Assembly: GCF_036321535.1 (NCBI RefSeq)
Contig: NC_087436.1
Location: 69,504,001-69,568,000, forward strand
Length of the DNA stretch: 64,000 bases
Direction of reading: 5' to 3'
Source of the DNA: Camelus dromedarius
Taxonomy: Eukaryota
The notes under the pieces were generated by a model, which was given only the letters and a program-made list of their open reading frames with translations, did not search any database and had not been told where the DNA came from. A program made the position numbers and the translations under genes. Numbering within the stretch: position 1 is the stretch's first letter; each line of letters opens with the position of its first letter. Positions 1 to 64,000 of the stretch are shown in pieces.

Positions 1-1562
1 GGTATTCATGAGCAGCTTTTCTTAGATGTTAATTAATGAATAAAGGGTATTCTTTAAGTGTTCAGTGAATGCATGAATGAGTAAATGGATAGATGAATCT
101 TGAACTATTTAGACTAAAATGACTTTATTAGTCTATTATTTTGGGTCAGAAAAAATGTACTGGATGCTTGTATTTTCTTTTTACCATTATCTTCCCCCAT
201 AACTTATGCTACAGGTGTTGTTACTTTCTCCATTTTGTCAGTGATGTTATCAAAACTTAGGCAGATGTATTTATTAAAGTCATAGATGCAGGAAATGGCA
301 TAGCCTGGATAAATTCCATATCAATCTAACCACAAAGGATGTGTTCTTTACTGTACAGGCGATGTACAGACTGTTTCTCTTACTCACTCTTCCTTGAAGT
401 TGGAGAAACCATGGAATCCAGACACTGAGCTTGCCTCATCTACCTCTATACTTTAATGAGACATCATGAGATTATATCTGTTTTCACAGGACTGGGGATA
501 AAACTCTCCTTGAAGTCACATTCCACAATCTGGCATAATCAGAATTTGCCTTTTTAATAAAGAGGGTTTTTTTTTCTCAGATTCTTCCACCAGGAAAATG
601 TGTATGTATGTTCGTGTGTGTGTGTGTGTGTATCACTCTTCTTTGTTTGAATTTTTAATGCATCATTTATAATGAAAAACTCGTCTTGCCCTCTTACACT
701 AGAGTTCGTTTTGAAAAGTAGTGTTTCTGAAAATTAAAAAAAATAATTTGAAAACAATAGGACTATTTCAAGGTACAGAGAAAAACGCGTTAGAAAAATC
801 TATAATCATATAATTCTTTCAAGAGTGAGGGTTTTGCTCCACACGTTCATATGCACAATGTAGTCCTAGGGTTATGTTTACTTCCCAGCACACCAACAGA
901 AATTGTATCTCTTTCTCTCCAATTCAAGAAAGAATATTGAAGCAGCGGGTGACATTACTAGGTGGATAACAGCTTAAATTTAAGTTAATAATTTGTTAAA
1001 TTTATTATTGTTATTGTTAATAACACATTTTGACACAAACTGTATACAATAAATCACAATATACAGTATTTGCTTCAGTGAAAGTAAAGCTCTATTTTAA
1101 CAGAGGATGCTGTATTTCTCTATTGTCATCTTTCTAAGTTAAATTTAGATTCCATGTTTCTTATAATTCAGATGTTATTCTTAGGGAGCAAAAACTTCAC
1201 ATAGGGTAAAAAATGTCCTTTGTCTTGGTGAATCCTTAACAAAGTGACCACGGCTTTCTAAATGATATGAGGTCTTTAAAGAAGTTGATACTGTGTTGAG
1301 TAACATTAGGTTATTAGTGGAAAGAAGAAGGAAGCCTAGGCCAATTTGAACTGCAATTAAGACTTAGGAATAAAAAATTTAGAACGACTCACATCAGAAT
1401 TGACAAAACAGTGCCTTTTAGCAGAGTAGTAAATAGGAAGAGAAATATGTATCACGTACACAAGGTGCTCTGGTAACAAGTTTACAGGCATTATTTCCTT
1501 TAATAATTTCTAATTTAACTCAGTAACTTTTTGTGAGAGGTATTATTAGAGTCTTTATTTTA

Positions 1563-1865
<303 letters not shown>

Positions 1866-4800
1866 CTATCAGTGAGTAAAGAGACATAATCAAATAAATG
1901 GTGAACAATCAATCATTAACATAATGTGAAAAAATTAATCATAAAAATGAAAAAATCAATCATTTATACTTAGTAAAAGTAGAATAGAAATATTTTATTT
2001 ATTCTAGAGCCTATACTTTTAGTTTATATTCAAAGTACAGTAAAAATAAGCCTTGAGCTAAATATTAACAATATTTAGAGAAAAAAATTATAAAATTTAT
2101 TTTAAGCTCAATTTGTAATCCGATTTGAACTGTGAATGTTTCAGGGATCCAGTATCTTTTCCTTCTCTCTGCCTTTGTTTTTCTGTTCTTAATCAAACTT
2201 GCTTTCTTCTTTTTAATAATAATATTTAAAAACAAAAATAATCAATTTAGGGACAACTTCAGGTATGTTTGCCTTAGAGTAAAAATACTGATTAAACCTT
2301 ATTTGGACAAAAAATATTACAAATCTACTCCAATGAAGGTGCAAAGATATCAGAATCTAAATTATTCATTAACCACTGAGGATAAAAAGAACAAAATCTG
2401 AAAAATGAATCATTTTCAGATTTTAATATCATAAACTTAATATTTGTAACTTTTTAGAAAGCTAGGCCTTAATCTGCATGGATATATTTGGAAAGATTTT
2501 TAAGGAGGTAACATATAAGCGGAGTTGAGAAACAGTCACAATTTACCAAGATGCACGGTCTCCTGAGGTGTGAATTTCCAACAAAAAAATGATTAAAACT
2601 CTCGGATGGATAGGGTCTCACAATGTGTTCAAGGGAGACAAAAAGTAAAGTGGTTGGAGTCAGGATTGAGTAGTTCATAGGAGTTAGAGAGGCTATAAAT
2701 CTGGAAAGATGCACTAGGGTAAAATTGAGAAACTCCTCAGATGTCTTGCTGAAGGATTTGGACTGTATCTGTTATCCAGGAGGGAAGCAATAGTATTTAA
2801 TAATAGTCTTATTAACTGTGTGTATGTATGTCTGTGTGTGTGTGTGTGTGTGTGTGCGTGTGCACGTATGGGTATGTTTTGGCAGGGAGTTCCCTATAAG
2901 GGACGTCCTGGCAATATTCTATGTATCAGATCTCAATGAGAAAAGATTAAGATGACTACTAAAGGGGTGTCAGAGCTTAAAATAAATGAAAGTTCAGAAA
3001 CGATGATAGTGGAATAAAGGCCAAAAGAGAAGTTAGTAGTGATACTAGAAGAACCTACAGGTGGACAGGCAAATAGCAATTTCTGTTAGGGATTTAAACT
3101 GCTTGAAGAATAATCTGCCCACTGCCAAAATATCAATGATGATGTGAGTTTATAGAACAGTAGACATTAAAGCAGAGAGTGCTGCCTCCTACTGAATCTC
3201 CCTCTGCTCTGTTTCTCTTTCACATCATTGATCGGGAATTTGAGAATTGATGTAGACACTTGTCAGCCTGATAAAAATTACTAGACTTCTCTCTGAATTT
3301 AATTATATATAATTATAATTTTGTTCTATTGTTATTTTTATTAAAACAATTTATATACATACATATAAAAACATTGTCTAAAAATGACTGTGTGATGGGA
3401 GAAAAACATCTTCTATTATGTTTGATGTATGTAGCAGGTTTGAATGGAATCCAGAATATCTGGCTGATTGGGATAGACTGAAAAATCACTGTGAACAAGT
3501 TGATTAGAATAAGGTATTTTCACTGAATACGGAGGGAAAGTTTGGACAAGAGAGTATTATACTGGGGAGCAGCGTGACATGACATCTGCCTCAGCATTTG
3601 GATACCAGCCCAGCCCAGGAAACGCATTTTTTCATCCTATGGAGAAAAGGGTCTACATTCAGAAGCTAAAATTGCTCTTTTCTTAAAGCTAATAAGTGAT
3701 ACTTTGGTGTCCAAGAAGTAAAGAGAGACATTGGGTACAGAAGAACAATTTTCTCTCTTATGAAGAATTTATAACAACTCTGATTAATCTAACACTCAAG
3801 GGATATCACCACTTTTTAAAAGTGGTTTCATAAAACCACTTTAGTTTTACAGCTGTGTATTATATTGTCAGCAAATTGACATTTGTTGCCTCAAGCCTGC
3901 ATGAAGGGGAAATGGTAATGTTTAGATCACAGATTCTTTTTGGGCTGCAAACAAGTGTGATGGAGGATGGGTGCCTGGGCAGGGACTGAAAATGCAAAGG
4001 ACACACATATTGATGAGATGTGAGAAATACCCTGAGAGTTTCTCAGAAATGCCTGGAGCAAGGGAGATTTTACAGAGAGCAAGGTTTCTGTTATGCAAAG
4101 TAGGAGTGATGTCACTAAAATGTTGTTATTACTGCTCATTCATTCATTCAAGCAATCAATTATTCATACAACAAGTGACCATGAGCCCCTGTTTATGTGA
4201 CAGGTGCTATATGAGGTACTGTGGATTCAGTTATAAGAAAGAAACTTGTCTTCCATCAAGAACATGAAAGTCTACAGAGTATCCTCATTTGCATGTTCAG
4301 GCTTTTATAATTAGATAAACTTGGTTTCCACATATTTCGCAGGTGTGTGTGTGTGCATGTGTGTGAATCTGTCTGTTTTTGTGTATTTGGCTAATTTAAG
4401 TAAAATAGCCCACGAAGAGGCCTGGAACTTTGCAGCAGTATTTGAGCTACTACTAGTTCATACAGGAGACCAAACCAAATGAATGCTTAGCAGTCCCTGG
4501 ACTAAGAATGAGGAAGTAAGAACGTAAAAGAGAGGGACACATTTGAAAGATATAATAGGTTGGGAGTGTGAACCAGCAGGATGTTCAGGATATAGAGGAA
4601 CCATATCCACTGTATGAAAGCCAATGAGGACAACTAACATTCAAGCTTTGAACACTGGATGAACAAATAACATCATTAACCAAAAGAGAGAATAAAAGAA
4701 AAGTATTTCTGGTCAGAGAGAGAGAAGCAGTGGAGTTTTGTTTTGGACAAGTTAAATCAGATGGTCATTTTAGTAAAAGCATGGATTTGGATTCAGGGTA

Positions 4801-5196
4801 GAAGTTAAAATGGAGTTTTTGGTGGGTCATTAGCACAGTGGGTATGGGCATGATCACCAAAATATGGCAAGGAGTTCAAAAAGAAAAAGACTACGTGGTA
4901 GGTAGAGATGCACAGGAAGATCATGACAGTGCGATAATGCATAAAGCACAGGAGAGAGTTTCAAAAAGAAAAGATGCTCAAAAGAACACACCAGTTAAAA
5001 AAGGATAAGAGGAATAAAAATGTCACTGATTTCTCACTTATAAAGTCATTAATGATCTTAGCAAGATTTGGGTAAACAGACATGGAAAGAGGCAAAGCAA
5101 TCATTATCATTTTAGACTCCACAGATTAAGTTAAGAAAATCTGTTACTCCTTTTACCCCCAGGTGTGGTTGAGGAATTATGCAGAATGCATTTCTA

Positions 5197-5319
<123 letters not shown>

Positions 5320-5933
5320 CTAATTCCACAAGGATTCATCAAATTGAAGATTTGTTTGTGAGCAATGAGACAAATTGTACAAACATTTTGTGGAATTTAG
5401 TAATCAAGGGAGCTGAGACTATAAAGCCAATTTAAATAACTACATAGATAATCAGCCATTGATGGATGTATAAACAGTCAGATTTTTAAAAATATATAAA
5501 GAAGCACAAAAGAAGCACTTCAAATGAAAATACATTGACCTCCAGTAGGTTATACTTAGCCTCACATGGAAGAAAACTATACTTTTATGAAGTACTCATA
5601 TCAACCATTTATCTAAGTACTGTGCATGTATAACAGATCTAACTAATGATTTTGGCAGTTTAAATAATTTCTATTGTAAGCAAGGACTGAGATTAGATTT
5701 TTAGCAACTGAAAAGAGATTTGAGAATATATTCATTAAGTCAATGTTTAAGACCAGGTTTACCTACTGAATACTAGAATACCATAATAAAATACTAGATG
5801 TATTTGATTTAATTTTTTAAAATGCAATTTGAATGTACTTGTTACTGTGTTTTGAAAGGAAAATACATGCCAGTAATGATTAATAGTATTATATTACATT
5901 TTTTTTAAATTATTAATTTTAAGCCAAGGCCTA

Positions 5934-6104
<171 letters not shown>

Positions 6105-6129
6105 TTACTGAAGAAACAAATGTAACATA

Positions 6130-7510
6130 TAGGCACATAAAACAACAGATTTGAAATCCATGAAATTAAAAACAGGAAAACATTAAGAAAACTAATGAAA
6201 CCAAAAGCTGAATCTTTTAAAAAAAATCAATAAAATTGATAAACATCTATCAAGAATGGCAAAATAAATACAGAAGACACAAATTACTAACAGGAGGTAT
6301 CACAACAAATCCTGCAACTAATAAAAGAATTATAATAGTATAAAAAGATCTTCCACCTCCTATGTCATCAGGAAAATGCAAATTAAAATGATACTGAGAC
6401 ACCACTCCACACTTAGTAGAATGGCCAAAATCCAGAACACTGACATCATCATATCCTGGTGTGGATGTGGAACAACAGGAACTCTCATTCATTTCTAGTG
6501 GGAATGCCAAGTGGTACTGCTACTTTGTAAGACATTTTAGCAGTTTCTTACAAAACTTAACGTATCAATGATCCAGAAGTCGCACTACCTGGTATTTACC
6601 CAAAGGAGTTGAAAAATAAAGACCTCACAAAAACCTGCAAATGGATGTTTATATCAGCTTTATTTATAATTGCCAAAACTTGGAAGCAACCAAAGTGCCC
6701 TTCAGTAGGTGAATGGATAAACTGTGGTACCTCCAGACAATGGAATATTATTTGGCACTAAAAAGAAAATAAGTTATCAAGCCATGAAAAGGCATGAAAG
6801 AATATTAAATGCATATTACTAAGTGAAAGAATACAATCTGAAAAGGCTAAATATTGTATGATTCTAACTATATGACATTCTGGAAAAGGTAAAACCACAG
6901 AGACAATAGAAAGGTCAGTGGTTGCCAGGGTTGCAGGAGTAGGTGGGGCACAGAGGAATTAAGAGGGCAGTGAAACTGCACTGTATGATACTATAATATT
7001 ATATATACATGTCATCATGCATTTGTAAAAACCCATGGAATGAACAACAGCAGGAGTGAACCCTTATGTAAATTATGGACTTTGGGAGATAATAATGTAT
7101 CCATGTAGGTTCATCAGTTGTAACAAGTGTACCACTCCGGTGAGACGTGAGAGAGAGTGTTAAGGAGGAATCTATGGATGTGGGAGCAAAGGCTATATGG
7201 AAAATCTCTTTAACATCCTTTCAACTTCGCTGCTAATCTAAAAGTGCTTTAAAAATAAATAAAATTACTGTAAAAATAAAGTCTTAAAAGAAAGAATAAG
7301 AAGAGAATATTATTAACAACTTTTCATTACAAAATTCAACAACTCAGAATTCCTTACGTATCACAAACTAGCAAAGGTCATATAGATAACCTGAATAGCT
7401 TCACAGTTATTGAAAAAAATTGAATCTCAAATTTAAAAGTTTCCCCAAAGCGAGTATCTAGGCTGAAGTGTCTCACTAGAGAACTTTACCGAACAATTAA
7501 ATAAGTACCG
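6130..7510 (+). mobile_element. Old L1 fragments (nested L1M-type pieces)
   Basis: AAAATCAATAAAATTGATAAAC ORF2 remnant, interrupted by an L1 3' segment (6345-7290, GGAAAATGCAAATTAAA...GGAAGCAACCAAAGTGCCCTTCAGTAGGTGAATGG). Confidence 0.8.
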
Positions 7511-7798
7511 ACATCCTTATGTTGAGTTTTCAGAGAAGGTCAGAATATCTCAGACAGCTGGGAAATAAGATTAGCAATACTGTGCTGAGATAAGGATCTT
7601 GTTGCTACATCACTTTGGAAAATTTGAGTATGTAGGTTTAGGCTAACCATGTATTTTTTAAACTGAAACACTTTCATATGTAGCTCAGTTCTCATGGTAA
7701 CAAGTAAACAAAACGTTTGAGCCATTAACTTTATTACTGTGTGAATGAGAAAGAGGCAAGGGCCACACGTTAAAGAATTGACTTGTAAATGAGTATAC

Positions 7799-7896
7799 CT
7801 TGCAGTTGTTTTCCCAGAAAGACTTGGGAATGAGATCGATTGGTAGATGCGTCTTCACAAGCCGGGGTGATGGATTCTTCTCTAATTGTTCTATCC
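7799..7896 (-). CDS. SULT1B1: SULT1B1 coding exon 3 (98 nt), contains the catalytic His (KTHLP)
   Basis: Manual translation (G)IEQLEKNPSPRLVKTHLPIDLIPKSFWENNCK; ccag| acceptor, AAG|GTATAC donor; not captured in frame by the ORF track. Confidence 0.95.
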
Positions 7897-9286
7897 CTGG
7901 GAAAATTTGGTTTGATTATAGAGATACTAGAGTTTCCAAAGAGCCTGCATTTCCTGATTTTCTCAACCAACCTTTCAGGATATTTCTAAGCAGTATATAA
8001 TGCTGTCAAATTTTGAACCATTCACAAGCATTCTAAGAGGCAGTATTTTCTAATGGTTAAGAGCTTGGGTTCTGTGGTTAGCTCTTTCGTTCAAATCCTT
8101 TCATCTCTTATTTATCATTGAAACATCTGGAAGTATCTCAGTCTCTAGGCTTCACTTTCTTCACCTCCAAAATAAGGAGTAGTTATACCAACTTTAGCAA
8201 TTTGGAGTTTTATAATGTGCATTATTATAAATAATTATAAAAATGTTTTTTTATGTCAAAGAGATATTGACAGCTAGTAATTCTCACATAGACTATTATT
8301 TTGTGGCAGCTATGTTAGTATAGATGATATCCTTGTATAGCATCAGCTGCTGTATCTGCCTTTTCGTTATTTCCTTTATGTGTCATATATTATATATACA
8401 TACATATACTACATAAATACCAAATGAAATTGTTGTATAGTTTTTGGGTATTAGCTAAACTCTCCAAAGTCATACACCTAACATATGGTAGAATTTAGTT
8501 TCAAATTAAGTCTTTGGGTTAGGGATATACAAACTTCTTGAGACAGAAAGTATCCATTTATTTTCTATATTAAGAGCTGGGAAGATCCCAGGAGCCTGGA
8601 TCACTATGTAAATAACTTGCCCAGTCAGAAGGCACTTTTGGAGTAAAGGCATACTCATAGAATTTCAGACATAGACTAGGAAGAGCTGGGCTAATCCTTT
8701 TAATTTATGACTTTTTAATGGACTCAGTGGCCTTTCTCATAGCTCAGATATATCTGTTAATGATGCCATCCCCTACAGAGTCATCGATCTTAAAATCTCA
8801 ATTATAGTAGTCTCCTCCTCCAAGTCTCACATCCAATAAATCTTAGAGTCCTATGCATTTTTTTTCACAGTATTACTTATATCCAAGCTAACCTATAGAT
8901 TACCTATTAATCCTATATTATCTTCCCATCTTTTGCATACAGTGGCACACTTGCCCCACATTATACCTGACTCACTCATTCAAAGCAATACTATGCTTCA
9001 GTTATTTACAAAACTTAATTACATATGCTAAAAAGCCACTCAATTTCTAATATAGCATCCTTTTAAAAATGTTCTATACAGCACTTATTTTTGTCTGACA
9101 GTTTATATTTGTTTGTTTATTGTCAGTTCCCATACCTCTTCCCATCTTCATTCCCAAACACATGCACTGAAATGGAAATTCCATAAGAGCAGGGATGTAG
9201 CTTGTTTTGTTCACCAATAAATATTCTGGGGAGAACAGGTCATAGCACATGGTTGTATGAAGAACCCCGTAAAATCAGTGCAGATA

Positions 9287-9470
9287 GGGTTGGCAGACTT
9301 AGGAAATAAATATACAAGAATCCCAGTTAAATCTGAATTTCAGGCAGACAACAGACACCTATTAGTATAAGTATCTCCTCTGAACCATTTGGGATATACT
9401 TACACTAAATAAAAGAGCTATGTATCTGATTTTCAAATTTAATTTGGTATCCTGGATTTTATCTGGAAGC
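9287..9470. mobile_element. MER53-like palindromic MITE
   Basis: AGGGTTGGCAGA..CCCAGTTAAATCTGAATTTCAG with an inverted counterpart TTTCAAATTTAATTTGG..TTTTATCTGG. Confidence 0.7.
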
Positions 9471-10940
9471 GTTAATTATACATCTGTAAAATTCTACCAG
9501 GCATTTCATTATGCTTCCACTGGTAGCTACAACCACTTTATCCAGCATGCAGAAGTGAGAAATCACAATCTCCCACAGCGCACTCTTCCTCAATGCCATG
9601 ACGAGGAATTTTATGTCTGTTTGTTTTATGAAGTTTTCCCTATCCATTCTTTCTCTTTCCTTCCTCAACTTCACCGAAAGATTTCTCACCCTCTCCCATC
9701 TTGTAATTCTTTTGCTACGTGAAGTCCTTTCAATGAACCCTGTACATGCACAAACATGATTGCTGGGAGTACATAATGGCATTGCAAGTATTCACATTCA
9801 GGCTCCAGGGTAAATCTGAGCAACAGTTTCCTCTACTCTACCTGCTGAACCTCCCCTGCTCACTCTCTGGTGATGCCCCACAGCCTCACTCCCCACCTGC
9901 AGCCCTTGGTCTCTGCCCGTAATCCCTGACTCCCCTGTCCCTGGTTACTTAGATTCTGTCACTTGTTATTTCAGACTTTTCTATGGCTCTGGAGTCAGCG
10001 CACTCTTGCATTCATTTTGATTGCTTGTCCCAGAATAATCCTTTAGTTCTAAGCTTTATCATTTGCTTTCTGATTTTAGGCAGCCACACAGAAGGAATGA
10101 CACCTCTGTTGATCCTTCTCTGCCTATGGAAGTAAATGGCTCCCAAAGGGGAGGAATTTGGATTCTGCTCTTTAAATTTATAGATATTCACCATCATACT
10201 ACAGTCTTCTTATCCCAGGTTTCTAGCAGCGTGGGAAAGGCAGGCCTTGCTTTTTGAACCCTTATCACTTGCCTACAGAACACCACACCCTGCTGATTCT
10301 TTCTTAGCTCACTGAGTATTTCTTGAAAATTACAAGCCCTACGTGATTTCTGTCTAGTCTCCAATTGTTCTCACTTTTCCTGTCTTTCATTGTTGTTGTG
10401 GTGGTGGGTTTTTTTCAGTCCCTGGACTAAACCAAGGTCTTTTCTGCATCTAGGGCCTCATACCCACAAGTCCTGAAATATGCTTTCTCCAACTACATGT
10501 GTGGCTTTAGGTCTCCATTCACAGTTGATATCCCTGAATATCCAATTGAAAGAAAACTCTCCTCTTGTTCTCTTTAGAGCCCTATTCTTTGGATACATTG
10601 ACCAATAATATTCATGTATTGTTAGTTTATTTACTTGTTTAATGTCATAATATTATTGCAAGCTCCTTGTGGGCAGGGCATCTAATTTCCTGATCACTTT
10701 ATATCTAGCCCATAACATAGTGCCTAGTTCTTAGAAACGATGAATAAATATTTGTAGAATGAAAAATGAATTCAATTAATAATAAGTTTTATATTTTGAG
10801 AGGCATTGGTATTTCTTTACTTATTTAATTTCAGCAATGTCCAAAATTAAGAAATTATTGTCCTAATCTGGTAAATTCTGCACAAAAAAACTCAGTAAAA
10901 GACAAGAAACATTTTTGCCTATCAACCAAAATTTTAGTTA

Positions 10941-11186
<246 letters not shown>

Positions 11187-11280
11187 CTACTATCTTAATA
11201 TATTCTCTTAGAAACTTAATTCTGCAGTTTCCCGTTCTATGCCTAAATGCCCTTTTTAGTATACTCAAAGTAGATGGCTA

Positions 11281-11901
11281 CGAGACAGGAAGGGGGCAGG
11301 GCACAGCCATTCAAGGAATGCTACAGCGAATAACATCAAAATGGTGGAAGAGTCAACCCCCAGCAGGCCCTGAGGCTCAAGATGGTGGGAGATTTGACTT
11401 CTAGTAGACCTTGAGCTTCATTAAATGCTTATTGTAATATGTTAGCATGGTGAATAGCAGGCACCATGGCAGCCCCAAGGCTAGCCACAAAAGGTCCAAG
11501 AGTGGGAAATGGCCACCTTCCTGGGAATCCCAGCCCCTTCCCCAGGCTAGTTAGACTGGTCCTTCCACTGATTTGCATATGAAGCTACCAAAGCCCATAA
11601 AAATGGGCAACACTGCCCCTCATGGGCCCGGCCTCTTTCTCTCCATTTGTCGGGAGATGGCCCACACTCTCTGTGGAATGTGTACCTACTTTTAATCTGA
11701 GTACCCAACCCCCACACCTCGTGGCCTTTCTCTTGCCTTTCTCTTGCCTGAATAAATCTTCCTTCACTCAACTGTGACTCATTCTTGAATTCTTTCCTGT
11801 GTGAAGCCAAGGACCCACACTTGGCGTGGCACATCCCAGGGGCTCAACCAAAGCCTGGGACACAGCCCTTCTCACGCCCCACATCTGGTTTTCTTGAATC
11901 A
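11281..11901 (+). mobile_element. ERV1-type solo LTR in a SULT1B1 intron
   Basis: 621-bp GC-richer block, (C)G...CA termini, 4-bp TSD GCTA (11277-11280 and 11902-11905), TATA-like CATAAAA ~11597, AATAAA ~11751. Confidence 0.85.
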
Positions 11902-12021
11902 GCTATACTGACTGCTAAGAATGCTAATTTTATTTAGAACATTAATGATTTTGTAGAGAAGCTAATTTTCAGGAAATAAAAGTCAAAGTCAGACCCACAT
12001 TTGTCTGGGAAAAAAACTCAC

Positions 12022-12169
12022 CTGATTTGGGGTAAGTGGCTATCACTATGTCATCCCGCCTACTTTGGAACTGTTCAATCTTTTCCAAGCCACTTGCAAA
12101 AGCGTAGGTGATGGGACAGCCACGGACTATCTTCAGATTTTTTCTCAGGACGTCATTTTGGGAAGTCAT
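12022..12169 (-). CDS. SULT1B1: Sulfotransferase 1B1, coding exon 1 (148 nt)
   Basis: ATG at 12169; MTSQNDVLRKNLKIVRGCPITYAFASGLEKIEQFQSRRDDIVIATYPKS-G resembles the SULT1B1 N-terminus and PSB loop; donor CAG|GTGAGT. Confidence 0.95.
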
Positions 12170-13387
12170 TTTTGTTTCAGATTGTACGAATACTTAATAG
12201 AATATTTGCACAATCAAATCATGGAGAAATAAAGAGGATAAAAGTCAAAAGCTAAATAAGTAACGTTATTCTTAAGACTTTGTAACTTGACACAGAGCAA
12301 AGTTGGTCTTTAACCACTGAACACCAGAGGTCTAAATACAAAGGGCATTTTTATGCGCATACAGCTGTGGATTGCAAGAGTAGCAGCTGGCTCTGTGACA
12401 AGCAGAACAAAGGTCTTTAGTGGAGGCTTTGGACAGAAATGGAGCTGCATGTATTACTTTGAATTAAAAAAATCACATTTCATAGAAATATGCGAAAAAT
12501 ACCTGGAAAAATAAACCTATCACTTATCATTACACTTCAGTTGCACTTCATTTTTTCTTACAGGAAACTTGTCTTTTTTACCTTTGATCTTCTGTATATA
12601 ATGCATTTGCTTTCGCTGTCTGCTTCTAAGATATCCTTTCTTTATCATTAGTTTCGGGCAATTAAATTATGGCATACCTTGGTGTGGTTATGGTCCCAGG
12701 TTTATATGTGTCCCGGTGCTTCAAGTTTATTGAGCTTCTGAGAATTGGGCATGTATAGCATTTACAGTCGTTATTTCTTCAAATTATTTTTTTCTGTCTT
12801 TCTCTCTTCCTTCTGAGACTCCAGGACACATAAAGTTGTTCACAGCTCACTTAAGCTCTATTCACTTTTAAAAATCTTTTTTTCCCTCTCTTTGTGTTTC
12901 ATTTTGGATAACATCTATGGCTATTTCTTCATATTCACTAACTTTTCCCTTTGCAATGTGTACTCTGATGTTAATCCCATCCAATGCATTTTTCCCTCAG
13001 ACATTGTAGATTTCATCTCCAGAAGATGATTTTGTGAATGATTATACTTCTCCTGTCTCAACTTTTTAGCATTTTGAATATACAAATAGTGACAGTTTAA
13101 TGTCTTTATTTGCTAATTCTGACATCCATGTAAATTCAAGGTTGTTTTCAATTGACTAAATTTCCTTCCACTATGGTTGCCTTCTTCTGCTAGTCATTCT
13201 TGATATTTTTTATTAGATGCCTGGTGTTGTGTCTGGGGTTTTCCTTCCTGTGCTATTGCCTGGGAATTCTCGCAAGGCAGTTAGCTGGGGAAATTGTAGG
13301 GCTTCTTTTGTTTTCTATCCACTGTTGTTCATTGTGGTTGTTTCCAGGGCAAATTTATTTTTTGTTACTCTATCCTGGTTAGAAGCT

Positions 13388-13890
13388 ACGATGATTAATT
13401 TTATGTGTCAACTTGATTGGGCTATGAGATGCTCAAATACTTGGTCAAATATTATTCTGGGTGTTTCTGTGAGGGTATATTAGGATGATATTAACATGTA
13501 AATCGGTGTCTTAAATAGAGCAGATTGTTCTGTCTAATGTGGGTGGGCCTTATTTAATCATTTGAAGGCCTGACTAGAACAAAATGTCTGAGTAAGAAAG
13601 AATCAGGCTTCCTGCCTGATGACCTTTAAACTGTAACATCAGTTTTTTTTCCCTGCCTCCAGAATGGAACTAAAACGCTGGCTTTTCCTGGATTTGCAGC
13701 CTGGCAGCTTTTGACCTGGAACCATACCACTAGCTCTTCTGTTCTTGGGCTTTCAGACTCAGACTGGAACTAATTCATCAGCTATTCTAGGTCTGTGGCT
13801 TGCCAATTCATCCTGTAGATCGCGGGACTTGCCTCCCTCTAAAATCACCTAAGCCAATTACTTATAATACATCTCTTTATGTGTATACAC
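13388..13890 (+). mobile_element. MLT2 (ERVL) LTR
   Basis: Starts GATGATTAATTTTATGTGTCAACTTGATTGGGCT, matching the MLT2 5' consensus. Confidence 0.8.
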
Positions 13891-14016
13891 ATAATATAAA
13901 AATTGCTTTTTATACTCTTTGATTAATAACTATTCTTATCATAATAATCCTAATAATACTAAACTTGAATTAGAATCTCATTGATCTGCTAAGGTTCTCA
14001 TTGTGTCTTGATAGAC

Positions 14017-14055
14017 TATTAGTCAGGGTTCTCCAGAGAAACAGAATCAATAGGA

Positions 14056-14097
<42 letters not shown>

Positions 14098-14525
14098 ATG
14101 CAGGCAAAGGAGAGAGAGAGGTAAAGAGAGAGGGGTGAGAATTTACTTACATGATTGTAGAGGTAGACAAATTCCAAGATCTGCAGTTAGCAAGCTGGAG
14201 ACACAGGACAGCCAATGTTGTCGTTTCTATCTGAAAGCCAGCAGGCTAGAGACCCAAGGAGAACTAATACTTTAGTTCAAGTATGAAGGTAGGCAGGAGA
14301 AATTCCCCTTACTCCCAGGAAGGTCTGCCTTTTTATGCTACTCAAGTCTTCAGCTGAGTGGATAAGGCCCATTCACGCTAGGGAGGGCAATTTGTCTTAC
14401 TCAGTCTACCAATTCGAACACTAATCTCATCCAGAAATATACTAACAGACACACCTGGAATGTTTGAACAAATATCTGGGCTCTCTATGGTCCAATCAAG
14501 TTGACACACAAAACTGACCATCACA
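14017..14525 (-). mobile_element. MLT2 (ERVL) LTR, opposite orientation, with internal (CA)n
   Basis: TATTAGTCAGGGTTCTCCAGAGAAACAGAA ... CAAGTTGACACACAAAACTGACCATCACA is the reverse complement of MLT2 ends. Confidence 0.8.
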
Positions 14526-17500
14526 GAGGGGCTACTCATTTTTTTTCTGCTTCATTGTCACTGAACTTTGTAAGGAAAACTCTAGCCTTGCTCTTGCTTA
14601 TGTGTTTCTCATTTTACAACCTCTCCCCCCGGCCCTCATGGAACGTAAACGTCCCAGAAATAGAAGAAACTGTAGAATGTAGACATTATAAAATTCTTCA
14701 TAATCTATTGTTCCGTTTATTTCTGAGGATCTGTCAGTCAACAATAATGGATACAACCAGATGAATAGAGTTTGAATTAATAACAACCTAAATTATGTAA
14801 TATCTTAAATAAACTTCTGTTGCTTCTAGTAAAATAACTATAACTAGATATCAGAGGTTGCCAACCTCTGTTTGGCATTGATTGATACATATGTTTTTAT
14901 CAGGCAAATATTTTGTCAGTGATTTGGTGATTCCAATTTCCCTGAGGGCACTTTAAACATTGACTGCACTTGCTCAGCTTTCCTTAGTCACTTGTGTAAT
15001 GAGACCACAAGTGAAATCACTACTATGAAAGCTAGCGGCTGCTTAAACTCATATGCCTAACATTGATTTGTAGACAAAAAGACCTGCTTTTGATTAGGAA
15101 AAAAATATTTTGGTGTAGCAGCCTGGTATTTTAGAGGTAACTCCTCCACATCCTGCTGCCACCCTCACTCCTCAACCCCTTAAAAAAGTCTAGAAGAGAG
15201 AAAGCTGGACACATTAAAAATTTTTTTACATTGTAAGACATGCATTATATGTCAGATTTTCTGTCTTATAATTAATGGGTATGCACACAAAAATAATGTA
15301 TCTTTTAATTTCTCCAGTAAAAATAGTTATTGAATAATGGCTTTGTCTTAAAATAGACAGCATTTTATGCTAGAAATATGGTGAAAATAATTTGAATTTT
15401 GTATTTTCCTTACTGCTCACAGAGTAGAAGAATTAGGGACTCAGAGGCCTAGAAAAGGGTAGATTAATGACAGAGCAGAATCTAGCACAGAGTAGACACA
15501 GACAGGTTTAGAGCAGGCAAAAGCCTAAGGCAAGTGTGCCAATGAGAGGGCGTTTAGGAAAATTAAATTAAATATTCTATGTTAAATTGCTGTCTTCTCT
15601 ATGCTTCTCATTTATCCTCTATTTTTGATAAAGTATCTGATTGCTTCTGTAGTACCTTTGTTAGTGCAGGGGCAGGTTCTAGTAGAAAAAAATTCTCCAG
15701 CATGAATTACTGGAGAACATGTTGGCAGCCTCATGAAAGGAACAAGTAATGGCCAGGAACTTAGCAAAGGAGGAGATGGAAAGACGAGAAATTGAGTATG
15801 TAAACACTCAGCCTGGAATAAAGTAGGTACTGGATGGACTGAATGAATGAATGAATGAATAGTGAGACCTGCACTTCTCATCCAGACTCTTCTAAGACCT
15901 TGGGGATAGTGTTACTTCCGAGTTTGAATATAAGGGATGAATGACAGCAGAAGTCAACATAGTATATTCAGATATTAGATTTGAATTTTGCATAATATAT
16001 GAAATAGCTTTCCTCTATTAATTTCCTAGCAAATCATTTCTTCCCAGATAATACAAAGGTAAATATCAATTCAAAATCTCATTTGAATACTTGTATAGTC
16101 TGAATTAATTGAGGGAAACAAGTGAGGCCCTCTTTTTCTTCTTTGGTTCCAGAATGTAAAATTCAGAAATATAATTCCACTTACCAACTCTTATTATGTA
16201 TACAGATTATTATGAGAAAGCAAATGGATATTGAGGATACAGTTTTATATATCATCAGTTACAAATTATATAGACACATTTATTTCCCGCATAGTAAGTG
16301 ATTAACACTATGTTATACATTTAAATATCAGTGCTGGTCCTAGTTCATGTCTTTTCCATTTTTTTCTTTATTTTAATGTAACTTATACTATTATTTTATA
16401 TTTGTATAATTGATTCAAAATCGTTATTTAAATACTGTCCATGTACAAACGCCATGTACTATTGTCATCACTTGAGAGCTTGTTAGAAATGCAGAATCTC
16501 AGGCCGCAATCTAGAATCAGAATCTGTATTTTAATAAAATCCTCAAGTGATTTATGAGCACAAGAAAATTTAGGAAGCATGATTTTAAACCACTTTTTAT
16601 CTACTCTCTAATAATACAAGGTAAACATAAATGATTCATCAAAATGAATTGTGTCTCCTAGAAATTAAATTGTATTGATTCTGCTTAACATATATGACCT
16701 CTGATCATTACCCACAGTGACGATAAGCCTTACTTTCATTTTGTGGGAGTGATTAGGAAACGGAGTTGCAGGGAGTCTCCTCACACACACAGCAAGTGAG
16801 TGCGTGACTCAGAAATTGACTTGTTTTCCTAGCTCTGCTCTTAGTCATACTGCAAATCTATGTCGGTGGGCCTGACCAGAGTCAAAAGATGTTCCTGATT
16901 TACCTCATTCAAATAAGGGTGTTCACAGTTTGTAAGGAATTTTTTTTTTTTTTTGACAAAGCCAACTACCCTCTGACAAAAAGCTTACGTTCCTTATGCT
17001 GCAAAAATGTTGTCAGAGAACTATGGATATGAGTAACAAGATGAAAATAAAGCAGCGGATTGTGAACACATCCTAGTCACATCTGGGACGTGGGTGTAAC
17101 CAACTCAGGGACTTAGGAGGAGCAGTCCTGAATTAGCATTGCCGCATCACGACCAGTGAATGATGAGGTTTAGAATTATGTGAGAAGGTAAATTCAGGGG
17201 AGGGGACCCAAAGACATACAACAACTGATAACTAATGTGATTGAGTCAGATACCCTGGAAGATGGTTTATAAATGACATTTACTTTAGAATATAAAAATT
17301 CGTTCCTAAAAATCTTGTAAGTCTTACGTGAAAGTGACAGACCACGTTACGCGGTTACTTACTGTAGTTTACATGGCACTGCGCGTCTTCCTAGTTAGAT
17401 CGAGCCGCAGGCTGAAAGTCTCAATGCCTAAAACTGGCTTTAAAAAGGAAAAACGGAAAAAAGAGAAAAGTGGAAAATAATGCCCCTCTTAGGAGACACG

Positions 17501-17529
17501 GAGTCATCTGACATTAAACCTGAATGGTT

Positions 17530-17592
17530 CTTTTTTTTTTTTCTTCAGGTGGGTATACCATGTTTATTTTAATACATCTCATTCGTTTGTTT
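17530..17592 (-). mobile_element. Tiny retroposed 3'-end fragment with TSD
   Basis: TGAATGGTT at 17521-17529 and 17593-17601 flanks a T12 tract and a minus-strand AATAAA (17563-17568). Confidence 0.7.
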
Positions 17593-18091
17593 TGAATGGT
17601 TATTTTAATGAGAAAATAGTATCTCTTCCATTTGTTTCACCCTAACAAAGTACAGCTCTGCTTGGTCCACATCAAGCCACTAAAATAAGTGAATTAAATA
17701 ACATGTTCTGTATTCTGGAAAGTATGTTAAAGTGATGTGTGTGCGCGCGCATGCAGGTGTGTACATGGGGGTGGGGGAAGAGAAGGGAGGACTACAAGTG
17801 GATTCCTTCTTCCTTTATGAGGCTTACGGTTCTATGAGAAGTCCCCCAACCCTGACATTCTTCACAAGAGTCTCACTGAACCCAGAAAAGTAAAAGCGAT
17901 CACTGAAAGTCTGAGAAAGCCTGCATAGCGTCAACAACAACACTGAGTTTCCTGTGAGAAAATTGCAATTAGGGAAAAACATCCCAATTATAAACATGTG
18001 TTCAAAATGGAAACCATTCAGGGAGCACCATGCTCTGTGGATGCAAGATCAAAACTTAGAAGAGAAAAGAGATTGAAAAAGAAAATTTTAC

Positions 18092-18330
18092 CTTGCGGTT
18101 GAATTTCCTTTTTCAGTTTAAATTTCAGTTAGTGGTGCAGCTGCCGAAGGGACCTCTGGGTACAGATGGTAGTCCTTGGAAGGGCAGGCAAGAGAAGCCC
18201 CAGGAGACTCACTCCAGGGAAGAAAAATAAGCTTAAAGATATGATCTGAAGGCTGTAGTCAGTGACTTCATAGGCTGTTAAGATATACAAGGTTTGAACT
18301 ATACACACAGAGGCAGGGCCTGTTGTTTCA
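18092..18330 (-). other. SULT1B1: Candidate non-coding first exon of SULT1B1 (5' end approximate)
   Basis: Donor CAAG|GTAAAA at 18092 in non-repetitive sequence ~6 kb upstream of the ATG; FOXA-like TATTTAC and TTTAAA motifs at ~18385-18420; SULT1 genes usually have non-coding first exons. Confidence 0.4.
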
Positions 18331-19159
18331 ATAGCTGGAAAAGCCAGGAAGCCTTGAGAAGGAAATGGGTCAGGGTGGAGACCAAAAGTAAATAAAGTCA
18401 GAGATTACCTGGATTTAAAGTTCTCCACACTCCTTCAAAGGGTTTGAGAGAAATACATAGGGAAAGAACCTGAAGGGTCAGTGGACGGATACCCGTTGCT
18501 TCTCTACAACTTCTAAGAATGTCTTGTAATAATTTTGGTTACATTGGAAAGCCATTGTGTGTGTGTTTCTGTGCATGTACACATATGTGTGAGTTTTCAT
18601 CTGAAAGAAACATGAGTTTCCAATATCATGAAAAAAGCATATACCAAGGGTAAAATAATTTTGACATCAGAAACGGGGAGGGTAGAACTGATGGTTGAAG
18701 AATACATTTGCTTTCTGTCACTCTAACCATTTCTACAACCTCTCAGACCTTTTGTTTCGTTTTGTTTTATTTGTTTGTTTTTTGTGTTCTAAGTCCCATA
18801 TACTCAGATAAAGAGTTTAGTGGGAGAATAATGTGGTAAAGATGCTAATGTTGGATGAGACTAAGGTCCAGCATATCCCTGCCATGCAGAAATAGAGAGC
18901 AACAGTTTTAGAGATCTAGATTCTTTTTGTGAAGGGTCCAAATGCTAAATGTGTAACTATTGGCAACTAACTACATGCATCAAACAATATAAACACTTTT
19001 GTATGGCACATGCCAAGGAATGTAATTTGCAAAGGTGTTTGGCATAAGGTGTTAATTTCAGAAAAACTCTACTTAGATGTGCATAGATTGCCTGATAACC
19101 ACATTATTAATTAACTCATCAAACTTCAGTTGGTATATACTAATTGAAAAACACTCTAA

Positions 19160-19350
19160 ATCAGAGATTCTTGAATTTTAGCATGTTTCAGAATCATCTG
19201 GGAGGCCATGACAAAACATAGATTACTGAGTACCAATTCCCAGTGTTTCTGATTCAGTTGGCCTAGGGTGAAGCCTGAGAATTTGCTATTACAACAAATT
19301 CTGAGATGATGCTGATGCTACTGGTTTGGGGACCATACTTTGAGAACCAT
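19160..19350. mobile_element. MER5A-like hAT MITE (related copies at ~16430-16590 and ~41260-41440)
   Basis: CAGAATCATCTGGGAGG...TTTCTGATTCAGT...GGGACCATACTTTGAGAACCA. Confidence 0.75.
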
Positions 19351-22300
19351 GAGTAAAAATATCTCTTGTTTTAAAATATATATTAATATCCTATGGTTAA
19401 CTCATTCATTAATCTCTTTATCCATTCATTTATGTATTCATTCAGTCATTCACCAGACCTATCATGTTCCAGATACTACACTAGAATAAAACGAAAAGCA
19501 TTAATGTTTGCCTTGCTGATTTATAAAAAATTATTGATTGAATGCATTCTGTATCTGTTGATAGCTCAAATTTTACCCATGAGATTCAGAGATTCTAAAA
19601 GATTTGTCTAAACTCCTAAACATTAGGTAAAGAATCAGGCTCAGAAAATAACTTGTGACTTTTAAGCCATGTAAGCTTAACAAACAGAGTAACAGAGATA
19701 GAAGAGGGATTAAGAAAAACAAAAGATTCACAGTGCATGTATTCTTTTTCCCCTAAAATTAATCCTGTGTACACATCAACCAGTCTAAACAGAAGTATTT
19801 AAGAAGATTAGATCCTTTCAATTTCACTGTCTAATAAAATAAATAAATTCTATGAAGAGTTAAATAAAAATTAGGAAATTATTTTATGGCAGGTGAGAAA
19901 TATAAAATTGAGAGGCACTCAAAACTTTAAAATATTTGTTTTTCTCTTTGTAAAAGTAATAAATGAACATTGCAAAATAATTCTAGAAGATATAGAAAAT
20001 ACAGATTTAAATCTGTTCTAAATTTTACTACAGAAACAACCACTATTAATATTTGGGTATTTGCAGAATACTCTAAATATTTTCATTCCGCTTTCTCCTG
20101 CAAAAAAGGTATTATATTATACATACCAGTTTTACACTGAATTGTGCTACAATAATATTTCATACTTCAGAAAAAAATTTAGAAGCAGAATTGCTAAATC
20201 AAAGATATATCCTTTGTAAAGTTCATCCCAATTTAAATTCTCATTAGCAGAATATCAATGCACATTTTATCCATCCTAATGACCAACATTTGATATGGCA
20301 AACCTGTTGTATAAACTTATGGGCAAAAATTATCATCTCATTATTTAGTTAGCACTTCTTTAGTTACATCAGAGTTTGACTTTTTTATGCTATTCTGATT
20401 TAATGTGTTTTTTAAAAGGGATGGGTAAGTTATTGATAGTCTCTTCTTATTTTTCTGTTAAAATATTTATGTCCTTACAGTTTGAGGCCTTTTTATATAT
20501 TAAGGACAAAGAATTACTTTTTCCATGAATAGAACAAATGTTTCCCCATTTGCCATTTTAATTTTATTTATTTCCTTCACAGGAATTGTGACATGCAATT
20601 TACTTTTGCATAATAGCCTGATGTTTATTAACTAATTTTAGTTTTTTTATGATTTATCTTATAAGAAGATAAGTTACTTGAAGACAGAGAATGTGTCTTA
20701 TGCTTTTTTAAAAAATGCGTATAGAAGGCAAATACAAAGAAATGCTGAATATACATTTGATTTTTGTACCGGCATTAGTAAGGAAAGGGGCTTCTAAATT
20801 TTAGCCACACATACATAAATAACCACATTGGACATTATTTTTTATTGCATGTTTATAAAGATAGTATCTTCAAATTGTGATCCTAGTAATACTGAATAAA
20901 TGTTCTAAATTTTTTAAAGAGCAAGTTCAAACATGGGAAGTGAGAAGAAACGTTAGAACAGGAAATGTTATTTTTGTGATATTTAACTCAAGGCAAAAGG
21001 GATGATAGCTTTTTTCAGATTATGATGTTTTTCCTAATTCTCTTTTATGTTTTGAGGACATTTCTTTTTATTTTCCTTATCTAAGAGTATGCAATTTAAT
21101 ATCCAAATATATATCTATGTTCTCCAAATTTCTATGTTCTTATACCAGTGGTTTCTGCATATATAATATTTTTCTCAGTTACCTTTCTTATGAATGTGTG
21201 AGTCCAAAGGAGAAGCTAATCATTTTTGAAACTGTGTATGTACCTGTAAATTCCTGAGCACAGGGATATCTTTTCCCCCAAGCTAAGAGTCACTTCCTTG
21301 AAATTCTTTATGTCATCATAGCTCATCTACCTGGGAAGGCAGGGATTAGGTTGAAGATCAATCTGCTTCCTCTCTGAAGGCAGGTAATACTGACAGGTCT
21401 CACCAAAATGCTTTTGCCTCACTTCCTTTTCAGAACTAGGGAAGTCCCTCATCTGAATATTGATATCCTTGTATAACTTAGTCATTTTTATTGAAGAGGG
21501 ATGGTAGCAATAAAGGACATTATTGGATAAAGAAATATTCACAATAAATATAAATTATGCCATTAGGAAATAAATAAAAATGTCCAAAAGGAGGCTGACA
21601 GAATGTAGATTTCTTTCCTTAAATGTCTTCAAAAGCAAAAGAATCTGCTTGTTCAACATAGTTAAAAATCCCTTGATGGCAAAACCTGGAGTTTATTCCT
21701 CCTTATAAACTAATTGTCTTTCAAGGTCTTACTTAGGGACATCAGGTTTTATACTACAGCATGAATAGTATCTCTTAGAATTGTAGAATGCACAACACAT
21801 ACAACTGTACTTGCTAGTGCTATAGACTAGCAATGATCCTGACCCTTAGAATCAACTTGGTAGACATTTTGAATTAAAGGCTGTTTGATTTATGTTAATA
21901 ATCATAGAGTTAGTGGCATATTAAAAGGAATTTTTAGTCCCAGATATAGGGAGCAGATTAATTTTATTTAGTCAATTGTGCTTGGTAAATACCAGCATGT
22001 AATTAATCTCACAGTTGTTTTCTCATAATTCTTTTGAGCCAAAGTCCAAGTAGTCAGCTTCAATGAGAAGTTAGTAGAGTGATAAGATCATGAACTTCAG
22101 TGTCTGCAAGATAAACTTGAGTTCAAACACAGATTCTCCCACTTACTTGTGGGTAAACACTATTGAAACAAAAATGAGCAGTAAAGTAAATTCTCGTATA
22201 CAACTGCTGCCAATCAAATATATTCTCTTCTTCCTCAAGAAAGGGACCTTAATTTGGTCAGATGAAGCAAGGTTCTTGGGGATGTGAGTATGGATATATA

Positions 22301-24798
22301 TTCTTTCTTCTTTCTTTCTCATTGTTAATAAAAGTGAGTTTTCAGAACAATAGATAGTGAATGTCTCAGCACCAGAGTTGTAATCTTGGGTCCTATAGGA
22401 GTGTGTACTTTCTTAGCTGCCAAAGAAAAAAAGCCCTGTTTGACAGCTTTGGAGTTTGTAAATAATACTGGCCTTATCTTGCTTCTGGAGAGGGAAATTA
22501 ACAAGGTCTGCTATCTAATATCTGGTCACCTCCTTTCCATATATACACACCCCCTTCAACACACACAACACACACACACACACACACACAAATGCCAAGA
22601 GGGTAAACCTCACTCTTGTTTACCATAATGTTAAAGGGCTTGAGTTGAAGCCCTTTCCGCCGCTTATTCCACGGTGGGAGAGAAGTGAGTAGAACACAAG
22701 ATGGCTCTTTCCTTCCTGTGCTAGGCTTGAGAAAGGTGACCAGCTGCCTTTACTGCCCATTCTTTTCCTGTGGTTTACATTTCTTGAAAAAGAAACAATC
22801 AAAAACTCTCATAAGGAAGTACATCTTTGGCCTGAGACGCCATAAGCTGCCTCAGCAAAATGTAAAAATGAGATTTTCTATTAGCATGTAGTTTGTACTT
22901 TAATATCCCAGATTTTACGCTGTGATTTCTCCCTCTCTGACCTCTGCAGCTTTGGAGACACTTGGCCAATATCTGGACCTCACCCACTCAGCCTGATAAA
23001 GTGTGTGCCTGAGCAAGAGTCCCTATCAAACACATAGCTTGGTGTATGTTTTTAAAAATGAATATTTAATGGTTTGTATTTTAGATTGAGATATACCTTT
23101 GAACATATATCAACTGAGTAAAAATATTGTATAATCAAATTTTAGAAACATATTTAGAAATTATGATTTCATAGCTGAGCAAGTCCTAAGAAGAATTTTC
23201 TGTTGTCTTTTAAGCACCTATCTTCTAGATTTTTACTAAAATTGTTTTTGCATAAATTCCATCATTTACTGCTTTAGAAGTTAGATTGTTAATGCTGTTG
23301 AGAATTTTGACTTTCATAGCTGGATGAGGTAAACACATATCAAAGAGTAATTGGTCTAAAAGAGTTGTTTTATGACCATCTGAAATATAAAAAAAAAAGA
23401 TTGTTTTGACTTTACTTGCACAAAATAAAATGCATCTATTTTTCTTTTGCAAGGTATAGTAATGATGTTTTCATTTTGCTTTTAGTAAAATTAAGGTGAT
23501 AGTATATGTTTTAGTTCTTGAACTTTCCAAAGTTTATATTAATTTGAGATCTATGAGACCTTTTAAGGTACTACATATTTTTAAAGAAATAAAAAGCTGA
23601 CTCTAGGGTTAATTTTATGTCACTTGGCTGTACAGTATTTTAATTGACATGGTTGAACACACATCCTATGAATACCTCAACATACTCATAAAATAGTAAT
23701 AAAAAAACTTTAACCAGGAAGTAAACACAGAATGATGATTCAGACTTCTGTAAGTATAGGTGGCTCATGCATTTGCTATTCTTCATATTATTTTTAATTT
23801 TTCCTAAAGAGTTGTAACTTTCTGAGACAGACTGAAAATACTGAAAATCTTATAAGGGGTAAAAGTATAGAAAGCATAGAATGATAATTAAACTCTCACC
23901 CCTACCCCATTCACACTGTTTGTGATCCTTTGCCTAGGATGTAATTAATTCTTTTGTTTTGATGACTTCATTTTTAAATACTCATCCCTTTCTAGTCTAC
24001 ATCATTTTCAGCCAATTATGTTAGAGATTTAGAGTTGAAGGTCAAAACTAAAGATACTTTCTACCCTGGCCTCTGCCACTTTGCTCTCAGGATAGCCTGG
24101 GAAATAGTTCTTAATTTCTCCAGTGTCAATCTTCTACTTTATAAAGCACTGACTTTGGTCGGGATGAGGTAGGGTGTTAAAGCAAGGCTGAATTGCCTAG
24201 ATTTGAATCTTAGTACTGTCGGACATTGGGGAAGCTACATACTATCATTGTACTTCAGTTTTATCCTATATAATATGATGATAATACTGTGCCAAATTCA
24301 TAAAGACAATGTGTAAATTTCAAAAGATATTTGTGAAGCACTTAGTGCAATGTTCCACTGGTAGTCACACTAAGTGTGAACTTCGTTATTATTCCTGCAT
24401 TCACTTTCTAATTCAGTAGCAAGATAGGCTAGAACAATAGAGAATGCTCTAAGCAGTGACTAAGCAGAAATGGGCAACTTACTCAAATTCTTAATGAGCC
24501 AGATGCAGTTATGCTCACGGAATTTTGTCCACAACAGTAGTGACTTTATCCTCATGGAACTGCCATCAACAGCTGGCTTCCTCCTCAGTTATGCTAAGTC
24601 TAATTTTCCTTACAGGTCAGTCCCTAGAAATAACATTTGAGCTTTCCATTCCATTGTCTGACAAAGTTCCACCAAGATGTCCATTTCTGCTACTATATAT
24701 TTATATGTGCATATAAAATTTCAATGCATATGTGCATTCTTCTGCAGATCTCTAACAAAAGATGTAAATAGGACACAAATGTATCAGTATAAATTGAC

Positions 24799-24945
24799 TG
24801 TCAGAACTGTATGTCTGAAGGAAAAGCCGGGCTGGGGTACTCATAAATCTAAGCGTAACAAACGTCAGATTACTGATCTGAGTTCTGCTGGGCTAACTCG
24901 TAAATATAAGTTAATAAGTGTTGGTTTGCTGATTCCCTGCTCATG

Positions 24946-24977
<32 letters not shown>

Positions 24978-25260
24978 GCTAGCCAGCTGGATTTTCAGAG
25001 AGACATATCTGGCCTTGAAATGTTGGTTTGCTGCCTCCCTGCCTCTGCTTTTGTGATAATGATGCCACTAAAGCTGTTCCATGCCTATTGGCCGAATACC
25101 CCAAGCTTGTAATTAACCCTATAAAACCTCATGCACACGTCTTGGAGGTTCTCAGAGCTTCGGAGCAGAAGCCCCTCTGAGCCCGCCGGCGTAATACATC
25201 TGAGTGCTTCAACCCTCCGAGTGGTGCTTGTTTCTTGGCTGGCCTGCCATTTCCATAACA
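24799..25260 (+). mobile_element. Probable ERV solo LTR
   Basis: TG...CA-bounded block with CTATAAAA ~25119, AATACA ~25193 and U5-like end ...TTCCATAACA; TSD not resolved. Confidence 0.6.
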
Positions 25261-27736
25261 CATGGACACAATGTTAATGTTTAATAAAGAGTGTTTGTGG
25301 TCTGAGAGTGAAGCAGAACATATGACTTTAGAATTATTAGAGCTTGCTTAATATAAAACTGTTTCTTTTCCCAATTTTGCTCCAGCTGAGTATTAATGGA
25401 GTCTGGTTTCATGGGCACTTTTTGGAGAGTATTGCTTGCAATAAAAACCACCACAATTTATCAATAATCTCCACAATGCTGAAACCAGTTCTGTAACAAA
25501 TGTCACTTTTAAGTTTTTGTGGGGTCCTTGTTTTTCAATTTTTTATAAAATATGCATAATAAAATATTTTATTTTGTGCCATTGTGTAATAATTTCCAGT
25601 CACTAGTAGTTCCTAGAAATCAGAAGAAAAAAATAAAAACACAAAACAGGACTTTTAAGTGTAGCAAACAAATGTTCAAAAAAATCTTTCCATGATAAAA
25701 TGAAATTTATTACAACAAATATTGCAGAGCTAATGAGATCAGGGAAACCCCAGAATGAAAGCTGCCTCTCCATGACAAGACTCTGAGTTGATAATATTAA
25801 TAATAATACCATATTAGAATTTGTAACCATTAGCAGGTGACTCTGTGGTTAAGTATGTACTATCGACATAGGGTTGCAAATTGGAGCCCAGATATTAAAG
25901 CTGCAATAAAATTTTTCCAGGTTGATAGTGGCCACAGATGAAAGTAGAAATATCCTCTAAGGAAAATTATCTTAAATATGGGTCTTTCGGGATTCTAACA
26001 TGTAAAGTTCACATAATTATTATCTCACAATAAAATTACATAACACAGAATGAAATAATCCATAATAAAATAGAGATTGTAGAAACAGAAATAATGGATT
26101 CAAATCTTCCAATACGTCAGGTGTTGGATTTATCAGATATTGAATTTAAGTTAATTATGTATAAATGTTTTAAGAAATAAAATATTAATAAAAATTAAAC
26201 TATCAAGATGACTAACACTAAAATGAAATTTAAAAAATTAAAATCATTGAGGTGAAAAATTCAATAGATGGGCAAACAGCAAAATAGTAAAACTGAACAG
26301 TCCTGAAAAGGACTATAGCAAGAGAATATGAAAGAAAAGAGTCGAGCTGTAGAAAATTAGATGAAATGAGAAGTTCTAATGTATGTGCAATTGAAGTTCT
26401 GAAAGGAGAGAACAGAAAAAATGGAGCTGATAAATTACTTACATGGTGAATGAAAATTTTCCGTGAAGGATAAAGTATGTGACTCTTCAGGATCAAGATG
26501 TACAATATATTGTAAACAGGACACATATTAAAAGAAAAAAAATCCGCCGGGAGGCACATAGCTGTGAAGCTGCAAAGAACGAAAATGAAGAAAATATTTT
26601 AAAAGCAAGAAGAGATGCCTTGTAAAGGAGTAACAGTTGGGCTGCCAATAGATTTCATAAACAACAATGGAAACCAGAAGGCTGATACAAAAAAGCACTA
26701 AAGCAGGTACCACAAAGCTATTCATCTCTGTATCCTCAGGACTCAGAGCTAAGTGAGCCCTATGAGCAGGTAGCCACGTGCCCGGTAACTAGCAGGTGCC
26801 TTCCACTTTGGAGCTTCATTCACAAAGAACCCTCTTAAATTGCACTGTAATGGATTTTCTTGGACTAGGTTTTACTTCAGGCTGTAGTTCACAACACTTT
26901 CTAAACCTGTTTCTTAAAATTATTATTTAAAAATTTTAAGATGATTGTAGATTCACGTGAAGTTATAACAAATAATACAAAGATCCTAAACCCTTTACAT
27001 AATTTTCCCCAGTGGTAACATCTTGCAAAACTGTAGTATTATACCAACACAGGATATTGATGCAGTTAAGATGCAGAGTATTTCTGTCACTGCAAGTTCT
27101 CTCTGGTTGTGCCTTTATAGCTTTACCTGCTTCACTCCAGTCCCTTCCTTAAATCCTGACAACCACTAGTTATTTTTGTATTTCAGTTTTTTTAAAAAAA
27201 AATTTTATATATATGGAATCATACAAGATTTAAACTTTGGAGGTTAGTTTTTCTTTATTCTGCATAAATCCCTGGAGATTCTTCTTAGTTTTATGTATCA
27301 ATAGCATATTTCTTTTTATTGCTCATTAGTGAATCTTGGGTAAGAGTCTGTACCACAACAGAGAATGGTTAATGGCAGAGGGAGCAATGCTCTACCAAGT
27401 GTATTCTGATGTGGACCCGATGGAGGGTAAAGGATAAAAGAGGTCTGACTGAAAGGTCAGTAATTATACATGGAGATCTGGATCTAATATTATGGACAAT
27501 ATTATGGACAAAAAGGTGGTCATTACTGAGAATATTGTGAGCAATTATCACCAGCAGCAGGAGTAGAATTTTACAGTGGTTTCAATATGCTACATGAAGA
27601 ATAAAAGTAACGGGACCTTCCTAACCTTCCTTGCTTTAGGTGCTACAGAATCAGTAGGATTAGCCCAATCTTTTGAAACTTAATATATCTAGACTAGCCA
27701 TAAAGGGGAAATGAGGTATTTTAACATCATGAGCTT

Positions 27737-27857
27737 GGGTGGGGGGTGGTGTATAGCTTAGTGGTAAGTGCATGTTTAGCGTGTATGAGGTCCTGAGTTC
27801 AGTCCCAGTACCTCATTTAAAAAATTAAAAAAATAAAAATACATAAAAAGTAAAAAA
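27737..27857 (+). mobile_element. tRNA-derived SINE, Vic-1-like (camelid)
   Basis: GGGG..GTATAGCTTAGTGGTAAGTGCATGTTTAGC..GAGGTCCTGAGTTCAGTCCCAGTACCTC with A and B boxes, followed by an A-rich tail. Confidence 0.75.
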
Positions 27858-28870
27858 GTGGCAAATGATAGAAAGAATATTTTAAAATGTTATCATTGTG
27901 AACTAGATTAAATTGCCTATGTCAAAACATGATGTCTTAAGATAACTTCAGATTAATTCAATGAGTTAATTGTAATCTTTGTTTACATGGTGACTTAAAG
28001 GCTGTAATAAAATTACATTCTTCAGAAGCCTGGGTTCTAAGAGAATGAGAGACTAAAGAGTTACGGGAAAATCTTAAGTCAGAAAGATAATTTAATATGG
28101 AGCCTCTAAAACTACATAATGTTATATTTATGGTAAAGAAGTGAGAAGAAACTAGTTGACAAATTTTCTCTGAAGACAGAGAATAAAAAGAGGATTATTA
28201 CCCATGATTTATGCAATTGGTCTCCAAAGTGACATGCATGCACTCCAGAGCACTGAAGTCAATAAAATGTGATTCAAGAAGAAAATATTTACTTACTTTT
28301 AAATAAATATACACATGTGTATAGATACATATTTTATTCACATACATAGTATACATAAGTGCATGAAGATACAAATTTATTTACAAAATTCCAGCAGAAC
28401 TCTTTTCCTAAATGCTGGACAAAGTTGAAAACTGAGTACATGATTTGATAAGCACAGGAAAGTTTACATTTTTTTTTCCATTTAGACCTTGATTTTAGTA
28501 ACATATATTTTTTAATCTTTATAATCACTGAGGCAAAGTAGTGAAATAATCCTAATTTAGAGCCATATTTCCAAATCAGAGTGTTAAACCAAAATTTCAA
28601 AAGATCATAAAGTCATTTCAATTACATTTTTCTCATTCTAAGTGCTTTTACTGAATATTTGACGTAAGTGGTTGGCTGCATAATTACTCTCTCTGCAGCT
28701 TACCGACTAACAAAATTGCAAAAATTAGAATACCTGTTTTAAAGAACTGAATGAAGATTGATTGAAGTAAAGTTATGCGGATTGTATAGCACAGTGCTTA
28801 GTACATAGTAAGTTCTCAATAAATATCAGCTATTAGTATTGTAGCTCTTTCCTATGTTCTTTATACCCTT

Positions 28871-29137
28871 GCAAAACATTTGATCTTGTCTAGAACATCT
28901 ATTAAGACATTTGGTCCATGCTGAAAGGTTCTTGAAATTTGGTCATATTTTGTCCTGTCCATAATGCCCATGTGAACTTTTGGCCCATGTCAAAAATTCC
29001 CTATATTTTATCCTGTCCAAAATCATTTGCCATAGACCTAATATGCTCATGGACATTTTGAATAGGACTAAATTTCAAGGACCTTTTGGCATGGACTAAA
29101 TGTTTTATGGGAGCTTTGGATAGGGTCAAGTGTTTGC
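28871..29137. repeat. Imperfect inverted repeat (~78-bp arms) built from an ~18-bp repeated motif
   Basis: Left arm 28871-28949 aligns to the reverse complement of 29061-29137 with 17 substitutions and 2 indels by hand. Confidence 0.85.
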
Positions 29138-29685
29138 TAATCCTTCTTACACTTAGTTCTCTGTATTTTCTTTTTATATCTAACCTGGCTTAAAGTTCTT
29201 TGAATCTGGGATCCATGTTTCATTGTTTATTACGTCTAAAACACATTATTTATACATAGGAGGTATTTAATAAATTTTGTTAAGTTTGACATTATGATAA
29301 ATCACTGTTGATTTTTCTCTCTGATAGTAACTAATGAATTATTATGCAAACAATACTTTGATAACATATTCATTGGCTACTTTCTTGGTGCTGTTTCAGA
29401 TTATTAACTATAAACTATAATAGCAGAAGACTATGATTAGTAAACTGTCCAAAATTTAATCTATAGTAGAATATTCTAGGGAAATACATTTCAATGAACT
29501 CCTTGTACAAAAATGTCTTTGATCTTATATTATACTAGCATCATTCTAAGCATACAACAAAGGGACTTTAAGTCCTTTTTAAGATGATATTATGGTTCTA
29601 ATTCATCCATCTTGAAGACTACCTTAAATATCTTCCTTACTAGTCCAATGATGCAGCTTTGAATTAAAAAGATTTTAAATTTCAC

Positions 29686-29691
29686 TTTATT
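29686..29691 (-). terminator. Candidate proximal poly(A) signal of SULT1D1
   Basis: AATAAA on the minus strand ~230 nt after the stop codon; AT-rich context so it may be chance. Confidence 0.35.
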
Positions 29692-29923
29692 ATTTAGTCT
29701 TTAAGAATAATAAAAACATTGTAGAAGGTAGTCAAAATCATGGAGACAGTATTGATTTTTCATACATAAACTTTGATATTTTTTGAATATTCTATTACAA
29801 ACTAATATTTGTTAAAAAGGAAACACTACATATAGAATTTTCTTTCACTAGACATTTGAAGGGATTATTTTATCTTTCAATTTAAATGCCAGCTAAAGGA
29901 GGTGGGGAAAAAGCGGATATTTC

Positions 29924-30148
<225 letters not shown>

Positions 30149-30599
30149 CTATCCACAACCCTATTCGTCATCTCCTACTCCCACTCCCAGACTCCTGGGC
30201 CCTCTTAGTTTTCCAAAAATCCCCATGGATTTTTTTCCAATATCTTATGTAAAAAAAATAATTTCCTAAATAGCTTCAAGAAATATCACTGGGAGACGTG
30301 TCTCAAAATGTTTACCTTTTGGCTTCAAGAGATTTGTTAACAAAGGATACAGAGAATTTTTTAGGTATTTTAAAATTATATTTTCCAATGTCAAATAATA
30401 ATTTATTTTAAAAGTTCTATGATCAAGTAAGATTTGGAAATTACTGGGTTAAATGTCATTAAATATATTTCTTAGATATATTAAATTAAATTCTACATAT
30501 ATTAAATATCTCTCACAAGGCAACCTAGAAGACACATTTGAAAGCACAATTTTATAGGAAAAAAAGGGAAGAAAACATGCCAAAATAACTGTCAATCTG

Positions 30600-30845
30600 A
30601 CCCAGGATTTCTCACCTTTGGCATTTTATTTTTTATATTTATATCTCCACTGCTGACATTTCAACCTAGACAGCTATTTTCTGGGAAGGATGTGGAGGTT
30701 GCCCTGTGCATCATAGGACATTTAGCAGCATTCTTGGCCTCTGTACATTAGGTATCAATAGCAACCCTCTAGTCATGACCATCAAAAATGCCTCCAGATG
30801 TTGTCAAACATCCCCTGGGAGGCACAATCATACCTGGTTGAGATC
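30600..30845. mobile_element. MER20-like hAT element
   Basis: CCCTGTGCATCATAGGACATTTAGCAGCAT...ACCATCAAAAATGCCTCCAGATGTTGTCAAA...CTGGTTGAGA. Confidence 0.7.
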
Positions 30846-32009
30846 CAGATATTTCCAGCAAGACTTATCCATGGCACACTTCCTAACTTTCTTAGAAAAA
30901 AAAAATCTCTATACTGTACTAAGACACATTATAACTAAAATTATCCTTAATAGTCCCTTTATGGGCTCTTCTCAAAACATCTTTCTCCAAACCATCTTAG
31001 ATTACACTCATAATTATTTACCCTCTTCTTCACTGTAAGATTTTATATCTCTGCCCTTTGTCATGTGTTGTGTGATTCCTCCTTGCCTCATTAACTTTGG
31101 GCTTTGATTTTTGATATGTTTTGGTGAACAGAATGCAAATATGTGCGTTATATAACACATCTGAACAGAAACTTCAAAGGGCATGGCAAGTTTCCAACAC
31201 CTTTCTTGCTTTTCCTCTTTTCCATGATGTTGGGCATATCTCACAAGTGGGCAGCTCTTTCAGCCCGGGTTTCAGAAAGAGGAGACACAAGAGGCTGAGA
31301 CCATGAGAGCCAAACAAGACTAATCAGAGTGAAAAAAGAATTGAGCAAAACTCCAGGTGGCCAACATACACCAGAATTAAAAGAAAAATAAATCTTGTGA
31401 TTTTAAGCTACTGAGATTCTAGGGGTTGTTTGTTTTAGCAAGATGACTAATACATACACAACTAATAGACTCAATCAACCAATCTCTGCCTCTCTCTTTG
31501 TCTTGCCACCCTGGCCCCAAACACACACACACACACTTCCACTCAACATGCAATGCATTCATTAAAGGACAGTTTTGTGTAAGATGCTAGCTATACACTG
31601 AGTTCAGTGCTTAGGATGCAATGATTTACCATACTCAGAGTAACAATCTCAAGGAGTTGAGATTTTCCCCTCATTATTTTAGTATTCTCAACATCATTTA
31701 AGCTTACTACTGACCATAGCAAAAACCTTGAGGAATATGAAGAATATCTAGATAATTCATACAAATGAAAGGTATTTTTCTAATACAGCATTAGGTGCCC
31801 AGACTCATGCTTATCGGCACATAGACTCTTGAGTAAATATTTTTCATTAGAAAGTTTATCTTACATGTTAGAGTTTTAGCAATGGTAAAATATCTTTGCC
31901 ACAAATTATTTCCTCTAAGGATTTTTTTCATATTTTTCTCTCCCTAGCATACTTAATCTTTTTCTTGACTACAATATTGCTCTTATCTGCCCAAATATAC
32001 TGTCCATTA

Positions 32010-32234
<225 letters not shown>

Positions 32235-32599
32235 CTAAAGAAATTATAAATAAAAAGTATTATTTCAGGTCCTTTTAGTCACAAAGTAGGCAATGCATCT
32301 AATAAGGTTCTATATATATCAACATGGTGGAAGAAATGATTTTATATTTTTATGTGCACTTTTTATTTTCCTTTCCAGAGTGCATATCCTATTCTTGGTT
32401 ATACCAAGCAACCATCTGCTAGAAGGAAGATTGACATTTCTTTTAAAAAAAAGCAAAAAAAAAAAAAAAGATTAGTACTCAACTTTTCACATTCTAAAGT
32501 AGAATCTGTAGAAAACAGATGGTGATAAAGCAATCTACTATTATCATAAGGTGGAATATTCAAAATCCCTTGATCTCATTTTTTAGCATATTTAATATC

Positions 32600-33260
32600 A
32601 AGAATAGATTACCTACTTAACATTTAGAGAAGAATTAATATGAATCCTTCTCAAACTCTTGCAAAAAGTAGAAGGGAACACTTACACACTCATTTTATGA
32701 GGCTTGCGTTACCCTGATACCAAAGCCAGGCAAGGACAGTAGAAGAAAAAAAATTCAGATCGATAACTTCAGTGAACACCAAACCAAAAATGCTGAGCAA
32801 AATACTGGCAAAAGATATTCAGCATGTTAAAAGGATTATATATGGTGATCAAGTGGGATTTATTCCAGGAATGCAAAGATGGTTTAACATCTGCAAATCA
32901 TCAATGTGATACAGCATATTAACAAAATGAGACGGAACATACCTCAACACAATAAAAGCCATATATGAAAAGTCTAGAGCTAACATACTCAATGGTGAAA
33001 AGCTGAGGGCTTTTCCTCTAAGATTCGGAATAATTGTTAGCTATAGTTAATAATACTACATTGTACATTTGAAAGTTGCTGAGAGTAGATCTTAAAAGCT
33101 ATCATCATGAGGATAAAAATGTGTTAACTATCTGTGGTGATAGATTTCAACTAGACTTATTGTGGAGATGATTTCACAATATAGACAGATATTGAATCAT
33201 TATGTTGCACACTAGAAACCAATATTACATTATATGTCAATTATATCTAGATAAAAATAA
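32600..33260 (+). mobile_element. Old L1 fragments (ORF2 RT region plus 3' end)
   Basis: CATTTTATGAGGC..ACCCTGATACCAAAGCCAG, GATCAAGTGGGATTTATTCCAGGAATGCAA; L1MA-like 3' end. Confidence 0.8.
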
Positions 33261-35055
33261 AGAATAGGTTACCTATCTCAGAGAATTCTCTTACAGTGGG
33301 AAAAAATACTCTTTCTACCTCTCATACTTAAATAGACTTTTTGATAGTCTGAGTATAGGAGGAGGTCAGTAGAATACAATCATGTGTATTTTCCAACCTA
33401 AGAAGTGCTGGGGAGGAGGAAGAGGCAATGATAAAGAAGAGGGATCTATGTAATGTACTTCTTATGATTTCCCTTCTCTGTGCATCAGGACTGTGCATAG
33501 GACAGCTTGTTAGATACAGTGGCTCTAATAGAAGCTATTTATTGTAACTACAGAGCATATCTTTGTGTAAATAAGACATACACCTTAATTATTCAAGTGA
33601 AAGAATCACTATGAAAGTTGAATTCCCAGTTATGCCAAATCTATTATGTGAAAGTTAAATGGAAAGGTGAAGAGGAAAGGTTGGACTGCTCAGTCTTAGA
33701 ATGATAAAATCTGTGGTGGATCTGATGACACAGAGACCCTGGAACCCTTGAACAATTTTGAGCTTTTTCTGACTGTAGATGTAACTTCTCCTGTATTTAA
33801 GAAGACTAAGCTTTCTCTCCTTGAAGCCTTTTTAATGACTTAATGTGAAAAGTTTCCTTTCAAGATAATGTGGAAGAGGTATCCTCTTCCAGACACACTC
33901 CAACCACTATTCGTTGCTTCAAGACCCATGAGTAGGGAAGCATATCACCCCATAGTCCAGAATGACCAGTGCTAAGTGGTTTAAACAGGATGCAGAAGAA
34001 GCTGAGAATTTGACTAAGGAATCTGCCATAGGGGTCACCTTAGTTGGGTAAGGTGGTTTCTCTAGGGGCTACGGAACAGATTTCCCAAATAAGAGATGAA
34101 TGGTAGTTAAAGTCATCTAAAGGAATTTAGATGTGGACAAGCTTGTTGAGAGGCATTCAATTTAAGAGATGTGAAACATTCCTTAAATGGGCTGTTTAAA
34201 TAGTCAGATAAGGATAAGTGTTTATTCAAATTGGAGAGTATTATTCTCCATGCTAATAATCAGACAGAAGAAGAAAAAAAAATAAAAGCTAGATGTTTTA
34301 CAGTTTAAGTAATGAAATTATATTGTTTCCCCACTGCACTTGTGACATGGTGAAACAACTGTGAACAAGATAACCTTAATTTCTATATTCAAGGAGCTTC
34401 CATAATAAATAGTACAGGAGACCAAAAAAAGAATAAGCAAAGAAACTCATACATAAAATAATTAGTAATGGTGGTGGATACAATGAAAAGAACAATAGCA
34501 GCACAAGAGACTTTAATAGGTAACAGCAAGGTAAATTATTTTACATTGTGGCTGTGGAAGAACTCTGGAGAGGTAACATTTAAGACATGAAGGATGAGGA
34601 AAGGTTAATGTAAAAATAGTGGGAAAAAGTATTTCAGGTAGGCTCACTTGGTGAGAAGGAAAAAGAGGCACCTCAAGAGGTTGGTGAGATAGAGACTAAT
34701 GCTGAATTCAATATATCATCTTAATGATTTTATATTTCACCTAGAGACAGAGGCCGTTGAGAGATTTGAAGGATTGGTCGTACCCTGAGTTAGGTTTTAA
34801 GAAGATCGTTCTCTCTGAGTGGATCATAGAAGCAAATCAGATAGTTCAAATAAGTCAAGATAGTTGCCTGAACCAGAGTAGGAGGCAGTGATGGTAGAAA
34901 GAAGTGGATTAAGTGAAAGATCAATTTTCAAGGTAAAGCTAATAGGATAGTAGATTAGTCATAGTTATAGATCAAAAAGAAAGAAAAGTGGGATATAAAG
35001 AAGATGAATCTTAGGTTTCTTTAAAAATAAAGAAGAAATTGCACTTTGCTCTTAC

Positions 35056-35153
35056 CTCTTTCATGTCCTCATAGAATAGGTAAAGAATATGATGATACTC
35101 TTTCCTCTTCTCCCACCAGCCCTTAACATGGTCATATCAAGAACCAAAGGCCA
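35056..35153 (-). pseudogene. SULT1D1: SULT1D1 coding exon 5 (98 nt) with in-frame stop and 3-nt insertion
   Basis: (V)[34 protein letters not shown] at 35139-35137; 98 nt versus 95 nt for the paralogous SULT1B1 exon. Confidence 0.93.
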
Positions 35154-35361
35154 CTAAATTGAAGGATAAAATGTTTCCAAAATTAAACCTATTTACACGA
35201 AGTAAGGAATTGTTAACCATTATTCCCAGTCATCATTATCAATACATACACATCGATTACTTATTAGTTCAAGAATGCGGAGTGGTAGGACAAGAAAAGT
35301 TTATCAAATAACCCCTGTTCTCACTGAACTTACAATCTGCTTGGAAAGGATAAAATAATTC

Positions 35362-36735
35362 TGTTATGGGATAAATTGTGTCCCCCTAAAATTCTTTGAA
35401 GTCCTAACCCCCAGTACTTCAGACTATAATTGATTTTGGAAATAAATTGGAAAAGGAATTATTGAGCAAAAAGGAACCAGAACTTGAAGATTTATAAAAT
35501 TCTCAGCTTATCTAGTTATTTTTTTATTAAAGTACAGTCAATTATAATATGTCAATTTTTGGTGTACAGCACAATGTCCCAGTCATGCATGTGCATACAT
35601 GTATTCATTTTCATATTTTTTCATTAAAGGTTATTACAAGATATTGAGCACAGTTCTGTAAATTCTCAGCTTATCCATATTGCAAAAATATGAGAAAGCA
35701 TGCTCTGGAGAGACCACCAAGGGTGTGGCTGGACAATCTTTATCAAAGAGATTAAATGTGTGACTTGTGGATCCAATAACTCATCTCAGGAAAAACACTG
35801 CCAATTGAGACTAAAGGGGACAGTGGCAGGATGCAGTGCAGGAAGATTCTTGTACCCCTGGGATGCTACAGACGAGAAATTAGCCAATAGAGCTATCTGG
35901 CAGTGGACATACTTTATTTTTCAAGAATGATTCTGAAGAAGGTTCAGGGTCAGCAGGGCTGTCACTGTCACCACAGGCACAGAGGTCATGGGCCTGGGGG
36001 GTCGGTCAGGGCATCCCCAGTGGACCCAGAAGGCAGAGCATCAAGTCAGAGGACTATTCCCAAGCCTTAACATCTAATGGGATTTGCCCTGCTAGGCTTC
36101 AGGCTTTCTTCTTCCTGATTTCTCTCTTTTCATATAAGAATGTTAACCTACGTGCCTGTCCCAGCATTGTATTTTCAAAGGAGATAACTTATTGTTTGTT
36201 TTTACATATTTACAGCTTAGAGAGGAATTTTTTCTCAGGATAAATCATACCATTAAGTCTTACCCATACCTGATTTTCATGATAGTTAGATGATATTTTA
36301 GGCTGAGTTGATGCTGAAATCAGTTAAGACTTTTGGGGATATTGGGACGTATTTGGCATGCGAGAAGAATATGAATTTTAGGAGGCCAGAATGCGGAGTG
36401 CTATGGGCTGAACTTTGTGCCCCTCAGTTCATGTGCTGAAGTCCCAACCCCTGTACTTCAGAATGCGACTGTATTTGAAGATAGCATCTTAGGTAATTAA
36501 ATTAAAATGAGGTCATTAGGATAAGCAGACATGCACACACAGAGACTATCACGCAAAGACAGAGGGAGAAGATAGCTACCAACAAGCCAAGAAGAAAGGA
36601 CTCAGAAGAAATCAACCCGAGAACACCTTCAACTCGGATGACTTCTACCCTCTGGAACTGTGAGAAAGTGAATTTATGTTGTTTAAACCACTCAGTCTGT
36701 GTTGCTTTGTTGTGGTGACCCTAGCAAACAAATAC
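35362..36735 (+). mobile_element. MaLR (MLT1) LTR-internal-LTR remnant
   Basis: Two MLT1-like LTR starts (TGTTATGGGATAAATTGTGTCCCC at 35362; TGCTATGGGCTGAACTTTGTGCCCC at ~36399), end CCTAGCAAACAAATACA. Confidence 0.75.
35513..35659 (-). mobile_element. 5'-truncated L1 3' end with 16-bp TSD
   Basis: TSD AAATTCTCAGCTTATC at 35497-35512 and 35660-35675; T-tract plus L1 3'UTR-like sequence. Confidence 0.85.
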
Positions 36736-37474
36736 AACTATGAAAAAATAAAGCTAAAAATACAGGAGCAAGATGGCAGACACTAAGGAACACAAATGCC
36801 ACAGTAAGTGGTACTGAAGTTCTTAGGACAAGGAGAGTAGGAGAGAAAAACAAAGAGATTGAGAGGTTAAGAAAGGGCTGTGGAGGAGGTAGACTGTATT
36901 TAGATCTAAGAAGAAGAGTTGGGTTTTAATAATGGTGAGAATGGGTAGATATTCTATGGACAGAGAACAGTCCAAGCAATAGCAGTGGTAGCAATTTACA
37001 GGACACCATTGAAATGCATTTCCTCGAAAAGAGAGTCATTGTAGAAGAATATTTATATGAGAATTATAAGAGAGTTACTGTTATGGGCATGAATACGTTT
37101 CCCTGAGAGATAGAAGAACAGAACCTTGACCATAAAATTTTCACTCAAGAATTTCCAGTTTATGTAATAAAAAATGAAGGAGTGGTAGAGAAAAGAGTGT
37201 CCAAGATCTATGTATAAAATCAAAACAATACAATGGCATGGACAGTAAGAGAAGAAAGCACTTCGTAGTGGTCCCTACACTAATGAAGGAAAGAGAGAAA
37301 TCTCTTATGTCGCATATCCCCTAAAAGTCCTTAATGGGAAGAGACAACTATATATTCTGCTTTGTCTGTCGTCTTCCTAATACGTTAGTAGAGTGCTGGG
37401 TACATACTAGGTTTATAATACATATGAGATTTATATTTAAAGTTTACACCTTTTTGCAAAAAGACTTTTCACTA

Positions 37475-37699
<225 letters not shown>

Positions 37700-39289
37700 T
37701 TACCTTAACAAAATGCTTATTTTCTCTGTTTTATTTCTTAATCCAAGCATTTATATCTATAGCCTTATGTAGTGTATTCACAACTACATATTATGTTAAC
37801 ACAAAGACTTCTCATCTCTCACGCCCCTGCTTTGTCTTCAGCCTTTGAAAAGAAGAACATCTCTTAACATATGGAAAATCAATTATAAGAAGAATTATAG
37901 TAAATATTAAATTGACAAAAATAAACTAATGTTGTTGCTAAATGTAGAATATTTCTCTGTATCACTTGTTAAAACTAATAATGATAATAAGAAGTAAATT
38001 TTTAAAGCTAACAAAACACCTTATTTTTCATTGAAAATAAATTATTATTTGGGTAAATTTAATCAAGGAAATTAAACATTCTTCATTCTGTCCATGATCA
38101 TGGCTACATAACAATCACTGCTGCTTATAATGATTGGCATGAGAATAAAATTTATGTATGAAGACCTCAAGCCTGCCTGGAGGCAGAATTTTGAACATGT
38201 TTCCCGATAAAAATGACATTGCTATGCCTCATTGGCAATTAGGTCCACTGAAATCCATTAAGCCCACTTCTCCACTAAAGCACAACTAACAATACTGAGG
38301 CCCCAGCCACCCATTTGTAAATATATATCTAAGGAAGAATATAGTTCAGGAAGAAATCTCCTTTCATCTAAGTAGAATCTGAGCTTCCTTCTTGTCCAAC
38401 TGATGGGAAAAGGAAACGAAAATTTTTATAATCCCAAATCACTGGTAGTAGTTCTGATATTCTGGGGCAAGAAGAGGAGGAGAAAGGCAGTGGCTAGAAA
38501 GGGGTTTTTCAAAAGTTTGAGGGTAGAGTTTTGAGAATTGAGATTCTATTTTTGACGGAATTTCTTGAGAAAATACTAAACCTTATAAGCAGGCTCAATA
38601 ACTTCCTACTTCAGTCCTGAGAGACTATGGTAAGGAATCAGCATTTTCTTTTCCTATCATCATCACATCTAAGTTCCTTAAAGAGGTCTGTTTCCCCTTG
38701 CCTCAGTGTAGACAGGAGGCTATCTAAGGATATATCCCCCAGTTCTCTTAATAGCAAGGGCATGTGTTTCTGGGGGCTTCCATAGATTTTTACTTCTAGA
38801 TTTAAGATGATAAACTGTATCTTTACATCCTTATCACTTTTGCTTTAATTAGACTTTAAGTGATAAAGGAAGTTACACACAAACACACATATAAAACCTT
38901 TGTATAACAAAATTGGAAGCATAATCAATCAGTTTTTCAAAGGGAAAACAACAACTGTTTTGCTCATTTTATGAAAAATGCTGTGGCAATGGCATACTCT
39001 AAACACCTTTCTCATACCTAGGGATTCGGTGATTGCCCAGCTCTCCAGGTTCATTTTCCAGACACACTGAGCCACTTGTGGGATCTGACACATGCCTTGC
39101 TCTTCCACATCTGTTAGGCTATGTGCATATACTTTTCTCTCTGTAGTAACATGTTCTTAGATCCCAGAGAATAGCTTGTGTTTGCATTTATAATGACAAT
39201 CATCATATCTGGTACATACATGGTACCATTTCCACAGATGTTTACTGACTATACACTTATTGAATGATTTTGCTTATTGAAAGTTGAAA

Positions 39290-41690
39290 CAGATAAAATA
39301 CCAAAGAGAAATAAAGAACTTATAGTTAAATTTCAATATCCTTCTGTCAATAACTGATAGAAAAATATAAAGAATGAGAAGGGTGACATTAATCCAGATT
39401 CTGGCCATTAAAAGGATATTAAAGGAATTTCATGAGCAACTTTATTACAAAAATTTGAGAATTTAAATGAAATGGACCAATTCATTAAAAGACACAAACT
39501 ACCGAAGATCAGGTAAGGTGAAGTACATTGTCTACATAATCCTATTTCTATTAAATACGTTGAATTTTTATTTAAAAATCCTTCCAGATAAAGAAAATTC
39601 CAGGCTTAGATGGCTTTGCTGATAAATTGTACAAAATATTTAAGAACGAAATAGTACCAGTTCCAACTAAATACTTGGAAAAAAATTGAAAAAGAGTAAA
39701 TACCTTTCAAATCATCTTATGAGGCCAGCATTACCCTAACAACAAAGAGATTATTCTCTAATGACAAAGACATTATGATAGCAAAAAGTAACTATAGGCC
39801 AATATTTCTCAAAGATGAAAATTTTAAAAAATTAACAAGTTGAATCCAACAATATAAAAAAGACAATATATCATAAAGAAATACAAGATAAACAGATTAA
39901 AATAATAGAAAACCATACAATAGGTCTAAATAGACATAAAAAACAGACAAAATCCAATATCCATTCCTGATAAAAATTCAGCAAAGTAGGACTTAGAGTG
40001 GAACTTCTTCAGCTGGATAAGAGCATACACAAAAAACCTATAGGTAACATCATCATTCTTAGAAGTGAAATATTCATGCATTTTTTTCTAAAGTCAAAAG
40101 CAAGATTTCTGCTCTCACCGTTCCTATTAAGTATTACGTTAGAGATTCTTACCATTTCAAGAGGGCAAGAAAAAGAAGTAAAAGATATCCAGATTGAGAA
40201 AAAAAGAAGTAAGAATATTTTTTATTTACTGACAGAGTGAGCATCTATATAGAACAATGAGTGAAATCTATTTTTTAAAAAGCAACAAGCTCTATTAAGT
40301 AAATTTAGCAAGGTTTCGAGATAAAAGATCTATGTTCATATACTAGCAACACTTGGAAAATAACGTTAGTGTGTCTGTGTGTGTGTTCATGTGTGTGGGG
40401 AGAGAGAGTGATTCAGACATTTTTAAAAAGAACATTGCTATTTCTGTTATAGGTATTAAACAGCACTGTAGATCTAAATGGAGTAACTGAAACAATAAAG
40501 CCTACAGACGTAAACAGAAGGGAGAAGGTCTTCATGACTTTGGGCATGACTTTTTTTTTTTTTAAACAAATACAAAAAGCTCTAACCATAAAGAAAAAAA
40601 AAAGACTGATAAATCAAGTAACTTCAAAATTAAGAACTTCTTTAAAAACATTATTAAATGAAAAAAGAAAAAAGAAAATGGGATAATATAAAGAAATTAA
40701 ATTATCCCATCAGAAGACTTACATCCAGAATATATGAAGAATTTCTACCCTAATAATAAATAAAAAGGAGCTGCTATAGAAAAAAATTGCAAAGTACTTG
40801 AACACATACCTCAGAAAAGAAAATATCTAAGCTATGTAAAGACATTTCACCTAACTAGTCATTAGGGAAATACAAAGTAAAACCACAATGAGATGTCACC
40901 AGACATTTACGGGTATGGCTAAAATTAAATATTTTAGCTATATTTTGCGTTGTTGAGGATGTAGAGGAACTTCAACTCACACACTACTGGTCAAAGTGTA
41001 AGCTGGTACATATGATTTGAAAATATATTTGAATATATCTTCTAGAGGTGGACAAATACGTACTCTAAGATCAAGCAATTCTATCCAAGATACATAACCA
41101 AAAGAAACGTGTACGCATATGTGCAATGAAAGACTTGCTTAAGGATGTGCCCTGCAGCACTAGTTTAACTCCTGACAACTAACAACAACCTAGCTGTCCT
41201 ACTGTGCCGGGGATAAGTAATTTGTGGAATATTCACACACATAACGGAACACCTTACATCAGTGGTTCTCAAATGATTTATCAGTAGTATAAATCAAATA
41301 TACTTGGAGGTCTTATTAAAACTCAGATTGCTGGACCCGTACCCAGAGTTTCTGATTCAGTAGATCAGAACTGGACCTGAGAATCTGCACCTCTAATAAG
41401 CTACTTTGGGCCAGGATACCATAGTTTGTGATCCAGCAGGCTACATTACAGAAACAATACAAAGCAAAATAACAAGCATGATGAGAATTGATCTCATAAA
41501 TGTTATGCTAAGTGACATAAGTTAAATATTTAAGTGTATTTATGATTACAGACAAAACAATCAAACTATTTTATGGTGAAAACATTCGCTATAGTAGTTA
41601 TCTTTAGATAGGAGTTCCTGCCTGGAAGGGCACAGGAACAGAAGTTTTGGGGTGCTGGTAAACTTCAATTTATTATCCGGCGAATTCTAG
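39290..41690 (+). mobile_element. Degraded ancient L1 (ORF2 to 3'UTR)
   Basis: TATGAGGCCAGCATTACCCTAA, GGCAAGAAAAAGAAGTAAAAGATATCCAGATTG, CATTAGGGAAATACAAAGTAAAACCACAATGAGAT. Confidence 0.8.
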
Positions 41691-41960
41691 TGTATTTAAA
41701 TATCCATTGTTTAAAAGCAGACAGTGAATGAAGGGGTTTAGACAAGAAGGCATTTTTGAGAACAGAAAACCCGAGCAAGTCTCAGTGCCTGCACATTGAG
41801 TGCAGTCCTTTATTTATATCACTGATGTCCGCTGGTGTTTGGGATACAGGAAAAACATTATATTTTTTGCAATAATTTATTCAGAGGTTGCAATCTGTCA
41901 TCTTAATTTCTGAATAATTAGTAAAAGAACACAACACATTTTTTTTTTTTAATTTGCTAC

Positions 41961-42058
41961 CTTGCAGTTATTTTTCCAAAATGAAGAGGGGAGAAGTTGA
42001 ACCGGTAGATGTGTTTTCACTAATCAAGGAGACTGCATGTCATTCAATTCCTCAACAC
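41961..42058 (-). pseudogene. SULT1D1: SULT1D1 coding exon 3 (98 nt) with in-frame stop
   Basis: [31 protein letters not shown]; TGA at 42026-42024. Confidence 0.93.
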
Positions 42059-42888
42059 CTACAAGCACAAAAGTTGAGCTACATTATAAATATGGAATCA
42101 TAAAGGTCAATTGCAATATAACCTAAGACTTTGTAAACATTAACCCAACAGTATGACTTGAAATGGCTATGGCTTTATTGGCCTCAAATACTTCTAAAAT
42201 CTACAATGAGAATAGAAACTGGTAACATCTGGTCAGTTAGGCTGCTTTATTTATAAATAGTAGGGCTTATTATCTTCATAAGTGTCTATAAAATCCTCAG
42301 ATATAATCCCTTGATGAGGCAGAAACAGCAGTAGTTCAAGTGTAAGATGTCCTAATTTTTCCTTCATTTATTTCCTTCATTCTTCTTTTTCTTACTTAAA
42401 ATATAAGGAAATTGAACTAGAGGATTTCAAAATTTCTTTCCAGCTTTCTTATATTCAAATCCCAAAGCCAAATTAAGCCATGAAGCTTAGGGCTAGTTTT
42501 AAACAAGGTCATATATTCTCATCCTCCTTTTCTTTGAGTCTGTAAACATTAGCTACATAGCAGTAGACATGATTCTGTATTGGATCAAACACTGAATTTT
42601 CTACATATAATCATCACACATTATTTAAATGTTGAAGACTTCCATCCATCCTATTCAGAAAAAAAAATACACTCATCAAAATCTTCTCTTATACAGATAT
42701 TATCTTTGGCTGGAAGATGAGCACCACATAGCTACTGGCATAACAGAATTTCTCCTCTTCTATTACAGACACTTATGATTCAGCTGTCTAAGGTTGTTCT
42801 GTATCATTTTCCACCATGATTCCTCCAGACACCACAAAAAGCCAGAGGATTTATTCCTATGGTGAAAAGGAACATTAAGAGAAAATAC

Positions 42889-43014
42889 AATTTGTGATTC
42901 CAGGAATTATAAGTTCCATGAATGGCACTCGTTTGAATATTGCGTCTTGTTTACATTTCTCCACATCCCCATTGTTACAGATCAAATCCAATATTTCACT
43001 GATCCAGGTTGTTC
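42889..43014 (-). pseudogene. SULT1D1: SULT1D1 coding exon 2 (126 nt)
   Basis: (G)[41 protein letters not shown]; tcag| acceptor; weak donor ATT|GTATTT. Confidence 0.9.
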
Positions 43015-44385
43015 CTGAGGAAAAAGAATGGGAGGAATTCTAAACTTTTCTGTTAAAAAGACCATGAGAGGGTTAAAAGAGGTAGAGAAGCCATGTAACA
43101 TCAAAAACAAAAATGTACTCTTCATTTCCGTGCCTTTCATCTCTTCTCCCTTTTCCTAGGGGACATCCTTATCTACCTTGAACCTGTATGTATATATATA
43201 GTGTGTGTGTGTGTGTGTGTGTGAAATATGATTAAAATAATCAGAAAAGTAAGACATGAAAAGGAAGCAAACATGGAGTATAAAAGGGCCAGTATATAAG
43301 TAATGAGAGCACACCCTCCTGGGTGAAATGGATAGGGTAAGCAGCTAATTTCAATGAGTCTGACCGGCAACTTGTACATTTCCTATTTAAATCAAAAAGA
43401 CCATTAGGCTTTGGGACTTAAGAGTACTTCCAGTAAAAATGTTCAACATTTGGTGAAGGGGTGAGGCATGAACAAAGAGAACTTTGTGATTGCATCTGTG
43501 GAGACCAGTGTGCCATTCACATACAAAAGACCATAGACCCTGACTGAGCAGAACAGATCAAGTCACTCTGATCTTTCTGCAGTTGTGCCTCACCAGTCTT
43601 TTGAGAAATGGGTCTATAGTGTATGAAGCTATGATCGACTCAGTTGTCTGTGGCACTCAGTCAGAGTATTGATGCACTGCTAAAAAAATCAATTACAATG
43701 CCTAGGAGAAAAATATCTTCTTAACTGTTTCTGTCATCTTCCTTTATAATAAATGTGTAATGCTAGTGTCTAAATTGAATAATCATGGGTGGAGACTAAA
43801 AATTAAATTAAATAATTAATCTGTGCACACAGCAACATTTCTGAAGAATGCTCTGCACAGGGATGCACCTTTCGATTGGCTCCAGATATTAGAGTACTTT
43901 AGACTTCCTTATTATTTAGTCCGTTCTTGTGGACAACTCTTTCTCCTTCTTGTCCCTAAATCATGAGTATGGGACTATCTTCCCCATCCTTCTAACACAG
44001 ACAATTACAGTGCTAAGAAAAAGATGAATCAAATCAATACTATCCTTAAATATTTTGCTGCCTGATCTGACTTAGGCTTAAGCAATGATTCATGGGGAGA
44101 AAAAGGGATCTAAATTCCAAAGTACAGTAAAACACATTTTATTTCCTATCAGTGGGTGATTAAAATTGTGGTCAATGAAATCTGATTGAAAGGAATGTCA
44201 ATTTAGCTACGCTTTGAACTTAAAATAAACATTTGCTTATTTTCCATAATACTTGAAAAAAATGGCAAATGGTTTAGGTCATATAAGGAGTTAATTAACT
44301 TGAATCCTTTATAACAAAATCAACAGGACACTGATGTATTAATAATTTTAAGACATGTTTTCAACAGCTTGTAAAGGGGACAAAA

Positions 44386-44420
<35 letters not shown>

Positions 44421-45758
44421 TACGACCAAAGAGCATATGTTAATTTATGTGTAGCCATTTAGGTTTTACTATGTCAGAAAAAAATCAGCCTCAAATATCA
44501 CTTCCACAGATGAACTATTTGTATAATGGTTGCTTCCAGAGATTGTTGTAATGGTTTCCTGCTTGTTAATATATCAAAAAATAGCAAAAACAAAAGAGCC
44601 TATACATTCTCAGGGACTAACCTTTCTTTTCTAAATTATATCTCAACAAAGAAATGCGAAGTGGTTATGGTCCTAAACAATTTGGGTTTTGTGAACTCTT
44701 CAGAGAGCAAGGCAAGTAGAACAAAAGAAGGAAAAAACAGCTTTTGCCAAAACAAGCTTGTTTTTCATGTCTGCAAAGATCTGTATCATACATTTGTTTA
44801 CTTCTGAGCAGGAACCCTATGCTCTCATGCAGTGTTTGTAATTTTGTCACATTAGAATCCCCCAAGTTCAGGGCTTTTCTCCTAGAACTTGTTATATATT
44901 CCTTTGAAGTAATTTTGATATTTATAATCTAAAAAAGAAAAGATCAATAGTCAGTATATTTATTAAAAATTATTTTTTCTCAATTCCTTTAAAAAATGAG
45001 GCAGGAATATAAAGGAAAGTTGACTTTAGAGAGTGTAGTAATTAGAACAGTTGATTGATTATGGGCTCAAGTAAATGAATTAGATAAAAGGCAAGAGAGA
45101 GTTTCATTTCTCTGATATCTGATATTTACTGCATAACTGGAAGACTCTATTGTTAAAATACCTGGAAAAATATAAATTTATTTTATTAAAATATGGTGGA
45201 TTTACAATATTGTATTAGTTTAAATTATATAGCAAAGTGATTCAGTTGTATATATATTTTATGAAAAATACAAATTATTGATTCTTATTGAGTCATATTA
45301 AATTCTCTTGAGATCATATACTGAGGTCAGTAGTTTTTTAAATTTATAACAAAATATTTTCAAACAAATCTATAAAATATGTTTGAAATAATACAATATT
45401 ATTTTATAAAACATGTTTAAATATTAAAATAAGTAAAATATTTAAACATTAAAGTGTACAGAAAATGTATATGTATACATATTCTAATGTACCTACATCC
45501 TTTATATATACAGTTTTAATCATTTTTATTTGAATTTAAAAAACAAAAGGCAACAGTATTAATTTTTCCTCAGATATAGCCTCCATTCAATTGCAGATCT
45601 TTCAAAATAAGAAGTGAGTCTGTGTAACTTAATACAAAACTGTCCCATAACTCCTACACATTTCCCTTGTTCCCTTGTCAAGTGATCTGCAGATCCCTGG
45701 GCTTACACATACTGATCAATAACTAGCCAGCTAGTACAAATAAATAAAAGAATCTTAC

Positions 45759-45906
45759 CAGATTTCAGGTAGGTTGAGATCAGAAGGTCATCTGGGTGGC
45801 TCTCAAATGATTCCACCTGGGACCACTCCTCAACAGTGCTCCAGAAGAGGGGGACGCCCCTAACATCCACTAACTCCCTCCTGAAGATATCCAGCTTGCC
45901 GTCCAT
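45759..45906 (-). pseudogene. SULT1D1: SULT1D1 coding exon 1 (148 nt)
   Basis: MDGKLDIFRRELVDVRGVPLFWSTVEEWSQVESFESHPDDLLISTYLKS-G; donor CTG|GTAAGA. Confidence 0.93.
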
Positions 45907-46432
45907 TTTTGAAAAACTAGACTTTAAACAAAGGAGAGCACGCAAAATAGTCTTTGTTTTAATAGCATCAATAAAATTGAAAAGTAAATCAATATTGTAT
46001 TAAATAAATTAATATTTCATTACTCTAGACTAGCAGCATAGATCACAGTATTGTACGTTATGAATCAGTGGAATGAGAGAAGGTATTACAAAGACTAAAG
46101 AAGCCTTGCACAAATCATTTCATTTGTACTGCTTCTGTTAAATAATAACAAAGTTATTTGTTATTATTTGGAATCTTTGTTATTATTTGGATTCTTTGGA
46201 ATCAAGAGACAGGCTTAACCACAGCACTCCACCAACTCACTGTAATGTGTATTTGAACAAGTCCTGTAACTGCACTGGACCATCTTAACTGTAAAAACAG
46301 GGCTGATCTAAATTAGTACTTTCCTCCCCTGAAATCACAGGGTGGATTGGTAAATTATTCTATCTAAATTATCTACAACAGACCACAGGAATGAAGGCAT
46401 ATGGGGAGGGGAGGGACGCAGCGCTCGACTGT

Positions 46433-46632
46433 NNNNNNNNNNNNNNNNNNNNNNNNNNNNNNNNNNNNNNNNNNNNNNNNNNNNNNNNNNNNNNNNNNNN
46501 NNNNNNNNNNNNNNNNNNNNNNNNNNNNNNNNNNNNNNNNNNNNNNNNNNNNNNNNNNNNNNNNNNNNNNNNNNNNNNNNNNNNNNNNNNNNNNNNNNNN
46601 NNNNNNNNNNNNNNNNNNNNNNNNNNNNNNNN
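46433..46632. other. Assembly gap (200 N)
   Basis: Run of N. Confidence 1.
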
Positions 46633-47640
<1,008 letters not shown>

Positions 47641-48022
47641 CATTGTCTAAAATCTTTTATTAAACCTTCCAGTAAGATCAAGTAAGCAATAGCATCAAAA
47701 TATGCAGAAAGGGTGTCAGGGTCTTGGAAAACATCTCAAGAGAAAAGCACTGTTAGAGGAAACACTGCATCATGAGTGCTGCATAGCAAATTATACCCTG
47801 TGCATAAACATATAAATCGATGTCTCTAAGGCAAAAAGTGATCTAGATGTGTCAGGTTTAATGTGCCAAAGTATTAAGAATGTCTTAACAAATACATTTT
47901 GTTTAAATAATACTTCTTGTTTATATTATCCTTTTGTGTGTGTAAGATTAATATTGTCAAAATCTCTGTATAAATCTGAGTTCTTTCAATGAATTTAAAT
48001 TTTTTTTTAGCTTTTAAAAAAA

Positions 48023-51000
48023 TTTTTTATTGCATAATAGTCATTTTACAATGTTATGTCAAATTCCAGTGCAGAGCACAATTTTTCAGTTATACATGAA
48101 CATACACACATTCATTGTCACATTCTCTTTTGCTGTGAGCCACCACAAGATCCTGTATATATTTCCCTGTGCTACACAGAACAAGCTTGTTTTTCTATTC
48201 TACATTTTGAAATCCCAGTCTGTCCCTTCCCACCCCATGCCCCCTTGGCAACCACAAGTTGTATTCTATGTCTATGAGTCTGTTTCTGTTTTGGGGGGGG
48301 TTTGTTTGCTTGTTTGTTTGTTTTTAAATTCCATATATGAGTGATCTCATATGGTATTTTTCTTTCCTCTTTCTGGCTTACTTCACCTAGATGACATTCT
48401 CCAGGGACATCCATGTTGCTGCAAATGGTGTAGACTGCCCTAGGAGAACATACTTGATGTATGTCATATAATGTTTTGCTTAAATTTTCTTCTAGGAGGT
48501 TTATTGTATCTTGTCTTATGTTTAAGTCTTTGATCCATTTTGAGTTGATTTTTGTGTATGGTGTAAGTGAGTGTTCTAGCTTCACTGCTTTATATGCTGC
48601 TGTCCAGTTTTCCCAACACCATTTGCTAAAGAGACTGTCTTTATTTCATTGTATATTCTTGCCTCCTTGTCGAAGAATAGTTAACCAGAAGTGTGTGGGT
48701 TCATTTCTGAGCTCTCTATTCTGTTCCATTGGTCTATATGTCTGTTTTCGTACCAATACCATGCTGTCTTGAGGACTGTAGCTCTGTAGTATTGTCTGAA
48801 GTCTGGGAGAGTTGTCCCTGCAGCCTCTTTCTTTCTCTTCAGTAATGGTTTGGCAATTCTAGGTCTTTAGTGTTTCCATATAAATTTTGTTATGATTTGT
48901 TCTAGTCTGTGAAATATGTCCTGGGTAATTTGATAGGGATTGCATTAAATCTGTAGATTGCCTTGGGCAATGTGACCATTTTAACAATATTGATTCTTCC
49001 AATCCAAGAGCATGGAATATCTTTCCATTTTTTAAACTCTTCTTTAATTTCCTTCATCAGTAGTTTTTAGTTTTCTGTGTATAATCCTTTCACCCTCCTT
49101 GGTTAAATTTACTCCTAGGTATTTTCTTACTTTGGGTGCTATTTTAAAAGGGATTTTTTCTTTACTTTCTTTTTCTGTTTATTCATCGTTAGTGTAAAGA
49201 AATGCAACTGATTTTTGAACGTTAATCTTGTAACCTGCTACCTTGCTGAATTCTTCGATGAATGCTCTAGTAGTTTTTGTGTGGACCTTTTAGGATTTTC
49301 TATATATAGTAACATGTCGTCAACATATAGTGACACTTTTACATCTTCTTTTCCCAATTTGGATCCCTTTTATTTCTTTCTCTTGCCTGACTGCTGTGGC
49401 TAGGACTTCCAGGTCGATGTTGAATAGGAGTGGTGATAGTGGTCATCCTTGTCTTGTCCCAGATTTTAGTGGGAAGCTTTTGAGTTTTTCACCGTTGAGC
49501 ACTATGCTGGCTGTAGGTTTGTCCATATATACCTTTTATTATGTTGAGATATGTTCCCCTCTATACCCACTTTGAGAGTTTTTATCATAAATGGGTGTTG
49601 AATGATATCAAATGCTTTTTCTGCATCTATTGACATGTTCGTGTGGTTTTTGTCCTTTCTGTTGTTGATATGATGTATTACATTGATTGATTTGTGTATG
49701 TTGAATCAACCTTGTGTCCCTGGGATGAACCCCACTTGATCATAATGTATAATTTTTTTATGTGTTGTTAGATTCTATTTGCTAATATTCTGGTGAAGAT
49801 TTTTGCATCTATGTTCATCAGTGATGTTGGCCTATAATTCTCTTATTTGGTAGTGTCTTTGCATGATTTTGGTATCAGGGTGATGGTGGCTTCATAGAAT
49901 GAGTTTGGGAGTAATCCCTCCTTTTCAATCGTCTGGAAGAGTTTGAGAAGGACTGGTATGAGTTCTTCTTTGTATGTTTGGTAGAATTCCCTGGTGAAGC
50001 CATCCGGTCCTGGACTTTTATTTGTAGGGAGGTTTTTTTTTATTGCTATTTTGATTCATTTCTAGTGATCATTTTTTTCAAGTGGTCAGTTTCTTCTTGG
50101 TTTAATCTTGGTGGACTGTATGTTTCCAGAAATTTGTCCATCTCCTCTAGTTATCCATTTTGGTTCCATATAGTTTTTCATAATATTCTCATATGATATT
50201 CTGTATTTCTATGTTATTTATTGTAATTTCTCCATTTTCCTTTCTTATTTTGCTGATTTGTGCTCTCTTTTTTTTCTTCTTTGTGAGTTTGGCCAGAGGC
50301 TTGTCAATTTTATTTACTTTTTTAAAAAAACAGCTTTTGGTTTGATTGATTTTTCTATTGTTTTTTAAATCTCTATTTTATTTATTTCCTCCCTGATCTT
50401 TATTATTTCCTTCCTTCTCCTGCCTTTTGGGGTTTTTTGTTCTTCTTTTTCTAATTCTTTTAGCTGGTGGGTTAGATTATTTATTTGATATTGTCCTTTT
50501 TTGAGGAAGGCCTGTATCACTATAAACTTCCCCTCTTAGAACTGCCTTTGCTGCATCCCATAAATTTTGTGTGGTTGTAGTTTCATTTTCATTTGTCTCA
50601 AGGTCTTTTTTAATTTCAGCTTTGATTTCATCATTGACCCATTGGTTTTTTAATAGCTTGTTGTTTACTCTCCATGCTTTCCTTTTTTTCTCCTTTGTTT
50701 CTCTGTTGTTGATTTCTAGTTTCATGACATTGTGGTCAGTAAAGATGCTTGAGATAATTTCTATCTTCTTAAAATTGTTGAGGCTTTCTTTTGTGCCCAA
50801 GTACATGATTAATCCTAGAAATGTTCCATGTGCACTTGAAAACAATGTATATCCTATTTTTGGGGGGTGTAATGCTCTGAAAATATCCACCATATCTAAT
50901 TTTTCTATTGTATCATTTAATTTCTCTGTTGCTTTATTTATTTTCTGTCTGAAGATCTGTCTAGTGAGTTTAATAAAGTGTTAAATCTCCGACAATGATT

Positions 51001-53148
51001 GTATTCCATCACTTTCCCCCTTTATCTCTGTTAGTAATTGTTTTATGTATTTAGGTGCTCCTATATTGGGTGCATATATATTAAGGAGTGTAATATCCTC
51101 ATCTTGTATTACTCCTTTAATCATTATAAAATGCCCTTCTTTATCTTTACGGCCTTTGTTTTAAAGTCTATTTTGCCTACTTGGCTCTTCTTTATAGCTT
51201 CAATCTCATTTTTGACATATTTTATATCTCTAAACACTATCTCTTTTAGTTCCTTCAGTACTTTGATCACTCCTTTTTTGAAATCTTGATCAAGTAGGCA
51301 TCAATGTCTATTTCATTCATTGTGATTTCGGGGGATTTATTTGATCTTTTAATTGGGAGTGGTTCCTCTGCTTCTTTATATTGCTCATTATCTCTCTGGT
51401 ACTGTGGCTTAAGGAATATCAGTTATCTATTGTGGTCCTTAAGGAGTTTATTTATTTATCTATCTAAAGCCTATGCAGGAATAAAACTTAAAAAAAGAGA
51501 GAGAGAATTTTAAAAGAATGGAGAAAAAAGGTTTGAAACAGTGTATAATCAATAAAAGAAGAACAAGTTGAAGAAGAATAGCAATTGAGTTGAGACGTCT
51601 TATAAAAACGTTTAAAAAAAAAAAGAAGAAAATCAGAAAACAATATTTGAAACCTGTGTATAATCAATAACAGGAGATCAAAATCAAGAGAATTAAAATG
51701 AAATGAGGTGGATTTTTAAAAATAATAATAATAAAATGATTTTAAAAGAAAATTTTAAAGGGATTAAAACTGTAGACATATACAATTGTTTAAAATGTAA
51801 AATTAAAAAGGTAATAGAAAATAGAACAGTATAAGAAAGATTTAAAAAAAAAAAAAGGATGTGTTCTGGAGACTGTTTGGTCTTGATGATTTTATCGAGG
51901 AGTCTTTCTGTCTTTGCCCTGTTTCGGGAACTCAGCTTGCTGTTTCCAGAGGCCCTCCGTTGGCACCCTCGTCTGTGCTGCTCCCAGTGCCTGTCAGCAA
52001 GCAGATTGCGCCCCCTCCCAACACTAGGTCAGGTGCTGCGCTCTTACCCGGTGGGCGGGCGGGTCACTCCCCCTCCCGATGCCTCAGTCAGATGCTCTGC
52101 TGTGGGAGGCAGCCGGGTGGATCATGCCCCCTCACAGCACCGTGGTCAGGTGCTGCCTTCCTGCCGGGAAGGCAGGTGGCTGCCTGCCCTCTCCTGGCAC
52201 CTGTCACTTCTGCTGCTCTCGTGCAGCTGCCCACTCTGCCTCCGGTCGGCGCTCAGAAGGCGGGCTCGGGGAAGACTGTGGAACCGCCCCACCCCTGCTC
52301 TATTCCAAAACCCAGCTCCTTGTTTGTCTTGGCAGTGCGAGTTCTCTGAGGTACCAGGGCAGAAAGATCCTATCTGACTTGGGTTGTAAACAAGTCTCAG
52401 TCCTGTCTAGGAGGTTGCAGAGCCCTCAGTGTGCAGATTCAGGTCTCAGCCCGGCCCTTGCCAGGGCGCTGTGCACAGAGGATATGGCGGTTGTGGCGGC
52501 ACCCCACCTCTGTTCTCTCCAGAAGCACCTGTAATGGTGCCTCAGGTCTGAGGAGACAAAGGCTATAGTGCCCCTCCCCCCAGGGCACACCAGCAGTGTT
52601 GCTTTGGGTTTTTTCCCCCCATAATTTATGGGGGGCCCAGGTTGTTCTGCTCTGTATTCCGTCCCGGCCACGGTGCGCAGCACCCTGCAGTCTCCCGGGG
52701 CTACGTCAGTCCTCCGCCCGGCTCAGACGGCCTGTCCCGGCCCCCCAGCTGCCAGCTCATGTCTCGGGCTGGGTGTCGCAGGGACCCTTTGTGCCTGTTT
52801 AACTTAGTTCTGTCAGTCAAGGGCTGCTCCAGGCAGATCTGAGCCTTGAAGGCTCCCCCTCCGTCCCACTGGCCTCTCCATTGGAGAGGGGGAGATTCAG
52901 TGAACAAGCACTATTCATCCTTTTCTGCTCCCTCTGCGTGGTCCTGCACTGTTTTGCTTTTTCTTTCTTTTTTCCTTTTCTCCTACCAGATTCATGGTGT
53001 CTTTGTCTTTTGAAGAGGGTGATGTTGTGTTGGAGTTCAGCAGGTGCTCTGGTTGCCTGAGTGGGTCTGTCGATGTGAGTTTTGGTGTATTTGTGGGACA
53101 GGGTGAGCTGCCAGTGTCCTTCTACTCTGCCATCTTGGCCCCCTCCCC
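48023..53148 (-). mobile_element. LINE-1, 5'-intact, internally deleted, inactive
   Basis: 5' end GGGGAGGGGGCCAAGATGGC; CpG-rich 5'UTR ~51900-53148; ORF2 endonuclease remnants (ORF 50477-50893); RT motifs GTRQG*PLSP (~49445) and SLYVDDM (~49320); [16 protein letters not shown] (~48550); 3'UTR with AATAAA at 48026-48031. Confidence 0.95.
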
Positions 53149-55230
53149 TTACCTGTGTGTTTTCTGAAGTGCAATTTCTTTTTTTCTTTCTACCTTTATT
53201 TTAACCTTTTTACCCCCCTCACCCACCATGTACATCTCTCTAAATAAATCTACTTTTACTCAAACAAAAAAAAAAAAAAAAAAAAGAAAAAAGAGAAAAA
53301 GACTGTGAGGTCTCCAGATTCCAAATTCATATGCCGTATCTGTCATTTACTATCAGTGGGACTCTGGACAAATCATAAACCTAACTTCAATTTCTTAATT
53401 TTAAATGGAGGCAATGACTTTTGCACTTTATAGAGCTATTTTGAATGAGAAATAAGGTCATGGATGTAACATGTTATAAAGTATATGTATATTTGTTAAG
53501 TTGTAGGCATCATTAATATTATCATTATTATTATTGCCCCCAAATCTGCTTTAATTTATATCCTTACCATCATCTACCCTGTATTTTGGCAACAGTCTTA
53601 ACATTATTCCCCTTATCTCCAAGCTCAGCTCCTTCCAACTGCTATTAGGATAATAGCTGATCACAACCCCATAATTGAAAGGAAAAAGTTTAAAGAGCTT
53701 TATCATAGTTTTAATGTTTAAACTTCTCTGACCTTCCCTCTGTTTACCTCTGCCCCCTTACACTTTAGCCTCCAGCAATAAGGCAATTAAAAAAATAGAC
53801 CCACCCCTGACACCTAGCTGTTGTGTTTGCATGTTTCTGTCTCTGAGCTAATACTCATTTCTCTCGTCTATTTGGAAAACTCCTATTCTTTCCTCAAAAT
53901 CTTGTACAAGTTTCACATCCTCTGAAAAGCTTTCCTGGTAACCTAAAGACAAAATTAGTCACTCTCTCTCCTCCATTTCTATACCTTGAATATACAGGTA
54001 TTATTTTATATACTTTAGCGTGTTGATATTATCTGTTTGCAGTGTCTTTTTCTCTATCTAGAATTCAGGTTCCTTGTTCCTAGATTGGAACATATGTTTG
54101 GCTTTATAATTCCAAGGACTTTAGTTTATTGAGGTTAATAAATGTATGTATGTAATAAATGAAATGAAGCTTCTCTAATATTCTAGGTGGAATAATCAGA
54201 GATTAAATTACTTTATTGTACCACTATAATTCTGATTATCAAGTTAACACTTTGAGATATACCTGGAAGTGTCAGTAGGTCATAAACCCAATCAACAAGT
54301 AGTTTACATTCTAATTCATTATTCAAAATACACACACATTCACATAGACATATACACAGACACAACCCTGCTTTCAGTGCATGTTACTATGTAATTTAAT
54401 TACTATAAAAATCTTCTAATTTAAGTTCTATTATCCCCATTGTTCCAAGGGGAATACTAACATAGAGACAGTTAAGCAACTTACCAGGTCACACCCTCAG
54501 TAAGTGGCAGGACTGGGTTTGAACTCAGAGTCTGACTACAGGGCCAGCAATCTTAATCAATAGTCTATGCTCGCTTCTAAATACAAACATTGAAGAGATA
54601 AATTTTAATACAAGGTGACATTGGAGAAGTGCCAAATTATGGCAAAGTGGACGGTAGATCTACAGTGCAGGTTGGGTGATTTGATTTTGACCATGAAGTT
54701 TGGCTAATTAGAGACACAAAAATATTCAAGGTAGAAAAGATATAAAAACAATACTCTTTTTCCTCAATATCATACACATTGAAGTGCTTCATAAATATAT
54801 GGAAATGACTACTAAAGTGCATAGGAGATGACTTTTAGAAAAACTGAATCACACTAATGATTTCCTTTAATAATATTTATTTTCATTCAATATTCATATA
54901 TTTTACCTGATTATATGAAATTTTATTTGAAGCCATTTCTAAAAGGAGATATCATACATTTTCAAACTTGTTTCATATACAAAAACTGTACAAAGAAATG
55001 TTTTATATTAATTTATATACAGAATTTTATAACTTTTGGAATATCTGTGTTTTTGCCAATAGCTGGTCATTATGGATCAAACACTGAAGGTGAATTAATC
55101 ACATTCATGCATTATAATATTTCCTAAATCGGATTCAAATTTTGCTAGAATTAAATACTCTAAATTAGCATTATGACTCCTAAAAAACTGAAAAGTATTT
55201 GTGGAAGAAATGCAGTCAAAGTTAACTTAC

Positions 55231-55330
55231 CTTTAAACTCCTGAGAGCTTTAAGTGAATATTCTCAAGTTAAATCAGAGCCAGAAAATCATTAAAAGAAT
55301 GATACCCTTGAGTGGTGTATACTTTATTCT
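55231..55330 (-). other. Candidate non-coding upstream exon of SULT1D1
   Basis: Consensus donor AAG|GTAAGT at 55231 in unique sequence; forkhead-like TGTTTAC at 55402-55408. Confidence 0.35.
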
Positions 55331-58300
55331 GCAAGAGAAATTGAGTTGGTGAAAGCTCAGGAAGTGTTGAAAGAAGATGGTTGTTTCCCTTAGGCCTCTT
55401 TTGTTTACTCCTCTGAAAATGTCCCTTGAAATATAACTTCCTCTGGAGGATAATTGTAAGACCTTGGAAATAATTTAATATCCTTCACACTGATATAAGT
55501 CAGTGTTAGACCACATTAACCTGATCAGAACTGTTCACTCTCTTGACTATTGATGAGCTGAAATAATGAAATGTTATACCTAGGTATATGATGTATCTTA
55601 GTCATAAAAAATTGAATATTAAACTAATAATAATCAATATGTTATTCTCCCAGGAAGTAGTCGATACTCAGCAGAGCTTTGATCTAAACAGGACAGATTT
55701 TGTTAGCTCTCTTTTAAATATGTGAAATCTAAAACATTTTAACATTAGGAATGCTTTATTTGCAGAACTCTTCTGAGCACAGACTTGGGAAACCGAAGAC
55801 AGGTATTTAGTACAGCTAAAATTTTAAGCAAAATTAATGCTCTTTGATTACCAAACCAGGTTCTTTAAGTCACAACATTAGGAAGAAGAAAGAAATGAGC
55901 AATTGAATAGAACAGTCCTTTATTACTGAAAAATTCCGTTAGATTACTAATAATTAAATGCTGCTTCACTTTTATAAAAATTCAAAGTTTACATTTATAG
56001 AAGTTTCTCATTTATACAAACTCAAAAGTAATACAGATACCATTCTGTATTTTTCATATGATCATTTGTAGTTTACCTCTGCAATATATGATTCAATTAT
56101 GTGGCTTTTGACTATTGTTTTCTGTTCTTTTTTGTTTGCTGTATAGCTAGAAATTACGCTATGTTCTTTTCCCATACACTGTGTCTCATAAGCAATCTTG
56201 GTCTATATTACAAGCATCTAATTTATTTGGCAAAAGCAACATGGAGCGACATTAAGGCACAGACTATGAAAACGACTAATACTTATTGAACAGTTACAGG
56301 CATTATAATTTCTGTATCATGTATTTCCACTTCAACCTAATAATAGCTTCAAATCCATATAATTATTAGAAAATTTCAGAGTTTATGCAACTTGCCCAAT
56401 TATACAAAACTTATAAATGGTAAAATCAGGTTGCAATTCCTAGGAAGTAACACACTTAATGATAAAAGCACTTAGCTTTTTTGCTGGAAAGGCCACTGTT
56501 AGAAAAAATTTTAATTTACCACCTATGTAGCTTTGGGCAAGACAACTTTTTTTTTTTTTTTTTGAGCATAGAATTCTTCACCTTAGCAGATAGTATCCAA
56601 TCCATAAAACCACTGTCATTGTGTTATTGGCATTGCTGTAATCTCATAAATGAAACAATTTAGTATGGATAAAGATGCAGCATGCTGTCTGGTCTGTAAA
56701 AATCACTCAGCACAGCTTAAGTTATTACCAGAATTATTATCACATTATTGCCATTCATACCATTATAATCTCAAAGTTCATGCCCTTCTTTAATTTCAAA
56801 ACTACCTCAAATTGGAAGAAAAATGCCTTCTATTTAATCTAAAGAACAACTCTCCATCCTTCACTCAGTTCCACACAAAAAGAGATAATGGGTGTAAGGT
56901 TTTATATTTGATCTCTGCTTTCTAAACAGTCTTGAGTGAGTCATTAACCCTATAAGTGCTTGGCAACTATAGCCTTTGATTGGAGACAATTGCCCTTACT
57001 CCTGTTTCCTTGGCCTCATACAGATGTTCTAAGGTTAAATATGCCCTGTTCTCTGAGATCCGGGTACTTAACTGTACATAGTCAGGAAGTACTGGATGCC
57101 CTTTGCTATTAGGCACTCTTTTATCACCAGAGTCTTTTAACAGTGATATTTTATAGTGAAGAGTTAATTATAGTCTTCTCTATCTGGGATCCCCGAGGTC
57201 TAATAAAATCCAGAAAAACAACTTTCCATTCCCATAGCAATAGAAGAGATTGGTGAGATCATCATCTCAGTTCCTGAAAACATAAACAACTGCTTTATAA
57301 TAGGCCTTGCTTGTTTGTCAGCCTAAAAGAAATACGTGTTAGAAATAGGATAACAAATGTGGATTTTCAATAAAACCATAACTGTGTATATGTGTGCTTG
57401 TATATGTGGGTTTTTTTAACCTTTATTTTGTCTTTCTTTCCCTAATGATTTAATTTTCCTGTCACTCTAGTGCTCTGTAGTTTTACCTGAAGTTTTAAGT
57501 AGGCGGCTGAGAAACAGACACCTTCCAGCGGAGCTGATGGTGAGGCAAGTTGAGATAAAGTTTCCTATCTTTAAATCAAAAATAGGCTAGGATTGATAGG
57601 CGGAGAAATAAACATTTATGCAACACTTATTATAGATCAGGGCTAAGTTTTCAAAAGGAACCTTCAAGTGTGATTTTGGATACTTTATCTAAATTTTCTT
57701 TGCCATAATGTCCTCATCTAAAATGGGAATGATTTTATGTCCCATCACACTGGACAGTTGTGAGAATTAAATGAGTAAAGTACCTAGAATAACATTTGAT
57801 GCAAAGTAAAGATCAATAAAATATTAGCAAGAAAAACAACTAGAATAATAGTTTAACCTTATAGCAATTTTTGAGATGAATATTACTTATCCTTATCTTA
57901 CAGGGGAAGAAACGGTCTTGGAGAAGTTATGAACACTTTGCAAAATCAAACAACAACTACATAGGGAAGTAAAAAATCATAACTGGTCTTACAGATTTTG
58001 GTGATAATCTTTTCCCTTCTTTTTTCAGTTGAATCATTAGTTCTTTTTTTAAACCTAATATGAACATTTAAGGTTTTGAACCTGCCACTGATCAATGCTT
58101 TGGCCAAATCCCAGAGATTTTTCATATTTCTAGCTTTTATTATTTACCACATAATTTATGTTGAATCATATGACTGCTGACCCAACAGATTATTTTTTTT
58201 TTCAGTTTGGTTTAGTTTTAATTTTCCAATCAACCACATTTTACAATGTTTAATTAGACTCTATGTTAATTTGCTCATCTAGAGAATACAAACATCACAA

Positions 58301-61300
58301 ACTCTACATTTTAGATTTGTGATTTTCTTATGCTAATGAGTGATCATTTTGTTGCAAGTTATGTTATCTATTGGTGGTATAAGCATAAATGTATGCATTT
58401 ATATATAGACACACACAAATGAATTCATTATCAATTATTTTTAAATCTTCAGAATCTTTAAAAATTTAATCATTTGGACAGATTACTATCGTGTAAAATT
58501 GCCCTCTGTACATATGTTTGCATCAATTTTTCTCAAAATTTTTAACATACACATGTACAAGGAACTGTGTCAGGAATGACTGAGACATGGCCCAAGGACC
58601 TCCATATTTGCTGCCCATGTGGACCTTTGGCTGAACACTGTAAAATAAAGCTGCTGAATATTTGTTGAGTTGCCAAAAGGAAAGAATAATGCTGAGAACT
58701 GGACTCTTCTTGGAGTAAAGAAAATGTAACTTTCCCTAATAACAGGTGAGATAAGTTGTATAAATCAATCATGTGTGTAGAATAAATTTACCCTTTAATC
58801 CAAATTCTTAATAAGCAACTTATGCAAGGCAGCATTAACTCCCTCATTTTCTTCTGGTCGGACATTTCTGGCTTCCTCTGGAATCTGTGGTTCTCAAATG
58901 GAATTCTAACACCCCAAATAAATTGACCTTTTGGCCTCTTTATACTTCTTGGTCCTTTCAGTTGACACACAGTATGTCAGTGTCCTCTTCACTTTGAAAG
59001 AGTGCTATTTGAAACGTAGATTTCTTTTATTGTTTTGTGTTTACTATGGAATATAATATTTATTATCATAGATTCACCTTTCTACCCCTTAATTCTTTTT
59101 TTTGAATTCTATTTTATTTTAGTTTGTCTAGATGAATCTGTTTCTCAACTAATCCCTTAAAAAATCCATATATATGTATATATGCATACACATATACTTA
59201 CATTTAAATATATTTATCCAATTTTGATTTTCTTACTATATAGGTGTACTTCTTTAACAGAGATATTTTATTCCTCTTCTTTAAAATACGTTTCTTTCTT
59301 CCTTGACCATCTTCAACTCCTATTAGTACTGTAATTTTTATAGCATGAGTTTCTGTTGAAGATAGAATACAAAATTTAGTCTTCGAGAAATAGCGATATT
59401 TACATAGGCTAAGAGCATTGATAATTTCTGCTAACTTGAGAAGCCTAGAGTTAGGGATAGCCTTAAATCCACATTTCCAGAGCTAAAGTGATCCGTGTTG
59501 GGCTAAATCAGACCTAACGAGAATTAGCTGGGTAATGTCAGATCCCTTATTGCCAAGGCTTTCCCAAAGAATAAATTTTTCTTCTCTAGGAAAGATTAAT
59601 GTTATCTCCACTCTTCTTCCTCTCTAAATACAGAATGAAATGAGATGTGTATACTGTGAAGCTTAATAAAGTGGCACTTCAGTTCTTCATGGAAGTAAAC
59701 GACTGCTTACTTTAACCCACTTGTGTATCTTAGAACTGAAACATTTTAGATTCTGCCTGGCCACCAGTCCTCTGCTGCCTGGCCACAGTCTGTGAAAGTA
59801 TCCTGCAGATTTTTAAAGGCGTTTGAAAGCTACTTCCTAACAACTTTTCAAATCACTTTCAAAGACTTTCATGGTTATTTGTATCAAGTTTCAGACCCCA
59901 AGAGAAAGTTGCTCTTAAATGCAGTGAAGAAAGGTATGCATTTGCTAACATTCCAGGGAGAACAAAGAATCAAATTGATGTTGAAGAACGTCCTGTAAAT
60001 ATGCTGGGCCATCATGAAATACTAATAAGTCGTGTGACCTAAAATGAACTGGGTTTTTTTTGTTTTTGTTTTTGTTTTTTAAATCACACAAGTACTTCTT
60101 TTAGTAGATCTGGAAGTCTAGATATCATATGATAGTATAAGGCTTCAACTATATTAACCTCACTTTAAGTTGGGTATGTAGTGATATTAAAGGCCAGTAA
60201 AGCTTTATACACTTTGATAGCTAACAAATCTGTATAGCATTAAAAATAAAAATCTGGTTTTGGAACATTTTCAGAACACTGGTTTATAAATTTCAGATAC
60301 ACAATTGTTCTTGTATCTGAGGAAAATATTTAGATGTTTTTTTTAAAATAGTAATTGTGAAACATTTATCCATTGAAAAAAAGTTTGTATTGACTGATCT
60401 CAGGCATTAGTTTAAATAGATTAATCTGACTTCCTAGAATTCTATTTAATTTAAAATATTTCATTTTAAAATGTGTTGAGCCTTTTTCATTTGTTTCTAG
60501 ACACACTTTTTTATTGCTATAATAAAGAATGATATGTGTCTCTTCCTTTATTAGGACTTTTTGTACTTATGTGGTGTTCTTGGAAAATAGCTTTGGTAAT
60601 AAGTTCAAGGGAAAAAACTAAGGGATGTATACACCATACTGAAGTGGTTATGATTAAGATGACAATAGGAGAGTATATGTGGGAAAAAAAAAATAGCTCA
60701 AATCTTGTTTCAAAACTCTTTAGGAAGTAATTAATTTCCGGAAATTTGAAGAACCCATTACTGTAGTTGTTCTCTGATTTAATAATAAAGATTGCATATA
60801 TGTTATAGTGAAAAATATGCCATATAGTCAAAATATTTTTGAAAAAGGAAATAAAGCAGTCATCAATGGAAAATGCGTTTATCTAGCATTATACAATACA
60901 TGGTCTTCAGGAATCTTCAGAAGTACACAAAAAAACAGACTTGTGAAAACTACCTTTGACTAGCTCTGATTTTCATATTCCCAGACACAGATTTTTTTAA
61001 GAACTCAATTTAGCCACAGACCATGCAAGAATATTCCTTTTGAATTAAATACAAACATTGAGAAGGTGGAAGACTAATAGACTTTAACATTTTTTGTAAC
61101 ATTATATATGTAAAATTAGTGGAGTAGAGTACCTAAACACAATTTTAAATACAAAAAATAACCCTGTGAATTGATGATAGGAAACCTGGACCTAAGAATT
61201 CCCAAATATTTCCCATTTTGTGGCAAAACATCCATACTAGAATTTTCCATTTCTCATTCTCTAAGTTTTCAATTGTTTTACACAAAATACAGGTACTGTG

Positions 61301-62934
61301 AAGACAGATTTGATAAATCACTTACCTGGTGCCTGTCTTGAAAAACTGGAGGTCCAGGCTGTGTTTCTACTGCATTGGTTAATGGAAGTTTCACTCTCTA
61401 TGTTGCTTCAGTCAAACAAGATAATCTGTCCTTTGCATTAGGAAGGCAAAAATGAAGTCTTCGGAGCTGTGTGAGGTTGGTGACTAAACTGTACAAAGCC
61501 TGTCGGTGTTTTAAGTGGTAAAGACTTAAGGGGAGGTTTTTTGCTGTCTCTTGTGGTGGTAAATGAAATGAAACAAAGAGTCCATGGAAATCTATGAAGC
61601 TTAGTAACTGAAATTAACTTTTCTCAAATAATTATGTATAGTAGATGAAGGCACATTAGTTTTGCTTTCACTTTTGTGTCTGATATCAACAACAAGGACA
61701 ATCAAAATGCAGATGGCCTTTCCACTTCAGTAATTCTGTCAGAATACTTCACTGAAACATGATTTATCCTTACTTCTAGAACTGCTTGGGTAAGTTCGGC
61801 AGACCAGAGCGTGCTCCCTGTGTGAGAGCAAAGGGGAGGGGAAACGCACCCAAGAAATACTGGAGCATATTCTGCATGTTAAGTAATGCCTGTTCCATCT
61901 AAATGCAGGTCACCTTTCTTATATCACCTTTCTTATATCACCTTTCTAAGCCACTTGGTTATAGTGGTGACTGATAAAAACACATTTCAAAAGAGGAAAA
62001 AAAAAAAACTGGTTTGAGGACTCCTGGCATTTTCCACATGACCAAAATATTTTTTGTCACTTGGTTCTTTTTGGTCTCTAGGTCCTGAAATCACAATGCC
62101 GATAAAGGGCAAAGTTTTTAAATCTATGAGTTTATCAACCTGCACAATAATGACATTTGACATTGAAATCTCTCATTCAACAAAATGTGAAGATGTAAAT
62201 GTTTTATGTTATTATCCTCCATGAACATCCTAAACAAATATTTTCTTTGAATCCCATAGAAAAATCTAGATGAAGATTTGTTCTGTAGTGTGCTTCAAGG
62301 AAGAAACCAAGATACAGCCCAGATATCAAGCTGCTACAGAACTACAGGAAGGCAAAAACCACTGGAGGCAATTAGATACTTTTCAGATGAGTTGGAAAAA
62401 CATTCCTAGTTTGCGCTCCAGATTTGGGACCAGAAAATGATCCTTAGGTTGTGCCCATTTCTGCCCCTATTTCTCCTCTTGCAAGCAATTGGAGATTTAT
62501 GTACTAGAAAAATTGAAAAGTAGGGATTCAGGCAGTAGGATAACCAGCTGTAGCCAACGAAAATATGTCATATAGTGAAAACAAGGGAATTGCGGTCGTG
62601 TTACTGAATTTGGGGGAAACTAATATTTAGTTTGTCCCTTTTTTCTTTCCCATTTAGGAATAACAAACTCTGGGACAAAAATTACTCTTTTTCTCTTAAG
62701 AAGACTATCTCCACTTTTTACATCCTTTTTTGCAGACAACATATATCTTACCATTCTTACATATTGAAATGCTTTTCTTATATTTTCAATGGCTTTCCTA
62801 ATTATACATGTATTACAATTTTTAACCTTTAAAAATTTTAATCACTAGTGGAAACCAAGAAGAACTGTCTGTTAGATATCATCATTTTTGATTGGCAAAC
62901 TTATGAACAGATTTTATTTTATTTTTGTTTGTTG

Positions 62935-63245
62935 CTTTTTTATTTAAGTGTAGTTAATTTACAACGTTATATTAGTTTATGTTGTATAGCAAAGTGATTC
63001 AGTTATATACATTATTTTTTCATGTTCTTTTTCGTTAGAGCTTATTACAATAGGACTATATTGAATATAGTTCCCTATGCTATACAATAGGACCTTTTGT
63101 TTATCTATTTTATATATAGTAGTTTGTATCTGTTGATCGCAAACTCCTAATTTATTCCTCCCCCTACCCTTTTCCCCTTTGGTAACTATAAGTTTGTTTT
63201 CTATGTCTGTGAATCTTTTTATGTTTTATATATAGATTCATCTGT
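62935..63245 (-). mobile_element. L1 3' end fragment
   Basis: TTTATTTAAGTGTAGTTAATTTACAACGTTATATTAGTT...AATATAGTTCCCTATGCTATACAATAGGACC, typical laurasiatherian L1 3'UTR in reverse. Confidence 0.8.
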
Positions 63246-64000
63246 GAATAAAACAAAGTTCCTGCCTTCATGGAGTTTAATAGTATTTGGATTGGAGAGA
63301 GACAAAATAAATATTATCTTTGACTGACTAATCTAAATGGAGTCTGATAGGTTTGTACGTCTTAATGTCACCATTTCTCTCTTTGTAACTGATTAGTATT
63401 CTCTGGAGAGATACACTTACTATCTGCAATATCCAGTTCTATATTGAATTAGTTATATGTTATAATGTAACAAATTACATACACTAAAATATAGTAGCTT
63501 AAAGCAACAAACAATTTTTATCTTACACAGTTATATGGAAATGATGCAGCAAGGTGGTTCTGGCTCATGGTCAATTGTTGGTTGGGGTTCCAATCACTGG
63601 AAGACGAGAGGATGGAGGCTTTAGGACTGGAGAATTTAATTCTGAGACCTTGACTTGTATGGCTATTGATAGGAAGCCTCAGTTCCATTCCAGTTATTGA
63701 CAGACAACCTCATTTCTTTGCCGTGAAGGAACGTCCAGAGAGTTCCTGAGTATACTCATGACATGACAGTTTTATTTCCTCCTTCACAATCTCTACAGTC
63801 TGTGTGCCATTGATTTGTTTGTTTGTTTATGTATTGTTTATTTAACTAATTGATTGATTAATTAATTAATTAATTTTTGCTTTATTGCAGTGACCAGAAC
63901 TTCTACTACTAGGTTTAATAAGAATGGTGAGAACAGGTATTTTCCCCTCCTTCCTGATTTTAAGATGAAAGGATTCAGTCTTTCACAATTAAGTGTAATG

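What the first reader, a model, noticed from the sequence alone, without database searches (positions are those of the whole stretch)
28871..29137. ~270-bp hairpin with strand-biased G-U mismatches downstream of SULT1D1
Seen: 28871-28949 pairs with 29061-29137. By hand alignment, 14 of 15 transition mismatches give G-U pairs if the + strand is the RNA (A-C if the minus strand is); there are also 2 transversions and 2 bulges. Neutral decay of a DNA palindrome should split transitions about evenly between these classes. Inference: the bias suggests selection on a + strand (antisense to the SULT genes) structured RNA such as a long pre-miRNA/endo-siRNA-like stem. Alternatively it is an A-C-rich, ADAR-type duplex in an extended SULT1D1 3'UTR, ~0.8 kb past the stop.
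Basis: partly seen in the sequence, partly recalled or inferred. Interest (0 to 1): 0.7.

Follow-up and report, generated by a model that had tools for sequence, protein, structure and literature searches.

The report
Foldback transposon relic, one-sided RNA stem
A 267-base palindrome behind a broken sulfotransferase gene is most likely the remnant of a small DNA transposon built from repeated 29-base units, and the outer part of it has lost almost none of its ability to pair on one strand, which hints at, but does not prove, a preserved RNA stem.

Summary
The hairpin and its 14 G-U: 1 A-C count are real; the + strand folds at z -10.5, the - strand at z -5.1. (1) The "loop" is part of the palindrome: nine ~29.5-nt units, four per arm plus a central one, with a weak 8-9-nt flanking duplication (p about 0.03). 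This is foldback/MULE-type MITE anatomy. (2) The inner arms have the opposite bias (8 A-C: 1 G-U), so the whole element is 15:9, unremarkable. The anomaly is local: 2 of 69 outer pairs break + strand pairing against 14 of 49 inner; scan-corrected p 1e-4 to 7e-3. (3) The SULT1D1-like gene has two in-frame stops, and four poly(A) hexamers lie before the hairpin. No homologue, Rfam family or expression data was obtained. Best reading: a transposon relic whose outer stem was kept pairable on an antisense RNA (0.35), nearly level with founder-inherited asymmetry (0.27) and chance (0.25). The scan holds no look-alike of this element, but an unchecked note describes a similar G-U-biased hairpin in this genome.

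The parts
28862..28870 (+). Left copy of a possible target-site duplication (TATACCCTT)
   Evidence: Best flank match falls exactly at the arm ends; 1 mismatch and 1 gap against the right copy; 2.8% of 2920 random position pairs score as well. Weak.
28871..28941 (+). Left outer arm (units U1, U2, start of U3)
   Evidence: 69 pairs with 29069-29137: 53 WC, 14 G-U, 1 A-C, 1 transversion; longest unbroken + strand helix 39 bp
28942..28951 (+).
   Evidence: Gap in the whole-element alignment
28952..29000 (+). Left inner arm (U3, U4); U4 forms its own small hairpin centred near 28989
   Evidence: 49 pairs with 29019-29068: 34 WC, 8 A-C, 1 G-U, 6 transversions; secondary inversion centre 28989.5
29001..29028 (+). 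Central unit U5, same orientation as the left arm; direct repeat of 28945-28965 at 29003-29023; its last 10 nt overlap the right inner arm
   Evidence: 19 of 21 identical; unit alignment
29019..29068 (-). Right inner arm (U4', U3')
29069..29137 (-). Right outer arm (start of U3', U2', U1')
29138..29145 (+). Right copy of the possible target-site duplication (TAATCCTT)
29226..29691 (-). Four AATAAA/ATTAAA hexamers on the minus strand (29686, 29455, 29266, 29226) between the SULT1D1-like stop and the hairpin
   Evidence: common by chance in AT-rich DNA, use not shown
29924..30036 (-). Last coding exon of the SULT1D1-like gene, stop at 29926-29924; the gene carries in-frame TGA codons at 42026-42024 and 35139-35137
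   Evidence: two exons hit PDB 2zpt 'tyrosine-ester sulfotransferase' best (that this entry is mouse SULT1D1 is recalled)

Best explanation
The 267-nt element is the relic of a small non-autonomous foldback-type DNA transposon: two long inverted arms made of ~29.5-nt tandem units, inserted with an 8-9-nt target duplication (anatomy shown; transposon origin inferred, about 0.7). After insertion both arms decayed. In the outer 69 pairs nearly only those changes survived that still pair in a + strand RNA (C-to-T and A-to-G on +, in both arms), while the inner 49 pairs were released and form a branched top. The inferred cause is purifying selection on a ~70-bp helix in a + strand transcript, antisense to the SULT genes, acting as a long double-stranded substrate (Dicer, ADAR or another dsRNA-binding protein), not as a canonical pre-miRNA. 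Shown: structure, mismatch pattern, its statistics. Inferred: transposon origin, age, transcription, selection, partner protein.
For: Nine-unit build, similarity between non-partner units 10.8 against 6.3 +/- 0.3, largest of 300 shuffles 7.2. TSD-like flanks at the exact ends. Composite tandem-repeat TIRs with 8-10-bp TSDs define foldback/MULE elements (PMC3169594, PMC5225508, passages). Pair-breaking changes 2 of 69 outer against 14 of 49 inner, Fisher p 7e-5; scan-corrected p 2.5e-4, 1e-4 and 7e-3 under three neutral spectra. Transversions as well as A-C are depleted, which a strand-biased mutation rate does not explain. A copy 10% diverged from its founder would be expected to have about 9 pair-breaking changes, P(2 or fewer) 0.005. 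Minus-strand read-through would bias mutation the other way (A-to-G on the non-template strand, extending past 3' ends: PMC2927911, passages). MITE hairpins are a known source of mammalian small RNAs (PMC1784062, PMC10671384, passages).
Against: No orthologue, paralogue or covariation: 0 of 83 fetched loci resemble it and no second copy lies in the 64 kb. Transcription of the + strand is not shown and no + strand gene was found nearby. The whole-element count is 15:9 (p 0.31) and the inner arms are biased the other way (1 G-U of 9 transitions, p 0.02 at 50:50, 0.005 at 58%), which release from selection alone does not predict. The window background already leans to G-U on + (58%). The strand difference in folding energy (-31 kcal/mol) is nearly reached by ordinary windows elsewhere (-30.7, -29.7 among 469). 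The finding was picked from many windows, so p near 1e-3 is not decisive, and an unchecked scan note (e1-7852251) put a similar hairpin in this genome down to mutation history. The TSD evidence is weak (p 0.03).
Confidence: 0.35

Rival explanations
1. Same transposon origin, but the asymmetry was already in the founder element (arms that differ by transitions), and this copy has simply kept it, because it is young or because its DNA sequence is constrained (for instance as an enhancer). No RNA structure is selected at this locus.
For: Some arm differences recur at the same unit position: TTTAG in both U2' and U3' against TTTGG in the left arm, and CCTAT in U1' and U3' against C(C/T)TGT in U1, U3 and U5. 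The sharp switch from G-U to A-C along the arm (changepoint permutation p 5e-4) looks like a built-in feature. At 5% divergence from a founder or less, 2 pair-breaking changes are unremarkable (P 0.16). Some ancient mammalian repeats, MER121 among them, are reported under purifying selection (PMC2689173, passages).
Against: About one such coincidence is expected by chance (my estimate). The decayed TSD and the old age of DNA transposons in most mammals (recalled) argue against a young copy. It moves the question to why a founder would be strand-biased.
Confidence: 0.27
2. Neutral decay of an old palindrome (transposon relic, or a local inverted duplication of a 29-nt minisatellite). The run of G-U pairs is a chance cluster helped by a mild regional strand bias and picked out among many windows.
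For: Whole-element 15:9, p 0.31 at 50% and 0.69 at 58%. Regional bias 110:81. Scan-corrected p is only 7e-3 if transitions make up 75% of changes with a 58% bias. The neighbouring gene is broken. No Rfam family at gathering score.
Against: p is 1e-4 to 2.5e-4 under the other two spectra. In 150 simulated neutral decays of the outer arm none reached the observed strand energy difference (-31 against +4 +/- 10; the real loop was kept in these simulations). The local control palindromes are balanced: 7 G-U: 8 A-C at 45318-45559 and 4:3 at the mir-544-like hairpin.
Confidence: 0.25
3. A DNA-level process: the arms correct each other as a single-stranded hairpin or cruciform, and repair removes mismatch types unequally (G-T on the minus strand and most transversions), leaving G-T on plus.
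For: Template switching can create and maintain hairpins (PMC8794818, passages). With DNA energies both strands fold similarly (-47.3 and -41.9). It needs no transcript.
Against: Template switching copies a whole tract and should erase G-T as well. Mismatch-type-selective correction in a mammalian germline hairpin is my conjecture, with no support from any call. It does not explain the reversed inner arms.
Confidence: 0.07
4. An A-C-rich duplex in an extended minus-strand 3'UTR of SULT1D1, kept as an ADAR substrate; the inner arms (G-U on minus) would be its paired core.
For: Lies 0.79 kb past the stop on the gene's strand; minus fold z -5.1; the inner arms favour G-U on minus. 4 of the 14 mismatched As are in a UAG triplet; against other As, 5'U p 0.014 and 3'G p 0.009.
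Against: Against intact G-C pairs, the matched control, the context effect is not significant (p 0.72 and 0.10). Longest unbroken minus helix 10 bp. Two premature stops in the gene; four poly(A) hexamers come first.
Confidence: 0.06

Closest known systems
Foldback / Mutator-like non-autonomous elements (Tm1 of root-knot nematodes, PMC3169594; Muta1 derivatives of Aedes, PMC5225508)
   Same: Long inverted arms (118 aligned pairs, 87 WC) built of tandem sub-repeats, unequal between arms, no coding capacity, possible 8-9-nt target duplication.
   Different: Unit is ~29.5 nt (12-15 nt in those families); no dispersed copies or transposase shown; no sequence likeness tested. The only MuDR entries listed for human in PMC5753468 (section 9) are the Ricksha families; whether this element equals a named or unclassified Repbase/Dfam family could not be checked.
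MITE-derived mammalian miRNA hairpins (Made1 to mir-548, PMC1784062; MER135 to miR-224 and MER5A1 to miR-544, table in PMC10671384)
   Same: A palindromic transposon relic that would fold into a stable RNA stem if read through.
   Different: Far larger (267 nt against about 80), 39-bp unbroken helix, branched 111-nt top; strongly strand-dependent, whereas Made1 hairpins form from both strands; no Rfam match at gathering score and no small-RNA evidence.
Ancient constrained mammalian repeats such as MER121 (PMC2689173, PMC4158753, passages; Kamal et al. 2006 not held, recalled)
   Same: Old, low-copy, DNA-transposon-like, possibly under selection. MER121 was my recalled lead for the family.
Plant MIR2630 precursor model (Rfam RF04097)
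   Same: Best Rfam match, 49.7 bits, E 1.3e-8, with similar GGUCC/GGAC(C/U)AAA motifs in its consensus.
   Different: Far below gathering (144 bits); four of four unrelated palindromes tried also hit miRNA models, at best 38-80 bits each, so the match reflects shape. miR2630 was itself rejected as a miRNA by its describers (PMC4212123, passage).

Membership tests
Foldback/MULE-type MITE | Long terminal inverted repeats | tested here: met
   118 aligned pairs, 87 Watson-Crick
Foldback/MULE-type MITE | Arms built of tandem sub-repeats | tested here: met
   Nine ~29.5-nt units, 10.8 against 6.3 +/- 0.3; periodicity at lags 28-31 and 58-59
Foldback/MULE-type MITE | 8-10-bp target-site duplication | tested here: inconclusive
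   9/8-nt flanks with 1 mismatch and 1 gap, p 0.028
Foldback/MULE-type MITE | No coding capacity | tested here: met
   None of the 23 stop-to-stop frames of 110 aa or more overlaps it; shorter frames not examined
Foldback/MULE-type MITE | Dispersed copies with shared ends, and an autonomous partner | not testable with these tools
   No genome held; none in the 64 kb; 0 of 83 loci from viral and metagenome scans, which hold little mammalian DNA
Canonical animal pre-miRNA | About 70-90-nt hairpin with a short loop (PMC1784062) | tested here: not met
   267 nt, 111-nt branched top
Canonical animal pre-miRNA | Match to a curated miRNA family | tested here: not met
   No match at gathering score here; only sub-threshold plant models
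Canonical animal pre-miRNA | Precise ~22-nt mature and star reads | not testable with these tools
   No read data obtained
ADAR-edited 3'UTR duplex (minus strand) | Lies inside the transcript | tested here: inconclusive
   Four poly(A) hexamers upstream of it; gene has two premature stops; no reads
ADAR-edited 3'UTR duplex (minus strand) | Mismatched As in ADAR-preferred context | tested here: inconclusive
   Enriched against other As, not against intact G-C pairs
ADAR-edited 3'UTR duplex (minus strand) | A-to-G differences between RNA and DNA | not testable with these tools
   No read data obtained
MER121 or another named Repbase/Dfam repeat | Alignment to the family consensus | not testable with these tools
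   No repeat library on hand; Kamal 2006 not held; supplements of PMC5753468 not readable
Conserved structured RNA | Covariation across orthologues | not testable with these tools
   No orthologue obtained

The most novel reading that the evidence does not exclude
An undescribed mammalian foldback (MULE-like) MITE family with 29-nt units, whose copy here was domesticated as a two-faced RNA element: the outer 69 pairs fold on the antisense (+) RNA and the inner 49 on the sense (-) RNA, so that each strand makes a different duplex from one palindrome.
Probability: 0.07. Interest if true: 0.75.

Novelty: new member of a known kind. Interest (0 to 1): 0.36.

Why it matters
If the outer stem is conserved, this is a case where a single genome's mismatch pattern reveals the strand and the limits of a selected RNA helix in a transposon relic, and it gives a candidate antisense double-stranded RNA in the SULT1B1/SULT1D1 drug-metabolism cluster. 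If the family is absent from Dfam/Repbase, it would add a foldback-type element to the short list of Mutator-like repeats in mammals. If neither holds, it is an ordinary decayed MITE next to a pseudogene, and a warning that G-U counts depend on where the arm is cut.

Tried and rejected
Whole genome: none held. Rfam: nothing at gathering score at this locus; MIR2630 and MIR2606 sub-threshold hits rejected as shape-only after controls (the AT-rich window palindrome gave no hit). Homologue searches: viral contigs 0, 0 and 34 loci, metagenome contigs 49 loci; none of the 83 matched by blastn or nhmmer; these collections hold little mammalian DNA, so this is no evidence of absence. Earlier findings: no look-alike by sequence or place, none by words MER135/MER121. 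No read-level data were obtained. Literature: six short motifs of the element gave 8 papers whose titles and abstract starts are unrelated (search listing only); searches for MER135, Eulor/UCON, MER121, G-T-biased palindromes and EvoFold hairpins listed no paper on this locus or on a G-U-biased mammalian foldback element; the library lacks most subscription papers, and supplements of PMC5753468 could not be read. RNA editing fixed by retroposition rejected: polarised by the unit majority (my reading), the G-U pairs come from about 9 C-to-T and 5 A-to-G changes in both arms, not from one type. Selection against sense-strand pairing rejected: it would let transversions through, and there is 1 against 14. 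CpG decay: only one tandem pair (28922-28923) fits. Strand energy difference alone is not discriminating. The bacterial promoter scan is irrelevant to a mammal and showed nothing above chance.

Full report
Observation. The + strand folds at -114.1 kcal/mol (z -10.5) and the - strand at -84.8 (z -5.1), each better than all 200 shuffles. Among 469 tiled 270-nt windows the only stronger + strand folds lie in the GC-rich stretch near 52 kb. The five other inverted pairs that blastn found in the window sum to 110 G-U, 81 A-C and 155 transversions, so the region leans mildly to G-U on + (58%, p 0.04), and the hairpin differs from these controls at p 0.005.

Anatomy. The element is larger in kind than a stem with a loop. 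It has a periodicity of 28-31 and 58-59 nt and resolves into nine units of about 29.5 nt: U1-U4, a central U5, and U4'-U1' in reverse. Units that are not pairing partners resemble each other far beyond shuffles (10.8 against 6.3 +/- 0.3). The left arm has a 10-nt extra piece at 28942-28951; past it the palindrome continues to about 29000/29019 (score 39 against 17.5 +/- 3.3, 0 of 2000). The flanks TATACCCTT and TAATCCTT match best exactly at the arm ends, but 2.8% of 2920 random pairs score as well. Arms of tandem sub-repeats with 8-10-bp duplications are the features given for foldback and Mutator-like elements in PMC3169594 and PMC5225508 (passages seen). I therefore read it as a non-autonomous foldback-type transposon relic (about 0.7); a local inverted duplication of an old minisatellite is the alternative. 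No second copy lies in the window and no genome was held, so dispersal is untested.

The bias in its true register. Outer 69 pairs: 53 WC, 14 G-U, 1 A-C, 1 transversion. Inner 49 pairs: 34 WC, 1 G-U, 8 A-C, 6 transversions. The total, 15:9, is unremarkable (p 0.31). What stands out is the split: changepoint permutation p 5e-4; pair-breaking changes on + 2 of 69 against 14 of 49, p 7e-5; and, allowing any segment of 8 or more mismatches on either strand, p 2.5e-4 (symmetric spectrum), 1e-4 (window controls) or 7e-3 (58% bias, 75% transitions). The longest unbroken helix is 39 bp on + and 10 bp on -. By the unit majority, the G-U pairs arose from both C-to-T and A-to-G changes in both arms (my reading), as wobble tolerance predicts and a single editing enzyme does not. 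Transcription-linked mutation from the minus-strand SULT gene would push the other way, towards A-C on + (PMC2927911, passages); that fits the direction of the inner arms, not the outer.

Against this reading. The inner arms are themselves one-sided (1 G-U of 9, p 0.02 to 0.005), which simple release from selection does not predict. Some arm differences recur at the same unit position, as expected if the founder was already asymmetric; a copy within 5% of such a founder needs no selection (P 0.16), one at 10% does (P 0.005). The strand energy gap is nearly matched by ordinary windows. The finding was chosen from many windows. An unchecked note of this scan (e1-7852251) describes a 300-nt hairpin in a dystrophin intron of the same genome with G-U also antisense to the host gene and ascribes it to mutation history; I did not test it, but two cases in 21 noted windows make a shared neutral cause more plausible.

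Surroundings. Two SULT genes lie on the minus strand. Two exons of the gene to the right hit PDB 2zpt best (its identity as mouse SULT1D1 is recalled). That gene has in-frame TGA codons at 42026-42024 and 35139-35137 and Leu for Pro in the PAPS-binding loop, so it is probably a pseudogene; the SULT1B1-like gene showed no stop in the six exons examined. Four poly(A) hexamers lie between its stop and the hairpin. The ADAR neighbour preference seen among the 14 mismatched As (p 0.014, 0.009) is not significant against intact G-C pairs (p 0.72, 0.10). The SINE at about 27735-27830 looks camelid (recalled; Rfam scores it weakly as tRNA).

Comparison with what is known. No Rfam family reaches its gathering score here. 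The plant MIR2630 match (49.7 of 144 bits) is not evidence of kinship, because four of four unrelated palindromes tried also hit miRNA models. MITE-derived miRNAs are known (PMC1784062 and PMC10671384, passages), but this element fails the size and loop test for a canonical pre-miRNA. MER121 was a recalled lead that I could not test. Searches of viral and metagenome contigs gave 83 loci, none related. No orthologue and no read data were obtained, so conservation and expression, the two decisive tests, remain open. My literature searches listed no description of this element; they do not cover Dfam, Repbase, miRBase or most subscription papers.

Verdict. A real, well-formed foldback-type palindrome with an outer stem that is improbably intact on one strand. 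Selection on an antisense RNA helix is my best single explanation (0.35), close to founder-inherited asymmetry (0.27) and chance decay (0.25). It works like a MITE-derived hairpin; membership of any named family is untested. Interest 0.36.

Noticed in passing
window 45.9 kb to 29.9 kb, minus strand: The SULT1D1-like gene has two in-frame TGA codons (42026-42024, 35139-35137) and Leu for Pro in the PAPS-binding loop: a probable pseudogene, or assembly errors.
   Followed up: partly
window 16462-16551, minus strand: Match to Rfam mir-544 above gathering score (73.2 bits against 66.5). miR-544 derives from MER5A1 (PMC10671384, table), so this may be a MER5A1 copy and not an expressed miRNA. Its mismatches are balanced, 4 G-U: 3 A-C.
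   Followed up: partly
window 13390-13591 and 14324-14522: Two inverted copies, 67% alike over 202 nt, that look like MLT2-type LTRs (recalled), upstream of the SULT1B1-like coding exons.
   Followed up: no
window 45318-45559: Very AT-rich self-palindrome, 59% complementary, balanced mismatches, no Rfam match.
   Followed up: partly
window 48.2-53.2 kb, minus strand: L1-like ORF2 fragments and a GC-rich stretch (51.9-53.1 kb) that looks like an L1 5' end (recalled); an inverted L1-like piece lies at 32613-32925.
   Followed up: no
window 46433-47650: A 200-N gap followed by about 1 kb of TTTC/TTCC simple repeat just upstream of the SULT1D1-like first coding exon.
   Followed up: no
L038, L042, L045, L047, L059, L076: Near-perfect palindromes of 190-400 nt in metagenome contigs, some with short internal tandem units; L042, L045 and L076 are copies of one family. 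Unrelated to the window; they look like young MITEs.
   Followed up: no
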